Shown here: piece after piece, positions 1 through 56,300 of the stretch
Position numbering within the stretch: position 1 is the stretch's first letter
How the letters are laid out: each line of letters opens with the position of its first letter
Virus record (IMG/VR): IMGVR_UViG_3300042447_000704
Location: 1 to 56,300 of that record
Origin: a virus
Taxonomy: Duplodnaviria > Caudoviricetes
Strand: one strand, 5' to 3'
DNA: 56,300 bases
The notes under the pieces: generated by a model
Databases searched by the model: none
Told to the model about the DNA's origin: nothing
Seen by the model: the letters and a program-made list of their open reading frames with translations, nothing else
Made by a program: the position numbers and the translations under genes

Positions 1-126
1 CGGCTTGCAGAATCTTTCGGCTTCTCAATCAAGCAGACCCCAGCGCTTGCACTCTTCTTCCCAGTCTTTGACCATCGCGATCGCATCGCGCGCCAGCTTC
101 ACGTTGTCCTTAGCCCGGCAGGTATT
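1..126. repeat. Terminal direct repeat, left copy (circular assembly overlap)
   Basis: 1-126 is identical to 56173-56298; the length is typical of an assembler k-mer overlap, and genes continue across the junction. Confidence 0.95.
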
Positions 127-360
127 TCGTAGGTCACCGGACATCACGCCTTCCTGAATCAATCGAATCAGGATCGGGTAGTAGTAGGGGCCCATCCACG
201 CCTTTAGAGACTGTAAGCGGGCCCGCTCGGACCTCAGACGACTCGCAGGTACTCCCGTGAGCCGGACGGCCGTCCTGAAGGATTTGTAGAGGTCTCGGCC
301 GATCGCTCGCTCGATCGTTCGATACCGAGCGCCGATGCTTAGCTCTTTAGCGCTGCTCAA
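25..360 (-). CDS. Hypothetical protein (111 aa)
   Basis: ORF tightly packed in the leftward operon; its stop overlaps the TTG start of the DUF1364-like gene across the circle junction. Confidence 0.7.
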   Translation of the reverse strand: MSSAKELSIGARYRTIERAIGRDLYKSFRTAVRLTGVPASRLRSERARLQSLKAWMGPYYYPILIRLIQEGVMSGDLRNTCRAKDNVKLARDAIAMVKDWEEECKRWGLLD

Positions 361-610
361 AAATCACCGTCTCGTGCAACGGGTTCAAGTACCGGACCTT
401 CGTTTTTCCGTCGTGCCCGTGGATCGCATCGAGCGCTCGGATCGAGTCATAGACCGCAGTCGAGGCGATGTGCGACCGCCACCTGAGAACAGCGGTGCCA
501 TCGCTGAATTCGACCCCTTCGGCAACGATGCCGGTCCCACTGACGCCCGACTCATCGTCTATCCGATCAAGAACGAAGAGCTTTGCATCCAGTCGATTGG
601 ATACGGTCAT
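347..610 (-). CDS. Conserved-looking phage hypothetical protein (87 aa)
   Basis: ATG at 610 overlaps the upstream stop; motif RxxDESGVSGTGIVAEGVEFSDG...HGHDGKT recalled from phage proteins. Confidence 0.75.
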   Translation of the reverse strand: MTVSNRLDAKLFVLDRIDDESGVSGTGIVAEGVEFSDGTAVLRWRSHIASTAVYDSIRALDAIHGHDGKTKVRYLNPLHETVIFEQR

Positions 611-1032
611 ATCAATTCCCCAATGTCTTTCTTGAATTGAGCGACCAGCAATCGGAAACGAGTGGCCGCATGCTCGTTTGAATTCAACTCGGATCGGCTG
701 CTGATCCCGAGCTTCTTGCATAGCCAATCGCGCGCCGACTCTTCGCTGATGACCGCCTGCCACTGCTGGGCGCTGGCCCAGTCCCAGAAGTCTTTGCGAC
801 GGCACAGCAGCACCGACTCGGTTGACACTGGTTGCGCGACCGGGGCCTCGTCGTCACCTATCTGAACGAACACGCACATGAAGCGCTGGCCTGCTCTCTT
901 GCCGCTCTTGATCGTGAAGTCTCGAAACGGGTGGGTCTCTTCATCCTCGGGTAGCAGCAGCGTGATCGTGCGTCCTCGCGTTGAAGACTCAGCCCACTGG
1001 AGCAGCATCGTTTCGCCCTGCCACGAAATCAT
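607..1032 (-). CDS. Hypothetical protein (141 aa)
   Basis: ATG at 1032 (MISWQGE) is coupled to the upstream stop; the C-terminal LCxxLGISSRSELxxN motif is phage-like. Confidence 0.7.
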   Translation of the reverse strand: MISWQGETMLLQWAESSTRGRTITLLLPEDEETHPFRDFTIKSGKRAGQRFMCVFVQIGDDEAPVAQPVSTESVLLCRRKDFWDWASAQQWQAVISEESARDWLCKKLGISSRSELNSNEHAATRFRLLVAQFKKDIGELI

Positions 1033-1496
1033 TGGAATACCTTCGCGTCTTTGAGCTTGAAGTAAGCGTTGTTTCTGGAGGCCACGCCTCCGTTGATCGT
1101 TGCCGGGGTGGATATGAACCGAGCCCGCAATTCGGTCGCGAGACTTCCGTCCGCATTGATCACTCGTTGCACTAGGAGAGTCCGCTCGGGGATCAGGTAG
1201 ACCCAGCATGCAAAGGGCACGCACAGTGACTGCGAGACGGTCCTGCAATGCAGGATCTTGTCGAGCGTCATCAGCACCTCGTCGTTGAACGATTCGAGAC
1301 GGGCGCGGGTCATGTTTCGGCACTTGATCTCGATCACCGCGCGCAGCACACCACCGCTCAGAACAAAGCCGTCTGCATGAGCCGGTAGGCGGGGAGGCGT
1401 TTGGATGAACTGGTATCCAGTGGCCCGCTCGAAGATGTTGATTGCATCGGCAGCGTGGCGCTGGCTCTCTTGTCCGGCTGATGTCAGTACATCCAT
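1029..1496 (-). CDS. PD-(D/E)XK-fold nuclease-like protein
   Basis: HADGFV...VIEIKCR matches the D...ExK motif; start MDVLTS overlaps the previous stop. Confidence 0.65.
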   Translation of the reverse strand: MDVLTSAGQESQRHAADAINIFERATGYQFIQTPPRLPAHADGFVLSGGVLRAVIEIKCRNMTRARLESFNDEVLMTLDKILHCRTVSQSLCVPFACWVYLIPERTLLVQRVINADGSLATELRARFISTPATINGGVASRNNAYFKLKDAKVFQ

Positions 1497-1717
1497 CACT
1501 TCTTCTTCGAGAATGGCTTGCCGACCGCGTAGGGCCACGTAGAAGCCGGTAGGAAGGCTGCTGGCTGTACGCCATCCCCGGGGTCTTTGCCGGCCTCTAG
1601 GGTTGCTGTCTTGACGTACAGAACCTTCCCGCCGAAATCGTTCTTCAGCATCTCCATCAGGTCGAACATCTCAGGGGCGTCCGACTTGATGGCAGCGCGG
1701 GTCTTCTCGATGCTCAA
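1496..1717 (-). CDS. Hypothetical protein (73 aa)
   Basis: Coupled start/stop overlaps on both sides. Confidence 0.65.
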   Translation of the reverse strand: MSIEKTRAAIKSDAPEMFDLMEMLKNDFGGKVLYVKTATLEAGKDPGDGVQPAAFLPASTWPYAVGKPFSKKK

Positions 1718-1926
1718 TGCGCGCGATCCGTTGACTCAAACCGAACGCCACTGGCAGGCCCATCAGCAAGACGGTCGACAACGAAGGCAGTCGCAAACGC
1801 CGTCCTGAATAGACTTGCAACCATCTCTTCCCAGTCATCGGACTCGGAAAGCTTGTCGATGAATGAGTCGACTAGCTCATCGTCCAGAGCGCCTTCAACG
1901 TATTGAACAAACTCATGCACCGTCAT
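1714..1926 (-). CDS. Hypothetical acidic protein (70 aa)
   Basis: ATGA overlaps with both neighbours. Confidence 0.6.
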   Translation of the reverse strand: MTVHEFVQYVEGALDDELVDSFIDKLSESDDWEEMVASLFRTAFATAFVVDRLADGPASGVRFESTDRAH

Positions 1927-2120
1927 CGGCTTACCCATACGCGTCCAATCGTGATTTGCTCTGATGAGAAGAGCCGTTGACCAACGAGGCTTGCAGCCTT
2001 AGTGGCCGCCTCGAATGAGGTTGTGTAGACGCCGTGTTCAAGCTTTCGGCGGCCGTCAATGAATAGGCACCGTCTCGATGTCGTACATAGCTTTGGCAGC
2101 TGGTACTTTGAGGTGGGCAT
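1923..2120 (-). CDS. Hypothetical protein (65 aa)
   Basis: Fills the gap after the helicase; TGATG overlap. Confidence 0.55.
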   Translation of the reverse strand: MPTSKYQLPKLCTTSRRCLFIDGRRKLEHGVYTTSFEAATKAASLVGQRLFSSEQITIGRVWVSR

Positions 2121-3058
2121 CAAAAGGGGACCACCTCTTGCTCGCTATCAAACAGTTGAGGGCGAGGGTGTGACTGGCGAGGTCTCTCTAGGAACCACAT
2201 CGATTCGCGGTCGACGTACAGACCGATCTTTCCCTCCCAGTCGCCGTTGCGCTGCTTTGCAACGATCAGCACGGTGTCGGGCCTAGACTCCCAGTCCTCG
2301 CGCTTTGCCGGGTCGAGCTTTGGGTCGGTCAGCACGTCCTCTTTCTTCTTGTGCCGCCATACGGTGATCACGTTGTCGACCTGATCGACGATCGAGGACG
2401 AGCCGCGCACATCGAACTTGTCGGGCATGTCGTACTCGGTCTGCCCCTTTCTCGTATGGGCAACCAGATGGATGTGAACGCGCCGATCTCGGGCCAGCGT
2501 GCAGAGGTCGTCAACGAAGGTCTTCTGGCCGTTGTGGTCGTCCTCGTTGCGGACCACCTTTGTTAGGTTGTCCACGAAGATGTGTTCGCACTTCAGAACC
2601 CGGGCTGAGTAGTGGATGAAGTCCAGCACCCGTTTCGGTTGGACGATTCCCTGAACACCCATCAGGTAAATCTTGTCGTCGCCCCACTGGGCAAACTTCT
2701 CTAGCCAATTCCCAGTGGGTCGCGATGAACCGCACACCATTCGAGCCATCCGAGCCATCGTGGTGACGGGGCGCATCTCAAGAGAGACGATCGCCACCCG
2801 CTTGCCAGTGAAGGCGAGGTGGAATGCGACCTGCGTCGTCACCAGACTCTTGCCGTGGCCGGAGATGCCGGGCCAGATCGTGACCTCGCTGCTTCTTAGC
2901 TGGATGTCGGACGCCTTTAACCACGGCAGGCCATCGCCCTTCTTCTCGCCATAGAAGGCGTCCTTCAGGTCAAGCGCAGAGGTGCGCAGTACATCTGAGT
3001 TCGGCTTTGCTTCCCATTGGTATTGTTTGAAGTCGAACGAATCGGGAATGACTTTCAC
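2120..3058 (-). CDS. DnaB/SF4-like replicative helicase (ATPase domain only)
   Basis: Walker A GISGHGKS, SLEM, Walker B IFVDNL, HIHLVAHTRK, DVRGSSSIVDQVDNVITVWR, KQRNG. Confidence 0.9.
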   Translation of the reverse strand: MKVIPDSFDFKQYQWEAKPNSDVLRTSALDLKDAFYGEKKGDGLPWLKASDIQLRSSEVTIWPGISGHGKSLVTTQVAFHLAFTGKRVAIVSLEMRPVTTMARMARMVCGSSRPTGNWLEKFAQWGDDKIYLMGVQGIVQPKRVLDFIHYSARVLKCEHIFVDNLTKVVRNEDDHNGQKTFVDDLCTLARDRRVHIHLVAHTRKGQTEYDMPDKFDVRGSSSIVDQVDNVITVWRHKKKEDVLTDPKLDPAKREDWESRPDTVLIVAKQRNGDWEGKIGLYVDRESMWFLERPRQSHPRPQLFDSEQEVVPF

Positions 3059-3468
3059 GCAGCCATCCCCGTCAGTTGGGCTCTGATCTCAGACTCTTCC
3101 CATTTGGTCAGCCGGAACAGGTCTGGCCTCCAGACCCACTCGCTGACAGGTTTGCCGATCGATCCCTCGGTCGGCAGGATTCTCACGTCATAGGCGCGGC
3201 CAATGTCCTCGAGCCAGAGGTACAGCATTTTTGGCCGGTGTCGACGGAACTGGAGGAGCAACGGCCCGAGTCCCTTTGCTTGATGGTTGTGCGCCGCAAC
3301 AATAACGTCGAGGTCGATCGCCCAGAGCAGGTCCCATTCGGTTTCCAGATCGAGCCGGACCTCGAACTCGACGTTGAAGTCGCCGATGAGGGAGCAGACA
3401 ACAGCGCCAGCTGGACGCTGGCTGTTTTCTCTCAAAGAGTGAATGCGCTCAGCACCGGGGGGCAACAT
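3055..3468 (-). CDS. Hypothetical protein (137 aa) between initiator and helicase
   Basis: TGATG and GTGA coupling to both neighbours. Confidence 0.7.
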   Translation of the reverse strand: MLPPGAERIHSLRENSQRPAGAVVCSLIGDFNVEFEVRLDLETEWDLLWAIDLDVIVAAHNHQAKGLGPLLLQFRRHRPKMLYLWLEDIGRAYDVRILPTEGSIGKPVSEWVWRPDLFRLTKWEESEIRAQLTGMAA

Positions 3469-3872
3469 CAGATAGTCCCAAGAAAGCTGTTGTCTTCGGA
3501 AGACTCATCCTCCCACCTACGCTGCCGCAGCCACGTCGAGGCGTGGGGGATGAATTTTGATTCTGAGAACTGCCACTCCACGTTAGCTCGGGAGAGTCCA
3601 TCCAGTATTGGTTGGAGGCAATCGCTGGCTCGTGAAGCTCGCCACGCATTGACCGCCTCAGACTTTGCGATCTTTCTCGGATACAGGTTCCAGAAGGATT
3701 CGAACCCTTCGACCGACCCGGTCGCGGCTTTTGGAACCCCGAACGCAGCCTTAGCGACGGCGAAGAAAGTATTCCAATCCTCTCGCCGGATTGTGACCTC
3801 GATCTCATCGTCTGTTCCATCATTGAGCCCAACCATCAACGTAACTTCTTCTTTCTCAACGAGAATTCTCAA
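3468..3872 (-). CDS. Replication initiator/replisome organiser-like protein (C-terminal domain only)
   Basis: FESFWNLYPRKIAKSEAxxAW...FIPHASTWLRQRRWEDE motif of phage replication proteins; likely TTG start at 3872 with GGAGG 6 nt upstream (ORF open to 3905). Confidence 0.75.
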   Translation of the reverse strand: MRILVEKEEVTLMVGLNDGTDDEIEVTIRREDWNTFFAVAKAAFGVPKAATGSVEGFESFWNLYPRKIAKSEAVNAWRASRASDCLQPILDGLSRANVEWQFSESKFIPHASTWLRQRRWEDESSEDNSFLGTI

Positions 3873-3906
3873 CTTACGCCTCCAACCGGATGATTTGTCA
3901 GACAAA

Positions 3907-3935
3907 ATTGTAAGGCAATTGAATGTTACTTACAA
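3907..3935 (-). promoter_or_regulatory. Sigma70-like promoter for the replication operon
   Basis: Minus strand TTGTAA-17 nt-TACAAT in an AT-rich patch. Confidence 0.6.
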
Positions 3936-4076
3936 GGGGTCGAGCATTATTCTTACAGGATTGTCAGGTCTTTCATATCAAGCAGTCATCAGTCAATGCC
4001 GAATGTTGCCTTCTGAAGCCTACTGCTCTGGGTACGAGGATGAGGTCTGGATCATCTAACTGATTGATCTGAATGG

Positions 4077-4155
4077 TATCTGTTCAGTTATCTGTTCAGT
4101 TATCTGTTCAGTTATCTGTTCAGTTATCTGTTCAGCTATCTGTTCAGCTATCTGT
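4077..4155. repeat. 12-bp tandem repeat TATCTGTTCAG(T/C), 6 copies plus a partial; iteron-like
   Basis: Read directly: four copies ending in T, two ending in C, then TATCTGT. Confidence 0.95.
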
Positions 4156-4159
4156 CCAA

Positions 4160-4398
4160 ACACCCGATTCTGGTGGGCGAACTCCGCCCAGCCCTCAGCT
4201 AAGAAGAGTTCGCTTCTACACCGACTCTGGAGCCGCTGTACTCTCCCAGCCTTTTCGCGCATCAGGGTGCTAGGTGTCGCCCGCCCTGTCTCGTTCTGCC
4301 TGCGCTGCCCCACGGTACGAGGTCAATCCCAGCAGCCCCGTCGGTTGACTCGACGACTGCTGAGCCCCGCCTTAGGTAGGCGGGCAACCGTTTGTTTC
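4160..4398 (-). ncRNA. Candidate structured RNA/DNA element between cro and the repeats
   Basis: Inverted repeats at 4366-4384, 4328-4364, 4263-4288 and 4177-4184/4206-4213 (perfect 8-bp stem); no credible ORF. Confidence 0.45.
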
Positions 4399-4647
4399 TT
4401 AGACGTTTTTACGCAGATAGGTCTTCAGAAACGACCAATCGGTGCCGTCTTCGCGAACCGATCCAATGATGTCAACAGCACCACCCGAGTGCTTGCATGC
4501 ACTGACAGCAAGACTCAGAGGGCAGTGGTTGGATTTGGCTCGGGTGCTGAGCATCCGCGCGATGTAGGACGGGCTGAACCCCGCTTCAATTGCGATCTTT
4601 GCTCGGTCAATCCCCGTCAGGGACTGGATGTAATCAAGTGCGTGCAT
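4399..4647 (-). CDS. Cro-like HTH regulator
   Basis: RAKIAIEAGFSPSYIARML HTH; small gene divergent from the cI-like gene. Confidence 0.7.
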   Translation of the reverse strand: MHALDYIQSLTGIDRAKIAIEAGFSPSYIARMLSTRAKSNHCPLSLAVSACKHSGGAVDIIGSVREDGTDWSFLKTYLRKNV

Positions 4648-4782
4648 GCGGGTCTCGAATCAGTTCCAAAGAGTATTGTGCCTAAGGTCTGCCATCTGTG
4701 CAACAAGGCACTTGAACATTCCGCACAGGTATCTGCTCATCCTTTATGATTAGAGCTAAAGGATAGGTGTGATTATCAACAC

Positions 4783-4798
4783 CATTCCTTTAGGTAAT
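4783..4798. promoter_or_regulatory. Operator-like palindrome CATTCC-TTTA-GGTAAT
   Basis: Lies in the cro/cI intergenic region; related sites at 5556, 10103 and 50109. Confidence 0.55.
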
Positions 4799-4850
4799 AC
4801 CAATCAACCACACACAGTGTTAAAGTACCCCTCTACTCCTCAAGGGGGGA

Positions 4851-5507
4851 ATGGCTATGGGTATGAAGACACCTCCGGCGCTTGCCGAAACGCGTAGATT
4901 GAACTTCAAAAGGTTGATACAGGAACGCTACGAGGGATCAATCGCGGCCTTCTCGCGGGCAACCGACAAGAACCCGAACTTGATGGCTTTGGTACTCAGC
5001 AACAACCCGACGATTCGCCGGACGATGGGCGAGCGTCAGGCGCGCGAGATCGAAGCGAAGATGGGCCTGCCGGAGCGCTGGCTGGATGTTGAGCGCGGCC
5101 CTTCAAGCGAGGAGAAGTACCACACGTTCGAGATTGTCGAGATGAACGAGGTGGCAGGGTTCGCAGTAGAGAAGCTCACCTATTCTGTTGCGGCGTTACA
5201 GCGCCTCATTGAGCCCTACGGCTCTCTGGGAGCGCTCAAGCTGATGCGGGCATCGACGAACGAGATGACCCCAACAATCTCGATGGGTGACCTCATGTTT
5301 GTTGATACGTCTGTGACGACCTACGCACAACCCGGCGTCTATGTGATCAATCGAGAGTCCTCAGTCTTCCTGCGGCGGGTAAAGACGAGTCTGTCTGGGA
5401 CCGTTCGCATCTCGGCCGACAGTGACGCTGAATTCATCGACGCCCAGCCCGGCGAGTACAGACCTTCTGGTCGCGTAGTCGGTACTCTTCGTTTCGCAAA
5501 ACCGTAG
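4851..5507 (+). CDS. cI: CI-like repressor (HTH plus degenerate S24 domain)
   Basis: N-terminal RRLNFKRLI...IAAFSRAT...MGERQAREIEAKMGLPERWLD; C-terminal MTPTISMGDLMFVD...GVYVI...GRVV. Confidence 0.8.
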   Translation: MAMGMKTPPALAETRRLNFKRLIQERYEGSIAAFSRATDKNPNLMALVLSNNPTIRRTMGERQAREIEAKMGLPERWLDVERGPSSEEKYHTFEIVEMNEVAGFAVEKLTYSVAALQRLIEPYGSLGALKLMRASTNEMTPTISMGDLMFVDTSVTTYAQPGVYVINRESSVFLRRVKTSLSGTVRISADSDAEFIDAQPGEYRPSGRVVGTLRFAKP

Positions 5508-5555
5508 AAAGTTTGTGTCCGAAGAAATGTTTCGTTGCTAGTGCTGCCCATTTGC

Positions 5556-5571
5556 ATTACCATTAGGTGAT
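5556..5571. promoter_or_regulatory. Operator-like palindrome ATTACC-ATTA-GGTGAT
   Basis: Sits at the head of the rightward middle operon. Confidence 0.5.
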
Positions 5572-6250
5572 GGACCATTCCTTTGACGACCGAGACAACG
5601 ATGGCGGCATCGAGTGGTGGCAAACAGTGGGACAACAACAGGAGCATCACATGCGATTGAGCGGTCAAGACTTTAAGCCCCGGGCAGAGCCTATCCAGAG
5701 CGGCACCCATACCGCGCGGCTCGTCCAACTGGTGGACTTCGGCACACAGGAAGACAGCTATCAGGGCGAGAAGAAAGTGCTGAAGAAGATCCGTCTCGTC
5801 TGGGAACTGCCCGGCGAACTGGATGAAGAGGGAAAGCCCCGCATGCTGGGCAAGACCTATACCGCCTCGATGGGCGAAATGGCAACGCTTCGGAAACACT
5901 TTGAAAGCTGGCGCGGTAAGAACTACAGCCAGCAGGAGTTGAAAGATTTCAACATCACATCCGCTCTGGGGCAGCCCTGCACCCTGACCGTCGTCAACCG
6001 TTCCAACGAAGAGACCGGAAAGGTCGTCGCCCAGATCAATGGCGTGTCTCCTCCAATGAAGGGCGTACCAATTCCTGAGCAAGTTTCGAAGAAGGTTTTT
6101 TTTAGCCTCGAACAATACTCTCAGGAAGTATTCGATTCCCTGCCGGAGTGGCAGCAGACGCTCATTAGCAAGTCGCCCGAGTTCAAGAAGGTGGCGGCCA
6201 GCAATGTCCAGATGCTGCCGATGCTGGAAGACGAAGACGTTCCCTTTTGA
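5567..6250 (+). CDS. Putative ssDNA-binding/replication protein with acidic tail
   Basis: GTHTARLVQLVDFGTQ...LRKHFESWRG core; ends EDEDVPF; alternative start at 5651 after CAGGAG. Confidence 0.65.
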   Translation: MMDHSFDDRDNDGGIEWWQTVGQQQEHHMRLSGQDFKPRAEPIQSGTHTARLVQLVDFGTQEDSYQGEKKVLKKIRLVWELPGELDEEGKPRMLGKTYTASMGEMATLRKHFESWRGKNYSQQELKDFNITSALGQPCTLTVVNRSNEETGKVVAQINGVSPPMKGVPIPEQVSKKVFFSLEQYSQEVFDSLPEWQQTLISKSPEFKKVAASNVQMLPMLEDEDVPF

Positions 6251-6263
6251 GTTGTCCGCCCGA

Positions 6264-6381
6264 GGTCACCGTGGGTAAACGGGACCAGCTGGTGAGCAGC
6301 ACATGCCTGCGTCCTTAGCGCAGACACGCCTCCCTTGAGTTGCTTGAGCCAGTCGCCTGCCCGGGGGCGTTAATCCCGGGC
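6264..6381 (+). ncRNA. Candidate structured intergenic RNA
   Basis: Hairpins at 6264-6286, 6289-6352 (with inner CTGCG/CGCAG) and 6359-6381. Confidence 0.35.
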
Positions 6382-6399
6382 TCCCAACTAAACAAGCCA

Positions 6400-6609
6400 A
6401 TGAAGATCGAAAAACACATTCCGCCCCCGCCAGCAGTCTCACGCGTTCACCTGACTATCCTGCCAAAGATGGAGCCCGGCGACTCGATTCAGGTAACCGA
6501 ATCGAAGGCAACTGTCATCAGTGCTGTTTACGCCTATGCGAAGCGAACAAAGAAGAAGTTCGCATCTAAGACGGTGAACGGGATCACGAGAGTCTGGCGC
6601 ATCAAGTGA
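6400..6609 (+). CDS. Small basic phage protein (69 aa)
   Basis: KIEKHIPPP...MEPGDSI...F...GITRVWRI pattern common in phages. Confidence 0.7.
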   Translation: MKIEKHIPPPPAVSRVHLTILPKMEPGDSIQVTESKATVISAVYAYAKRTKKKFASKTVNGITRVWRIK

Positions 6610-7442
6610 TCATCACCAACAAGTTTGGCCTGCCTAGACAGCTGATGCGGGCTCTTCAGAACCCCGGCTACTCGCGCGGGGAGGCGGACTTCAGTGTCAC
6701 TCAATTGATCGCTCCCCCCTTCCAGACTCGACTACGAAAGACAGAAGAGCCTGTGATCGATGCGACCCAAATGGTCAAGGCGATGGTCGGGACTGCCGTC
6801 CACGAGTACCTCGCTACTCGAGGCGCAAGTGAAGATGCGATCTCTGAAGAGCGGCTGTTCATGACAGTTGATGGCTATGTCATTTCCGGGGCGATCGACA
6901 ACATTGAGGAGCATACGGTCGAGGACACAAAGACCACATCGGTGTGGGCTTACAAAGCCGGCGGCAAGATCGAGTGGGAGTGGCAACTGAATGGCTATGC
7001 TCAGTTGTGCAGGGAGAAGTTCAAAGAGACGGGCGACGATCGCTATCGAATCGAGCGTCTCGCTATCACTGCAATCTTCACCGACTTCAGCGACAAGCTC
7101 GCGGGCTTTGATGGCAGACCTGATGCGATCGTCAAAGTGATCGATGTCCCGCTTTGGGACGAGCAGCAAGCGATGGCATTCCTTCGTGAGCGCATCCGTC
7201 TCCACACGCACGAGTCTCCTGAGCCCTGTTCAGATGAAGAGCGCTGGACCCAGCCAGAGAAGTGGGCACTCATGAAGATTGGCCGCAAGTCTGCCGTCAA
7301 GCTTTACGACAGCCCGCACGAAGCGTCCGCAGCCAAAGGCGCTGGCATGTACATCGAGTCACGTCCTGCCGTTCATACGCGATGCGAGCGGTACTGCGAT
7401 GTCTCTCACGTTTGCAAACACTTCAACAACGCGGCCTTCTGA
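6606..7442 (+). CDS. PD-(D/E)XK exonuclease, Cas4/RecB-like
   Basis: SVTQLI, GTAVHEYL, EERL, ISGAIDN, VEDTKTT, QLNGYA; C-terminal cysteine cluster RCERYCDVSHVC. Confidence 0.8.
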   Translation: MIITNKFGLPRQLMRALQNPGYSRGEADFSVTQLIAPPFQTRLRKTEEPVIDATQMVKAMVGTAVHEYLATRGASEDAISEERLFMTVDGYVISGAIDNIEEHTVEDTKTTSVWAYKAGGKIEWEWQLNGYAQLCREKFKETGDDRYRIERLAITAIFTDFSDKLAGFDGRPDAIVKVIDVPLWDEQQAMAFLRERIRLHTHESPEPCSDEERWTQPEKWALMKIGRKSAVKLYDSPHEASAAKGAGMYIESRPAVHTRCERYCDVSHVCKHFNNAAF

Positions 7443-7762
7443 TGCTTTCACTTAACGACTATCAAATCAATGCGTGGAGCTACGCGCTCTCGCAATCCCG
7501 ATCAACGATGTACCTGCTTGCCGGTCTTGTTGGTGAGCAGGGCGAGTTCGCAAGCGAGATCGCGAAGGCTCAGCGAGATGGCACGAGCATCGAGAAGTTC
7601 TCGGGCAACGTCAAGAAAGAGTTAGGCGACATCCTGTGGTTCGTCTCGGCGTTTTGCAGCCACTACGGATTCACGCTCGAAGACGTTGCCCAGACGAATC
7701 TGGACAAGCTCGAATCGCGACGACAGCGAGGAACGATTCAGGGCTCAGGGAATGACCGTTAA
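7442..7762 (+). CDS. mazG: MazG-like nucleotide pyrophosphohydrolase
   Basis: GLVGEQGE...KKELGDILWFV...NLDKLESRRQRGTIQGSGNDR. Confidence 0.88.
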   Translation: MLSLNDYQINAWSYALSQSRSTMYLLAGLVGEQGEFASEIAKAQRDGTSIEKFSGNVKKELGDILWFVSAFCSHYGFTLEDVAQTNLDKLESRRQRGTIQGSGNDR

Positions 7763-7904
7763 GACGTACAAGCCCTGCGAAGAGAAGTGCGGTAAGTGCA
7801 AGCAATGCGTGGAGTTCAAGAAGGTCGTCGCGCAGATTGACCTGACAAAGCAGAGCAAGCACCGGGTTGCGATTGAGAACCGCCTGAGGGATTTCGAGAG
7901 ATGA
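7752..7904 (+). CDS. Small Cys-rich protein (50 aa)
   Basis: CEEKCGKCKQC; overlaps both neighbours. Confidence 0.55.
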   Translation: MTVKTYKPCEEKCGKCKQCVEFKKVVAQIDLTKQSKHRVAIENRLRDFER

Positions 7905-8137
7905 ATCTGCCGCATCGACCGGCGTCTGCTTTGATTCTTCTGAGGATTCCAATGACCACATTGGAGTTGGCAGATCAATTGAAGATTTCGCATCGAGCAG
8001 CAGCACATGCCATTTGGTACTTAGCGAAGTCAGGCCACATCCACGCTGTTGACGACAGCCGTTATGTCGCAAGCAGAAGCGAAGCGATCCGCCCAGATGA
8101 GGCGGCGGCGTGGCTTTTTAACCCAGTCCTGAAGTAA
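7901..8137 (+). CDS. Winged-HTH-like protein
   Basis: MTTLELADQLKISHRAAAHAIWYLAKSGHI. Confidence 0.6.
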   Translation: MNLPHRPASALILLRIPMTTLELADQLKISHRAAAHAIWYLAKSGHIHAVDDSRYVASRSEAIRPDEAAAWLFNPVLK

Positions 8138-8152
8138 CTAACGGGAGCTTTC

Positions 8153-8410
8153 ATGAAGCCTGCTGGATGGCTGAGTCACGAGGGCGGTCTGTTGCTGCAC
8201 ACACAGTCCTCTCCAAACGACATCCCCCTCTATCGCAAGCTAGAGGCAAGAGCCCATTTGGGCGAGTGCTGGAGGCGGGGGCCCGCTCACTACGAGTGCG
8301 CCGTCAAGAAGGTGGAGCTTCTTCAGCTAATAGTGGATGAGGACTTCTGTGACGCGAACTGTTCGTGGGCTGAGCATCACGCCGACTGCGCGTTCAGAGA
8401 CGAAGAATGA
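8153..8410 (+). CDS. Hypothetical protein with CWxxGPxHYECA motif
   Basis: RBS GGGAG; motif shared with 8625-8960. Confidence 0.65.
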   Translation: MKPAGWLSHEGGLLLHTQSSPNDIPLYRKLEARAHLGECWRRGPAHYECAVKKVELLQLIVDEDFCDANCSWAEHHADCAFRDEE

Positions 8411-8628
8411 ATCGCGACAACATCATCAGTATGGCGCGGGAAGCCGGAATAAAAAATGATTGCGACGGCATTTGGTGTGAAGCAGACCAGCTTGAACGCT
8501 TCGCCGCACTTGTCGCCGCTGCTGAGCGTGAGGCGTGCGCGAAGATCGCCGATGAAGTTGGTGACGACGACGAAGACTGGCATGCGTGGATTGCAGCCGA
8601 CGCCATCCGCGCAAGGGGGAAGGAGTGA
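8407..8628 (+). CDS. Hypothetical phage protein
   Basis: LERFAALVAAAEREACAKIA...AIRARG motif typical of proteobacterial phage accessory genes. Confidence 0.75.
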   Translation: MNRDNIISMAREAGIKNDCDGIWCEADQLERFAALVAAAEREACAKIADEVGDDDEDWHAWIAADAIRARGKE

Positions 8629-8960
8629 GTGATTTGCTCGCTAACAAGATACGAACGGCACGACTGGCGGCCGGACTGACTCAAGCTCAAGTTGCAGAGC
8701 GTCTGGGATTGAGTCGTGGTGCAGTCACGCAGTGGGAGTCTAGGTCTCTTGCGAGTCGCACGACGCCTTCGATCAACGCGCTCAAAGAGCTTGCCGCAAT
8801 CGCTAACGTGCCATTTGGGTTTCTCTTGTCCGAAGACTCCCAAACACACGAATCAAACGCGCAGCCAACTACTCACTCCGCAGGCTGCTGGAGTCTGGGG
8901 CCAGAGCATTACGAGTGTGCCTGCGCCGAGATAGCAAGACTAAAGGGGTGGGTGAAGTGA
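8625..8960 (+). CDS. XRE-family HTH protein fused to a CWxxGPxHYECA module
   Basis: IRTARLAAGLTQAQVAERLGLSRGAVTQWES; GTG start after AAGGA. Confidence 0.8.
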   Translation: MSDLLANKIRTARLAAGLTQAQVAERLGLSRGAVTQWESRSLASRTTPSINALKELAAIANVPFGFLLSEDSQTHESNAQPTTHSAGCWSLGPEHYECACAEIARLKGWVK

Positions 8961-9052
8961 AATTATCCCCGCAGCATAAGCTCCCAAAGATCCGTACACG
9001 TTTACTGGCATATGTCGCAAAAGCCCAGAAATCTGTACACGTCGTCTAGCAC

Positions 9053-9469
9053 GTGATGAGAAAACAGATAAAAGTTAACGCGATGTCGTTCGCAATTCTG
9101 GTCCGCGAGATGCTGGCGGCCGAACTTACTTGCGAAGAGTTGGCGCAACAGACGGGCCTGCACTACGTGACTGTCCTGCACTACACGCGTGAGATGCACA
9201 AGGCTGGATCGGCCTACATCGCCGCGTGGCGGATGAACCACCTCAAGCAATACGTTTTGAAAGTCTATGGGGTTGGCAGCAGAGCGGATGTGGAGAAACC
9301 ACGCAAAGCGATGACCGCCTCGCAACGCCAGATGAAGTACAGAGCAAAACTTAAACGGAAGAAAGAATATGAGCAGCGAGTCAGTGATCAACCCGCAGCA
9401 TTACAAGAACGGACAGATCGAGTGCATCGACGCGATCAAAGCAGCCACGGTTCACAAGCCAGCCTTTGA
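9053..9469 (+). CDS. Winged-HTH-like hypothetical protein
   Basis: TCEELAQQTGLHYVTVLHYTREMH...YIAAW; basic C-terminus. Confidence 0.6.
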   Translation: MMRKQIKVNAMSFAILVREMLAAELTCEELAQQTGLHYVTVLHYTREMHKAGSAYIAAWRMNHLKQYVLKVYGVGSRADVEKPRKAMTASQRQMKYRAKLKRKKEYEQRVSDQPAALQERTDRVHRRDQSSHGSQASL

Positions 9470-9770
9470 GGCGGTTCTGGTCGGCCACGTATTTCGTTAC
9501 CTTTGGCGTTACGAATCAAAGGGCCGCATCGATGACGTTAAGAAGGCCCGCTGGTATGTCGAGCGTCTGGTCGATACCGTTGGCTTTGAGGAGTCAGGTT
9601 TCGTTAAGCCTGTGGCCGCCGATGCATTGCGCTGGATCGCGATCGATCTGAACAGCGATGTTCTGGCGCAGGCCGCCGACCAGATCGATGTTGCGAACAT
9701 CCTGTTGGCAGAGTGCGTAAAGCACGTACCGGCCGATCTCGCCAAACGTATTAAGGAGGCAGTCCAGTGA
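9369..9770 (+). CDS. DUF3310 (SaV-like) protein
   Basis: INPQHYKNGQIECIDAI...YLWRYESKGRIDDVKKARWY. Confidence 0.85.
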   Translation: MSSESVINPQHYKNGQIECIDAIKAATVHKPAFEAVLVGHVFRYLWRYESKGRIDDVKKARWYVERLVDTVGFEESGFVKPVAADALRWIAIDLNSDVLAQAADQIDVANILLAECVKHVPADLAKRIKEAVQ

Positions 9771-9991
9771 TCAACTTGATGGTCGATGTTGAGTTGCCGC
9801 CAATCCCGGACAAGCTCCGGGTCCGAACCCTGAAGGTCACCAACAAGTCTCTTGAAGAGGCATACGCCGATCGCAGGATCGAGGTAGATATTGGCGACCT
9901 CGATGACGAGGCGATCGAAGCACTAGCTACGCGCTGGAAGCAGATGTTCTATCGCGCCGCAACCCAGAGGCGGGCAAGAATCGTCGAGTGA
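9767..9991 (+). CDS. Hypothetical protein (74 aa)
   Basis: GTGA overlap; RBS AAGGAGG. Confidence 0.65.
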   Translation: MINLMVDVELPPIPDKLRVRTLKVTNKSLEEAYADRRIEVDIGDLDDEAIEALATRWKQMFYRAATQRRARIVE

Positions 9992-10007
9992 CTGTTACTT
10001 TTTTGCG

Positions 10008-10037
10008 TTGCCTAATCGGATTACCTCGTTGTATAAT
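10008..10037 (+). promoter_or_regulatory. Possible sigma70 promoter reading across attP
   Basis: TTGCCT-18 nt-TATAAT. Confidence 0.4.
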
Positions 10038-10120
10038 CGGACTACTCAAGTGGCAGGAATGCTTCCGATAGTCAGAATTTTTCGCGGTTACAGTTCTGAT
10101 AGCATTCCTAAAGGTATTGG

Positions 10121-10170
10121 GCGGACTTTTAATCCGTTGGTCGCAGGTTCGAATCCCGCACGGCCTACCA
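10121..10170 (+). mobile_element. attP core: 3' half of tRNA-Lys(UUU)
   Basis: GCGGACTTTTAATCCGTTGGTCGCAGGTTCGAATCCCGCACGGCCTACCA contains the anticodon arm (TTT), T-arm and CCA; no D-arm or 5' acceptor strand upstream; adjacent to the integrase. Confidence 0.88.
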
Positions 10171-10208
10171 AACCCCCTTGAGAACCGCATTTTCTCTGGG
10201 AGGTTCTC

Positions 10209-11138
10209 ATGAAGACGCAGCAATCGGATGGTCTGAAAAATAGTCGGATTGTCCCAAAACGTCCGTCGATAAATCCGACGGTCAAATCGGATGGTGCCAC
10301 CACCCTCTCCGAACCGATGACGCAGTTTCAAAAATCGCCTTCTGGACGCACGCTTGTGCGCCAAAAGCATTCTGTGAAACTCGCTCAGTTCTGGCTTGAC
10401 AATCTGGGGGCAGATACGCCTCTGGAAGAAGTCGCCCCCTCAGCAGTACGTCGCATCCTCAATGGGCTGGACATCAGCGGCTCGACAAAGAACCGCTACG
10501 TAGCCGCACTCAGCGTGCTGTACAAGATTGCAGCCGTTGACTTTGACTATGACGGTCCGAACCCGACCCGCAAGATGGTCAAGTGGCCCGAGAACGGGGC
10601 TCGAGTTCGCTCCCTTAATAAAGCAGAGGTCAGCGCCCTGCTGGATGCCTGCAAGACATCGCGATGGCCGAAGCTTCGGCTGCTAGTTCTGATGGCAGTC
10701 ACCACTGGAATGCGCCGGGGCAGCTTGATGGGGATCAGGCACTCAGACATCGACATCAAGTCTGGCCGGATCGTCATCGACAGAACTAAGAACGGCACGC
10801 CCTATGTCGCCATCCTGACTGAGTCAGCATTGGCAGAACTGCGCCCGTGGCACCGCGAGGGCTCTGATGAGCTTCTGTTTAAGGGCAAAACAACGAGGGG
10901 CTACACGCTCGATAAGGAGTACCGCAAAGCTGTCGAGAAGGCTGGGATGGGCGCAGATGTAGTGTTCCACACGCTGCGACATACGGCAGCCTCTATGGCC
11001 GCCCAGAGCGGTGCCAGCACCCTTCAGATAATGGACCTGCTCAATCACAAGACCCCAGTGATGGCGGCCCGTTATGCCCACTTGAACATAACTAGCCGCC
11101 AGACACTGGTTGGCTCGGTCTTCAGCGACATCCGGTAG
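10209..11138 (+). CDS. int: Tyrosine integrase
   Basis: TGMRRG (R), TKNG (K), FHTLRH (HxxR), LNHK (H), ARYAH (Y); start uncertain. Confidence 0.93.
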   Translation: MKTQQSDGLKNSRIVPKRPSINPTVKSDGATTLSEPMTQFQKSPSGRTLVRQKHSVKLAQFWLDNLGADTPLEEVAPSAVRRILNGLDISGSTKNRYVAALSVLYKIAAVDFDYDGPNPTRKMVKWPENGARVRSLNKAEVSALLDACKTSRWPKLRLLVLMAVTTGMRRGSLMGIRHSDIDIKSGRIVIDRTKNGTPYVAILTESALAELRPWHREGSDELLFKGKTTRGYTLDKEYRKAVEKAGMGADVVFHTLRHTAASMAAQSGASTLQIMDLLNHKTPVMAARYAHLNITSRQTLVGSVFSDIR

Positions 11139-11139
11139 G

Positions 11140-14100
11140 TCACTCCATCCGCTTCTTCTCGGCGTAGAAGGCCCGGTTGAATCGATCGTAGAGTTCTTTT
11201 TTCTTTCGATCGAGGTCAAGCCGGGCCGATTCTTTTTCGGCTCTGCTCATCGACTCGTTATCGATGACAGCAATCTCCATCTTGCGGATGTTGCTCAGAG
11301 CCTCCCTGAGGTTTGACTGAGCGTTGCCCAGCGCAGCCAGCCCCCGAGAGTTGTTGATCCGCTCCATCACCGCGTTCGGGGCCTGTTTGCCCCAGTAGAG
11401 TTTGGCCTCTTCCAGAGCTTTAACTGCCTCGGCCGAATTTTCAAAGAACGCCGACTGCTCGCCCTTGATCGTCTTCGTTTGGTAGAAGGACTTCAGGATC
11501 GGGATCTGATTCTTCTGGATCGAAGCGCCGTCGCCGATTGAAAGCTCAAGATCGATTGCAGAGACGGTGTCTCGGACGAACGATCCAGCGCCACCCGTTG
11601 TAAACCCGATCAAGTACTTCAGAGTCTCTGGGCTGACATCGATCTTGCCGGGAGACGCTTTGCTGCCCTGAGTTGCCTCGTTCAGCCACTCGGTGAACTT
11701 CTGGAGATACGTGCCGCGAGAGCTAGTCCAGTACTTCTCTGAGTCCGGCTTCTCCTCGCCGAGGCGGTCTTCCGGCTTGAGCGGGAACCCCTGCTCGGTC
11801 TTGTTCATCGTCAGAACAGCGATCGGGTCGAACAGGGTCGGCGCAACAAAAGTAGCGAGGTTCTCGGTCGACCCGAGAGGGGAGAAGTGCTGGAAGAATG
11901 CGCTGGTCAGGAACGATGCGACCTTACCGACCTCCTTACCTCTTTGCAGGTCGTACAGACCCTGTCCGAGGTTCACAAAGAATCCCCATCCATAGGTCAG
12001 AGGAATCTTGTACTGGTTGCCTTCGGCATCAAAGAACAGAAGGTTCTTGTGCTTCACGCCGTTCATGTTGGGCTTGTCCCAATACGGCTCATCGTCATCG
12101 CCAACAGCGCCGACAGCCATCATCGCGTTGAAGTAGCCCAGAGCCACCAGACTGGAAACGACAGCGGAGCCCTTCTTGCTGAACGCAAGCTCAGCCACCC
12201 TGCGCGTTCCCTGCACTGCTGGGTTGAAGAACAGGTACAGAGAAGAGAACAGAGGCGTCTTCTTGCCCCTTCGAGCGAAGTCAACGGTGACGTTGGCCGC
12301 CGTATCTACAGCCTCTTTGACCGACTCTCCGGCCTGCCTCGCAGCGGAGTAGGCCGCCACCCTCGCAGCGTTCTCGATCGAGCCGTTGATGTCCATAATG
12401 AACTCTTCGGCTGCGCGGATGAATTTTCTGGCCTCGATGTACCACGACTTCGGGTTCAGAGTGATCGAGTTCTTTGCCTCGGCGATGATCTTGTTCAGCT
12501 GGACTTGCTTCTGCTCCAGCGTCTCAAGCCCGGCAAAGGACTGCATCGCTCCGACATCTCGGTACTCGTTGTAGGCCTGCTTGTAGCGGTTGCCGGTCAT
12601 CGTCCAATCGCCCGTACGCTCGGCCCTCCAGATGTTCCACGCAAGAGGCAAGAGCTTCGGGAGCATTCCGGCCGCCCTCAGGACACCGCCCTTCTTCTCG
12701 ACCCCGGTCTGGATCATTGCGGACTGCAAGTCGCGAACAGCATTGATCAGAACGAACGCAGGAGACAGCGCAGTCCAAAGCTTTGCCAGACCGCGATTGA
12801 TCGAGCGCCACGCCTGCGTCATCATCTTTACGTCGCCGTCTGCCGCAGCGATCGCGGCATTCAGATCGGCAAGCATTGCCGCGTCTTTGACCCAGATGGA
12901 GTACATCTTGCCGTTCACGCGGACAGCGACGGTATTGGCCTCTCGGTTATCAACCGTTGCGACGTAGGAGACGTTGCCCTGAGCGATGCCCAGCGGAGAC
13001 ATCGATCCTTTGTTAAAGCGGCGCGTGAGGATGACTCGATTCACCTCCCAGAGGAGGTCGTCTTTGTTATCCAGAACGAAGCGCAGGAACGCCTGCCTGA
13101 CGGCATTTTTTTCTGCCATCACAATCGCACGCTCGTGATCCCCGAGGATGTTCTCGATGATCTGACCGGCTCGAGATCCGCGACCCAGCGCACGTTTTGC
13201 AAACGGCACTCTGGGGTCCATCTTTCCGGTGGAGCGCATCGAGTCATCGACATCCTCCCAGCCCTTCAGAGGGATGTAGGTGCCTTTGTAGACTGCATTC
13301 CACGAGTCGACGGTGTCCCGATCCACAAGACCGGAACTCAACAGCAGTTGCTGCGTGTCTTTGGTGATCGCCTGAAGCTCTCTGGCAAGACGCTTGAATG
13401 TCTGGAAGTCTGGACGAGCCCTGAATGACTTCAGGAACGCCTTAGCTTCAGCATCGAACATCCCTGACCCGCCGTCCGGGAACTGCGAGTTGATTGCAGC
13501 GATCTGCTGGTTGCGCAGTCTGGCGTGTACTGCGTACAGGTACAGCGCGATATCGTCAGGATCGATGTCGGCCTTAGCGATTCGCTTGAGGATCGGCCGA
13601 ACTTTTGTCTCGCGGAACTTCTCGATCTGAGCGCCCGCTTTGCGATACATGCGGGTCTGCGCCATCTGGACATCCGAGTTGTCCGTCAGTACGCCGCCCT
13701 GTTTGGCGACAGACTCCTGAACTGCTTGAACCCTGCTGACCTCGTTTGCCAGCTGGTTGCTGATCCGCTCCCGAACGGTTCGGGCCGGAAGCGTGAAATT
13801 TACGCCCGGGGTCGGGACGTTCCGCGAGTAGAGCGGGGAACGACCAAAGGTTCCATTAACACCGCTGGTGAGTACCCGTTCCCCCACCGCGTCCAGTCCT
13901 CCTCGGTCCACCGGGAGTAAAACGCTCTTTGTGAATACCGCTCTTTTAAGAGTTGAGCTTCCTGCCGACGCGCTTCTGGCAGCAGGGCTTTTCGCTGCTC
14001 TAGTGAAAGCGTCATCAGGAAAGGGGTTGTAGCTACGATCGAGGAACTGTCCAACTTCAAAGTCGAATCTGACATCGCGCAACTCCGGGACGGCGGCTAA

Positions 14101-17100
14101 GACAGAGTCGGATTCTGCCTCCAACATCTGAGCCAAATTATACCGCGTATCACCGTCTCGCCAGTCGATCGGGCGCAGGTAATTGCCCGCAAATTCGCCC
14201 GCTTCTGCGTAGCCATTGTAGTCATAGGCGCGAGAAGGATCGAACTGATTCGGGTGCGGAAAGAGGTGGTCTGTCGTCCCAAACTTCAGGGACGAACTAA
14301 TCATGTTTGACAGCCGCCGCCACGCTCCAGTCGGGCTAAGTCCAGCAGGGTCTCCGATGAATACCAGCCCGTTGTTGAAGGCGTAGTTGGCAACGAGGTT
14401 GTAGATTGCAGAGCCGCGCGACTCGCCTGACTCTAGCTCTTGAACATCAAGCCAAACCTGCCCGTTACGCTCTCTGAAAATTGCGTACCGATTCTCTTGC
14501 ACCTCTGCCTGAAGCTCAGTCTGGTAGCGGGTTGATTTGTCTTGCCATACAAGCTCGGGCAGAAGCTCTTTAGAGATGTCCTGAAAGGACTTCTTGTCAG
14601 ACCTCTCGTACTTGAACGCGTCGTCTTCTTTGGCGACGTTCTGCCACGCATCTACGGCGCGAGAGAACTTTGCTTGAGCGGCGGGCGCGGTGTCAGGAAG
14701 GGCCGGAATCTTGATATCCGAGTCGGCAGGCAGGCTTCCTCGGCGCTGTTCCTCACTGAGCGTCTTGATGAACTCCAGCATCGGGGCATCAACAAGATCG
14801 TTGCCCGTCAGCGTGAAGACAACCGGGGGCAATGAGGCCTTTTGCGGAGCGAACGGGCGGTCCTTAACAGCAACCCCCTCCGCTTCCGGCCTGAAGTTTT
14901 GCCACGCGTTTTGCAGTCTTGTCTCGGCCGTAATCGCCCAGCGAGCCATAGGGCTGGTCGTGCTTGCCATATGGTTGCGCCACGCGGCAGCTTCGCCGTT
15001 GGGGCCAAACTCGGTGGCAGACAGGTTGTGAGCGAAGTAGTCGTGTACCGCTCTCAACAAATCGTTGTAGAGCATTGGGTAACCGTTCGCGTCCTTCAAG
15101 CCAGAATCTTTCAGGAGCGGATTGCCGGTGAAGTCAGAGCCTTCTGGACCGAAGGTGGCAGGCGATGTCTTGAACGTCTTCAGGCGGTTGTTCTGGCTAA
15201 CGTCCTGACGCATAGCGGCGCTGTTTGGGTACACGTCCCCGTTCATTGCCTCGATGGAGCCGGCGGACGTACCCTTCCACGCTTTCGACTTCCACGCTTT
15301 TGAGGGCTGGCCGAAGTTCTTGCGCAGGTAGTCGAGGACAATCTTTGCCTTCGCCTGAGGCATGCCATCGGCAATCAGACGATCGACCAATTCTTGCGAG
15401 CGCGGGCCCCAGTACGGGTAGACGGCGTCACCGATCTTGACGGTCGCCATCACCTCCACTTTGATCGGGAGGGCTTTGTACTGAGTCGCTATTTCAGCTG
15501 CTGCGGCTTCGTATGCCTGCTTAACTAGAGGGTTTTGCAGGTCATTGGACGGCAGCGCCTCGAATACCGAGGCAAGCGTCTTTTGAGACTTAACCTGAGC
15601 CTGAGTAAGCGCCTTCTGCTTGAAGGGCTCTACCGGGCCCTTCTTGAGAAACTCGGCGACTAGCCTCGGGGTTTTGGTGTCTGACGCTTCGCGGGTACGA
15701 ACGTCACCGTCGATTCGTTCGTAGCCAGCCGTTGCGCCATCTCCTCGTCCGTAAGCGGAGAGGCGTTGATAGCTTTGTTGATTTCTTTGACTCTTTGCGC
15801 CAACCAACTCATATATTCGGGCGACCCCAGCTTCGTATTCCGCGAGGGAGGCGATATGGTTTTCGGGGTTTGCATTTGGTCGTACCCAGTAAGTTGTAAT
15901 TGAAGCGTCGGATACAGTCAGGCCGCTAAGACCGCTCTGCGACAAAATTTCAGACACCTCTTGACCGGACATCGTCTGGTCTAGCGGAATTTCGTGAACA
16001 AGAGTCGAGTAAGAGCCATCTCCAAATTCGTGGCCGATCGGTCTGGAGGTCGGCGTACGAACGTGAATTTGCTCTTGATTATACATCTGAGCAAAGCGAG
16101 AAAGTGCTGCCAAAACAGCAACAGATTCGGAGTCATTGAAGGCGACTTCGAGGCTGATTGCCGGCTCTCTTTCGGACGCATAAGCACCGATGGAGTCAAT
16201 GACTTTTATCTTCGCTTTGGTGCCGCTCAGCAGGAATCTGAGCGAGCTTTCGGCGACCCTTTGAATCAGCGCACCAGCCTCCCGCTCGCCGGCCATCGCC
16301 CTGTCGTACAGGTCTTTGATGCCCGGGATGCTGGATGTGGCAGCAGTCAGGTTGATCGTCGTCTTTTGCCTAAGCTCCTTAGCTTCGCGTAAGCGGACGC
16401 CGCCCTCTGGGACGTACTCTTTGTCGTAGCTTGTGCCGCCGTCTTTGACGAACTGACCGGCATCGCTGCCCTTCCAGTCAGGCTCGTTGATGCCACCTGC
16501 AACTTCTACGATTTTTTCGCGTGCGGCCTCAAACGAAATCTTGCCATCTCGATACTGATCCCAAACGGCGCGAACCGGAGCCTTCATCGTGCTCTTTTCG
16601 TCCGCCCCGAACATTCCCCGGACGGCCTCCCACGTGATCGACTGCATCTCGCGGGGGAGTATCCCGACCTGCTTTGCTGCCTCCCGGTAGGCGTCGGCAA
16701 TGATTCCGTATGTGCCGCCCACACCAATGACCGCAGACTTGCCTGTGCCGCCAAAGTTTTGAGTCACCGGGGCATCGGTGCCAGACAGCGCCTCGAACAA
16801 AGCTGCGGCAACTGCGTGGGTGTCGATCGTGACGTGCCCGATCGCTGACTTCGGGGCGGCGATGTTGTTGTAGAACGAGCGGATTTTGTGTTCGTCGCCC
16901 AGCTGCTCGCTGATGTTCTCGCGAGAGCCGTTACGGAAGATGCTGACAGCCTTCTCGATCGGGCCGTAGGTCGACCACATCATCGTCGATGGCTCGCCGT
17001 TATTCTTCCTTACCAAACCGGAGAACCCGCCCTCTGGAGTGACGATGCGATATTGCCGAGAGTTAAACGCTTCGTCGTACGCCCTGACAAATGCGGCGGC

Positions 17101-20100
17101 ATCTTCCTCGCTCATCTGGCTTAGGGTTGTGCCAGCCTCCATAACCTCTACGGCTCGGTCATAAGCGTCTTGCCGCTTCTCGCGGTCGACAGCGTCAGTA
17201 GCCTCGAAGATATAGCTGCGAGCATAGGCCAGCATATTGCTGTCCCATTTCGTGTCCTTTTGGTTGGTCAGAATGTCGATAGCACGCTCGGCCATTGAGA
17301 CGTTCTGAAACCAATCCTTCTGCGGAGACATCGCGGCCATAATTGCTGCGACCTGCTCCATCGAGAGGTCGTAGTCTTTAGCCATCTCAGTGGCGATCTT
17401 GAATGCGCCGTCGTACCAAAGCTTGCTGCGATCTGCGGTCTCTTTGGGCACGCTGTTGTACAGGTACAGCAGATTGCTGACGATGTTCTTTTTGAACAGG
17501 CTGATCGCCGAGTCTCGCGGCGTGTTTTTGGGGATAAATCCGTACTCGAGAATCGCGTCGATGATCTTTTGCCGGATGTCAGGCTTGTCCGACATAGCCT
17601 CCTCAACGGCAGCCTCATCGATCGACAGCATCTGAGTGATCGGGTCGTACGTCCGTGTTTTGGCAGTTGGGTTTTGGGTTGAAATCTCGGTCTCGCCCGG
17701 CACCGCATTGCGCACGAGACTGTACTTAGGCCGAGGCTCGTCATTGGCCTCCTCCCGGACATAGGGCTCCATCTCTCCGAGGAGATCCTCGGGGCCCATA
17801 TCTCGGTCCCTGTTGATCTGCTCGAGATTGCCCATCTCATCGGCAGGCATCAGGCCAGAGGCAATCATCTTCTTTGCAAGCGACATCACCTGAGACTTCT
17901 TTGTCTCCGGGTCAATGCCGAGATCATCAAACTTGTCCTCTGCCTGCTTACGAGTCATTACCCCTTTCTTTGCAGGCTTTGCCTCATTTACTGCCGGCTG
18001 ATCCGTAACGGCCTCTGGCGCGGCCGGCTGGTTATCGGCATTTATGCTCGGCACTTTTTTGGCCGCCGCCTTCTCCGCTTTTGGCTTTACGTTAAGCGCG
18101 GCCTCAATGAGTTCCTCTGCACCTTTGGCCGGATCATTGTTCAGCTTCTCGAACCGACCCAGTTGATTTGCCGGGATCAGCGCGGAGCCGACCATCTTTT
18201 TGACGACCAACATCGCCCGAGCTTTTTTCAGCCGGCTATCAGGCTCGGCAAGAAGGGCCTCGAGTTGGGCGTCAGCATCACTTCTGGTAATCGCCGGCAG
18301 CTGGTCGACACTGGTAGCACTAGGTGCAACAGTGGGCGCTGGTGTGGCAGTTGGTGCGGGTTGCGTAGCGGCTGGTGCGGGTTGTGCGGGTTGCACAGCA
18401 ACAGGAGCGGCAACCGTCTGAGCGGGCTTCTGTGCTGCTTGCTTTGCCTCGGTGCGCTGTTGCGCCGTGCGGACCTGAACCTCGGACTGGATTTCGTTCA
18501 GCATGCGCTGGACTTGTCGCAGACCCTCTGGGCCTTTGAGGTACTGGACCCGCTTGTTGAACAGCTTCTCGTAGGTGGTGTTCAGGAAGTCTGTCAGGGC
18601 CTGAATGATCTTCGCGGCCTTACCTTCTCCACCTGACCGGCGCACAAGCTCCCGATACATCGCAGGAGTGGCAGCGTGCCCAGCAATGTGAGCAACAAGC
18701 TCAGAGCGGGCGAGAGCGTTGTTCGGGTCCGCCGGGTCGGACAGAATCGTCGCCAGCTGTTGGCGAGCAGCTTGATCGGCAGGATTGGCAACGAGAGCGT
18801 CTACAACCTGCCCGAGTTGCGTAGCTGCGCCGTCCTTCTGAAGCAGGCCGTATGTGTCCAGCATCGCCTTCAGCGCTACCGGCTGAACAAGATTGGCAGA
18901 CGCTTGATACAGCGGGGCAAACAGGTCCGGGTTGTTTTGTTCGAACGCGTGTACCGCCTCGTGGGTCAGCGCCTCAGTCAGTTCAGACGACCTCGCATTC
19001 AGGACAAGCGTCTTGCCATCCCCTGCGTAATAGCCGTGAGGAGCAACGATCGGCTTCCCGTTGCCATCGAGCCGTGTCGATTCAGCAGGGTCGACCAGAA
19101 CAACGTCGATGTCGTACAGCTTTTTGTATGCGAGAGAGAGCCTCTTGAGGGCATCAAACCTCTCCTCGCCGATCGCCTCTGGAGTGGCAAGAGAGACGTT
19201 CTCGATGCCGAAGTTTTCGGCCAAAACAGGAGCGACGTTCTCCTCGACGTACTTTCGTTGAGTCGATACGGGCTGCGCTCTGATCCCGCTGTACGAGCCC
19301 GGGCCCGGGAGATCAATTGTCGGCGTCCAGTCCTCTGCGGGTGCATCTGTTGCTGCAACAGGCGGTGACGTCCCTTCTTGATTCTCAGCCTGTACTGGAG
19401 CCGCAATCGAATCGCCTGCGTCTTGTGCTGGAGGCGCAATCGACTCGGCTGTGTCCTGAACCTTCTGTCCGTCTTCATCAACAGAAGAGACGGCTTGCAG
19501 ATCACGCTCAAGCGAGTCATTAAAGCTCTGTTGCTCGCTGACCGGGGTAGAAGTCTGTGAGGAAGTATTTACATCCTCGAAGGTATTGTTTGCAGGCAAA
19601 ACCTCGGCCCGAGGTGCCGCTGCCGTCGTTTCTCGCTGGGTGGTTTCCGGGATTCTGGGGAGGGTTGTTTGAGACGGGTCGATGTACCGAGAGTCGCCAG
19701 TTCGCATCGAATCGATCGCTGCCGCATCGATTGCTCGCCTATCGAATTCACTTGAATCAACTCCGCCCTGAATGGCGCGAGATACGAGGCCATTGTCTGT
19801 CTCAAGCCGGTCCCTGACCTTACCCAGCCCCTTAGCCCCGCCATACATCAAGCCGCCCTGTATGACCGAGGTCAAGATCGTATCGCCGACCTGAGTCAGA
19901 TAGTCTTTGAGGGTCGCATCCTGATTCAGACCGAGCCCCGGCAGCTTGTCAGTGATGAACTGACCCGTAGTTGTCGCCACCTCGCCGGGGACTTGTTTGG
20001 CAACATAAATTGCCATTGCGTCGGTAAGCTGGTTTGTTGGGACGTCTGCCAACGACCTATTGAAAGTCTTGAAGAGCTTGCCTAGACCAACGCCCTCCCC

Positions 20101-21159
20101 GAGCCCCTCGAATGCAGCAAAGAGCGAGGCCCTCGTCGCGTTCTCTCCCGGAGACAGGCCTGCCTGAAACCCGTCTTTGTAGCTCTCGCCCCACGACTGA
20201 GCAATCATCGCCGCAAGCGGGACCGTTCCTGTACCAGTCGCAACGCCGGCCGCCATCCACGGGAGTTGGGTCGCAATTGACGTGACTGCGCCCTCGAAGT
20301 TCCTTCTAGCGCCGACGGCCTGACCGACCTCGGCAGAGTTCTGCATGTCTCGCGTCTTCTCTTTGAAGAGGCGGTCCCTGTCTACAGAAGTGTCGAGCCC
20401 CAGCGCATCTTTGACGGCAAGACCAAATCCATCCAAAGCGCTTCCGTACGCGTCTTCAATACCGGTTGCGATACGCGATGCGCTGGCAATGTTTGGATTG
20501 TCTCGGAAGAACTGCGCTCGTTCAAAGTCAAAGCCAGTCTGCTCGGCGCTACCTACCTCTCTGTCCTTTCCATAGCCATACGCATAGGAGCTTTCGGCAA
20601 CAGATGGCAATTCGCCCTGCTCGATCCGGCTTGCAATAACGTCTTCTTTTCTCCCGCTAAGTGCGCGAAGGGCAGTTGGGTTCGCATCTTCATAGCGTCG
20701 ATCTAACGCTCGAGATGCCCCGCCAACAAAGTCCGTTCTGGCAGACATCGCTGCGCGTTTCGCCGGAGACGCGCTGTTATAGGCTTCTTGAACCTGCCTC
20801 TGCCCCTCAACGCTCAGCGGGGCACCGACATCCTCAATGGCACGCGGTCGCGCCGGATTCGGCATGTTGTCGAGAACGCTGCCGCGCAAAGAAATTCGAG
20901 GTGTCGGGTCTGGCTCTGGCCTAGACAGCCCTCTCGCAGCTGCCCACGAGCCGGCAGGCATTGACGGCTGTACTTCACGAGGCTCTGGGGAGCGAGCTAC
21001 AGCAGCAGATGTTTCTATCGGGTCTGGCCCCGATGGCCTAAAGTCCAATATGGGGTCATAACTCTCGGCGCGAGCCCTTCTGCGCTCAGTGCCGCGTATC
21101 GCTGAAGAGCGTCTTTCTTGAAGGTCAGGAGCGCCGTCGAGAATTGGATCGTATCCCAT
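11140..21159 (-). CDS. Giant polyvalent internal virion/ejection protein (3339 aa)
   Basis: Last gene of the late operon; HExxH (THEAVH); several enzyme-like domains; LPD38-like C-terminus (NVTVDFARRG, LFFNPAVQG, YKIPLTYGWG). Confidence 0.85.
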   Translation of the reverse strand: MGYDPILDGAPDLQERRSSAIRGTERRRARAESYDPILDFRPSGPDPIETSAAVARSPEPREVQPSMPAGSWAAARGLSRPEPDPTPRISLRGSVLDNMPNPARPRAIEDVGAPLSVEGQRQVQEAYNSASPAKRAAMSARTDFVGGASRALDRRYEDANPTALRALSGRKEDVIASRIEQGELPSVAESSYAYGYGKDREVGSAEQTGFDFERAQFFRDNPNIASASRIATGIEDAYGSALDGFGLAVKDALGLDTSVDRDRLFKEKTRDMQNSAEVGQAVGARRNFEGAVTSIATQLPWMAAGVATGTGTVPLAAMIAQSWGESYKDGFQAGLSPGENATRASLFAAFEGLGEGVGLGKLFKTFNRSLADVPTNQLTDAMAIYVAKQVPGEVATTTGQFITDKLPGLGLNQDATLKDYLTQVGDTILTSVIQGGLMYGGAKGLGKVRDRLETDNGLVSRAIQGGVDSSEFDRRAIDAAAIDSMRTGDSRYIDPSQTTLPRIPETTQRETTAAAPRAEVLPANNTFEDVNTSSQTSTPVSEQQSFNDSLERDLQAVSSVDEDGQKVQDTAESIAPPAQDAGDSIAAPVQAENQEGTSPPVAATDAPAEDWTPTIDLPGPGSYSGIRAQPVSTQRKYVEENVAPVLAENFGIENVSLATPEAIGEERFDALKRLSLAYKKLYDIDVVLVDPAESTRLDGNGKPIVAPHGYYAGDGKTLVLNARSSELTEALTHEAVHAFEQNNPDLFAPLYQASANLVQPVALKAMLDTYGLLQKDGAATQLGQVVDALVANPADQAARQQLATILSDPADPNNALARSELVAHIAGHAATPAMYRELVRRSGGEGKAAKIIQALTDFLNTTYEKLFNKRVQYLKGPEGLRQVQRMLNEIQSEVQVRTAQQRTEAKQAAQKPAQTVAAPVAVQPAQPAPAATQPAPTATPAPTVAPSATSVDQLPAITRSDADAQLEALLAEPDSRLKKARAMLVVKKMVGSALIPANQLGRFEKLNNDPAKGAEELIEAALNVKPKAEKAAAKKVPSINADNQPAAPEAVTDQPAVNEAKPAKKGVMTRKQAEDKFDDLGIDPETKKSQVMSLAKKMIASGLMPADEMGNLEQINRDRDMGPEDLLGEMEPYVREEANDEPRPKYSLVRNAVPGETEISTQNPTAKTRTYDPITQMLSIDEAAVEEAMSDKPDIRQKIIDAILEYGFIPKNTPRDSAISLFKKNIVSNLLYLYNSVPKETADRSKLWYDGAFKIATEMAKDYDLSMEQVAAIMAAMSPQKDWFQNVSMAERAIDILTNQKDTKWDSNMLAYARSYIFEATDAVDREKRQDAYDRAVEVMEAGTTLSQMSEEDAAAFVRAYDEAFNSRQYRIVTPEGGFSGLVRKNNGEPSTMMWSTYGPIEKAVSIFRNGSRENISEQLGDEHKIRSFYNNIAAPKSAIGHVTIDTHAVAAALFEALSGTDAPVTQNFGGTGKSAVIGVGGTYGIIADAYREAAKQVGILPREMQSITWEAVRGMFGADEKSTMKAPVRAVWDQYRDGKISFEAAREKIVEVAGGINEPDWKGSDAGQFVKDGGTSYDKEYVPEGGVRLREAKELRQKTTINLTAATSSIPGIKDLYDRAMAGEREAGALIQRVAESSLRFLLSGTKAKIKVIDSIGAYASEREPAISLEVAFNDSESVAVLAALSRFAQMYNQEQIHVRTPTSRPIGHEFGDGSYSTLVHEIPLDQTMSGQEVSEILSQSGLSGLTVSDASITTYWVRPNANPENHIASLAEYEAGVARIYELVGAKSQRNQQSYQRLSAYGRGDGATAGYERIDGDVRTREASDTKTPRLVAEFLKKGPVEPFKQKALTQAQVKSQKTLASVFEALPSNDLQNPLVKQAYEAAAAEIATQYKALPIKVEVMATVKIGDAVYPYWGPRSQELVDRLIADGMPQAKAKIVLDYLRKNFGQPSKAWKSKAWKGTSAGSIEAMNGDVYPNSAAMRQDVSQNNRLKTFKTSPATFGPEGSDFTGNPLLKDSGLKDANGYPMLYNDLLRAVHDYFAHNLSATEFGPNGEAAAWRNHMASTTSPMARWAITAETRLQNAWQNFRPEAEGVAVKDRPFAPQKASLPPVVFTLTGNDLVDAPMLEFIKTLSEEQRRGSLPADSDIKIPALPDTAPAAQAKFSRAVDAWQNVAKEDDAFKYERSDKKSFQDISKELLPELVWQDKSTRYQTELQAEVQENRYAIFRERNGQVWLDVQELESGESRGSAIYNLVANYAFNNGLVFIGDPAGLSPTGAWRRLSNMISSSLKFGTTDHLFPHPNQFDPSRAYDYNGYAEAGEFAGNYLRPIDWRDGDTRYNLAQMLEAESDSVLAAVPELRDVRFDFEVGQFLDRSYNPFPDDAFTRAAKSPAARSASAGSSTLKRAVFTKSVLLPVDRGGLDAVGERVLTSGVNGTFGRSPLYSRNVPTPGVNFTLPARTVRERISNQLANEVSRVQAVQESVAKQGGVLTDNSDVQMAQTRMYRKAGAQIEKFRETKVRPILKRIAKADIDPDDIALYLYAVHARLRNQQIAAINSQFPDGGSGMFDAEAKAFLKSFRARPDFQTFKRLARELQAITKDTQQLLLSSGLVDRDTVDSWNAVYKGTYIPLKGWEDVDDSMRSTGKMDPRVPFAKRALGRGSRAGQIIENILGDHERAIVMAEKNAVRQAFLRFVLDNKDDLLWEVNRVILTRRFNKGSMSPLGIAQGNVSYVATVDNREANTVAVRVNGKMYSIWVKDAAMLADLNAAIAAADGDVKMMTQAWRSINRGLAKLWTALSPAFVLINAVRDLQSAMIQTGVEKKGGVLRAAGMLPKLLPLAWNIWRAERTGDWTMTGNRYKQAYNEYRDVGAMQSFAGLETLEQKQVQLNKIIAEAKNSITLNPKSWYIEARKFIRAAEEFIMDINGSIENAARVAAYSAARQAGESVKEAVDTAANVTVDFARRGKKTPLFSSLYLFFNPAVQGTRRVAELAFSKKGSAVVSSLVALGYFNAMMAVGAVGDDDEPYWDKPNMNGVKHKNLLFFDAEGNQYKIPLTYGWGFFVNLGQGLYDLQRGKEVGKVASFLTSAFFQHFSPLGSTENLATFVAPTLFDPIAVLTMNKTEQGFPLKPEDRLGEEKPDSEKYWTSSRGTYLQKFTEWLNEATQGSKASPGKIDVSPETLKYLIGFTTGGAGSFVRDTVSAIDLELSIGDGASIQKNQIPILKSFYQTKTIKGEQSAFFENSAEAVKALEEAKLYWGKQAPNAVMERINNSRGLAALGNAQSNLREALSNIRKMEIAVIDNESMSRAEKESARLDLDRKKKELYDRFNRAFYAEKKRME

Positions 21160-21170
21160 ACTTCCCTCAG

Positions 21171-22502
21171 TTATTTTTTGATTGCAGTTGTGCGCGCACG
21201 CTCTCTGTCGAGAGCCTCTCTGAGACGAACCTCAACTGCGGCGTTACGTCCGGCGATCCTTTGAGCTTCGGGGACCAAATTGCTGTTGTATGGGACTGTT
21301 TTGTCTTTGGCGTCGTAGGAGACGCGCCAATTCTTTGTCTGAGCATCCTGAGTGAATCTGATGTTCTTCAGCGCATCAGCCTCGTATGCGGCGAACGTCT
21401 TGAGCGCGATTGCTTGCGCATCTGTAGCGTTGGTCGCCGCCCCAGACCGGAGGGCGCGCATCCCAAAGTCGCGAAGCTTCTCCTTCTGGAACTCATCGAC
21501 CTTTTCGCCCTTCATATCCGGGCCCAGAACCTGCCCAACAGCAAAGCTGTATCGCGGCTGAGCCTGATTGATGTTGTCGTTAAAAATGCTGGCTTCTTTG
21601 TTGAACGCCTTTAAGGAAAGGCCGCCGGTCTCAGGGCCTCCGTCATCGCCACCACTGCCACCGCCGCCACCTCTAGGTCTGTTTGCTGAATCTACAGCGG
21701 CCTGCGCCCTGAGGGCATCAGCTTTCATTCGTGCGCCCGCTATTTCCCGCTCGTTCCTGCCGGCAGACGGGTCGGTCACAGGAAGGCCCATAGCCATCTG
21801 GAAGGTTGCAAGCTCCTGCTTGACTTGCTTACCTTCCTTTGATGTTGCGTATAAGTAAGGCGTGTACAGCTTTGTGTTTGGGTCCTGCTCGACCACCATC
21901 CTCATCGACTTAGGTTCATATCCGAACCTTTCGGCCAGAGCATTAGCGGGACCGACATCTCCCGCCATCCACTGCTGAAGCGCCTTAGCAGTCCCATCCT
22001 TCTCCATCGCGGTTCGCATGTCCGTCAGCTGCTTCAGCGTGCCCGGGTCCATCTTCCCGCTCTTCGCAAGATGCCCAGTGAATTCGCTCAGGTAGTTGCT
22101 GAGAACGATCGGGTCGGTCGGGCTAGGCGTCTTCATACGAACATTGCCGGCCTCGTCTTTGATCTCTACGCCATTCGCATCCCGCTCTGGAACAGAGCCA
22201 AAGTGGCGTTCATAGATTTTCGATGACCCCTGCCTAAAAGTGTCCTCTTCGGCGCGTTTGCGCTCAGCCTCAGACATCCTGAAGTCGAAGTCTTTTTGCG
22301 TGCGGATGGCAGCTTCGCGCTTCATGACCATATCTTCGTCTGCGCGCAAGTCTGCGGCGGCCGCACGCTTGTCAGCAAGCGCCCCAGACATTTCGCTTTG
22401 CAGCTGCTTTTGCCGCATCAACTCGATGTAGTCGTCGTTGTTGCGCTGCTTAGCTTTTTGTTGGATGGCCCCAGTCAGGCCGGTAAAGAAGTTCTCAGCC
22501 AT
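21171..22502 (-). CDS. Putative internal virion (ejection) protein
   Basis: Helical, charged 443-aa protein directly upstream of the giant gene. Confidence 0.65.
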   Translation of the reverse strand: MAENFFTGLTGAIQQKAKQRNNDDYIELMRQKQLQSEMSGALADKRAAAADLRADEDMVMKREAAIRTQKDFDFRMSEAERKRAEEDTFRQGSSKIYERHFGSVPERDANGVEIKDEAGNVRMKTPSPTDPIVLSNYLSEFTGHLAKSGKMDPGTLKQLTDMRTAMEKDGTAKALQQWMAGDVGPANALAERFGYEPKSMRMVVEQDPNTKLYTPYLYATSKEGKQVKQELATFQMAMGLPVTDPSAGRNEREIAGARMKADALRAQAAVDSANRPRGGGGGSGGDDGGPETGGLSLKAFNKEASIFNDNINQAQPRYSFAVGQVLGPDMKGEKVDEFQKEKLRDFGMRALRSGAATNATDAQAIALKTFAAYEADALKNIRFTQDAQTKNWRVSYDAKDKTVPYNSNLVPEAQRIAGRNAAVEVRLREALDRERARTTAIKK

Positions 22503-22503
22503 C

Positions 22504-23547
22504 TCAGGCCTCCAGAGCTTTGCGCCGATGAACAGGCGGCTTGCCGTTAGTCTTCTCGACGATCTTGTCGAGCTTGCTGATGCCAATCTTGCGGACCGTT
22601 GCGGCCGGCAGCACGTACTCTCCGTTAGACAGTCGGATCGGCGAGCCGTCGTCTTGATTGACCGCAGGTACGCTGTCAGAAGTGCCAGTGCCGGGACCTC
22701 GAACTAAGCCACCGTCCGCGAAGAAGATACCTCCAACCGCACCGCCAATCCCAGACAAAAGCTGGTTGTTGGCTTGATTCGCAGCCATCTGATTCTGGAA
22801 GCCCATATTGGTCATGTTCGCGCCAGAGGTCAGCGCGCTGCCGTAGCCCTGCATACCAGCCAGTGCGTTGCCGGTGTACATCTGACCAACGCGATCGGCT
22901 GATCCCATTGCGCCCTGCCCAACAGATGCAGCGCCAGAGCCCGCCTGTGCGGCACCAGAGCCAGCATTGATTGCAGCGATCGACTGCGCCGAAAGGCCTC
23001 GGCCCATACCCGTCACGCCGGCCAGTCTCTGGAAGCCCTGATCTCTCGCTTGCTGGGTCGCAGTGTTCTGAGCCTGAGCCTGCATCGCAGCGCCCTGTAG
23101 GCCAGCACCAGACAGCAGCTGCATCATCCGGCCCGAGTTCGGATTGACGCCCATCCGTTCAAGCGCTCGTACAGATTGACCGCGCTGGTTATCCAGAGCC
23201 TGCTGGACGTTAGCGCCGGCCTGAGAGGCCATACGTTCACGCTCCGCATCAGTGTTCCACGCAGTGGCCTGATCGATCAGCTGCTTCTCTAGAGGCCTGA
23301 AGGTGCCTTTGTTGTACTCGTAGTTGTCTTTGGCCTGATCCATCGCCAGAGCCTGCGCATCCAGCTGGCCGGCCATCAACGCGGACTGGTTGTCCATCAG
23401 CCGCTGTTGATAAGGCAGCATCGCTTGATAGCGCTCGTTTGCTGTTCGGAATTGCTCTTGAGCAAAGCCGAGGTACTGCTGGCCCATCTCCTTCGTCGCA
23501 TTGATAAACGGCGAGTAGTCCGGCGCTCTTGATTTACTGCCCATCAT
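22504..23547 (-). CDS. Putative internal virion (ejection) protein
   Basis: Q/A/G-rich; C-terminal FADGGLVRGPGTGTSDSVPA...LSNGEYVL motif also seen in tape-measure/pilot proteins. Confidence 0.7.
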   Translation of the reverse strand: MMGSKSRAPDYSPFINATKEMGQQYLGFAQEQFRTANERYQAMLPYQQRLMDNQSALMAGQLDAQALAMDQAKDNYEYNKGTFRPLEKQLIDQATAWNTDAERERMASQAGANVQQALDNQRGQSVRALERMGVNPNSGRMMQLLSGAGLQGAAMQAQAQNTATQQARDQGFQRLAGVTGMGRGLSAQSIAAINAGSGAAQAGSGAASVGQGAMGSADRVGQMYTGNALAGMQGYGSALTSGANMTNMGFQNQMAANQANNQLLSGIGGAVGGIFFADGGLVRGPGTGTSDSVPAVNQDDGSPIRLSNGEYVLPAATVRKIGISKLDKIVEKTNGKPPVHRRKALEA

Positions 23548-23971
23548 TCACCTCTAACTTGTATTCGATCAGTGCCGGCTCCCAGCCGTATTCTTTCAAG
23601 AAGCGTTGCCATCCTTTTCGGGATGACTTCATGCCAACAGAAGAGGCCCCTACGGCCCTCGCGGCGAACTTCAGCCACTCGTTGACCTCCAACAGCTGTT
23701 CTTTGCCGGCGACTCCATCGAAGGACATCGCCCAGATCCACAACTCGTTTTTCCTGTCGTCGGTCTTTGTGTTCTGGAAGACGACGACCCCAGCCAGCTT
23801 CCGGTCCCACATCAGGACGTAGATCATCGAGATGCCAGACTTCCAGCTGAAGAACGCTTCCTCGGGAAGAGTCGCGCATCCGTTCCTGCCCTCGACTCTC
23901 AACAGCTGCGAGCGCACATAGGCCCACAGCTGGGGCATGTTGTCTTCGGTGAGGGCGACGACCTCAAGCAT
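23534..23971 (-). CDS. GNAT-like protein of the podoviral tail/ejection module
   Basis: LWIWAM...FAARAVGASSVGMKSSRKGWQRFL pattern; position in the operon. Confidence 0.55.
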   Translation of the reverse strand: MLEVVALTEDNMPQLWAYVRSQLLRVEGRNGCATLPEEAFFSWKSGISMIYVLMWDRKLAGVVVFQNTKTDDRKNELWIWAMSFDGVAGKEQLLEVNEWLKFAARAVGASSVGMKSSRKGWQRFLKEYGWEPALIEYKLEVNDGQ

Positions 23972-24594
23972 TACCAGCCCGCCGTAACGTCATAAGCCTT
24001 CACGTCCTCTGGCGTTGTCAGCGCATCGATCTCTGCTTTTTTGATCCACGAGCGCTGATACAAATACGTCCCGCGCATTGTGATTGCATTACCCAGCCCT
24101 ACAACAAAGGCGGCGTCAGCAGGGTGATTGACATTGTCATACCCCCTCCAAACAAAGCCGGAAGGCGGATTTTGACCGGCGGCGATATTGACCATCCACG
24201 CGGAGACGTTTCTTTGAGCTTCTTCGTCTGCGTCAAAAAGGACGCTCTCGTAGGTGATTGGCGACAGGTTTCGGCGCTCTCGTTCTTCGTTTATTTCGCG
24301 AGTCTTTCTCTGCCTGAACTCATCGACAGTTGTCGTGTCAACCCAACCCGTCTGGACGTTCCACTGATGTTTATATGATGGTCTGGATTTTTTTACTGCC
24401 GCCAGCTCGGGAGAATACCGAACAACTTCTCCGCTTGAATTTACAAAGTGAGAATCGATAGAGATGAAATCAATATCAGGGTGATTGTCAGGTAACTTAA
24501 TAAACCCCGGCTGAATGACGGGCATCTCAAACGAGTTGCTCGACAGGCCAACTATCTCCCCAGCTTCGCTGGCTCTAATGTAAATAAATTTCAT
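23971..24594 (-). CDS. DUF4376-like tail fibre assembly protein
   Basis: INEERERR...FDADEEAQRN...WRGYDN...KKAEIDAL...W; follows the fibre gene. Confidence 0.75.
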   Translation of the reverse strand: MKFIYIRASEAGEIVGLSSNSFEMPVIQPGFIKLPDNHPDIDFISIDSHFVNSSGEVVRYSPELAAVKKSRPSYKHQWNVQTGWVDTTTVDEFRQRKTREINEERERRNLSPITYESVLFDADEEAQRNVSAWMVNIAAGQNPPSGFVWRGYDNVNHPADAAFVVGLGNAITMRGTYLYQRSWIKKAEIDALTTPEDVKAYDVTAGW

Positions 24595-27500
24595 CTAAAC
24601 GTCGCCAACACAAACAATGATACATACATTGGGTAGTAATAGTTGGAAGCGCCTTCGTTGTAAACGACAGTCCTGAATGTGGTTGATCCATTAAACCCCC
24701 AGTCAATCGAAGTCGTAAAAACGTGAGTTGTCGTGAACCCGCCAATGCTTGAGTTTAATCTTCTAGAAATTTCAGTCCAATTACCTGACTGCGGATTGGT
24801 AGAGTACTCAAACCTAACACCGACGTTTGTAGCGCCACTTGGCACGTTTGCTTGAACGGTCGCCATAAGCATTGTTCTCTTATCGCCTGCCGGGTAATTT
24901 ATTCCGACCCAATCAGCCCCAGCCTCACCCCCCGCGTAAATAGCAGTCCCGCTCAGCCAAGTCGTTGTATTGAACCCTGACGCAGAAACGGCGTTGCCAG
25001 CAATGTTGATGGTATTGACCGCGTTAACTGCATTGGCGGTCAGGTTGCCAGAGAATCGAGCGTTGCCGCTCGCATCGATATAAAGCTTTTCATTCCCAGA
25101 CGTATCCTTCCACTCAATCACGTTGTCCTGCCAAGAAGACATCTTGAAGGTGGAGTTCCCGGCAGTGAATTTTATGAACGTGTCGCCAGTAGTTCCGTTC
25201 CTATTTAGAATCCACCCACTGTTGTTGTCTTCCCACGACTTGTTATAGCTTCTTATATAGCCATCGCCAGTTCCGTTCCCGCTAAGGTTGATATAGCCGG
25301 TATTGAGCCCGCCCATATTCGCAGATACGGCAGAAAGGGATGTGACGCTTATTTTGTCTGACGTAATGCTATTTGCAGCAATCTTGCCCGACGTAATGCT
25401 ATTTGCGGCAATTTGATCTGCTGAAAACGTCCCGCGAATAACAGCGGCACCGAACTCGGCCGTACCGTCTTTATGAATCTTCCAGCCAGCGCTTCCGGCA
25501 GCGTAGTTACTGGATTGGATGAAGTTGCCAATCTTTGCGTTGGTGATCTGCCCATCACCAATCTTTGCCTCAACAATTGCGCCGGCGGCTATGTTTGCGG
25601 TGTCAACAGCGAGGTTACCGATCAGCGCGTTTGTAATTGCGCCATTTGCAATAACGCCACTGCCAGCAATGATGGTCCCCGCTGCCAATCTGTCAGCAGT
25701 CAGCGTGCCAGCTGCGATCTGAGAGGCAGTGATCGTGCCGGTGGCGATCTTGTCTGCGGTGATGGTGCTGCCAGCGATGTTCGAAGCAGTGATCGTATTG
25801 GCGGCGATCTGGCTGGAGGTGATCGTCCCAGAGACGATGTTCCCCGCAGCAATCGTTCCTGCGGCGATGTTGGCCCCAGTGATCGTCCCAGCTGCAATTT
25901 TCGCAGACGTGATTGTTTCAGCCGCGATCTCGCTGGCAGTCACTGCAAGTGCAGCAATCTTTGCCGTCGTTACGGACCCCGAAGCGATCTCCGTTGCGGT
26001 CACTGCATTTGCAGCGATCTTCCCTGCTGTCACCGCATTGGCAGCAAGCTCGGTCGCACTTATCGCGCCAGTAGCTATCTGACCCGCTGTGATGGTATCG
26101 GTGGCAATCTCAGCTGCGGTTATTGAAAGTGCGGCAATCTTTCCGGTCGTTACTGCGCCGGCCGCTATTTCTGTTGCAGTGATTGCGTTGGCTGCGATCT
26201 TTGCCGTTGTAACTGAGCCAGCCGAAATCTTTGCGGACGTTACTGCGTCAGCGGCGATCTCGTTCGCTGTTACTGCATTCGCAGCAAGTTTCGCTGTACT
26301 GATCGAGCCAGAGGCTATCTCCGTCGCAGTAACGGCGTTGGCTGCAATCTTCCCGGCGGTGACCGCAAGAGCGGCCAATTCGGTTGCAGTTATCGCGCCA
26401 GTAGCTATTTGACCGGAAGTGATTGTGTCGGTAGCGATCTCTGCGGCAGTTACTGAAAGTGCAGCAAGCTTTCCGGTTGTAATTGCGCCGGACGCTATCT
26501 CGTTGGCTGTAATGGTTCCGGTTGCGATCTTAGCGGCAGTGATCGAACCGGCGAGTATCTTCTCGGTTGTGACTGCATTGGAGGCGATCTCGTTAGCAGT
26601 CACGGCGTTTGCCGCCAGCTTTGCCGTTGTGATCGAACCGGCGCTGATCTCGGTAGCGGTAACTGCATTGGCCGCTATCTTGCCCGCAGTGACTGCAAGC
26701 GCAGCCAACTCTGATGAGGTAATTGCGCTCGCAGCGATATTCCCCGAAACGATGGTGTCGGTTGCAATCTCTGTTGAGGTGATTGTCCCGCCAGCGATCT
26801 TTGCCGCTGTAATCGTGTTTGCCGCAATCTCATTCGCCGTCACTGTTCCGGTTGCGATTTTGGCAGCGGTGATAGAGCCTGCGAGAATCTTTTCAGCCGT
26901 GACCGCATTAGAGGCAATCTCGTTGGCGGTTACCGCATTCGCGGCCAGCTTTGCCGTCGAAACAGATCCAGCTACCAGTTTTGGCGTGCTGATCGAGTCG
27001 TCGGCAATCTGAGTCGCAGTAATCTGGCCTGTAACCTTTGATGCCGCGAGATCGGCGATCTGACTATTCGTCAGTTGCCCAGTCACCTTTGACGCAGCAA
27101 GCCCTGCAATCTGGGCGTCGGTTACGCTTCCAGTTAAGTCTGCGGTTGGGACGCTTGCCACATACGCGGTGCTACTCCATCGGTACAGCTTGCCGTCGGT
27201 GGTATTGAAGATAGTTGATGTGCTTTTTGTGCCGGGGACGGTAGAGACAATCGTTACAGGCTCGATGCCAGATGCGAACTTAGTGCCGGAGACAGAGCCG
27301 TCAGCAATCTGGGTGCTGGAGATAGTGCCGGTCAATTTTGCAGCGGCAAGATCAGCTATCTGCGAGTTTGTCAGTGTCCCAGTTACTTTCGATGCGGCAA
27401 GGCCGGCGATCTGTGCATCAGTAACGGTCCCCGACAGGTCGGCAGTAGGGACAGTAGCAACGTAAGAAGAGCTACTCCATCGGTACAGCTTGCCGTCTGT

Positions 27501-28838
27501 GGTGTTAAAGATGGTCGACGTGCTTTTCGTGCTGGGGACAGAAGATACGACTGTCACCGGCTCGAGACCGGAAGCGAACTTAGTGCCAGACACAGATCCA
27601 TCGGCGATCTGCGCGCTTGTGATGGTGCCCGTCAGTTTTGCGGCAGCGAGATCAGCGATCTGAGAGTTTGTAAGTGTCCCAGTTACTTTTGAAGCTTCGA
27701 GGCCGGCGATCTGCGCACTGGTCACTGTCCCCGACAGGTCTGCGGTTAGTACTGTGGCAACGTATGAGGAACCGCCCCACCGATAGAGCTTGCCGTCTCC
27801 AGTGTTAAAAATCGCAGACGTAGACTTTGATGTTGGGACGGATGAGACGACCGTAACCGGCTCAATGCCAGACGCAAATTTAGTACCGGAGACGGAGCCG
27901 TCTGCGATCTGAGAAGAGGAAATCGTCCCAGTCAGTTTTGCAGCAGCGAGGTCGGCGATTTGTGAATTGGTCAGCTGTCCGGTGACCTTTGATGCCGCCA
28001 GAGCGGCAAGTTGAGCATCAGCCAGTTGACCAGAAATGTCTGCCGCAGGAACAGCTGTAGTCCAGACATCCGAGACGTTGCGATACAGCTTGCCGTCGCC
28101 CGTCTTAAAGAACAGCGCTCCAGCTGGGTAGCTGGCATTCGGAAGCGTCGGCAGATTTGCGCCAGACTCGACGGGCCTTAGGTTGCCGCCAAACGCTGCG
28201 TATGCAGAGATTGCCCCCGATGCAATCTTTTGGGATGTGATGATCGCGTCAGACAGGTCGACGCCACCAACCATTCCCGTTGCCCCCGAGACACCGGCAG
28301 AGAACGGTCCGTACACGTCCCACTTGCTTCTGAATCGAACCCAGTAATAACGCGACGTACCGCTGAGGCCGACGTTGTCGGCGTACATGAAAGCTTCTGT
28401 CGTTCCGACCAGAACAGCTGTTGATCCGTTTACGTCTGGCGCTACGTTGGTCGTCGACCTCCAGACTTCTGAGACAGAAACGATTGAGGTCGCCCCACTC
28501 CACGTGAGGATCACGTTCTGGATGGCTCCAGTGGCTGCCAGATTTTGCGGCTGTGGAGGCGGTGTTAGGTCAGGCACATCATCTTCGGCAGACCCAGCAA
28601 ACGGCGGCCCAAAAGGTAACCCCCCTGAACCAGACGACGACTGCCCGTTGTATGTGATGTTCGCAATGCCGGAGTTGACCAACTCACGCCACGTGACGTT
28701 GGCATCAAGCTCGTTGCCTCGAATACCCTCTCGGACCTCGATGAGTTCCTTCAGGGCAGCCATCAGCTTTTCAGGCGACTGAGGCGTCGGGAGAGACGGG
28801 ACTTTCGTCTCGGGGCTATTGATGTTTGGTTTACTCAC
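24591..28838 (-). CDS. Tail fibre/host-specificity protein (1415 aa)
   Basis: FN3-like N-terminus (YYWVRFRSKWDVYGPF); 100-aa and 10-aa repeats; ITNAKIGNFIQSSNY...GWKIHKDG motif of gpJ-like C-termini. Confidence 0.85.
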   Translation of the reverse strand: MSKPNINSPETKVPSLPTPQSPEKLMAALKELIEVREGIRGNELDANVTWRELVNSGIANITYNGQSSSGSGGLPFGPPFAGSAEDDVPDLTPPPQPQNLAATGAIQNVILTWSGATSIVSVSEVWRSTTNVAPDVNGSTAVLVGTTEAFMYADNVGLSGTSRYYWVRFRSKWDVYGPFSAGVSGATGMVGGVDLSDAIITSQKIASGAISAYAAFGGNLRPVESGANLPTLPNASYPAGALFFKTGDGKLYRNVSDVWTTAVPAADISGQLADAQLAALAASKVTGQLTNSQIADLAAAKLTGTISSSQIADGSVSGTKFASGIEPVTVVSSVPTSKSTSAIFNTGDGKLYRWGGSSYVATVLTADLSGTVTSAQIAGLEASKVTGTLTNSQIADLAAAKLTGTITSAQIADGSVSGTKFASGLEPVTVVSSVPSTKSTSTIFNTTDGKLYRWSSSSYVATVPTADLSGTVTDAQIAGLAASKVTGTLTNSQIADLAAAKLTGTISSTQIADGSVSGTKFASGIEPVTIVSTVPGTKSTSTIFNTTDGKLYRWSSTAYVASVPTADLTGSVTDAQIAGLAASKVTGQLTNSQIADLAASKVTGQITATQIADDSISTPKLVAGSVSTAKLAANAVTANEIASNAVTAEKILAGSITAAKIATGTVTANEIAANTITAAKIAGGTITSTEIATDTIVSGNIAASAITSSELAALAVTAGKIAANAVTATEISAGSITTAKLAANAVTANEIASNAVTTEKILAGSITAAKIATGTITANEIASGAITTGKLAALSVTAAEIATDTITSGQIATGAITATELAALAVTAGKIAANAVTATEIASGSISTAKLAANAVTANEIAADAVTSAKISAGSVTTAKIAANAITATEIAAGAVTTGKIAALSITAAEIATDTITAGQIATGAISATELAANAVTAGKIAANAVTATEIASGSVTTAKIAALAVTASEIAAETITSAKIAAGTITGANIAAGTIAAGNIVSGTITSSQIAANTITASNIAGSTITADKIATGTITASQIAAGTLTADRLAAGTIIAGSGVIANGAITNALIGNLAVDTANIAAGAIVEAKIGDGQITNAKIGNFIQSSNYAAGSAGWKIHKDGTAEFGAAVIRGTFSADQIAANSITSGKIAANSITSDKISVTSLSAVSANMGGLNTGYINLSGNGTGDGYIRSYNKSWEDNNSGWILNRNGTTGDTFIKFTAGNSTFKMSSWQDNVIEWKDTSGNEKLYIDASGNARFSGNLTANAVNAVNTINIAGNAVSASGFNTTTWLSGTAIYAGGEAGADWVGINYPAGDKRTMLMATVQANVPSGATNVGVRFEYSTNPQSGNWTEISRRLNSSIGGFTTTHVFTTSIDWGFNGSTTFRTVVYNEGASNYYYPMYVSLFVLATFR
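25540..27000 (-). repeat. 10-aa coding repeats (IAANAVTATE-like) with ~110-aa higher-order period
   Basis: Visible in the fibre translation. Confidence 0.85.
27000..28120 (-). repeat. 300-nt (100-aa) coding repeats, ~4 copies
   Basis: DGKLYR codons recur at about 27181, 27481, 27781 and 28081. Confidence 0.9.
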
Positions 28839-30502
28839 AGCTGTTTCATCTCATCCATCGATCCGGTTAGCAGGATCTGCTCGACCTCAGCTGTTCCAGA
28901 GACCTGAACCTCGACCGAGTTGTACTTCTTCCCCGCTGGCAGCCTGAACGCATTTCCTGCCGTCACAGACAACGTGTACGTTGTGTCGGTGTCGTACGTG
29001 GAGAACGTCAGACTTACTGGGTAAGACTTCGCAACTACCTGTCCGACACCCAACGTCTCTGGCTTAGGCAAAGTGAACCGCTTGCTCTTCCACGTATAGG
29101 TCAGTGCTGACCCTGTATCGAACTTCACGATATTGCTGCCAACGAGCAGATACAGAGAGTCCGTCAACGGTTCGAGGTAGCCGGCCGTTGCGGTCAGATT
29201 CAGCGTCACCAAAGCCGGCTCTTGTCCGTTGAAGCTGAAGACCAGACATCCGGTCACTGTGCCGGTGTCGTAGAAGGCGAAGTACCTGCCGTCGTACTGA
29301 TACGCGTGCATCGAGGTTGGTTTATAGGCCTGCCACTCCTCTTTGGTGAACAGCCCCTTCGTCAACAGCTGTACGCCGCCACCGCTGATCTGAGCCAGCC
29401 CATCAGGGCTTGCGTACACCACCCCGTTGTTCATCGTCACGGCAGAGCGCTTCGATACGCAGGCATGCAACTCATCGAGGCGAGTCATCGACATCGATGA
29501 TGGGTCGGCACCCTGAATCAGGTACGGATAGGCGGCCGTCAGGACCGCCAGAGACTGCCCAAAAGCCTTCGTGGCGACGATCTGGTAGTCGGATACCAAC
29601 TCGTTCTCACGCTTCCACGCATGAGGCATGTACGGCTCTGAGAAGCAGATTATGTTTCCTGCATAACCCGCCATAATCCCGTTCGCCATCAGCGTCAGGC
29701 CGAGAAGCGTGTACGGAGACGGGCCGTTCGTGCCCGGCTCATTGTCTGCCGCGTTTCGAGGCGGATACCAGCCATCACTCGGAATTATTTCGCCCAGCTG
29801 GCCCGATGTCTTGTTGTCCGTAAACGAGGTCGTTGCGGCTGCAACCTCAGCGACGAACTGGAAGTCGGTTGCGTTCGTTCCGCTGACCGTTCTGTAGATG
29901 CGCTTGCGGTCAACTGTACGGTTTGACTTTACAGGGGCCGTTGACATGCCAGAGATCGCAACAGACTGCCCAGTCAGGACCGAGACGCTGGAGACGGTAG
30001 CCGGCGGGCCTTCTTCGCCGAGAGGCGTAACGAACGTGTAGGTGTAGTACCTCTGCTCGGCTACGGTGTCTGTGCCCGCACCAGTTGCAGCTACGGTGGC
30101 GCTGGTAGCGGGAGGCTCAACCCCGAGCCTGTAGTAGCCGTTGGGATACGTTCCAGCACCGGGCACTAAGGTCGAGGTGGTCATCCTCGGCTCTTGCCCT
30201 GCGACTGTGTAATAGGTCCGCTCGAAGATATCGCCAGCCACGGGGCCTCGAGCCACATCAGCATCGGCCGTGAACTCCAGCCAATACTGCGTATCCGTAG
30301 ACTCGCCCTGCCCGAATCGATAGATCGAGACGGGATTGCCAAGAGAGCGCTTCCCTACGATCGTGGTCGAAGCTTTGAATGGCTTCAATGATCCGCCCGT
30401 GATCTTTGTGTTCACAGCGTTCTGCGCGGCGGAATCCTTCAGCATCCGGTTGTTGATGACCGGATACATCCCGTCGAAGGACTTGATTGCTATTGCTGTC
30501 AT
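28835..30502 (-). CDS. Tail tubular/nozzle (DNA stabilisation) protein
   Basis: 555 aa; YTYTFVTPLGEEGPP, FSEPYMPHAW, CVSKRS, YASPDGL, YTWKSKRF; position in the operon. Confidence 0.75.
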   Translation of the reverse strand: MTAIAIKSFDGMYPVINNRMLKDSAAQNAVNTKITGGSLKPFKASTTIVGKRSLGNPVSIYRFGQGESTDTQYWLEFTADADVARGPVAGDIFERTYYTVAGQEPRMTTSTLVPGAGTYPNGYYRLGVEPPATSATVAATGAGTDTVAEQRYYTYTFVTPLGEEGPPATVSSVSVLTGQSVAISGMSTAPVKSNRTVDRKRIYRTVSGTNATDFQFVAEVAAATTSFTDNKTSGQLGEIIPSDGWYPPRNAADNEPGTNGPSPYTLLGLTLMANGIMAGYAGNIICFSEPYMPHAWKRENELVSDYQIVATKAFGQSLAVLTAAYPYLIQGADPSSMSMTRLDELHACVSKRSAVTMNNGVVYASPDGLAQISGGGVQLLTKGLFTKEEWQAYKPTSMHAYQYDGRYFAFYDTGTVTGCLVFSFNGQEPALVTLNLTATAGYLEPLTDSLYLLVGSNIVKFDTGSALTYTWKSKRFTLPKPETLGVGQVVAKSYPVSLTFSTYDTDTTYTLSVTAGNAFRLPAGKKYNSVEVQVSGTAEVEQILLTGSMDEMKQL

Positions 30503-31458
30503 TTCAACTCTTCACAGTCAATGAGTTGGCCTCGGAAGAACAAGCGCCCCTCGTCGACCACCATCGCAATTTCGGGGGGCATCAAGACACCACCCTTAAA
30601 CGTCAGCACAGCAAAGCCAGAGCGCCAGTTCCTCGGACCTTCGGCCATATAGTTGAACTGCGGCCCGAACACGTCAGCAAGAGTCCCCGTATCTACACCG
30701 TATAAATGCCCGCCATTGAGCGGGCTAAGTGTCGTTCGAGGAGTGACCTTCAACGAGTGGAGGTGCCCGCAGACGGTATTGATCTGAGCGTCAGAGGTCG
30801 ATGTCCACGTGGCATGCACGCCGTTCTTCAGGCGGTGAGTGATGATCGTGTGGTTGTTAACGAAGATAGACCACGCAGATACCCACCTCGGCAGCTGCTG
30901 ATCCAGCGAGAACCCCTCCACGCCCTCGAACTCAGGCGAGGTGGCAGCGAGTTTGGTATCGAAACGCAGATCGTGATTGCCGTGAGTCCTAAGCAGCTTT
31001 GCGCCACCAGCTGCCTTCTCGATCTCCTCGCATCGGTCTATGACAGCCTCAAGCTCCTCTTTCATCGAGGGGCGCTTTTCCCAGCCAATGCGACCGTGGC
31101 GAGACGCCGTAGCAGCATCCAGAATGTCCCCGTTCAGAATCACAGCCCACGGCTTGAGTTCTTTGATGATGTGGACAAAGCCAATATGCGCAGCTGTAAT
31201 TTCGCCGGGCCAATAGTGGGCATCTGAGCCGATGACCATCACCCCGTCATCGATACTGACATCCAGTCGCATCCGGCCCGGCTTGATCGTCACCAGAGAA
31301 TCGCGCATTGGAAGCTCGTGCCCCTTAGAGATGAGGGCGGCTCTGCGGGCGTAGATACTGCGCGGATGGGTGTTCAGCGTCTCTGCCATCTTGTAGACGG
31401 TCGGAGACAGCTTCCAGAGTCTTATGAACTCCGACTCACTGCACTTCGGCGCACTCAT
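30499..31458 (-). CDS. Calcineurin-like metallophosphoesterase with N-terminal HTH-like segment
   Basis: SDAH, NGDILD, HGNHD, ITH and CGHLH metal-binding motifs. Confidence 0.82.
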   Translation of the reverse strand: MSAPKCSESEFIRLWKLSPTVYKMAETLNTHPRSIYARRAALISKGHELPMRDSLVTIKPGRMRLDVSIDDGVMVIGSDAHYWPGEITAAHIGFVHIIKELKPWAVILNGDILDAATASRHGRIGWEKRPSMKEELEAVIDRCEEIEKAAGGAKLLRTHGNHDLRFDTKLAATSPEFEGVEGFSLDQQLPRWVSAWSIFVNNHTIITHRLKNGVHATWTSTSDAQINTVCGHLHSLKVTPRTTLSPLNGGHLYGVDTGTLADVFGPQFNYMAEGPRNWRSGFAVLTFKGGVLMPPEIAMVVDEGRLFFRGQLIDCEELK

Positions 31459-31687
31459 CGATCTCGCCTATTTCGTGAGTTTCTTTGATCCACGCCTTCG
31501 GAATCTCAGTCAGGTTCCCGAGTTGATTGGTGCTTGCCGTTTGCGCGAGCTTTACCCAGTCAGCATTTTCGGCAACAAAAAAGCCCAGTGTGTACACCGT
31601 CGCCCCGCCGATCTGTTCGGCAATCTCTCTGTCGCTCCACCCGCCCTCCATCGTGGCGTCGTGCCAAGTAACCATAACCATTCTCAT
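31436..31687 (-). CDS. Conserved-looking small phage protein
   Basis: VTWHDA...GW...TLGF...IPKAWI pattern. Confidence 0.7.
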   Translation of the reverse strand: MRMVMVTWHDATMEGGWSDREIAEQIGGATVYTLGFFVAENADWVKLAQTASTNQLGNLTEIPKAWIKETHEIGEIDECAEVQ

Positions 31688-31699
31688 AACTTGCTCCGG

Positions 31700-31894
31700 T
31701 CAATACGGTGGCGTGCAGGAAAACTCAATCTCAGCGCCGTCCACATCCAGACGGCGATCAGGCACAAACAACAGGTCAAACTTTGGTCGGCAGACCCACT
31801 CGTTTTGAGGTAACGATCTGCATGACGCCGTTGACAAGAGCAACGATGCCAACAATGCCGCCGCCAATAGCTTGCGAGTCCACTGGAACGTCAT
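31700..31894 (-). CDS. Putative lipoprotein (o-spanin-like) overlapping the holin
   Basis: MTFQWTRKLLAAALLASLLLSTASC: basic n-region, hydrophobic h-region and lipobox-like Cys; also fills the 31700-31775 gap. Confidence 0.5.
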   Translation of the reverse strand: MTFQWTRKLLAAALLASLLLSTASCRSLPQNEWVCRPKFDLLFVPDRRLDVDGAEIEFSCTPPY

Positions 31895-32033
31895 AACCAA
31901 ACCCTTTGGCGATTGCGCCCAGTGCGGCGATGAATGCCACCAGCGCGTTGAGCAGAATGGTTCCGTTCTTCCACGTCTCGGTGTTTGCAAGCTCTTGTCC
32001 CTTGCGGAACGCATTGAAAAAGTCAGTAAGCAT
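31776..32033 (-). CDS. Putative holin (2 TM)
   Basis: Two hydrophobic helices and a basic C-terminus; follows the endolysin; RBS CAGGAG. Confidence 0.65.
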   Translation of the reverse strand: MLTDFFNAFRKGQELANTETWKNGTILLNALVAFIAALGAIAKGFGYDVPVDSQAIGGGIVGIVALVNGVMQIVTSKRVGLPTKV

Positions 32034-32037
32034 TTGT

Positions 32038-32508
32038 TCACTCCTGTGAGTTGATTGAGACCACGAACAATCTGGTCATCCACCCATACCCAAACGTATT
32101 GTAGGTGGACAAGTTTGAATAGCGGATAGCCCTCAAAGCAAAGAATCGCGCGAGCTTTCTGTCGTCCGCTGTCTGAGCGGCTTTAATCGTGCGCGGCCCG
32201 ATAACGCCATCGACCATCACGCCCAGCGCGTCCTGCAAGAACTTAGTCGCCACTGAAACGCCCTGATTGACTGCGCAGTCGAACACTGCGATCGCCCAGT
32301 GCCACGGCAGCTGGTCGCCTTTTACTACATCCCAGTAGTCGCGCTTGTAGATCATCTTTGCGCGGTCCAGAGTAATCGCCGCGATGTCTTCGTTGGGGTA
32401 AGCACGTTGTGAAATCCCATACTTAGTGCGGCCTCCCGGATCTCGCTTGTCGTCAACGTAGCCCCCTTCCTCGCCGATGATGATTTCAAACGCGCGGTCA
32501 AAGTTCAT
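32038..32508 (-). CDS. Endolysin, glycoside hydrolase family 108
   Basis: EGGYVDDKRDPGGRTKYGIS, YKRDYW, FDCAVNQG, DGVIGPRT, FGYGW. Confidence 0.92.
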   Translation of the reverse strand: MNFDRAFEIIIGEEGGYVDDKRDPGGRTKYGISQRAYPNEDIAAITLDRAKMIYKRDYWDVVKGDQLPWHWAIAVFDCAVNQGVSVATKFLQDALGVMVDGVIGPRTIKAAQTADDRKLARFFALRAIRYSNLSTYNTFGYGWMTRLFVVSINSQE

Positions 32509-32774
32509 TTCAGCACCTTCTGGACGACCTCAAATAAGGAGTACAAGATCGCAATCACACCGCAGACTCCGATCCATCTGTTGACCCACTTCTCAAGCTT
32601 TACAGAGACCGCTTGAATCGCGTCTTCGTTGTTCCGAACGCGCTCTTCGACAATAACGATGCGCTCACCCATCGTTGACTGGCGCTCTTCAATCAGCACG
32701 AGTCTCTGGACGGCGTCGGCAAGCTTGTCTACTTTGCTTTCGAGCCTGCGAAAGTCTTCAATTCCGAATTCCAT
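32505..32774 (-). CDS. Coiled-coil protein with C-terminal TM (holin/antiholin-like)
   Basis: Heptad pattern followed by WIGVCGVIAILYSLF; directly upstream of the endolysin. Confidence 0.6.
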   Translation of the reverse strand: MEFGIEDFRRLESKVDKLADAVQRLVLIEERQSTMGERIVIVEERVRNNEDAIQAVSVKLEKWVNRWIGVCGVIAILYSLFEVVQKVLK

Positions 32775-32775
32775 T

Positions 32776-34647
32776 TCATCCGACCGAGATTGCAATGGTT
32801 GTTAAATCCGCCTCCGCATCGTTGACCGAGACAGTCATAACGATTTGAGATGCGGACGCCGTTAGAACAGGTTCCGTAAAGTAAGCAGTGAGGATCGCTT
32901 GCTGGACCGTAGTCCTAAGCACTACGTCCTCGATGAACTCCGCTTGTCGTAGTGCGTTTGCTGCCTGAGAGCCTGCGGCAGTTGCGGATTCGGTTGCCGA
33001 CAGAGCGATAGCTCTCAACCCCTGAGCAGTCTCAGAGGCAGTCGCGATCTCAGTAAGAATTCCGCCGAACGATCCCGACGAAAACTCTGCGCTTGCAGAC
33101 GATGCACTCTCTAGAACGGCACCGCTCGTTGTCATCGAGCCAAGATTCGACTCAGAGGCCGTCGCGGACTCGGTTGGCGCTCTGACGTACACGACAGATA
33201 CGGAAATCGACTCGCCGGCAGTAGACGACTCGGCTAGGAACGCTCCGGTATTTCCAATGTCTGTTGCTGTAACCGCCTCAGACAGGCTTGCATTGAAGGA
33301 GGCGCTAGTAAGAGCGGACTCGGTTGCTGTTCCCGACTCTGTCGCGGTCTTCAACCCCGCCGCAGACGTAAAACTGGACTCCGAAGATGTCGCGCTCTCA
33401 GAGCGGCTTACAGAACTACTCTGTCCGGTGAGGAAGCTCTCAGTCGCAGTTGCAGATTCAGTTGCCGCGCTGTTTGCGTTGATCTGCGTCGAAGCAACAT
33501 CCGATGCGGTCGCCGACTCGGACAGGAACGCGCCCGTAGTGGAGACCTCTGTTGCAGACGCAGACTCTGTCGCAAATGCAGAGAACGTGCCGCTGGTAGA
33601 AGCCGAATCACTGGAGTTAGCAGATTCGGTAAGCGTTCGCGCAAATGCAGACGTTGTGGAACTGGAATCGCTGGGTGTCGCAGACTCACTCAGAGACGAT
33701 GCGGTTACCAGACTTGTTACTCTGGTGTCGCTCGATGTCGCGGACTCAGTGCCCGAACTGTTTGCATTGATCTGAGTGGCCGACGAATCCGCCGACGTGA
33801 CAGACTCGGACAGTGTCGCGCCAGTTGTTGAAACCTCAGACGCTATTGTCGGCTCAGACGCAGTCGCGTTGAACGTCGCACTGTTTACAGAGGAATCGCT
33901 TGAACTGGCCGGCTCCGTCGCGGATACGACAAAGATCGCCGTTCTGCTGGCAGTGTCTCCAGAGGTCGCGGATTCAGTAAGGTTGGACGATCCAGAAAAG
34001 CTTGTAGATGAGGAGTCGCCTGATGTTGCAAAGTCAGTTAGCGACCGAGTAAAGGCCGCCGTGGTGCTTAGAGAGTCACCAGAAGTTGCAGGTTCGGTTG
34101 CTGTTGCTGCAAACGTCGCGGTGATCGAGGACGAATCCCCAGAGGTCGCGGGTTCAGTTGCAGACGAAACGAAGACTGCTGATCTGCTGGATGTCTCTCC
34201 AGAAGTCGCAGACTCAGTCAGGCTCGAAGAGACGTTGACGCTTGTGGACGACGAATCTCCAGAGGTCGCCGGCTCTGTAGCACTACGTGCAGTAGTCAGG
34301 GCGGTGGATGTACTGTCCCCGCTTGTTGCGCCCTCTCCGAGACTCGATGAATACGCGGACGATGCGACTTGTGCATCTGTTGCGGTCGCGCTCTCGGTTA
34401 GAGATGCAGAATAAGTATTGCCCGAAACAACCGATGCAACCGCCGCCTTGATTTCCAGCCAATACAGCCGCGCATCATATGCAGGTACGTAGACAACGGA
34501 AACGCTGTCGGTTGCCGAGGCAGACTCGGAGACAAGCGCCTGTTTCGGTCTGAACGTCGAATTCTGGACGACTAAGCCAGCCGCGCGACCAGACCCCGCA
34601 GGCGGTGTAAGCCTTCGTCTTGTGTTCAGTAGCGGCAGCGCGGACAT
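32776..34647 (-). CDS. Ser/Thr/Ala-rich repeat virion protein (623 aa)
   Basis: ~20-aa repeats xTE[SP]ATSGD; 60-nt period over 33901-34330. Confidence 0.75.
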   Translation of the reverse strand: MSALPLLNTRRRLTPPAGSGRAAGLVVQNSTFRPKQALVSESASATDSVSVVYVPAYDARLYWLEIKAAVASVVSGNTYSASLTESATATDAQVASSAYSSSLGEGATSGDSTSTALTTARSATEPATSGDSSSTSVNVSSSLTESATSGETSSRSAVFVSSATEPATSGDSSSITATFAATATEPATSGDSLSTTAAFTRSLTDFATSGDSSSTSFSGSSNLTESATSGDTASRTAIFVVSATEPASSSDSSVNSATFNATASEPTIASEVSTTGATLSESVTSADSSATQINANSSGTESATSSDTRVTSLVTASSLSESATPSDSSSTTSAFARTLTESANSSDSASTSGTFSAFATESASATEVSTTGAFLSESATASDVASTQINANSAATESATATESFLTGQSSSVSRSESATSSESSFTSAAGLKTATESGTATESALTSASFNASLSEAVTATDIGNTGAFLAESSTAGESISVSVVYVRAPTESATASESNLGSMTTSGAVLESASSASAEFSSGSFGGILTEIATASETAQGLRAIALSATESATAAGSQAANALRQAEFIEDVVLRTTVQQAILTAYFTEPVLTASASQIVMTVSVNDAEADLTTIAISVG

Positions 34648-34650
34648 TTT

Positions 34651-35448
34651 TTATCCGTTTGCGATGGTGACCATCAACTCTGGGAGACCCGTTGCAGTGC
34701 TGTCGGCAAGTACGGCAATTCCGAGCGCAGCTTCAGCGGTAATCGCAGGCATCCCGACTCTCAAGTAGTCGTGAATATCACCAGCGTTTGCGACCATCAC
34801 TCGACCCACCCACAACGGCCTGATCACGAGGATGTTGAAAGTGCCTGCGGACGCCACTGATCCCACCACGCCAGTCACGCCCTGCACGCCTGAGTCGCCT
34901 GCTTGCAGCGGCAGTTGCCACATACGGCCCACGATGTTCACTGCGGTCGCCACGGTGCCAGTTGATCGGCCAGCAGTACCGGACTGATTGATGTATGTGA
35001 CGTTGACGTTCTGAACAAGAGTCCCGGCAGTTACCTGCTCCAGCCAGATTTCTGTGTTTGTGAAGTCAGTGCCACCCGGCACTCTGGAGGCATAGCTCGC
35101 CGGAGTATTGGCGCTGGTGTTCGCGTTGTTGGCATACGGGCCAGCCTTCCATAGCAGATCGAACAGCATGACCCGACAGGTGACCGAGCTAGCAAACTCG
35201 ACGCCCGTTACATAGCCGGTCGCGCCGCCGCCGAATGCATTCAGGCGCGGCACACCGTTAGTTGCCGAACTGGTCGGAACCACGCCGGTTGTTGTGCTGG
35301 CTCCGGCCAGCGTGCCTGCGCCGGGGTTGCCTGCTTGATCGAATACGCTGAACCAGGCACCGCCTACAGAGGTTCTGCTTGCGGTCTTTACGATCTGCGC
35401 GCGCTGTTTCGGCGCAGCGATCAGTCCATCGAGAGTCGTGATTGCCAT
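34651..35448 (-). CDS. Putative virion structural/decoration protein
   Basis: G/T-rich beta-type sequence, LPLQAGDSGV motif; late operon. Confidence 0.65.
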   Translation of the reverse strand: MAITTLDGLIAAPKQRAQIVKTASRTSVGGAWFSVFDQAGNPGAGTLAGASTTTGVVPTSSATNGVPRLNAFGGGATGYVTGVEFASSVTCRVMLFDLLWKAGPYANNANTSANTPASYASRVPGGTDFTNTEIWLEQVTAGTLVQNVNVTYINQSGTAGRSTGTVATAVNIVGRMWQLPLQAGDSGVQGVTGVVGSVASAGTFNILVIRPLWVGRVMVANAGDIHDYLRVGMPAITAEAALGIAVLADSTATGLPELMVTIANG

Positions 35449-35457
35449 CTTTAAGTC

Positions 35458-35619
35458 CTAGTTAACTGTTCGCCAGTTAATAACAAATTCGTTTGCTATC
35501 GGGATTCGGGTATCTGTCCACCACTGCATACCGTCCCATCGCGCCATAACGGAAAGATCGTTTGCCAAAGACACCATCACGAGATGCCCGACCGGAGGTT
35601 CGTCGGCGTACACCGTCAT
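35458..35619 (-). CDS. Small hypothetical protein (53 aa)
   Basis: ATGA overlap with the upstream gene; fills the gap. Confidence 0.55.
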   Translation of the reverse strand: MTVYADEPPVGHLVMVSLANDLSVMARWDGMQWWTDTRIPIANEFVINWRTVN

Positions 35620-37418
35620 AGCGAGGTCACGCGAATTTTTGGAGTCCACGGGAAAGACACTCCCGAGTATTCGAATGGGGTGATTGAGAAGCTGGTCTCT
35701 ACGGTGCGCGGGATGGAAACGATGCGCCGCGTCAGTGGCTTGAAGACTTGCCACGGCTCGGATGTCACTGACACCATTTCCGCATCAGACAGTGCGCGCT
35801 CCCAGTAGGCCACCATTAGGATGGTGTTACCTGATCCGTAGTAGCCGGCGTTACCTGCGTCGACTGTCCCGCTGTATATGCCTATACCCCCAGTTCCACC
35901 GTCTGCCGAACCTAAAAAACGGCCAGAAGAGAATGCACGAAGGCCGTTTGCGCCAGCCACCCTAGTTGACCCGTAAACAAACTGCTTTCCCTGTTCAATC
36001 AGATTTGGAAACGTAAGAGAGTTACCGGCACCGTCGTAATTATTTGTACTAAGCCGGAATGTGACCTGCCGGCCTAATGAATACGGTTCTGTCGCAACGC
36101 CAAAGTGCGAAGAGTTCGGCCCGCCCCCGTATCCTCCCAACGAATGCGACACGTAACTAATGCCGTGCCAATATGGGTCTACAGAAAAGCCGACCACGAC
36201 ATAAGACGCGACAGGGGGGAAGAAAGTGGAATACTGAGACTGCACGCCTCCATCGGAGGTGACGCCAATACCGTTTAGACCAATGCCGCTAGGCGAGCCA
36301 ACGAGCGATGCGTTTGCACTTGCATTGGCCGCCGCGTATCGGGTTATGTCGTAGAAACGACCGTTGACCGGATGAAGAGCTACCCTCAAATCCCGAGATA
36401 GCCCATTACCCCAATCAATCCGCACCGCTCCCTGCGGCTGCTGCTTCCAACGGCGAGGCAGATAAAGCGCACCAACATTGGTCGCCAACGAGACCGTATG
36501 GCTTTTGACAACGCTCGCGCCATTCAGAACATCAAACTTGATTGACCCAGTATCAACGGGTGATGAGGCATCAAAGTTAACAACGATGTCTGAACCCGAC
36601 GCGGGCTGAGTAATCGGCGACAGCGTCGTCTCGTAGACCGCATTGCGCGAGGTCGCACTGATGTAGTCGTTACGGTCGGATACCGTCTCATCAATAGCCG
36701 TGAACAGAATCGGGGGCAGCGAGTAGAAGACAGCCTGCTGTGGTTTGAAGATTTGCCACGCGTTTTCTTGAATCGCTGCCGACTCAGACAGAGTTAGTGG
36801 TCGATCCCACGACAATGCTAGAAAGAAGTTTGCATCCGATGGCTGATTGGTGATGGCACCGACATAAAGACCAGTACTTGAGCTTGCATAGGCAAAAGTT
36901 GAGGATGCAGACAACTGCCCATTAAGATGCATCCGCGTCTCGGTTGTAACGTCGTTTGCCGTGCAAAGAGCAACAGTCGGGCCAGATGAAAATGGAATGT
37001 TCGCAGCAGAACCAACCGTCTGACTCCCCGACGCAACTAAAATTATCTGAGTTGCCCCGCCATTCAGACGCATACCCAGCGAGCCGCCTATAGCGCCGCT
37101 TACCAAGCCAGTCGCGCCCCCATACGGCCTGAATAGAACGAGGCGTGTGCCAGAGTAACCGGCTGTGCCGGCAGAACCTGCTGGAAGAGCAATCCTAGAA
37201 TTGGCCGCTGCGTTAAATCGGACGCCAAAGCCCCCAGTGTGGTCTGACTGGTATGCAAATGTTCCGGGGGTTGGGAATGTTGCAACGCCGGGGCCGATGT
37301 ATTGGCGAGCAGCAGGATGCCACGCTGCACACAGTCCACGCGACAGTGAATTACCCCAGTCCACTTGCAGTGGTTTCTGGGGTTGCTGCTTCCAACGGCG
37401 TGCGAGGAATAAGCTCAC
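35616..37418 (-). CDS. Virion protein with two LamG/ConA-like modules
   Basis: Duplicated RRWKQQPQxxxxxDWGNxLSR...W[DE]RxL[TS]xxE...WQ[IV]FKP. Confidence 0.7.
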   Translation of the reverse strand: MSLFLARRWKQQPQKPLQVDWGNSLSRGLCAAWHPAARQYIGPGVATFPTPGTFAYQSDHTGGFGVRFNAAANSRIALPAGSAGTAGYSGTRLVLFRPYGGATGLVSGAIGGSLGMRLNGGATQIILVASGSQTVGSAANIPFSSGPTVALCTANDVTTETRMHLNGQLSASSTFAYASSSTGLYVGAITNQPSDANFFLALSWDRPLTLSESAAIQENAWQIFKPQQAVFYSLPPILFTAIDETVSDRNDYISATSRNAVYETTLSPITQPASGSDIVVNFDASSPVDTGSIKFDVLNGASVVKSHTVSLATNVGALYLPRRWKQQPQGAVRIDWGNGLSRDLRVALHPVNGRFYDITRYAAANASANASLVGSPSGIGLNGIGVTSDGGVQSQYSTFFPPVASYVVVGFSVDPYWHGISYVSHSLGGYGGGPNSSHFGVATEPYSLGRQVTFRLSTNNYDGAGNSLTFPNLIEQGKQFVYGSTRVAGANGLRAFSSGRFLGSADGGTGGIGIYSGTVDAGNAGYYGSGNTILMVAYWERALSDAEMVSVTSEPWQVFKPLTRRIVSIPRTVETSFSITPFEYSGVSFPWTPKIRVTSL

Positions 37419-38644
37419 GGCACCCTCACCCAGCCAGAGTTCGATGCGTCGGCGGACGGGCGCGAGTACTGGTAGACGTTTGTCTCGAAACTCAGCTTGC
37501 GGACAATCCGTCTATTGACGGTCGGGGCGTCAACAAAGAAGTATCGGTAGGGGTCGAGACTTAGCTGCTGCGCCTCATTGTCGTTTGCGACGTAACCATA
37601 AAGAAGCGCGTTGAACAAAATGTTTCCAACATTGGAGCCTGATTGCGATACAGACCCGCCGAAGAAATCGGTCGTTGGAAAGGTGGCGCCGTTCCATACG
37701 CTGGGGGCCGTTGTTGTCGCAACAAGCCGACCATCCAAAAATATCCGCACGCCAGTTGGCGACGATCCTGTAATTGAAGTAACGACCATACAGTGCAGAC
37801 CATTGCCCACACCGCTTACAGAAACTTCGCCACCGCTAAATCCGGTGTCGGATGTGACGACTAAAGATTGCTCACCAGCAGTATTGATCCACGATATCGT
37901 TTGTACTCTTTGGGATGGATTGTTACCAATGTTCCCAAAGAACCTCGGATAGTTTGTGATGTATTTGGAGGCGTCGTAGATGTAGAAAAGTGATACCCAA
38001 GTTTGACGCGCAACACTCCATCCGCCGCCTTGAATTGGATACGCGGTAAATTGCCAGCCGGTCTGCGCATCGATGCCGGGGCCGTAGGGGGTATTGACCG
38101 TTCTTAGATTCGTCGGCCCGTAATTCTCTTCGGTCTTGCGGATTACACGGTCAAAAACGGACGTATAGATTCCGTTGCTGCCTGCGGGCGCGTAGTTGTA
38201 GTGCCGAAGTGGAGTACCAACCTCTCCGACTCTGGGTTGACTAGCCATTCTCGGAGCGGGGACAAACAGCCCACGAGCATCCCGTCGAGGCGTCCAAATG
38301 CCTGCCAAAGGCTTGCGTAGCTGGACTGTAAAACCAGAGGTCGCTGTTGAAAGCGGATTGTAGGGCGGTGAGTTTTGATACGCCCTGACGGAGATGTAGG
38401 AATCCTCTGGAAGCGTTCCAGTCCAATTCCACGCTATACCAGAACCAGCAGACCCACTGCCGTCGAGGGCGATAGCGTTATCTGAAAGTCGAAGAACGGG
38501 AGAGGTTACAAAGCCGGCGTTCGACGCGATGAAATTTACGTCATTGTTCGTGCCACCACCGTCTCTGTCCAGCGTTCCAGAGAGCGTGACAGAGCGACCG
38601 ACGACTGTCGGACCACTTGTGATCGTGACAGCCGTAACAGCCAT
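37415..38644 (-). CDS. Virion protein with a LamG/ConA-like module
   Basis: HCMVVT...RIFLDGRL...EAQQLSLDPY pattern. Confidence 0.65.
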   Translation of the reverse strand: MAVTAVTITSGPTVVGRSVTLSGTLDRDGGGTNNDVNFIASNAGFVTSPVLRLSDNAIALDGSGSAGSGIAWNWTGTLPEDSYISVRAYQNSPPYNPLSTATSGFTVQLRKPLAGIWTPRRDARGLFVPAPRMASQPRVGEVGTPLRHYNYAPAGSNGIYTSVFDRVIRKTEENYGPTNLRTVNTPYGPGIDAQTGWQFTAYPIQGGGWSVARQTWVSLFYIYDASKYITNYPRFFGNIGNNPSQRVQTISWINTAGEQSLVVTSDTGFSGGEVSVSGVGNGLHCMVVTSITGSSPTGVRIFLDGRLVATTTAPSVWNGATFPTTDFFGGSVSQSGSNVGNILFNALLYGYVANDNEAQQLSLDPYRYFFVDAPTVNRRIVRKLSFETNVYQYSRPSADASNSGWVRVP

Positions 38645-38647
38645 TAG

Positions 38648-39106
38648 TTAGACCGCGATGCCCCAGACCTCAGAGACTTGAACGGTGCCAGCCGTGAGCG
38701 TGACACCTAAGTCGTTTTTGAAAACGAGCTTAGTCGCTACCGGAAGAACGCCACCGTACGCAGCAGCCAACGAGAAGATTTTCCGATGTGCAGTTGTGTC
38801 GTTCATCGGGACAGACCCGACGTAGTGCAGGTCCGCTTCGTTCGTCGTCGCCGTCGTCGCGCTCTCTGGTCCTGACCCGAAGTTCGTCCCGTCCAGACTT
38901 CCCTTCGCGAACACCACTAGCTGCTTGTTGCCGGTCGGAGTCGTCCCCGTCGTCGCGGTCACATCGATCAGCACATCCAACGGGTCGTTGGTAGAGTGAG
39001 TAATCGTATTGGACACCACGTACAGGCTGGTCGCTGGGTTCAGCGTGGACAGGCCCGTCACCGTGAGTGATGTCGGTGTCTGAACGTGGGATTTGATGTC
39101 TGCCAT
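38648..39106 (-). CDS. Putative virion structural protein (152 aa)
   Basis: Late operon; SLDGTNF...FSLAAAYGGVLP. Confidence 0.7.
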   Translation of the reverse strand: MADIKSHVQTPTSLTVTGLSTLNPATSLYVVSNTITHSTNDPLDVLIDVTATTGTTPTGNKQLVVFAKGSLDGTNFGSGPESATTATTNEADLHYVGSVPMNDTTAHRKIFSLAAAYGGVLPVATKLVFKNDLGVTLTAGTVQVSEVWGIAV

Positions 39107-39229
39107 TATTAGCTCTCAAAGTAGGGGCTGGCTTTTCTTCGACTTGAACCGTTGTGTGTGCCTCTGGATCACTGCATCCAAAGAGCATCATCCACATCAA
39201 CAGAACCCAAAGCGCAACCCACGGGTTCA

Positions 39230-39661
39230 TTAGGCGAGCGCCGCCTGAACGTCATGTGCAAAGACATAGCCGAGACCGAGGACTTCGGCGCGGGACGCCG
39301 GCTGGATCGCCATACCTTTGATGAGGTCAGCCTGAGCTTGAGTCAGCACAGCAGGCACAACGGCGTCCAACAGAGCTTGCGTATTCGGATGCCCGACATC
39401 GATGCCGCTGTCTTGCTCAACGAACTTCATCGCCCACTTGATCGTGACGTTGGATGCAGAAGCATTGTTGAGCGCCTCGATGATTTCAGCGCCGGCAGAG
39501 CCGTGAGCAGCCAGCACACCACGCGCACTAACGAACTTCTCTTTGACCATCGAATAGATGCGAGCGTTCATCATGTCCGCAAGAACGCCGGGCGCGTTAC
39601 CAATGAAGGCCGCGTAGCCGCGATTCAGAGGATCGTTTTCCAGTTCAGATTTCAGGCTCAT
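39230..39661 (-). CDS. Hypothetical virion-associated protein
   Basis: RBS GAGG; LKSELENDPLNRGY...SRAEVLGLG. Confidence 0.7.
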   Translation of the reverse strand: MSLKSELENDPLNRGYAAFIGNAPGVLADMMNARIYSMVKEKFVSARGVLAAHGSAGAEIIEALNNASASNVTIKWAMKFVEQDSGIDVGHPNTQALLDAVVPAVLTQAQADLIKGMAIQPASRAEVLGLGYVFAHDVQAALA

Positions 39662-39671
39662 TTCTAACCTC

Positions 39672-40208
39672 TTAGGCGATGGTCAGAGTGACGGTGATGT
39701 TCAACGTGTCGGTGTTACTTACCGCACGCGCGGTGAACGTGCCTGCGCTATACAGAGTTCCAGCAGTGCCCGTGGCAGCATCGCAAACGAAACAGCCGTT
39801 GATAGTGTCCGTAGCGGTAATGCCAAAACCAACTGCGGTGTGCGTAATCGAGCCAGCAGATGCAGTGCCGAATGTGATGGTCTTGCGGTTGCCGGTGTAG
39901 GCAGTCGATTCAGTCCACGCCTTAGAGGCCAGCGTGTCGGTAACATTGGGGCCAGCGCCGAGCGTGCTGATCATCCCCAAGAACCAGCTGGCGGACTTTG
40001 CCGTCGAGCCAAAGATGGTGTTCAGGATGAGAGTCTTGCCAGCAGTGGTCACAAGATTACGGAACGTCTCGCGCCACTTCTCTTGACCATCTTCGCCAAC
40101 GCACTGAATGTCGTACGTGAAGTACGGGGCCTCGATCGAATCAACAAGCGAGTTGTTGCCGATGAAGCTCGTGACAGCAGCGTCGATAGAAGAGGATGCT
40201 TCTTTCAT
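39672..40208 (-). CDS. Putative virion structural protein
   Basis: NLVTTAGK...GTLYSAG...DTLNITVT; T/G-rich. Confidence 0.7.
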   Translation of the reverse strand: MKEASSSIDAAVTSFIGNNSLVDSIEAPYFTYDIQCVGEDGQEKWRETFRNLVTTAGKTLILNTIFGSTAKSASWFLGMISTLGAGPNVTDTLASKAWTESTAYTGNRKTITFGTASAGSITHTAVGFGITATDTINGCFVCDAATGTAGTLYSAGTFTARAVSNTDTLNITVTLTIA

Positions 40209-40217
40209 TTCTTACTC

Positions 40218-40595
40218 CTAGAAGTCCGAGCGGACTTTGAATTTGATGAGGTCGTAGACGGTCTGAATCGATTGATCCGCATACGTGATTTCGATCTCGC
40301 CTTCGTAATTTCCAGCGTCAACATTGAGAGCGCCGACAGGCCAAGAAAATGAAGCTCTGCCACCGGCACCCGCGACGTTGTAGGGAGCAGCGGAGTTGAT
40401 CGACCCGTCGTCATTCACAAAGCCGGTGAGCAAACTCCCGACAATTGTTTGAAGCAGAGTTGTTGAGCCTTCCGCCCTGAAGTACATCCGCGCCGTAGCT
40501 CCGGTGCAGTCGATTGCAGTTCCGGCAGATGTCTTCAGACTGATAACGATCTGGGGGCGGGTGTCGCCCTGAACTAACTTGATTCTTTCGGCCAT
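40218..40595 (-). CDS. BppU-N-like Ig-fold structural protein
   Basis: IKLVQGDTRP...AGNYEGEIEITY...QTV. Confidence 0.65.
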   Translation of the reverse strand: MAERIKLVQGDTRPQIVISLKTSAGTAIDCTGATARMYFRAEGSTTLLQTIVGSLLTGFVNDDGSINSAAPYNVAGAGGRASFSWPVGALNVDAGNYEGEIEITYADQSIQTVYDLIKFKVRSDF

Positions 40596-41227
40596 CAGAC
40601 AGCCCTCGGGATTCGGAAGCGGCGATTGTTTGCAACGCCGTCTTGAGAGGAGGTCAGCCTCGCTTCGCGCATCCCCCGCTCAAATGCGCTGCGGTGAGCC
40701 ATCGCCAGCTGGGGATTGCTCCACGTCTGGCCGGGTATCAGCAAAAGCGTTGCCTTAGCCCCGAAGACGATCTCGCGGTAGTAACGCTCCGCGATACTGT
40801 CTGGGACCGAAGTGGCGGCACGCGTCGGGGTGACTGCGAATCGGATGTAGAGCTTCTCAGTCAAAGACTGGTCTGCGATCGGCACGAGACGGATCGATGC
40901 CTCAGTGGAGAACGTCACCACCTGAGGCCGCCCTGTATCCGTTTGCCACGCACGCCCGCTGGAGAACAGGTCTTCTCTGGACATCCGAGTAAGCTCGTTT
41001 TGGCCGAGCATGACTCGAAGAACCTGCACGAGTCGGGCTCCTGTGGGGATGTCCAGATCAACCTCTGTCAGTCCTTTGGTCACCGCCACCGGGTCTTGAT
41101 CCACCGTGTAAACCAAAGCGGTGTCGCAAAACTCAATGGCGGCATCCCTGACAGCCCGCTCGATAGTCGTATCAGGGCACCCGATAACCTCGGGGAGAAT
41201 CTCAGGGACCAAAGTGGAGTACAGCAT
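40595..41227 (-). CDS. Head-tail adaptor-like protein
   Basis: EVIGCPD...AVRDAAIEFC...PGQTWSNPQLA; position in the operon. Confidence 0.65.
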   Translation of the reverse strand: MLYSTLVPEILPEVIGCPDTTIERAVRDAAIEFCDTALVYTVDQDPVAVTKGLTEVDLDIPTGARLVQVLRVMLGQNELTRMSREDLFSSGRAWQTDTGRPQVVTFSTEASIRLVPIADQSLTEKLYIRFAVTPTRAATSVPDSIAERYYREIVFGAKATLLLIPGQTWSNPQLAMAHRSAFERGMREARLTSSQDGVANNRRFRIPRAV

Positions 41228-41907
41228 CAGGCAGCGGCAGCAGCACGAGGCGGACGACCGCCCACGTTGGCGGTGTTCGGGCTGGTGATCTGATTGACTT
41301 TGTTGCCCAGACCCAGCGCGTTCATGAACTGCTGGTAATGAGCTTGTGCGCGCTGCGCATTACCTGCGTACTCACTGTCTTTTGAGAACGCCCGATAGCA
41401 GATGTAGTCAACAATCGCCCCGGTGTAGATGTCCTCTTGCGAAAGCGGGGTGGACAGAACGGAGATGTCAGTCGGTGTTTGCCCGTAGACGATCTCAATC
41501 TGATGGCCCGCAGTGGCCGGCGGATACACGTAGTACTGGCGCGGGTTGCGCTCGTCGTACATGAAGTGCTTAACGACTGCTGAAGCCGTCTCGGTGTGCC
41601 AGTCGGGCTTTTGTGCGTCGAGAATCTCGCGCTCGACAACCCGAATCGCTTTGCCTGCCGCACCAGACGGCATGTTCCGAGTCACGTCAATAAGACGAAC
41701 ACCGTCACTCGGCAGTGCGTATCGAGTACCGCCACCAGTCAGCGTGACAGTGGAAGTGGTTGCGTACAGGTCTGGGCGGGCGATTGAAATTTCGCGCCGC
41801 GCGTCGTTCAGATAGCGCAGCAACTCTTCTTGCGGCCACCGAACATTTGTTTGGTCTTGAATGATGTCGGATGCACGAAGCAGGACATCGGATACCGTCA
41901 GGGCCAT
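41227..41907 (-). CDS. Head-tail adaptor (DUF6682-like)
   Basis: VRWPQEELLRYLNDA...YVYPP...YRAFSKDSEYA; follows the capsid gene. Confidence 0.7.
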   Translation of the reverse strand: MALTVSDVLLRASDIIQDQTNVRWPQEELLRYLNDARREISIARPDLYATTSTVTLTGGGTRYALPSDGVRLIDVTRNMPSGAAGKAIRVVEREILDAQKPDWHTETASAVVKHFMYDERNPRQYYVYPPATAGHQIEIVYGQTPTDISVLSTPLSQEDIYTGAIVDYICYRAFSKDSEYAGNAQRAQAHYQQFMNALGLGNKVNQITSPNTANVGGRPPRAAAAA

Positions 41908-41920
41908 TCGTTACCTCACT

Positions 41921-41950
41921 AATAACCGGAGAGGGCCGAAGCCCCCTCCG
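41921..41950 (-). terminator. Hairpin after the capsid gene (weak intrinsic terminator)
   Basis: CGGAGGGGGC-TTCG-GCCCTCTCCG followed by GTTATT. Confidence 0.65.
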
Positions 41951-41958
41951 TTACATCA

Positions 41959-42993
41959 TCACTTCGAGACCAGAGACTCAACGAGTGCCTTAGGCGTAAC
42001 GACTTTGTAGCCGTACACGTTCAGGCCGCGCATGATGTCGCCGAAGGTCGCAGTCGAACGAAGCGTCTCGACTTTGGTGACTTGCGAAGCGAAGGTCAGA
42101 CCTTCTTTGACGCCAGCGAAGACGCTGTATCCGGTCTTTGCGGTGCCGCCGTTGGTGTCGGTGGTGGCGGTGACCTTAGGCAGCAGGTTCGACACGTAGA
42201 CCGTGAAGCGGTCGATGGTTCCGACCTGACCGTTACGAGCAATCGAAGTTGCATCGCCGGACACGTACACGTTCTTCAGATCGCCCTTCTTCAGCATCGC
42301 GGCGAACCACGCGGGGACTACAACGAAGCGACCAGACTCGGGCAGGTTCTGCTCATCCATCGCCTGACCGAGGTCGAGCAGATGATCGAGAGGAGTGCGC
42401 TTAGTGCTGGTTGCGCCGGAGCCAGCCGAGGAGGCCGGGTCGATAGCAACAGCGATTGCGCTTGCGCCAGTGGCGTTGTAGAAGCCCAGCGGCAGGTCGC
42501 CAGAGATGCGACCACCCAGAGGCGATGCCTTCGAGACACCACGATTGTTCGATGCCTCAGCGCCGCCAACGATACCGGCAAGCACATTGGTGTCGATCTT
42601 GATCTTCATCTGCTGAGCAGCGTCATTCGAGAAGATGTCCATCAGACGCAGGTCTGCTTGAGTCTTGTCGATGTCGTCAGCAACCACCGAGAAATAGTGG
42701 CCCTTGTCGATGTTCAGTTCGACAACCGAAGTCGCCGGAACTTCGCTGGTCAGGGTGAGGCCTTTGGTGTAGTCGTTGATCGTGATCGACGGAACGGTAC
42801 GGATCTTGACTTTGTCGCCCTGATCTTTGATCTCGCCTTCCCAGTCGGTATTGGCGATCGCAGACAGAACGGTGCTGTCGTAGAATTTTTGCTGCAACTT
42901 GCCCGACCAAATTTCGGGGATGAACTTACCAACGTAGCCGTCGGTGGTTCCTTGACCGGAACCGTAGTAGTTACTTGAGACTGGAATCGACAT
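41959..42993 (-). CDS. Major capsid protein
   Basis: FIPEIWSGKL, EGEIKDQGDKVKI, DEQNLPESGRFVVVP, FGDIMRGLNVYGYKV; follows scaffold; RBS AAAGGT. Confidence 0.88.
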   Translation of the reverse strand: MSIPVSSNYYGSGQGTTDGYVGKFIPEIWSGKLQQKFYDSTVLSAIANTDWEGEIKDQGDKVKIRTVPSITINDYTKGLTLTSEVPATSVVELNIDKGHYFSVVADDIDKTQADLRLMDIFSNDAAQQMKIKIDTNVLAGIVGGAEASNNRGVSKASPLGGRISGDLPLGFYNATGASAIAVAIDPASSAGSGATSTKRTPLDHLLDLGQAMDEQNLPESGRFVVVPAWFAAMLKKGDLKNVYVSGDATSIARNGQVGTIDRFTVYVSNLLPKVTATTDTNGGTAKTGYSVFAGVKEGLTFASQVTKVETLRSTATFGDIMRGLNVYGYKVVTPKALVESLVSK

Positions 42994-43022
42994 GATTTAC
43001 CTTTCATGCCGCACTCACGGGG

Positions 43023-43883
43023 CTACCGTTGTCGGATTCGGCCCTCGCGTCCTGCGGCGAAGAGTTCCTGATCAATCCGATCCGCTTCCGCTGGTGAATA
43101 GAGACCCCTACGTCGATCAGCAAAGAACTGATTGATTTCGTCGGTCGTCCAAATCTTCTTGCCCGGAGGTGGCGCGCTGACACGTGTTGTCTGCGGCTCA
43201 ACAAGCGGTTCAAGAACACTCGCGTCTGCTGGCTCGGCTCTTTGTTCGCCGCCAAACGCGTTGAAGAAGTTCGCAACTCGCCACGAGTCGTTTGAGTTCA
43301 CTGCCTCATCGAAGACCTCCTGACGCACCCGACCACTGAATGGATCGATGCCGGCGAGCCACGTAAGGAACTCTTTGTCCTCGTTGGTACGCTCCCAGTG
43401 AGGAGCCTTCGCTGCCAGTTCGTTGTAGAAGCGGTCTCGCTTGATACGTGCGGTCTCTTCGCGAAGCTGTTCGACCTGCGCTTTGATGTTCCCAACGTCT
43501 TCAGGAACAACCTCAGCTGCGGCCCGCTTCACAAAGTCAGTGAACTCTTCGCCGTATTCCGTAATCTCCTCGGGCTTTAGCTTCGAGGGCTTAGGCGGCG
43601 CAGCGCTCGCTTGTGACTCAGCAAGTGCAAGCTTTTCCTTCAGTTCACGTATCTCAGCTGCGAGACGGGGCACTTCAGCCGAGTACTTCCCTGACAGGAC
43701 TTCCCATTTCCGTTTGAACGAAGCGTCATCAGGTTCAGGCGCTGCCTGTTCCTTAGGTGCCTCAACGGGCTCGGGAGCCTTTGCTTCTACTTCGGGAGCC
43801 GATTCATCGGTATTCCCATAAAGCTGGCGGTGCAGGTCTTCCGCACGGCGTGCTTGTTCTTCAACTGCTTTAGGCAGCATCAA
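43023..43883 (-). CDS. Scaffolding protein
   Basis: Acidic, helical, Pro-rich; lies between portal and capsid; ends AGREGRI. Confidence 0.75.
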   Translation of the reverse strand: MMLPKAVEEQARRAEDLHRQLYGNTDESAPEVEAKAPEPVEAPKEQAAPEPDDASFKRKWEVLSGKYSAEVPRLAAEIRELKEKLALAESQASAAPPKPSKLKPEEITEYGEEFTDFVKRAAAEVVPEDVGNIKAQVEQLREETARIKRDRFYNELAAKAPHWERTNEDKEFLTWLAGIDPFSGRVRQEVFDEAVNSNDSWRVANFFNAFGGEQRAEPADASVLEPLVEPQTTRVSAPPPGKKIWTTDEINQFFADRRRGLYSPAEADRIDQELFAAGREGRIRQR

Positions 43884-44011
43884 TCTCTCCGTGAGCCGTT
43901 TTGGGGTCGATCAAGCCCGTTTGGGTATTTGTTCGTTGCCCGCAGGTATTCACTGTGGTCGCGTAAAGTTCCCGAGGAAGCGAGCGCCCCCGTATTTCCT
44001 CGGCTGCTCCG

Positions 44012-44200
44012 CTACGGAGCGAGGTCTTTCAGGATTTCAGTCAGCGTGGCAACGCACCCTTGCAATCGGTGCGTCCCTACGGTGTCCTGCCTGTAGACCA
44101 ATTCCTCTGTTCGGGACTGCAACAACTCGCGCAGCCCCTTCAAAACTTCTTCGTAGTCGCTGTTCCCACGAAGCCTGCGAACAGCTTCTTCAAACTTCAC
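44012..44200 (-). CDS. Small head-assembly protein
   Basis: HRLQGCVATLTEIL pattern; position after the portal. Confidence 0.65.
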   Translation of the reverse strand: MKFEEAVRRLRGNSDYEEVLKGLRELLQSRTEELVYRQDTVGTHRLQGCVATLTEILKDLAP

Positions 44201-44547
44201 TTCTTGAATGACTGCCTCTGCCAGCTGCTATCAGAGCAATCCATCACGTTCCCGACGTATCCGCCATTGGCGTAGCCAACAACGCCGCCGCGAGCCATTG
44301 CCGCAACCTGCTCGTTTTTCTCCGGATCGACTACGGTTGCTGATGCCAACATACTGTCGGTTGACGCCATATCCGGTCTTAGGCTCGGCTTCATGCCGGC
44401 GCGCAGTTGCTCGGCCTGAGCGGAACGAAGGTTAGTCAGGGCGGCGTCGTACTTCTCAAGACGTGCCTCGCGCTCTTTGTTGCGCTTACCTTCTTTGTAA
44501 GCAGCGCCGGCTGCGGCCAACCCACCCAGAATTCCGATTGCACTCAC
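44197..44547 (-). CDS. Hypothetical virion-associated protein
   Basis: GTGA overlaps; MARGGVVGYANGGYV. Confidence 0.6.
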   Translation of the reverse strand: MSAIGILGGLAAAGAAYKEGKRNKEREARLEKYDAALTNLRSAQAEQLRAGMKPSLRPDMASTDSMLASATVVDPEKNEQVAAMARGGVVGYANGGYVGNVMDCSDSSWQRQSFKK

Positions 44548-46454
44548 TCTGGAGCCCCTTGCTGTTGCGCCGTCTGAGCCATCTGCTGTTGTGCAGCGGC
44601 CTGCTCTTGCATCAGGCGTTTAATTTCCTCGGGGGCGGGAACCACTTTGTCGACATCAATGTTCAGTGTCTTAGCCTGCTCTCTCAGCAAGTAAGCCCTG
44701 CGCTCGGGCGTGACAATCTGGGTATCGACGGGGTTCAGCACAGAGGCGAGGAATTCAGTACGCCTAGCGTGAATTTGATCCTTCATTAGAGTAGCTACCA
44801 CGCCCGTTGCGACGATCTGCGCATCCGCCTTGATGGACGGATCTTTGTCGTAAATCATCAGGTGGTTGTACAGGCGGGTAAGCGTTTCGGTGACCCCGCC
44901 GTCAAGTGCGAGAATCGCCGACTTGATTCCTTTGGCCGCGTTTTCCATCAGCATACTTAGGCCAGATGCTGTGCGCCCTGCTCCGCTGACAGCGCTCGAT
45001 CCGTAGACGTAGTTCGGCACGCCAGTCACTTCGTCTGCCACCTTTTGAAAGTACGTGTAGACGTTCAGCAGAGGCTCTGCATTCATATTCGGCTGCCAGA
45101 AACGAACAGCCGGCTGGCCGGAGCCGCTACGGTCAGCAGTGGTCTGCCAGATTCCCCACGGCACCATCTCAGTGATCTGCTGGCCCTTTGCTAACCTGTC
45201 CACGCTGATCTCAGCCTGCGGGCCGGATGCCAGACTCATGTTGTTTGCAAGAGCGCGTGCAGCTGCATTGCACATCGACTGGATGTCGCGCATCAGTTCG
45301 GGCAGGGCCTTACCAGCGAATGCGCCGGGGATCGTCTCCCAGCACTCTTTGGAGTACGGACGGCGGCCCAGAGGGTCCTGATTCAGCCTGCAAAGGATGA
45401 CGTGAGGGCCAAACATCCACGCGTTGACCTCGTACTCCCTGTAGGGCTCTACGTCCTTCATGCCCCACTCCCTGAGCATCGAGCCCGAAACAGATCCCCA
45501 GAAGTTGATGCCCTCAATGAGGTCTGTAGAGGAGTTGGCGTAAGAAGAGCGGCCCTTGAGCATCGTCTGTTCAACATCGCTGAACAGGTACTCGCGTAGT
45601 CCACCGCGCCCATAGGCGTCGATTGCCGCCTCGACTTCGCTGTTGTTCACGCCCGGCATGTCGATCATTGCCGCCAGAGCAGCGCGGGTCATCTTGATTC
45701 TTTCGATGAAGTAGCCCTCTTGAGGGTTTGTAGCGTTCGGGGACCAGAAGGCGTCGTAGGGGTTGATACGCTCGAAGTCCAAAGCCACCACTTCATCGAC
45801 GACGGGCTTGAAATTCTTCGACCACTTCAGCTGCCGGCGGCGACGAACGATCGGGCCCTTCAGGATCGAGAACGGGTAGGTAGTGAAGTCGTATATCAGT
45901 TCGGATATGACTTTGGCCCAGCCCGATTCTTCTAGGATGTCGTCCATACGGCTGATCATCCGGCCAGTCGCTTCGCGCGTTTGCTCGCCAATCTTTTTGG
46001 TGACCTCGGAATAGATTTCATCCATCCGCAGTTCGATCACATCGGGGCTGATCGTCATCCCCTGAGACTGGACTTCCATCGCCTCGCGCACAACGGTCGA
46101 GATGATCCCCTCTCGGAACTCAGGAGGAACGGATGGCTCTGTGGTCGGGGTCAGCGACCACGTCCGGTCAGACGACAGCATCACGTCTTTGATCCAGCTT
46201 TCAGCTGCTCGGCACTTAACGTCGGTCAGCATCATGAAGATGTCTGTTCCGCCCTGCTCGGAGATTTCCATCCGCTTGTCTGGGTCGTACTCGCCCCGAC
46301 GCTGGCGCTCACAGCGCAGTAGACGCTCCGTCAAAACCTGCTTTGCGGTCTTAGCTTCATCCCAGCACTTATCGATATAGGCTGACAAAGACCCAATGAT
46401 CTCGGCAGGGATGTCCATCGCCTGCGGGGGGCGTCCCAAACTGGTCTGCAACAT
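44544..46454 (-). CDS. Portal protein
   Basis: 636 aa directly after TerL; GAGRTASGLSMLMENA, ARALANNMSLASGPQ. Confidence 0.85.
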   Translation of the reverse strand: MLQTSLGRPPQAMDIPAEIIGSLSAYIDKCWDEAKTAKQVLTERLLRCERQRRGEYDPDKRMEISEQGGTDIFMMLTDVKCRAAESWIKDVMLSSDRTWSLTPTTEPSVPPEFREGIISTVVREAMEVQSQGMTISPDVIELRMDEIYSEVTKKIGEQTREATGRMISRMDDILEESGWAKVISELIYDFTTYPFSILKGPIVRRRRQLKWSKNFKPVVDEVVALDFERINPYDAFWSPNATNPQEGYFIERIKMTRAALAAMIDMPGVNNSEVEAAIDAYGRGGLREYLFSDVEQTMLKGRSSYANSSTDLIEGINFWGSVSGSMLREWGMKDVEPYREYEVNAWMFGPHVILCRLNQDPLGRRPYSKECWETIPGAFAGKALPELMRDIQSMCNAAARALANNMSLASGPQAEISVDRLAKGQQITEMVPWGIWQTTADRSGSGQPAVRFWQPNMNAEPLLNVYTYFQKVADEVTGVPNYVYGSSAVSGAGRTASGLSMLMENAAKGIKSAILALDGGVTETLTRLYNHLMIYDKDPSIKADAQIVATGVVATLMKDQIHARRTEFLASVLNPVDTQIVTPERRAYLLREQAKTLNIDVDKVVPAPEEIKRLMQEQAAAQQQMAQTAQQQGAPE

Positions 46455-46470
46455 TTGCTGTCCCTAAGAT

Positions 46471-47913
46471 TTACGCCCACGCGGCGCGTCGTTTTTGGAT
46501 TGGCTGGGCCCGGACGGGGTTCATCTCTGCTCGCATCTGCAAACAGCCGTACTGGAGGGCGTCGTGAACGTGACTGAACTTGTCTTTGACGGGGCGGTCT
46601 TTGAACTTCGTTGCGCCAGACGCGCGGATTCGCTCGTATCGGTAGCCGCCGTTGAATCCCTTACGGAGCATTCGGCACTTCTCATCGAGCAAGAAGCCGG
46701 GCTCGCCGCCCGCCGCTCTTTGAAGGAAGAAGGCAACGGACTCGCGTCTGGCAACGAACTCATTGGTCGCAGCTGGCTCGCAAACCATCCCCATCTCCAA
46801 CAACTCCTGCATGCAGGTCTTCTCATTGGTCTGGGAGCGGATCGTTCCAGCTGGGTCGCCACACGCCTCGATACGGAAGCCGGAGTAATTGGCCTGAATC
46901 TCCGGGACAACCACCTCCGAGTAGAACTGGCGGATGCCCATATCCTCGGAGACAAGCTCGTTCAAAACTAGAAGTTGCCCCCTCGGAGACATCTGCAAGA
47001 ACGTGCAAGCAGGGGTAAGACCAAAGTCGAACGACAGGACGATTGGCAGGCCTCTAATGGGCTCCAAAGGGGCTTTGGCGAAGTGGAAGTCTTCCTTCCA
47101 TTCCGGATAGACGGGCTTGCCGTCCATAGTTGTTCCGTACGTCCCGCAAAGGAAGACTCGAATCCAGTCCTCAGTCTTTCCTGCGACCTGCCTTAGGTAG
47201 TACTCGTACCCGTTTGGCAGGTTGTGCGCGTTCTCAGCAGCGGAGTTCGGCAGGTATTCCCCGAAGGTCGGGCTCTCATCGTCGGCGTCGAAGTACAACC
47301 CGCCGGGCTGCTTAAAGAGCTTGTAGCCTTTGGGCTTGTCTTCTTCAAAGATTTTGTACCACCAGCTGTCGTCGTCAGGTGGGTTGGTGTCCAGAATGAC
47401 GCCGGTCCACGTCGGGCCACCATTTCGGAGGGCGGGATATCGGCCAACCCGCTGGGTCAACATATCGAGGACCGCCTTCTCCATCAGCCCAGCCTCATTC
47501 ATCCACGCGCCCGTCAACTCCAGAGAGCGCATCTTTCCGGCGTCGTCTGGGCGGTCCATAGCTAAGAACAGCACCTCGATGTCCAGACCCGTACCGTCTC
47601 CGATATCACCGATTGATATCGTCGAAGTGATGGGGCTGTCCCACTTCATCGTGCAGATGGGCCCGAACCAGTCGGTCCACGTCTTGATGGTCGTGCTTTT
47701 TAGCTCTGGGTAGGTCGACCTCAGGATCGCCCATCGAGAGCTTCTGCGACCATCGGGGCCCGGCTTTTGCTCGAGGGCGCGTGTCAGGATCTCGACGCAA
47801 CAGGACGAGCTTTTGCCTGACCCTACGGGCCCCATCAGTCCCCTGACAAAGCTGTTGTCAGCGTGGAATGACTTTGCGACCTCGCCGGGCGGCTGGTAGG
47901 CAACTAAGCTCAC
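46471..47913 (-). CDS. terL: Terminase large subunit
   Basis: GPVGSGKS, AWMNEA, DTNPP, SFDFGLTPA, GDPAG, SHVHDALQY. Confidence 0.93.
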   Translation of the reverse strand: MSLVAYQPPGEVAKSFHADNSFVRGLMGPVGSGKSSSCCVEILTRALEQKPGPDGRRSSRWAILRSTYPELKSTTIKTWTDWFGPICTMKWDSPITSTISIGDIGDGTGLDIEVLFLAMDRPDDAGKMRSLELTGAWMNEAGLMEKAVLDMLTQRVGRYPALRNGGPTWTGVILDTNPPDDDSWWYKIFEEDKPKGYKLFKQPGGLYFDADDESPTFGEYLPNSAAENAHNLPNGYEYYLRQVAGKTEDWIRVFLCGTYGTTMDGKPVYPEWKEDFHFAKAPLEPIRGLPIVLSFDFGLTPACTFLQMSPRGQLLVLNELVSEDMGIRQFYSEVVVPEIQANYSGFRIEACGDPAGTIRSQTNEKTCMQELLEMGMVCEPAATNEFVARRESVAFFLQRAAGGEPGFLLDEKCRMLRKGFNGGYRYERIRASGATKFKDRPVKDKFSHVHDALQYGCLQMRAEMNPVRAQPIQKRRAAWA

Positions 47914-48128
47914 TTGTCGCTCATGTTCTTTCGCGGAGACCGCAGGCGCAGATTGCCAGTCGTGGACTTCCCGCCCTTTCGGATTGGAGTCTTGTGGTCA
48001 ATGTGCATGCCGTCTCGGTCTATGCCTTTTTGGTCATAAAGCCGTCGGGCTTTCTGTCGCTCCAGCTGGTCATCGGTCTCGCCGCGACGCTTCTGTAGCT
48101 GGTACTCGTGCTTCCAATCCCGCTTCAT
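47910..48128 (-). CDS. Small HNH endonuclease
   Basis: HIDHKTPIRKGG...NLRL...N; coupled to terL. Confidence 0.75.
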   Translation of the reverse strand: MKRDWKHEYQLQKRRGETDDQLERQKARRLYDQKGIDRDGMHIDHKTPIRKGGKSTTGNLRLRSPRKNMSDK

Positions 48129-48376
48129 CAGCACTTCCACGCCCTGAGAGACTTGTTGATCCGGCTGTTCGGGTCTTTGGCGGTCTTTTCGCTCGTCAAC
48201 TTCTTCTTCATGCCTTCCATCCGAGCGCAAAAGCTGTCCTTGCGCGGGCCGCCTTCTGGCTGCGGTGGCTTCAGATTGCCGCCGGTTGATTTGTTGTAAG
48301 AGGAGCGCCCTTTGGCATTCAGTCCGCCATCGGGGTCTTTGCCCTCTTTGCGTGTCCACGCGGGTGTCTTGCTCAT
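48128..48376 (-). CDS. Basic conserved phage protein (DUF6321-like)
   Basis: GGLNAKGR...RKDSFCARM...DPNSRINKSLRAWKC. Confidence 0.75.
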   Translation of the reverse strand: MSKTPAWTRKEGKDPDGGLNAKGRSSYNKSTGGNLKPPQPEGGPRKDSFCARMEGMKKKLTSEKTAKDPNSRINKSLRAWKC

Positions 48377-48726
48377 TTCTTGTAGTTCCACGGGTCAATA
48401 AGGCCGCCTCGGGCGAACTCTTTGCGCACAGACACACCAGCGCCCTTTGAATTCTTGAACCTGCTGGAGCCCTCAACAGAGACCCACGGCTCGACGCTGA
48501 CTCCATCGCCCACACGAACCGAAGTCGATGCCTTTGCGAACCCAGTAACTCCAGCAGGCCCGCCCTTACCACCAACAGCTATCAGCCTCGATGGGGGGCC
48601 GTCGGAGTCATCCTGATAGGAACCGACGTTGTCTCGCTCAGCAAGACGTTGGTTGATGGGGCGATCATCATCGGGGGCTTTCTTGCCTACGAATCCGCCC
48701 GAGTTCATCTTCTTCGGTCTAGCCAT
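48373..48726 (-). CDS. Hypothetical protein (117 aa)
   Basis: Coupled overlaps; MNSGGFV and FARGGLI motifs. Confidence 0.6.
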   Translation of the reverse strand: MARPKKMNSGGFVGKKAPDDDRPINQRLAERDNVGSYQDDSDGPPSRLIAVGGKGGPAGVTGFAKASTSVRVGDGVSVEPWVSVEGSSRFKNSKGAGVSVRKEFARGGLIDPWNYKK

Positions 48727-48955
48727 CTCTGTACTCCGGTGGCAGATGCCTGCCTAACTTTTCGGCCCAATACGCGCTCTCGCAGTGCGTCGCATGCCAG
48801 AAGAACATCCAGTCCAACAACCTCACCAGAAGCCCCCACAGAGGCTCTGAGCGCCTCCTGTAGGCCCTTGCGGATAAAGACTCATCCGCATACCCGCCCA
48901 GCATCGCATTGAGCAATTGATCAATAGCCAGAGCCACGTTGAACAGGTAGCTCAT
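48719..48955 (-). CDS. Conserved-looking phage hypothetical protein
   Basis: IDQLLNAMLGGYADESLSARAYR...HC. Confidence 0.7.
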   Translation of the reverse strand: MSYLFNVALAIDQLLNAMLGGYADESLSARAYRRRSEPLWGLLVRLLDWMFFWHATHCESAYWAEKLGRHLPPEYRDG

Positions 48956-49097
48956 AGCGGGGGGCTGAAATTTTTAGACAGAGTCGGACTTTTGCAGAGC
49001 GAGTTCGCAATGGGTCCGATGGGGGGGTGGTCTGGTGCGAGAGCGACGTAGAGTGGTATGGAACCAACGCCCGCGCGCCTAGCCCATTTGGTCCCGC

Positions 49098-49193
49098 AGC
49101 CCACAGTCAGCGGCACACTAAGGCCGCGCGTGTAGCCCACAGTCAGCGGCGCTGCTAATACTGGGCTGCGCGTGTAGCCCACAATCAGCCGGC
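49098..49193. repeat. Three direct repeats (GCGCGTGT)AGCCCACAGTCAGCGGC
   Basis: Copies at 49098-49114, 49126-49150 and 49168-49193 (third imperfect). Confidence 0.85.
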
Positions 49194-49874
49194 CTTCTGG
49201 CGACGATCCGATTGTGAGTCGGATGATGGTCCAGCAATGGAGCGGGTCTCCGGGGTGATGTCGATCGTTCTGTTGGGAACACCCAGCTGAAACGTCACTT
49301 GCCCGCTGGTTTCGACTAGCTGTTTCTCCCCGTACTTCTGGGGTTTCAGCTTAGAAGCGATCCATTTCCGGGTCTCGATGCGCAGCTTCGCTGCCTGCAC
49401 GGCGGCGATCGAGTCGGTGCCCTCGGTCTGGTCGGCGATCTCGAGCAGGTCGTCGGCCATCGTGTCGGTGCGATCTTCATGCGCTTGCGCGTACCTTCTC
49501 GCGAAGTCGGGCTGAGTTCGCATCCAACCGTAGACAACGAATGCCGATCGACCTGTCTGCCTGCACCAGCTGCTGAGGCTGTGACCGTTGGTGATCCACT
49601 CACAGAGAGCATCGCCCTCCTCTGTCGTATAGCTGGCAGGCCGGTGGGCTGGGAGCTTCTCTCCCCTCTCCTGTAGCTCTCTCACCTGCTCTTCTGCTCT
49701 CTCTTGTCTGAGAGCCTTTAGCTGCTCCGCCAGACTATCGGCCGCCAATTTTTCTGTGAGCCTGTCGCGCTCGTGTTCCAGATCAAAGGCCTGACGGGAA
49801 AGCTCCTTCTTCAGAGCTTGAAGCTCCTCCGACTTGATCTCCCCCTTCGTTTGCTGGCCGTCGACCTTCGGCAT
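49185..49874 (-). CDS. terS: Terminase small subunit (Sf6-like) with N-terminal coiled coil
   Basis: YTTEEGDALCEWITNGHSL...FARRYAQA...ADDLLEIAD...LRIETRKWIASKLKPQKYG. Confidence 0.85.
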   Translation of the reverse strand: MPKVDGQQTKGEIKSEELQALKKELSRQAFDLEHERDRLTEKLAADSLAEQLKALRQERAEEQVRELQERGEKLPAHRPASYTTEEGDALCEWITNGHSLSSWCRQTGRSAFVVYGWMRTQPDFARRYAQAHEDRTDTMADDLLEIADQTEGTDSIAAVQAAKLRIETRKWIASKLKPQKYGEKQLVETSGQVTFQLGVPNRTIDITPETRSIAGPSSDSQSDRRQKAG

Positions 49875-49875
49875 C

Positions 49876-50046
49876 TCAGCAGCCCTTCTTGCTCATCGAT
49901 CCGACCTTGCCGCCCTTGCTGTAGCCCATCGCTTTGTGTTCAGCCTTCTCGTGATCCATCACCTTCTTCGGGGCACCACCCTTTCGCAGGTACTTCATCT
50001 CATCGGCCGCCATTTTTTTCGATTCGACGGGAGGCTTTTTCTTCAT
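49876..50046 (-). CDS. Small K/M-rich protein (56 aa; absent from the ORF track)
   Basis: Hand-translated MKKKPPVESKKMAADEMKYLRKGGAPKKVMDHEKAEHKAMGYSKGGKVGSMSKKGC; stop 1 nt before terS. Confidence 0.65.
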   Translation of the reverse strand: MKKKPPVESKKMAADEMKYLRKGGAPKKVMDHEKAEHKAMGYSKGGKVGSMSKKGC

Positions 50047-50103
50047 CGAGGTCACCGTAACGTATTGTTTTTGAAGGGATTGAAAGATTCTTTTGATTAC
50101 CGC

Positions 50104-50132
50104 TTGACATTACCTTTGGGTAGGCTCAGAAT
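50104..50132 (+). promoter_or_regulatory. Sigma70 early promoter overlapped by an operator-like site
   Basis: TTGACA-17 nt-CAGAAT, AT-rich upstream; ATTACC-TTTG-GGTAGG at 50109-50124. Confidence 0.7.
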
Positions 50133-50140
50133 TCGTTCAC

Positions 50141-50401
50141 GGTCGCAGCAAACGACCCGGTTACTACCCGGCACCAAAGAACGGGAACGGCGCTGAGCCA
50201 AGAACCTCAGCAACTCGACAGGATCGAGCGTGCGGTCAGACGACAGACCCCTAGGAAACAAAGCATCACCATCAAGCAGTGGGCGGCTGCAACAGCCGTC
50301 CGCTCGGTGAGCCTCTTCAACAGGGGTTCAGCGAGCGGATTGACCCGCATTCAACCCTACCCCGCCGAGCCGGCTGCACAAGCAGCGTTGCGCTGGTCGG
50401 C
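50141..50401 (+). ncRNA. Hairpin-rich untranslated leader
   Basis: About 8 consecutive stem-loops between the promoter and the first RBS (AGGAG). Confidence 0.45.
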
Positions 50402-50422
50402 AAACACTTAGGAGTGAACGGA

Positions 50423-50674
50423 ATGAGTGGCTTCGCGATCTTTCAGAGCTTCCCCATCTACGACAACCGTGACGGCATCGTCGGCACCCTAATCGAGCAG
50501 GTTTCCGAGTACGTGTACGAGACGGAGGCCCTTGCACACCGCTTCGTCCCTAGCGGCTACGACGAAGACGGCCAGTGTTTGGAGACCGACTTCTACGTCG
50601 CTAACACCAGCACCCCCCGCAAGCGCCTGCACCGATACGTCGCCGACGTGTACGCAGACGACATCCCTTTCTGA
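50423..50674 (+). CDS. First early protein (83 aa) ending DDIPF
   Basis: RBS TAGGAG, ATG at 50423. Confidence 0.7.
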   Translation: MSGFAIFQSFPIYDNRDGIVGTLIEQVSEYVYETEALAHRFVPSGYDEDGQCLETDFYVANTSTPRKRLHRYVADVYADDIPF

Positions 50675-50685
50675 GGAGAGCCGGA

Positions 50686-50889
50686 ATGAACTACATCGAA
50701 CGGCTACAGATCGAGGTCGCTCAGCACGAGCGGGCGGCCACTGCCAGACAGGAACGGTTCGCCGAACTGCGGCGGCACCTGAGCCTGCCGAAATTCCAGC
50801 CCCAGCAGGACGGCAGCCGGGGCGACTGGATCAGCACCGCCGACGTGCAGCGATGGCTGCGATACATCGAAGAGGGAGATCACTCGTGA
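50686..50889 (+). CDS. Early hypothetical protein
   Basis: RBS GAGGAG. Confidence 0.7.
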   Translation: MNYIERLQIEVAQHERAATARQERFAELRRHLSLPKFQPQQDGSRGDWISTADVQRWLRYIEEGDHS

Positions 50890-51180
50890 TTTACACCAAC
50901 CTGTGGGAAATGATCACCGAGACCGAGAAGCGAAGCACTGAGCAGAGTATGAGCTTCACGCCAGAGGAGCTTCGGTTCCTACGGCGGGGGCTGATGTACC
51001 TGTCCGACAAGACGTGGGATCAGTGCCACGCGATGAAGGATGAGGAGTTCCGGCTCGATCTTCGCAAGAGGGCCGATGCGATCGACGCCCTGCTGGACCG
51101 CGTTGACGGGGCTCTGTCGGCGAGGCGTTAAACAGGCCCAACCAATGGCTGCGATACATCGAAAACGGAGATCACTCATG
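50853..51180 (+). repeat. 36-bp direct repeats at 50853-50888 and 51145-51180
   Basis: ATGGCTGCGATACATCGAAnAnGGAGATCACTCrTG, 33/36 identical. Confidence 0.9.
50886..51131 (+). CDS. Early hypothetical protein flanked by 36-bp repeats
   Basis: GTG start after GGGAG. Confidence 0.6.
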   Translation: MIYTNLWEMITETEKRSTEQSMSFTPEELRFLRRGLMYLSDKTWDQCHAMKDEEFRLDLRKRADAIDALLDRVDGALSARR

Positions 51181-51321
51181 AGCAACTGGCAAACCCCGGT
51201 ACGAGGCGACAACGACTCCGAGTACCAAATCTATCTGGCATGCGCCGATGACGGTAAGGGCGGCGATATCACCCGAGGCGGTGCCCCGCTCCTCACGTAC
51301 GAGGAATGGCTGAACGCCTAA
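51178..51321 (+). CDS. Small early protein (47 aa)
   Basis: RGDNDSEYQIYLACA...TYEEWL; RBS GGAG. Confidence 0.65.
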   Translation: MSNWQTPVRGDNDSEYQIYLACADDGKGGDITRGGAPLLTYEEWLNA

Positions 51322-51370
51322 CCCAATGGCCGCTCGCGCGGCCATATCCAATCCCTACAGGAGGTTGACG

Positions 51371-51484
51371 ATGACTGAGTTGTATGAGGTTTGGCTGATC
51401 GCAGCCGTCTGCTGGGCGACCGGCTTTATCAGTGCAGGCGTCCTGATCGATGCCCGCCGTGACAACGAAGGAGAGCAGGAATGA
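51371..51484 (+). CDS. Small membrane peptide (37 aa)
   Basis: RBS AGGAGG; VWLIAAVCWATGFISAGVLI. Confidence 0.55.
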   Translation: MTELYEVWLIAAVCWATGFISAGVLIDARRDNEGEQE

Positions 51485-51684
51485 GACGGACCAAACGAGC
51501 AGTGAAGCGTGACGCTCATGACGTGCTGGCGGCGATCGTCGGCTTCGAGGTTGTCGTCGTATGGGGCGGCGAGCTTTTCACCCACCTCGCGCTGAACGAA
51601 CGCGAGGCCCGCGACTGGGCGGCGCAGTACCGCGACGTGGCGCAATCGATTCGCATCTGGGCCGGCAATCGGCTCTTCGCATAA
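51481..51684 (+). CDS. Early hypothetical protein
   Basis: ATGA overlap. Confidence 0.6.
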   Translation: MRRTKRAVKRDAHDVLAAIVGFEVVVVWGGELFTHLALNEREARDWAAQYRDVAQSIRIWAGNRLFA

Positions 51685-51696
51685 CAGGGGAACGAC

Positions 51697-52029
51697 ATGA
51701 CACCGAGCATCAAGAAGCTGGCTGAGGTATTCGGAGACAACGCGAAGCAGGCGAAGGCCGTCCTGCTGATGACCCGCAAGGAACTGGCCGAGACCCCCGC
51801 CGGAGCGGCCCGGATCGCCGAGTGCTATCACCCGCCGGCAACGTCCGACCTACGGATGACGGTCCTGAACGAACTGGCCGGCACGCACGGTGTCGAGGCG
51901 TTCGAGACCAGCGCAGGCTGGTGCGAGTACCTCAATGCCGGCGACACGTATGCCGCGACTCTGGTCCGGTTCAGAGGCAACTACCGCATCGCCTGCTGGG
52001 GCGATATCGCAGAACGCTACGCAGCCTGA
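51697..52029 (+). CDS. Conserved-looking early phage protein
   Basis: GTHGVEAF...YLNAGDTYAATL...CWGDIAE. Confidence 0.7.
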   Translation: MTPSIKKLAEVFGDNAKQAKAVLLMTRKELAETPAGAARIAECYHPPATSDLRMTVLNELAGTHGVEAFETSAGWCEYLNAGDTYAATLVRFRGNYRIACWGDIAERYAA

Positions 52030-52030
52030 C

Positions 52031-52058
52031 AACCCCCGCTTCGGCGGGTTTTTTGTTT
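52031..52058 (+). terminator. Intrinsic terminator
   Basis: CCCGC-TTCG-GCGGG followed by TTTTTTGTTT. Confidence 0.8.
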
Positions 52059-52071
52059 GAGGAGAGAACAG

Positions 52072-52935
52072 ATGGACATCGCACAATTGATCACCGATCG
52101 CATCATCGCCGAGCTTGAGTCGGGCGTAGCCCCGTGGGTCAGGCCGTGGTCGCACGTGGCAGGCACCCCGACCCGGGGCGTGCCCTACAACCCGGTCAGC
52201 AAGACGGTCTATCGAGGCGTCAACCGTTTCTGGCTATCGATGATGCCCAGCGCCAGTCAGCACTGGCTGACCTTCAAGCAGGCCCAGTCAATCGGTGGCT
52301 GCGTCCGTAAGGGCGAGAAGGGCACGCCGATCGTGTTCTGGCAGATCAACCAGCGCACAAAAGAGGGCGAGTCGGGAGAAGAGACCCTGACGACCTCAGT
52401 CCTGCTGAAGCACTACACCGTGTTCAGCATCGAGCAGTGCGACGGGCTGAACCTGCCCGAGATCGATAGGTCGGTCGAGGAGATCGTCCAGCACGAGACG
52501 GTCGACTCTGTCGTCGATCGGCTGCGCCTGCGAGGCGGGCTGTTCCACGGGGGCGACGGTGCGTTCTACACGCCCAGCCGTGACTGCATCACGATGCCCT
52601 ATCAAAAGGCGTTCAACTCACTGGCCGACTATCAAGCGACCCTGCTTCACGAGGCGGTCCACGCTACCGGCCACGAGTCCCGGCTGAATCGTCTGACACC
52701 CCAGCGCTTCGGCACAGAAGGCTACGCATACGAAGAACTCGTTGCCGAACTGGGTGCCGCGATGTTGTGCGCCCAGTGCGGTGTCGACGGCCAACTCCAG
52801 CACAGCAGCTACATCGAAAGCTGGCTGCGTGCCTTAAAGGGCGACAAGAAGTTCATCTTGCAAGCATCGGCCCACGCTCAGAAGGCGCTGGACTGGATCG
52901 GCCAACAGGAGCAGGCAGTGCTGCTCGCCGCTTAA
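52072..52935 (+). CDS. ardC: ArdC-like antirestriction ssDNA-binding protein
   Basis: ITDRIIAELESGVAPWVRPW, YRGVN, WLTFKQA, VRKGEKG, LLHEAVHATGH, YAYEELVAELGA, YIESWL. Confidence 0.9.
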   Translation: MDIAQLITDRIIAELESGVAPWVRPWSHVAGTPTRGVPYNPVSKTVYRGVNRFWLSMMPSASQHWLTFKQAQSIGGCVRKGEKGTPIVFWQINQRTKEGESGEETLTTSVLLKHYTVFSIEQCDGLNLPEIDRSVEEIVQHETVDSVVDRLRLRGGLFHGGDGAFYTPSRDCITMPYQKAFNSLADYQATLLHEAVHATGHESRLNRLTPQRFGTEGYAYEELVAELGAAMLCAQCGVDGQLQHSSYIESWLRALKGDKKFILQASAHAQKALDWIGQQEQAVLLAA

Positions 52936-52940
52936 ACCAC

Positions 52941-52966
52941 ACGGGGCTTCGGCCCCGTTCTCTTTT
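52941..52966 (+). terminator. Intrinsic terminator
   Basis: ACGGGGC-TTCG-GCCCCGT followed by TCTCTTTT. Confidence 0.7.
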
Positions 52967-52988
52967 GACACTGGTTGAAAGGACCGGA

Positions 52989-53186
52989 ATGAAGACGATC
53001 GTATCCCTAGGCTATGACGCCCACTTCGTTGTGCCCACTGCCGACCTCGGCACGTTTCTGGAGCTTTTCTCCAGCCTGCAACGGGCCTCACGGGACTTCG
53101 AGGGAACGGAGGCGGTGTTCAGGGTTGAAGCTCCGCGCATGCCCACTGTCAGCGTTGTGTTTGAACTGAAGGAGGCTCAGTCATGA
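52989..53186 (+). CDS. Hypothetical protein (65 aa)
   Basis: RBS AAAGGA; ATGA overlap downstream. Confidence 0.6.
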   Translation: MKTIVSLGYDAHFVVPTADLGTFLELFSSLQRASRDFEGTEAVFRVEAPRMPTVSVVFELKEAQS

Positions 53187-53506
53187 AGATCAAGACGGCA
53201 GAACTCATCGGCCCCGCCCTCGATTGGGCAGTTGCTAAGTCCGATGGCTGGGATGGACCAGACCTCGCGTCGTACTTGTTCACCAGTCGGCATGTAAAGC
53301 CATCTGTTGACTGGAGTCAGGGCGGCCCGATCATCGAGCGGGAGAAGTTCAAGCTCCATTGTGGTGAGAACAATATCTGGTGGGCGGCAACAAACCAAAA
53401 CCCGCACCGCCCTTTAAGTGGCCCCACCCCTCTGACCGCAGCAATGCGCTGCTACGTCGCATCTGTATTGGGCGATGAGGTCGACGTGCCCGAGGAGTGT
53501 CTGTAA
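53183..53506 (+). CDS. DUF2591/NinX-like protein
   Basis: TAELIGPALDWAVA...PSVDWSQGGPIIERE...GPTPLTAAMRCYVAS. Confidence 0.8.
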   Translation: MKIKTAELIGPALDWAVAKSDGWDGPDLASYLFTSRHVKPSVDWSQGGPIIEREKFKLHCGENNIWWAATNQNPHRPLSGPTPLTAAMRCYVASVLGDEVDVPEECL

Positions 53507-53709
53507 TGGGCAGCAAGAAAGACGTGATGCGGGTCATCAATGAGGTGGCATCCGCAGGCTGGCTGGTCGAGCGAACCCGGGGCGGGCACTTCCGCCTCGT
53601 GGCCCCGGGCGGGCAGTCAGTGATCGCAGCCGGCACCCCGAGCGACCCTCGAGCGCTGCTCAACATGAAGTCTCGAATCAAACGAATCCAACAGGAGATC
53701 ACCTCGTGA
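53506..53709 (+). CDS. HicA-like protein
   Basis: GWLVERTRGGHFRLVAP...TPSD pattern, 67 aa. Confidence 0.65.
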   Translation: MGSKKDVMRVINEVASAGWLVERTRGGHFRLVAPGGQSVIAAGTPSDPRALLNMKSRIKRIQQEITS

Positions 53710-53912
53710 CCCACAACGAACCTCAATTCATAGTCAGTTGGAAATTCTGGAACGGGCATAGCTGGATCAAATCATTCGCAGAAGAGGCAGAGGCGGTTGC
53801 GTTTGTAAATTCATGCGGACTCGTTGCCCACCCAGACATCACCGACGTACTCATCGACAGAACCGCAGGGCTGGCAATTCTGACAGTCCGCTTGAAAGGG
53901 AAAGAGCAATGA
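53706..53912 (+). CDS. Hypothetical protein
   Basis: RBS CAGGAG; GTGA overlap. Confidence 0.55.
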   Translation: MTHNEPQFIVSWKFWNGHSWIKSFAEEAEAVAFVNSCGLVAHPDITDVLIDRTAGLAILTVRLKGKEQ

Positions 53913-54076
53913 ACGCACGCGAACTCATCGAATCACAGGGCCGCAAGCCAGCACTGGGCTGGGCACAGGAGCGGGTGATCGACCTGAAGAAAACCGATGT
54001 ACGCGAGACGTGGCGGGTGGTCACCGGGTGGCGGCCTCCGCGCATCAAACCGACAAAGCTGCGGAGGGCGGCATGA
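53909..54076 (+). CDS. Small basic protein
   Basis: ATGA overlaps; KTDVRETW. Confidence 0.55.
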   Translation: MNARELIESQGRKPALGWAQERVIDLKKTDVRETWRVVTGWRPPRIKPTKLRRAA

Positions 54077-54267
54077 ACCTCATCGTGCCATCTCAAGAGC
54101 TTCCGGCGAACGCGGCCGTCTTCGAGCAGTCCGGTAGGTTTGTGATGGCCGGCGATCGTGAGGCCTGCGAGCAGCGGGCGATCGAGATCGGCGGGCTGTA
54201 CTGCTGGATCATCAACGGCAGGCCGGTGGTTCGGTCGGACTTCCAGAGAGACGAGGAAGTGACATGA
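54073..54267 (+). CDS. Hypothetical protein
   Basis: RBS GGAGG; ATGA overlaps. Confidence 0.6.
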   Translation: MNLIVPSQELPANAAVFEQSGRFVMAGDREACEQRAIEIGGLYCWIINGRPVVRSDFQRDEEVT

Positions 54268-54578
54268 AGATAAAGCTGGTTGCATACGGCCCAGACGCTT
54301 GCGCGATGACGGTCGAGGATATGCACCCCGAAACCAGAACCTTCGTTGCAGTTGGTCAGGACGTGTACGAAATGCTCGGGCCGAGGAAGAAGCGCAAAGC
54401 TTACAAAGGGCTTAATTGGCGCGGCACCCCACTCACACGCGTCGAGGGGACGCCCGTCATCGACACCATCCGTAGAGAAAGCAGATCACTGCGAAGAGTA
54501 ATGCGGAGGCATGAAGACGAGTGGACATGCTTCGTCAGATGGGAGATCGAGCGGCAGTGCGAGAAAGAAAATTCCTAG
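54264..54578 (+). CDS. Hypothetical protein
   Basis: RBS GAGG; ATGA overlap. Confidence 0.6.
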   Translation: MKIKLVAYGPDACAMTVEDMHPETRTFVAVGQDVYEMLGPRKKRKAYKGLNWRGTPLTRVEGTPVIDTIRRESRSLRRVMRRHEDEWTCFVRWEIERQCEKENS

Positions 54579-54625
54579 ATGATCCCAGCCTCGGGTTGAG
54601 AGACCCATCGAACAGGAGAATCGAC

Positions 54626-54859
54626 ATGCAAGAAGTTCTGAAAAAGTCCCCCCAACGCCAGCGTGCCGCTGAGGCGATCCACGCATCGGTAGAGCCCGTC
54701 AGGGCCTACGTGGCACACATCAGCGACCTGAAGGGGGAGCCGTTCTATGTGGTGACGATTCCGCAGGGGACTGCGGCATACCAGATGGGGTATCGGTACG
54801 TGTCCGTTTCAGGCGATGAGCTTGACGACTATTTAGCAAACGGCTGTAGTCTTGCCTAA
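54626..54859 (+). CDS. Hypothetical protein
   Basis: RBS CAGGAG before ATG 54626. Confidence 0.6.
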   Translation: MQEVLKKSPQRQRAAEAIHASVEPVRAYVAHISDLKGEPFYVVTIPQGTAAYQMGYRYVSVSGDELDDYLANGCSLA

Positions 54860-55121
54860 TCAACCCAGCCCGGTTCGCCGCCCAATGAATCACATCAGCA
54901 AAACCATCGCGAAGCATCCCGGCGTTTTAGAAGTCCATCTCGGCGAAAGTAGCGGAGTCGATTACAGATACGAAGTGTTCTTGCGCGAGGGATGGGTATT
55001 TAAAAACGGCCGGATGCAAGGCACGAGGTGCGGGCATTTTGACACTGTCGAAGACTTCAAGTCTGCAAAACCGATCCGCTTAAACAACCAGCCCGGTTCG
55101 CCGGGCGCAGAGAGTGAATAG
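54852..55121 (+). CDS. Hypothetical protein
   Basis: In operon; start uncertain (possibly 54885). Confidence 0.55.
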   Translation: MPNQPSPVRRPMNHISKTIAKHPGVLEVHLGESSGVDYRYEVFLREGWVFKNGRMQGTRCGHFDTVEDFKSAKPIRLNNQPGSPGAESE

Positions 55122-55508
55122 ATGAGAACCACATATATGATCCACACCGTCAGCGAATCAGGATACGAGAAGTCCATCCGAGTCACCTACTCTGAATTGC
55201 AGATAGAGGAGCATCTGCGTGAAATCTCGAAACTGCTTCGGGGCGGCTCTATTCGTTCGTTCAAGGTTGAGGTCGTCCCGTTTGAGCTTCTGAACCAAAC
55301 AGAGGCGAGAATCATGATTGAAGACACCAGATACCGGGTCGCAGTGTGGAAAGCTCGCAGAGAAGGCAACATTGATGACCCGATTGCGAGCGCAGTTTAT
55401 GCGCTGGAAGACCGATACCCGAGCGGGTGGGGACTGAACACGCTCGGGTCGTGTCTCAAGCTGATTGAAGACGGGGTGTCGCCGTCAATTGCGGCCGAAC
55501 AGGCCTGA
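55122..55508 (+). CDS. Hypothetical protein (128 aa)
   Basis: Abuts the previous stop; converges on rusA. Confidence 0.6.
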   Translation: MRTTYMIHTVSESGYEKSIRVTYSELQIEEHLREISKLLRGGSIRSFKVEVVPFELLNQTEARIMIEDTRYRVAVWKARREGNIDDPIASAVYALEDRYPSGWGLNTLGSCLKLIEDGVSPSIAAEQA

Positions 55509-55512
55509 TGAT

Positions 55513-55929
55513 TTAAGGAAGGTCGTCGAGGTATCGCACCTCGATGACCGTCTCGCCTGCCTCTCCCCACCGTTTGGTGGCGGCCAACTGGACGACTTGC
55601 TTGTCGTCCTCCCAGACCACATTGTTCAGCCCATCGAGCGCCGACTTCGCGTAGTTGTCGACATCCCCGGATGGGTAGCTGTAGCCGAACAGTGCATCGG
55701 TTCTCTTCTTCCCTTTGTATGACTTAGGAATCTCCAGAACGGCCACCACGGCGACGGCGACCCGTCCTGAGGTTCTGGCACGTCCCGCCTCTCGCATCGC
55801 TTCAGAGGCCACCTCAGCCACAACGGTCTCATAGTCGCTTGTCCTCTTTGGGGTGAACACGCGGCCTCTGGAAAACCTCGGCCGTCCCTTTGGGACCGGA
55901 TTGCCCGGCACCTCAATCCGCAGATTCAA
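55513..55929 (-). CDS. rusA: RusA-family Holliday junction resolvase
   Basis: PVPKGRPRF, DVDNYAKSALDGL, WEDDKQVV. Confidence 0.9.
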   Translation of the reverse strand: MNLRIEVPGNPVPKGRPRFSRGRVFTPKRTSDYETVVAEVASEAMREAGRARTSGRVAVAVVAVLEIPKSYKGKKRTDALFGYSYPSGDVDNYAKSALDGLNNVVWEDDKQVVQLAATKRWGEAGETVIEVRYLDDLP

Positions 55930-56200
55930 GCAGCCCCCGGTCGATCAATATCTGTCGGGTCCGCTCGTGCGCTATCTGCCACATCTGTCGGCGATCGCTC
56001 TTCGACAGGGCTCTGCCCTGATCGATTGCTGTGTGGCACGAGTAGCACAGGAACGCTACGAACTCGTCCGATGCTTTGATGCCCATCCCTTTGCCGTGCA
56101 TCTGTTGATTGGAGTGCGCCGCCACCGTTGTTCCATCCTGCTTGAAGCAGAACTGACAGGGTTCGGTTCGGGCGGCTTGCAGAATCTTTCGGCTTCTCAA
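55913..56200 (-). CDS. DUF1364 (YbcO-like) Zn-binding putative nuclease
   Basis: CQFC...TTVAAHSN...GKGMGIKASD...CYSCH. Confidence 0.8.
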   Translation of the reverse strand: MRSRKILQAARTEPCQFCFKQDGTTVAAHSNQQMHGKGMGIKASDEFVAFLCYSCHTAIDQGRALSKSDRRQMWQIAHERTRQILIDRGLLESAD

Positions 56201-56298
56201 TCAAGCAGACCCCAGCGCTTGCACTCTTCTTCCCAGTCTTTGACCATCGCGATCGCATCGCGCGCCAGCTTCACGTTGTCCTTAGCCCGGCAGGTATT
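56173..56298. repeat. Terminal direct repeat, right copy
   Basis: Identical to 1-126. Confidence 0.95.
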
Positions 56299-56300
56299 GC

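What the first reader, a model, noticed from the sequence alone, without database searches (positions are those of the whole stretch)
3900..4398. Candidate RNA-assisted replication origin: multi-stem element, 12-bp tandem array and an initiator with no DNA-binding domain
Seen: on the minus strand after cro there are ~240 non-coding nt with at least five stems (CCCGCCT/AGGCGGG; CTCAGCAG..TCGTCG/CGACGG..CTGCTGGG; CTCGT/ACGAG; CAGGG/CCCTG; GGTG..GCGAACTC/GAGTTCGC..CACC). These are followed by 6+ strand-asymmetric 12-mers, an AT-rich patch, and a 134-aa gene carrying only the FWxxYPRK/TWL C-terminal domain. No primase or polymerase is recognisable in the genome. Known: lambdoid origins are iterons inside an HTH-bearing initiator gene, whereas ColE1 uses a folded RNA (RNA II) R-loop as primer. 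Inference: a folded transcript or ssDNA structure may replace the origin-binding half of the initiator. This is the best candidate for an undescribed system here.
Basis: partly seen in the sequence, partly recalled or inferred. Interest (0 to 1): 0.72.

Follow-up and report, generated by a model that had tools for sequence, protein, structure and literature searches.

The report
Known phage RNA motif beside origin
The folded element after cro is a divergent copy of a catalogued but unexplained phage RNA that sits in phage replication gene clusters directly in front of an AT-rich repeat patch, so it may be an origin-linked RNA, though this is unproven.

Summary
Minus strand 4364-4161 is a GC-rich structured element. 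It is followed by seven head-to-tail 12-mers (4157-4074), an AT-rich patch, and a 134-aa gene holding only the C-terminal module of phage replication initiators.

The element is not undescribed. Rfam family RF02932 (Betaproteobacteria-1 RNA, function unknown) matches 4364-4241 over its full length at 46.4 bits, E 5.8e-7, just under its 49.4-bit cut-off.

In 65 viral records with canonical copies I found:
- six covarying helices, three of them pseudoknots;
- a conserved 3' domain of about 80 nt that lies outside the Rfam match.

The window keeps all 35 pairs of those helices and the 3' domain.

The motif lies in replication modules and is followed by an AT-rich dip and a hotspot of tandem arrays. 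It was seen only next to short initiators: 29 of 29 linked genes, and 0 of 65 long or middle forms.

Against an obligate RNA-initiator pair:
- the closest syntenic relative has neither RNA nor array;
- 8 of 14 short initiators lack the RNA;
- the RNA also follows primase genes.

Best reading, at 0.35: an origin-coupled cis RNA. A transcription-level role is nearly as likely.

The parts
4851..5507 (+). CI-like repressor gene, divergent from cro
   Evidence: PHROG transcriptional repressor families (phrog_4, E 2.8e-11). Peptidase_S24 scores 22.3 bits, just under its 23.3 cut-off.
4399..4647 (-). cro-like small gene (82 aa), the first gene of the rightward early operon
   Evidence: ORF list. It has no Pfam or PHROG hit. 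L003 has an 81-aa ORF in the same position whose printed sequence begins alike (read by eye, not scored). The name rests on position only.
4366..4384 (-). Extra local hairpin CCCGCCU/AGGCGGG between the cro stop and the RNA motif
   Evidence: Coordinates. It lies outside the Rfam match and has no U-tract. Its conservation was not tested.
4241..4364 (-). 5' domain of the structured RNA: a sub-threshold full-length match to Rfam RF02932. Helices in window coordinates: P1 4364-4355/4337-4328; PK1 4341-4338/4315-4312; P2 4321-4317/4294-4290; P5 4305-4301/4261-4257; P3 4288-4284/4267-4263; P4 4274-4269/4250-4245.
   Evidence: 46.4 bits, E 5.8e-7, model positions 1-120; the only match in the genome; 35 of 35 pairs formed; all six helices covary in the family.
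4161..4240 (-). Conserved 3' domain, outside the stretch the Rfam model matched. In order: helix UACA/UGUA; GGCUCC (4234-4229); word AGAGUCGG (4228-4221); GAAG; hairpin 4213-4206/4184-4177; CCCACC; word AGAAUCGG (4171-4164).
   Evidence: the same order of blocks is seen in the family members examined; two helices pair in 76.4% of cells against 21-38% for slid controls; the hairpin is 8 of 8 paired; the other coordinates are read from the printed sequence.
4074..4157 (-). Seven head-to-tail 12-mers (GAACAGATAACT type), the candidate iterons
   Evidence: There is no other array in the window.
4050..4063 (.). One inverted partial copy of the 12-mer, next to the array
   Evidence: inverted repeats I2-I5: 14 nt, 79% complementary.
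3873..4073 (.). AT-rich non-coding patch (36-47% GC), a candidate unwinding region
   Evidence: Family members show a matching GC dip after the RNA. No DnaA box within one mismatch falls here.
3907..3935 (-). Sigma-70-like promoter match TTGTAA-17-TACAAT, just upstream of the initiator ribosome-binding site
   Evidence: 1 site found against 0.8 expected, so this is weak.
3468..3872 (-). Short initiator (134 aa): an N-terminal domain of three strands plus a helix (1-48) and the helical FWxxYPRK...TWLxxRRW domain (52-125)
3055..3468 (-). Orphan 137-aa gene whose start overlaps the initiator's stop. It sits where a helicase loader would be expected.
   Evidence: No family was found. Two homologues besides its own record were found. 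L003 has a 135-aa ORF in the same position, whose homology was not scored.
2120..3058 (-). DnaB-type helicase (312 aa) without a primase part
   Evidence: DnaB_C 1.4e-11 and AAA_25 4.9e-12. It matches positions 303-604 of the 801-position primase/helicase family phrog_239.

Best explanation
What it is. The stretch 4364-4161 (minus strand) encodes a folded RNA of about 200 nt. It is the intercistronic part of the cro transcript. Its 5' domain is a divergent copy of the catalogued phage RNA RF02932, with six helices of which three are pseudoknots. Its 3' domain is conserved in the family but lies outside the stretch the Rfam model matched.

What follows it. The RNA ends 4-7 nt before seven 12-bp direct repeats. 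After these come one inverted copy and about 200 bp of AT-rich DNA. I read the repeats as iterons and the AT-rich DNA as the unwinding region of the phage origin. This origin lies upstream of a three-gene replication cassette: short initiator, orphan ORF, DnaB-type helicase.

The wider pattern. The structured RNA and the AT-rich or repeat patch behave as one module. The module recurs in replication regions of phages and prophages of Betaproteobacteria.

Inferred mechanism. Transcription from the cro promoter produces the fold right at the edge of the origin. There it acts in cis to activate the origin. It could do so by holding the nascent transcript at the AT-rich DNA as an R-loop or primer, or by docking the minimal initiator or helicase.

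What is shown: the identity of the fold, its conservation, its strand, its neighbours and its adjacency to the arrays. What is inferred: that the array is the origin, and that the RNA takes part in initiation.
For: Identity of the fold:
- RF02932 gives a full-length match, E 5.8e-7 over 2.2 kb against all families. It is the only match in the genome, E 3.5e-9.
- All 35 pairs of the six helices form in the window. This includes 14 pairs of PK1, P3 and P5, which are not marked as pairs in the consensus-structure line printed with the Rfam match. Two of the PK1 pairs are double changes relative to the family's commonest pair.

Conservation and strand:
- Family covariation: 95.9% of cells are paired against 33-47% for slid controls, and 25 of 33 pairs show double changes. 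PK1, P5 and P4 were not part of the model used to align.
- Conserved U-G pairs (49 and 54 of 65 rows) fix the cro-sense strand.
- The 3' domain is shared.

Link to replication:
- 27 of 65 verified viral loci have a short initiator homologue downstream on the same strand.
- Other loci put the RNA after an SF2-helicase and Toprim-primase pair, or before ParB and a helicase.

Link to an origin:
- Mean GC falls to 33% at +100 to +200 against about 44% background in viral loci, and to 47-48% against 56% in bacterial genomes.
- Tandem arrays fall in the bin just after the RNA in 10 of 60 loci. In each other bin the figure is 0-2 of 34-62 loci.
- RNA and array are both absent from the syntenic relative L003, so they come and go together.

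Link to initiator form:
- RF02932 stood beside 6 of 14 short initiators, 0 of 62 long ones and 0 of 3 middle ones.
Against: - No experiment or RNA data exist, and no RNA run holds the stretch.
- The Rfam score is below the curated cut-off. The family's near-invariant loop GGUGGCGAAG reads GGGCGGGCGACAC in the window.
- L003 and 8 of 14 short initiators do without the RNA.
- None of 50 helicase relatives searched has the RNA.
- The association with short initiators rests on a few related lineages, so it may reflect shared descent.
- The position just after cro is also where nutR and putR lie in lambdoid phages. AT-rich repeats could be operators or promoter elements.
- 12-bp abutting repeats are shorter than classical iterons, and no DnaA box lies in the patch.
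- My own model, trained on pattern-selected members, scores the window at only 13.9 bits.
Confidence: 0.35

Rival explanations
1. The RNA is a transcript-level control element of the early operon. It could be a put- or nut-like processive antiterminator, or another cis riboregulator or stabiliser. The 12-mer array may be the origin, or operators, and works independently of the RNA.
For: - In many family loci the RNA begins within roughly 5-15 nt of the stop of the cro-like gene, and 35 nt after it in the window. That is the position of nutR and putR (recalled knowledge).
- It always lies on the same strand as the flanking genes.
- It has an intricate fold with conserved unpaired purines, as in RNAs that bind a protein or a ligand.
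- It is dispensable for replication cassettes of this type.
Against: - There is only one copy per genome in the window and in each viral record with a match. A put-like system has one copy per early operon (recalled).
- No terminators are enriched downstream: 2 of 61, 3 of 60 and 3 of 56 loci per bin.
- The RNA is separated from the next gene by roughly 50-150 nt of AT-rich DNA in many loci, rather than by an expression platform.
- The downstream gene differs between contexts.
- This reading does not explain the hotspot of arrays.
Confidence: 0.3
2. The structure acts as single-stranded DNA. It would be a single-strand initiation signal or primosome assembly site, exposed when the adjacent AT-rich DNA melts and read by host primase or PriA.
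For: - It lies next to a likely unwinding region.
- No primase was found in the phage for the four families tested.
- The paper that described the motif set notes that its method also finds ssDNA motifs (passages read).
- The initiator's N-domain weakly resembles single-strand binding folds.
Against: - Strongly conserved U-G wobble pairs and three pseudoknots with conserved purine junctions are typical of RNA tertiary folds. This is an inference.
- The motif also sits directly after phage primase genes.
- The sense strand is the transcribed one in every context.
Confidence: 0.1
3. It is a trans-acting or otherwise unrelated phage RNA, such as a processed small RNA, an anti-defence decoy or a ribozyme. 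In that case it merely tends to be carried in the early region.
For: - Rfam types the family as sRNA.
- Contexts in Burkholderiales genomes are diverse.
- Some genomes hold two or three copies.
Against: - No terminator follows it.
- In many loci it abuts the upstream ORF, which leaves little room for a promoter of its own there. A GC dip about 100 nt upstream of its 5' end in other loci was not examined.
- Adjacency to the AT-rich dip and arrays is conserved.
Confidence: 0.15

Closest known systems
Rfam RF02932, Betaproteobacteria-1 RNA (motif set of Weinberg et al. 2017, PMC5737381)
   Same: The match covers the full model length. It shares the three helices of the Rfam model, the strand, and the host range: 76 stretches in species genomes, by their titles mostly Burkholderiales and Rhodocyclales, with a few MAGs titled otherwise.
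   Different: The score is 46.4 against the 49.4-bit cut-off. The conserved loop word differs. The three pseudoknot helices, the 3' domain and the replication-module context are my findings here. The main text of the paper does not mention the motif, and its supplements were closed. I therefore cannot say what was already noted there.
Lambdoid iteron origins (lambda ori with the O protein)
   Same: Direct repeats lie next to an AT-rich region, in the early-right operon, with an initiator followed by a helicase. This comparison draws on recalled knowledge.
   Different: Here the repeats are 12 bp long, abutting, and upstream of the initiator gene rather than inside it. The initiator lacks the N-terminal HTH or winged-helix domain found in long relatives.
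RNA-dependent origins: ColE1 RNA II, T7 primary origin, T4 R-loop origins
   Same: A transcript is made towards an AT-rich origin region, with a folded RNA at its edge. This is a functional analogy only and rests on recalled knowledge.
   Different: There is no sequence or family relation: the Rfam scan gave no other match with E below 0.9. No antisense regulator was seen. Nothing is known about priming.
HK022 put RNAs (processive antitermination)
   Same: A cis RNA placed just downstream of cro in the early transcript. This is recalled knowledge.
   Different: put RNAs are about 70 nt with two stem-loops and occur in two copies, putL and putR. This element is about 200 nt with six or more helices and occurs once per genome.
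SPP1 G39P helicase loader and DnaD-like domains
   Same: The initiator's C-domain gives its best structural match to the G39P N-domain: Z 5.1, rmsd 2.4, 60 of 67 residues. A DnaD-like domain scores Z 3.5. This fits a helicase-recruiting module.
   Different: The Z values are in the range of chance arrangements for small helical domains. There is no sequence match to any PDB chain and no Foldseek hit.

Membership tests
Rfam RF02932 (Betaproteobacteria-1 RNA) | Covariance-model score at or above the curated gathering score (49.4 bits) | tested here: not met
   46.4 bits, E 5.8e-7, full model 1-120. The same place scores E 3.5e-9 in the whole-genome search.
Rfam RF02932 (Betaproteobacteria-1 RNA) | The three helices of the Rfam consensus structure (here P1, P2, P4) | tested here: met
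   10 of 10, 5 of 5 and 6 of 6 pairs formed.
Rfam RF02932 (Betaproteobacteria-1 RNA) | Further covarying helices found here in 65 distinct rows of the family alignment (PK1, P3, P5) | tested here: met
   Family. Window: 4 of 4, 5 of 5 and 5 of 5 pairs, against 0-3 for slid partners.
Rfam RF02932 (Betaproteobacteria-1 RNA) | Near-invariant loop word GGUGGCGAAG between P3 and P4 | tested here: not met
   The window reads GGGCGGGCGACAC. My family sample was selected with this word, so its invariance there is by construction. The Rfam consensus also shows it in capitals.
Rfam RF02932 (Betaproteobacteria-1 RNA) | Conserved 3' domain (GGCUCC, word, GAAG, hairpin, CCACC, same word) and an AT-rich patch after it | tested here: met
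Iteron-type phage origin | Three or more same-strand direct repeats next to an AT-rich region, inside a replication gene cluster | tested here: met
   Seven 12-mers at 4074-4157 and 36-47% GC beside them. The initiator and helicase lie downstream.
Iteron-type phage origin | Repeats bound by the initiator, and the region supports replication | not testable with these tools
   This needs binding and plasmid-replication assays.
ColE1-type RNA-primed origin | Relation to RNA I / RNA II, or an antisense regulator | tested here: not met
   The Rfam scan of 3000-5200 on both strands at E up to 10 gave only RF02932 and three matches with E of 0.92 or more.
ColE1-type RNA-primed origin | The transcript forms a persistent hybrid and is processed into a primer | not testable with these tools
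   No RNA data are available.
HK022 put-type antiterminator RNA | One copy in each early operon; a two-stem-loop RNA of about 70 nt (features recalled) | tested here: not met
   One match in the genome. The element has six helices over about 120 nt plus a 3' domain.
Long-form phage replication initiators (phrog_270, 9474, 9327) | An N-terminal DNA-binding domain together with the C-terminal FWxxYPRK domain | tested here: not met
   Only profile positions of about 171-253 are matched. Of 10 long relatives scanned, one carries HTH_36 and one DUF1376 above the Pfam cut-off. Weaker HTH_36, HTH_Crp_2, MarR_2 and DUF6291 hits occur in three others, and five have no hit. The window protein has no Pfam hit.
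PUR / PC4 (Whirly-like) single-strand nucleic-acid binding fold, for initiator residues 1-48 | Structural match of the strand-strand-strand-helix unit | tested here: inconclusive
   Pur-alpha repeats Z 4.7, 4.5, 4.3; PC4 homologues Z 3.8, 3.5; MRP1/2 Z 3.6. Foldseek gave nothing at E up to 0.001.

The most novel reading that the evidence does not exclude
The folded RNA is an integral part of the origin. It is made in cis at the edge of the iteron and AT-rich DNA. There it takes over the targeting role of the missing duplex-DNA-binding domain. It would dock the minimal initiator, whose N-domain may bind single strands, and with it the helicase. Alternatively it would stay hybridised as the leading-strand primer. 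RF02932 would then be the first RNA class known to specify phage origins, spread over several unrelated replication cassettes.
Probability: 0.2. Interest if true: 0.85.

Novelty: new variant of a known kind. Interest (0 to 1): 0.55.

Why it matters
RF02932 is catalogued, and my two text searches found no paper that discusses it. This work gives it:
- a fuller architecture, with three pseudoknots and a second domain;
- a clear habitat, the replication modules of phages and prophages of Betaproteobacteria;
- a fixed neighbour, an AT-rich patch that is often repetitive.

If the RNA takes part in initiation, it would be a new way of specifying a phage origin. It would also explain how initiators reduced to a helicase-recruiting domain find their site.

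Even if it acts on transcription instead, it is a well-defined, strongly covarying orphan RNA. It can now be tested in cultured Paraburkholderia and Caballeronia strains.

Tried and rejected
Searches for relatives of the window's variant
- Close relatives of the initiator are few: one partial viral locus and three proteins.
- Of the 81 loci L002-L082 (80 helicase relatives plus L002), only 50 (L002-L051) were searched with RF02932. None scored over the cut-off. Two weak hits of 19.9 and 18.7 bits appeared; the L003-record hit lies outside the syntenic stretch, and the other was not placed. L052-L082 were not searched.
- My covariance model R1, trained on 60 pattern-selected members, missed the window with default filters. 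With filters off it gave 13.9 bits, E 0.005, as the top hit at the same place, but it misaligned P3. I therefore rely on the Rfam match and on direct pair counts.
- A window-derived pattern found no other viral contig.
- blastn of a canonical member against cultured phages found nothing. blastn of the window region found only helicase similarity to 9 Pseudomonas phages.

RNA and population data
- No RNA holder was listed for the stretch.
- Contigs of four lake-water DNA runs were identical to the window where they cover it. They break at the 12-mer array. They gave no variation or copy-number information.

Literature
- 'Betaproteobacteria-1' gave 3 papers that look unrelated by their titles and abstract starts; I saw the listing only.
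- 'RF02932' gave 0 papers.
- The main text of Weinberg et al. 2017 does not name the motif; I read passages found by term. Its supplements, where the motif is presumably described, were closed. What the authors already noted may overlap with my context findings.

Proteins
- There is no PDB sequence match for the initiator and no Foldseek match at E up to 0.001.
- ORF137 has no Pfam or PHROG family, only two homologues besides its own record and no useful Atlas neighbour. I did not fold it.

Readings considered and dropped
- Terminator or attenuator: no terminator-like site lies on the minus strand within 3900-4400, and there is no enrichment after the RNA in the family.
- DnaA boxes: none in the patch.
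- Third copies of the internal direct-repeat word of the 3' domain: none for words of 8 nt or more among the rows I could read; the output was cut in the middle. The word pair remains unexplained.
- A protein-coding reading of the region: the 85-aa and 41-aa ORFs across it and the antisense 'c7' ORF cluster are best explained by conserved RNA sequence, given the double changes that keep pairs.
- Weak tRNA-like hits at 3684-3740 inside the initiator gene (E 0.9-2.7) are taken as chance.
- The spacers of the window and of L003 do not align meaningfully.
Full report
Setting. The window is a whole uncultivated virus record of 56,300 bases, 98% complete by estimate. DNA contigs of lake-water metagenomes hold the examined stretch, 3850-4700. 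Around the finding the layout is lambdoid:
- a CI-like repressor gene at 4851-5507 on the plus strand;
- on the minus strand, a cro-like gene at 4647-4399;
- 526 non-coding bases;
- a 134-aa gene at 3872-3468, with TTG as start codon 6 nt after GGAGG;
- a 137-aa orphan gene at 3468-3055, whose start overlaps the preceding stop;
- a DnaB-type helicase of 312 aa at 3058-2120.

The observation.
- Tandem Repeats Finder reports period 12, 6.6 copies and 98% matches at 4077-4155.
- A mismatch search shows seven consecutive same-strand copies at 4074-4157. The window holds 12 matches in all against 2.77 expected by chance.
- One inverted partial copy lies beside the array.
- GC is 60-67% over 4160-4360 and 36-47% over 3840-4120.
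- Folding energy alone is unremarkable: z -2.06 on the minus strand and -0.96 on the plus strand.
- No Prim-Pol, Toprim_2 or DNA_pol_A match was found. The DnaG zinc ribbon gave only a 12.1-bit hit below its cut-off.

Identity of the stems. A scan of 3000-5200 against Rfam gave one significant match. RF02932, Betaproteobacteria-1 RNA, matches 4364-4241 on the minus strand over all 120 model positions, at 46.4 bits against a gathering score of 49.4, E 5.8e-7. The next best match has E 0.92. It is the only match in the genome. The family comes from the motif set of Weinberg et al. 2017. That paper's main text does not name the motif, and its supplements were closed. Two text searches found nothing about the motif.

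Collecting relatives. To judge membership and function I scanned viral contigs for an 18-letter pattern taken from the Rfam consensus. It hit at least 120 stretches, of which 80 were listed. RF02932 scored over its cut-off, at 60.6-107 bits, in 43 of the first 50 records and 22 of the other 30. That makes 65 of 80.

Covariation in the family. I aligned 60 distinct copies and built a model on three helices. I re-aligned 68 matches to it and counted pairs for six helices.
- 95.9% of cells are paired, against 33-47% when the partners are slid.
- 25 of 33 pairs show changes on both sides.
- No shuffle out of 500 reached the observed values.
- Three of the helices were not in the aligning model, so their support is not circular. 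PK1 joins the P1 loop to the P2 loop. P5 joins the P2 loop to the strand after P3. P4 joins the P3 loop to a downstream strand.
- Two U-G pairs are kept in 49 and 54 of 65 rows. This fixes the strand as the one that shares sense with the flanking genes.

The window against the family. The window forms every one of the 35 pairs. Two PK1 pairs are double changes from the family's commonest pair, and P3 and P5 are built from quite different letters. PK1, P3 and P5 are not marked as pairs in the consensus-structure line printed with the Rfam match. I therefore treat them as support separate from the 46.4-bit score.

Points against plain membership:
- the score is below the cut-off;
- the family's conserved loop word differs in the window;
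- my own model, trained on pattern-selected members, gives only 13.9 bits.

I therefore call the element a divergent variant.

A second domain. Reading on past the end of the Rfam match shows a further conserved stretch of about 80 nt in the family members examined. In order it holds a short helix, GGCUCC, a word of 8-11 nt, GAAGG, a hairpin whose loop holds GGCUAGG, CCACC(A), and then the same word again. Two of its helices pair in 76.4% of cells, against 21-38% for slid controls, on a plain MAFFT alignment.

The window has the same order of blocks at 4240-4161. The first, at 4384-4366, is a local extra. The repeated word differs between loci but is the same within a locus. For words of 8 nt or more, no third copy appeared among the rows that I could read; that output was cut in the middle. 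I have no explanation for this word pair.

Where the RNA lives. I oriented the 80 viral loci on the RNA and clustered their ORFs. Three contexts recur.
- In the commonest, leftward Erf, exonuclease and SSB genes face a rightward small cro-like or HTH gene. That gene ends about 5-15 nt before the RNA. Further right lies a short homologue of the window's initiator. This holds for 27 of the 65 verified loci. The ORFs are 114-141 aa and start 130-2741 nt after the pattern. At least 15 of the 65 loci have under 1 kb of sequence downstream.
- In a second context the RNA follows an SF2 helicase and a Toprim primase.
- In a third it lies between RusA and a ParB-like gene plus helicase.

In species genomes a stricter pattern hit 76 stretches. 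By their titles, most are Burkholderiales or Rhodocyclales, with a few MAGs titled otherwise. There the helicase-primase-RNA order is the commonest, at 13-14 loci. An initiator homologue follows in only 3 of 77 copies.

What follows the RNA.
- In viral loci the mean GC drops to 33% at +100 to +200 from the pattern, against about 44% elsewhere.
- In bacterial genomes it drops to 47-48% against 56%.
- Tandem arrays with period at least 6 and at least 2.5 copies fall in the 200-nt bin just after the RNA in 10 of 60 loci. In each other bin the count is 0-2 of 34-62 loci. Their units differ from locus to locus.
- Terminator-like sites are not enriched after the RNA: 2 of 61, 3 of 60 and 3 of 56 loci. 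They reach 12 of 61 in the bin 150-300 nt upstream of the pattern.

The window fits this pattern. The conserved RNA ends at about 4161, and the array starts at 4157.

The initiator.
- The 134-aa protein matches only the C-terminal 75 residues or so of phage replication-initiator families.
- That domain is very common: 21,461 cluster representatives at E up to 0.001.
- Of the best 150 representatives, 38 are 160 aa or shorter and 103 are over 200 aa.
- Of 10 long relatives scanned, one carries HTH_36 and one DUF1376 above the Pfam cut-off. Weaker HTH-type hits occur in others, and five have none.
- An AlphaFold model built from 12 short relatives has mean pLDDT 80.5. It shows three strands and a helix in residues 1-44, then a helical domain.
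- Foldseek found nothing at E up to 0.001.
- The wider structural search gave only weak matches. For the C-domain these were the N-domain of the SPP1 helicase loader G39P (Z 5.1, rmsd 2.4, 60 residues) and a DnaD-like domain (Z 3.5). For the N-domain they were Pur-alpha repeats (Z 4.3-4.7), PC4 homologues (Z 3.5-3.8) and MRP1/2 (Z 3.6).

These values are in the range of chance arrangements, so they are leads only. They do mean that 'no DNA-binding domain' is not established.

Testing the proposed link. I fetched 80 viral loci encoding the C-domain, searched their records with RF02932 and classed the ORFs by length.
- The RNA is present beside 6 of 14 short forms, 0 of 62 long forms and 0 of 3 middle forms. 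One locus was cut.
- Four of the six are records already counted above. That gives 29 distinct RNA-linked initiator genes, all of them short.

However, the RNA-positive genes belong to a few related lineages, and ORF length was taken from the most upstream start codon.

Against an obligate link:
- Eight of 14 short forms have no RNA.
- The closest syntenic relative, L003, has a helicase 73% identical and ORFs of like size in the same order: cro-like, short initiator, a 135-aa ORF, helicase.
- In its 270-330-nt spacer L003 has no RF02932 match even at E up to 10, no tandem array and no notable fold (z -1.41).
- The L003 spacer does not align with the window's.

RNA and array are thus present together or absent together, like a cassette.

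Reading. Shown:
- the fold, its conservation and its strand;
- its place in replication gene clusters of several unrelated kinds;
- its direct contact with an AT-rich patch that often carries repeats.

Inferred:
- the patch with the 12-mers is the origin;
- the RNA, made in cis from the cro promoter, helps that origin to fire.

I put this reading at 0.35. A transcription-level role, put- or nut-like or other, is nearly as likely at 0.30. It is favoured by the position just after cro and by the fact that the RNA is dispensable. It is disfavoured by the single copy per genome, the absence of downstream terminators, and the hotspot of arrays. A single-stranded DNA signal (0.10) and an unrelated or trans-acting RNA (0.15) remain open.

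Novelty. As far as I could check without the paper's supplements, these points are new:
- the window's divergent variant;
- the three pseudoknots;
- the 3' domain;
- the replication-module habitat;
- the fixed AT-rich or repeat neighbour;
- the restriction to short initiators.

The function is open. It can be tested in cultured strains that carry the motif.

Noticed in passing
window 4228-4221 and 4171-4164 (minus strand); family loci L085-L164 at about +52 to +57 and +99 to +115 from the pattern: The 3' domain holds a direct repeat of an 8-11-nt word, once after GGCUCC and once after CCACC(A). The word differs between loci but is the same within a locus. For words of 8 nt or more, no third copy appeared among the rows that I could read. 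No explanation so far.
   Followed up: partly
L003 2648-2666, against window 4174-4161: Just before the initiator start of the RNA-less relative lies ACCAGAAACGGGGTG. This is nearly the same as the window's second repeat word with its flank, ACCAGAATCGGGTG. It could be a trace of the junction where the RNA-array cassette was gained or lost, or it could be chance.
   Followed up: no
window 4727-4738 (minus strand): A 12-mer-like word, GAGCAGATACCT, with 2 mismatches to the iteron unit, lies in the repressor-cro intergenic region. Matches outside the array are no more frequent than chance.
   Followed up: no
window 3919: In one lake-water run a contig follows the window down to 3919 and then continues with unlike sequence. 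It also has 5 differences in 3850-3919. This suggests a mosaic boundary between the AT-rich patch and the initiator gene.
   Followed up: no
L338 801-837 and 5625-5661; also the locus pairs L364/L365, L318/L389 and L326/L354: Some Burkholderiales genomes carry two copies of the RNA motif on one contig. In L338 they are 4.8 kb apart in the same orientation. Paraburkholderia metrosideri has copies on three contigs.
   Followed up: partly
window 4851-5507: The CI-like repressor scores just under the Pfam cut-off for Peptidase_S24: 22.3 against 23.3 bits. I did not test that.
   Followed up: no
family loci, minus strand across the RNA (cluster 'c7', 13 loci): ORFs of 50-144 aa antisense to the RNA cluster together by BLAST. 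I take this as an artefact of the conserved RNA sequence, not as a gene.
   Followed up: partly
family loci, 150-300 nt upstream of the pattern: Terminator-like sites are somewhat enriched there, at 12 of 61 loci against 2-6 of 40-62 loci per bin elsewhere (0-11%). A GC dip lies about 100 nt upstream of the RNA's 5' end. Some members may have their own promoter or a preceding terminator.
   Followed up: no
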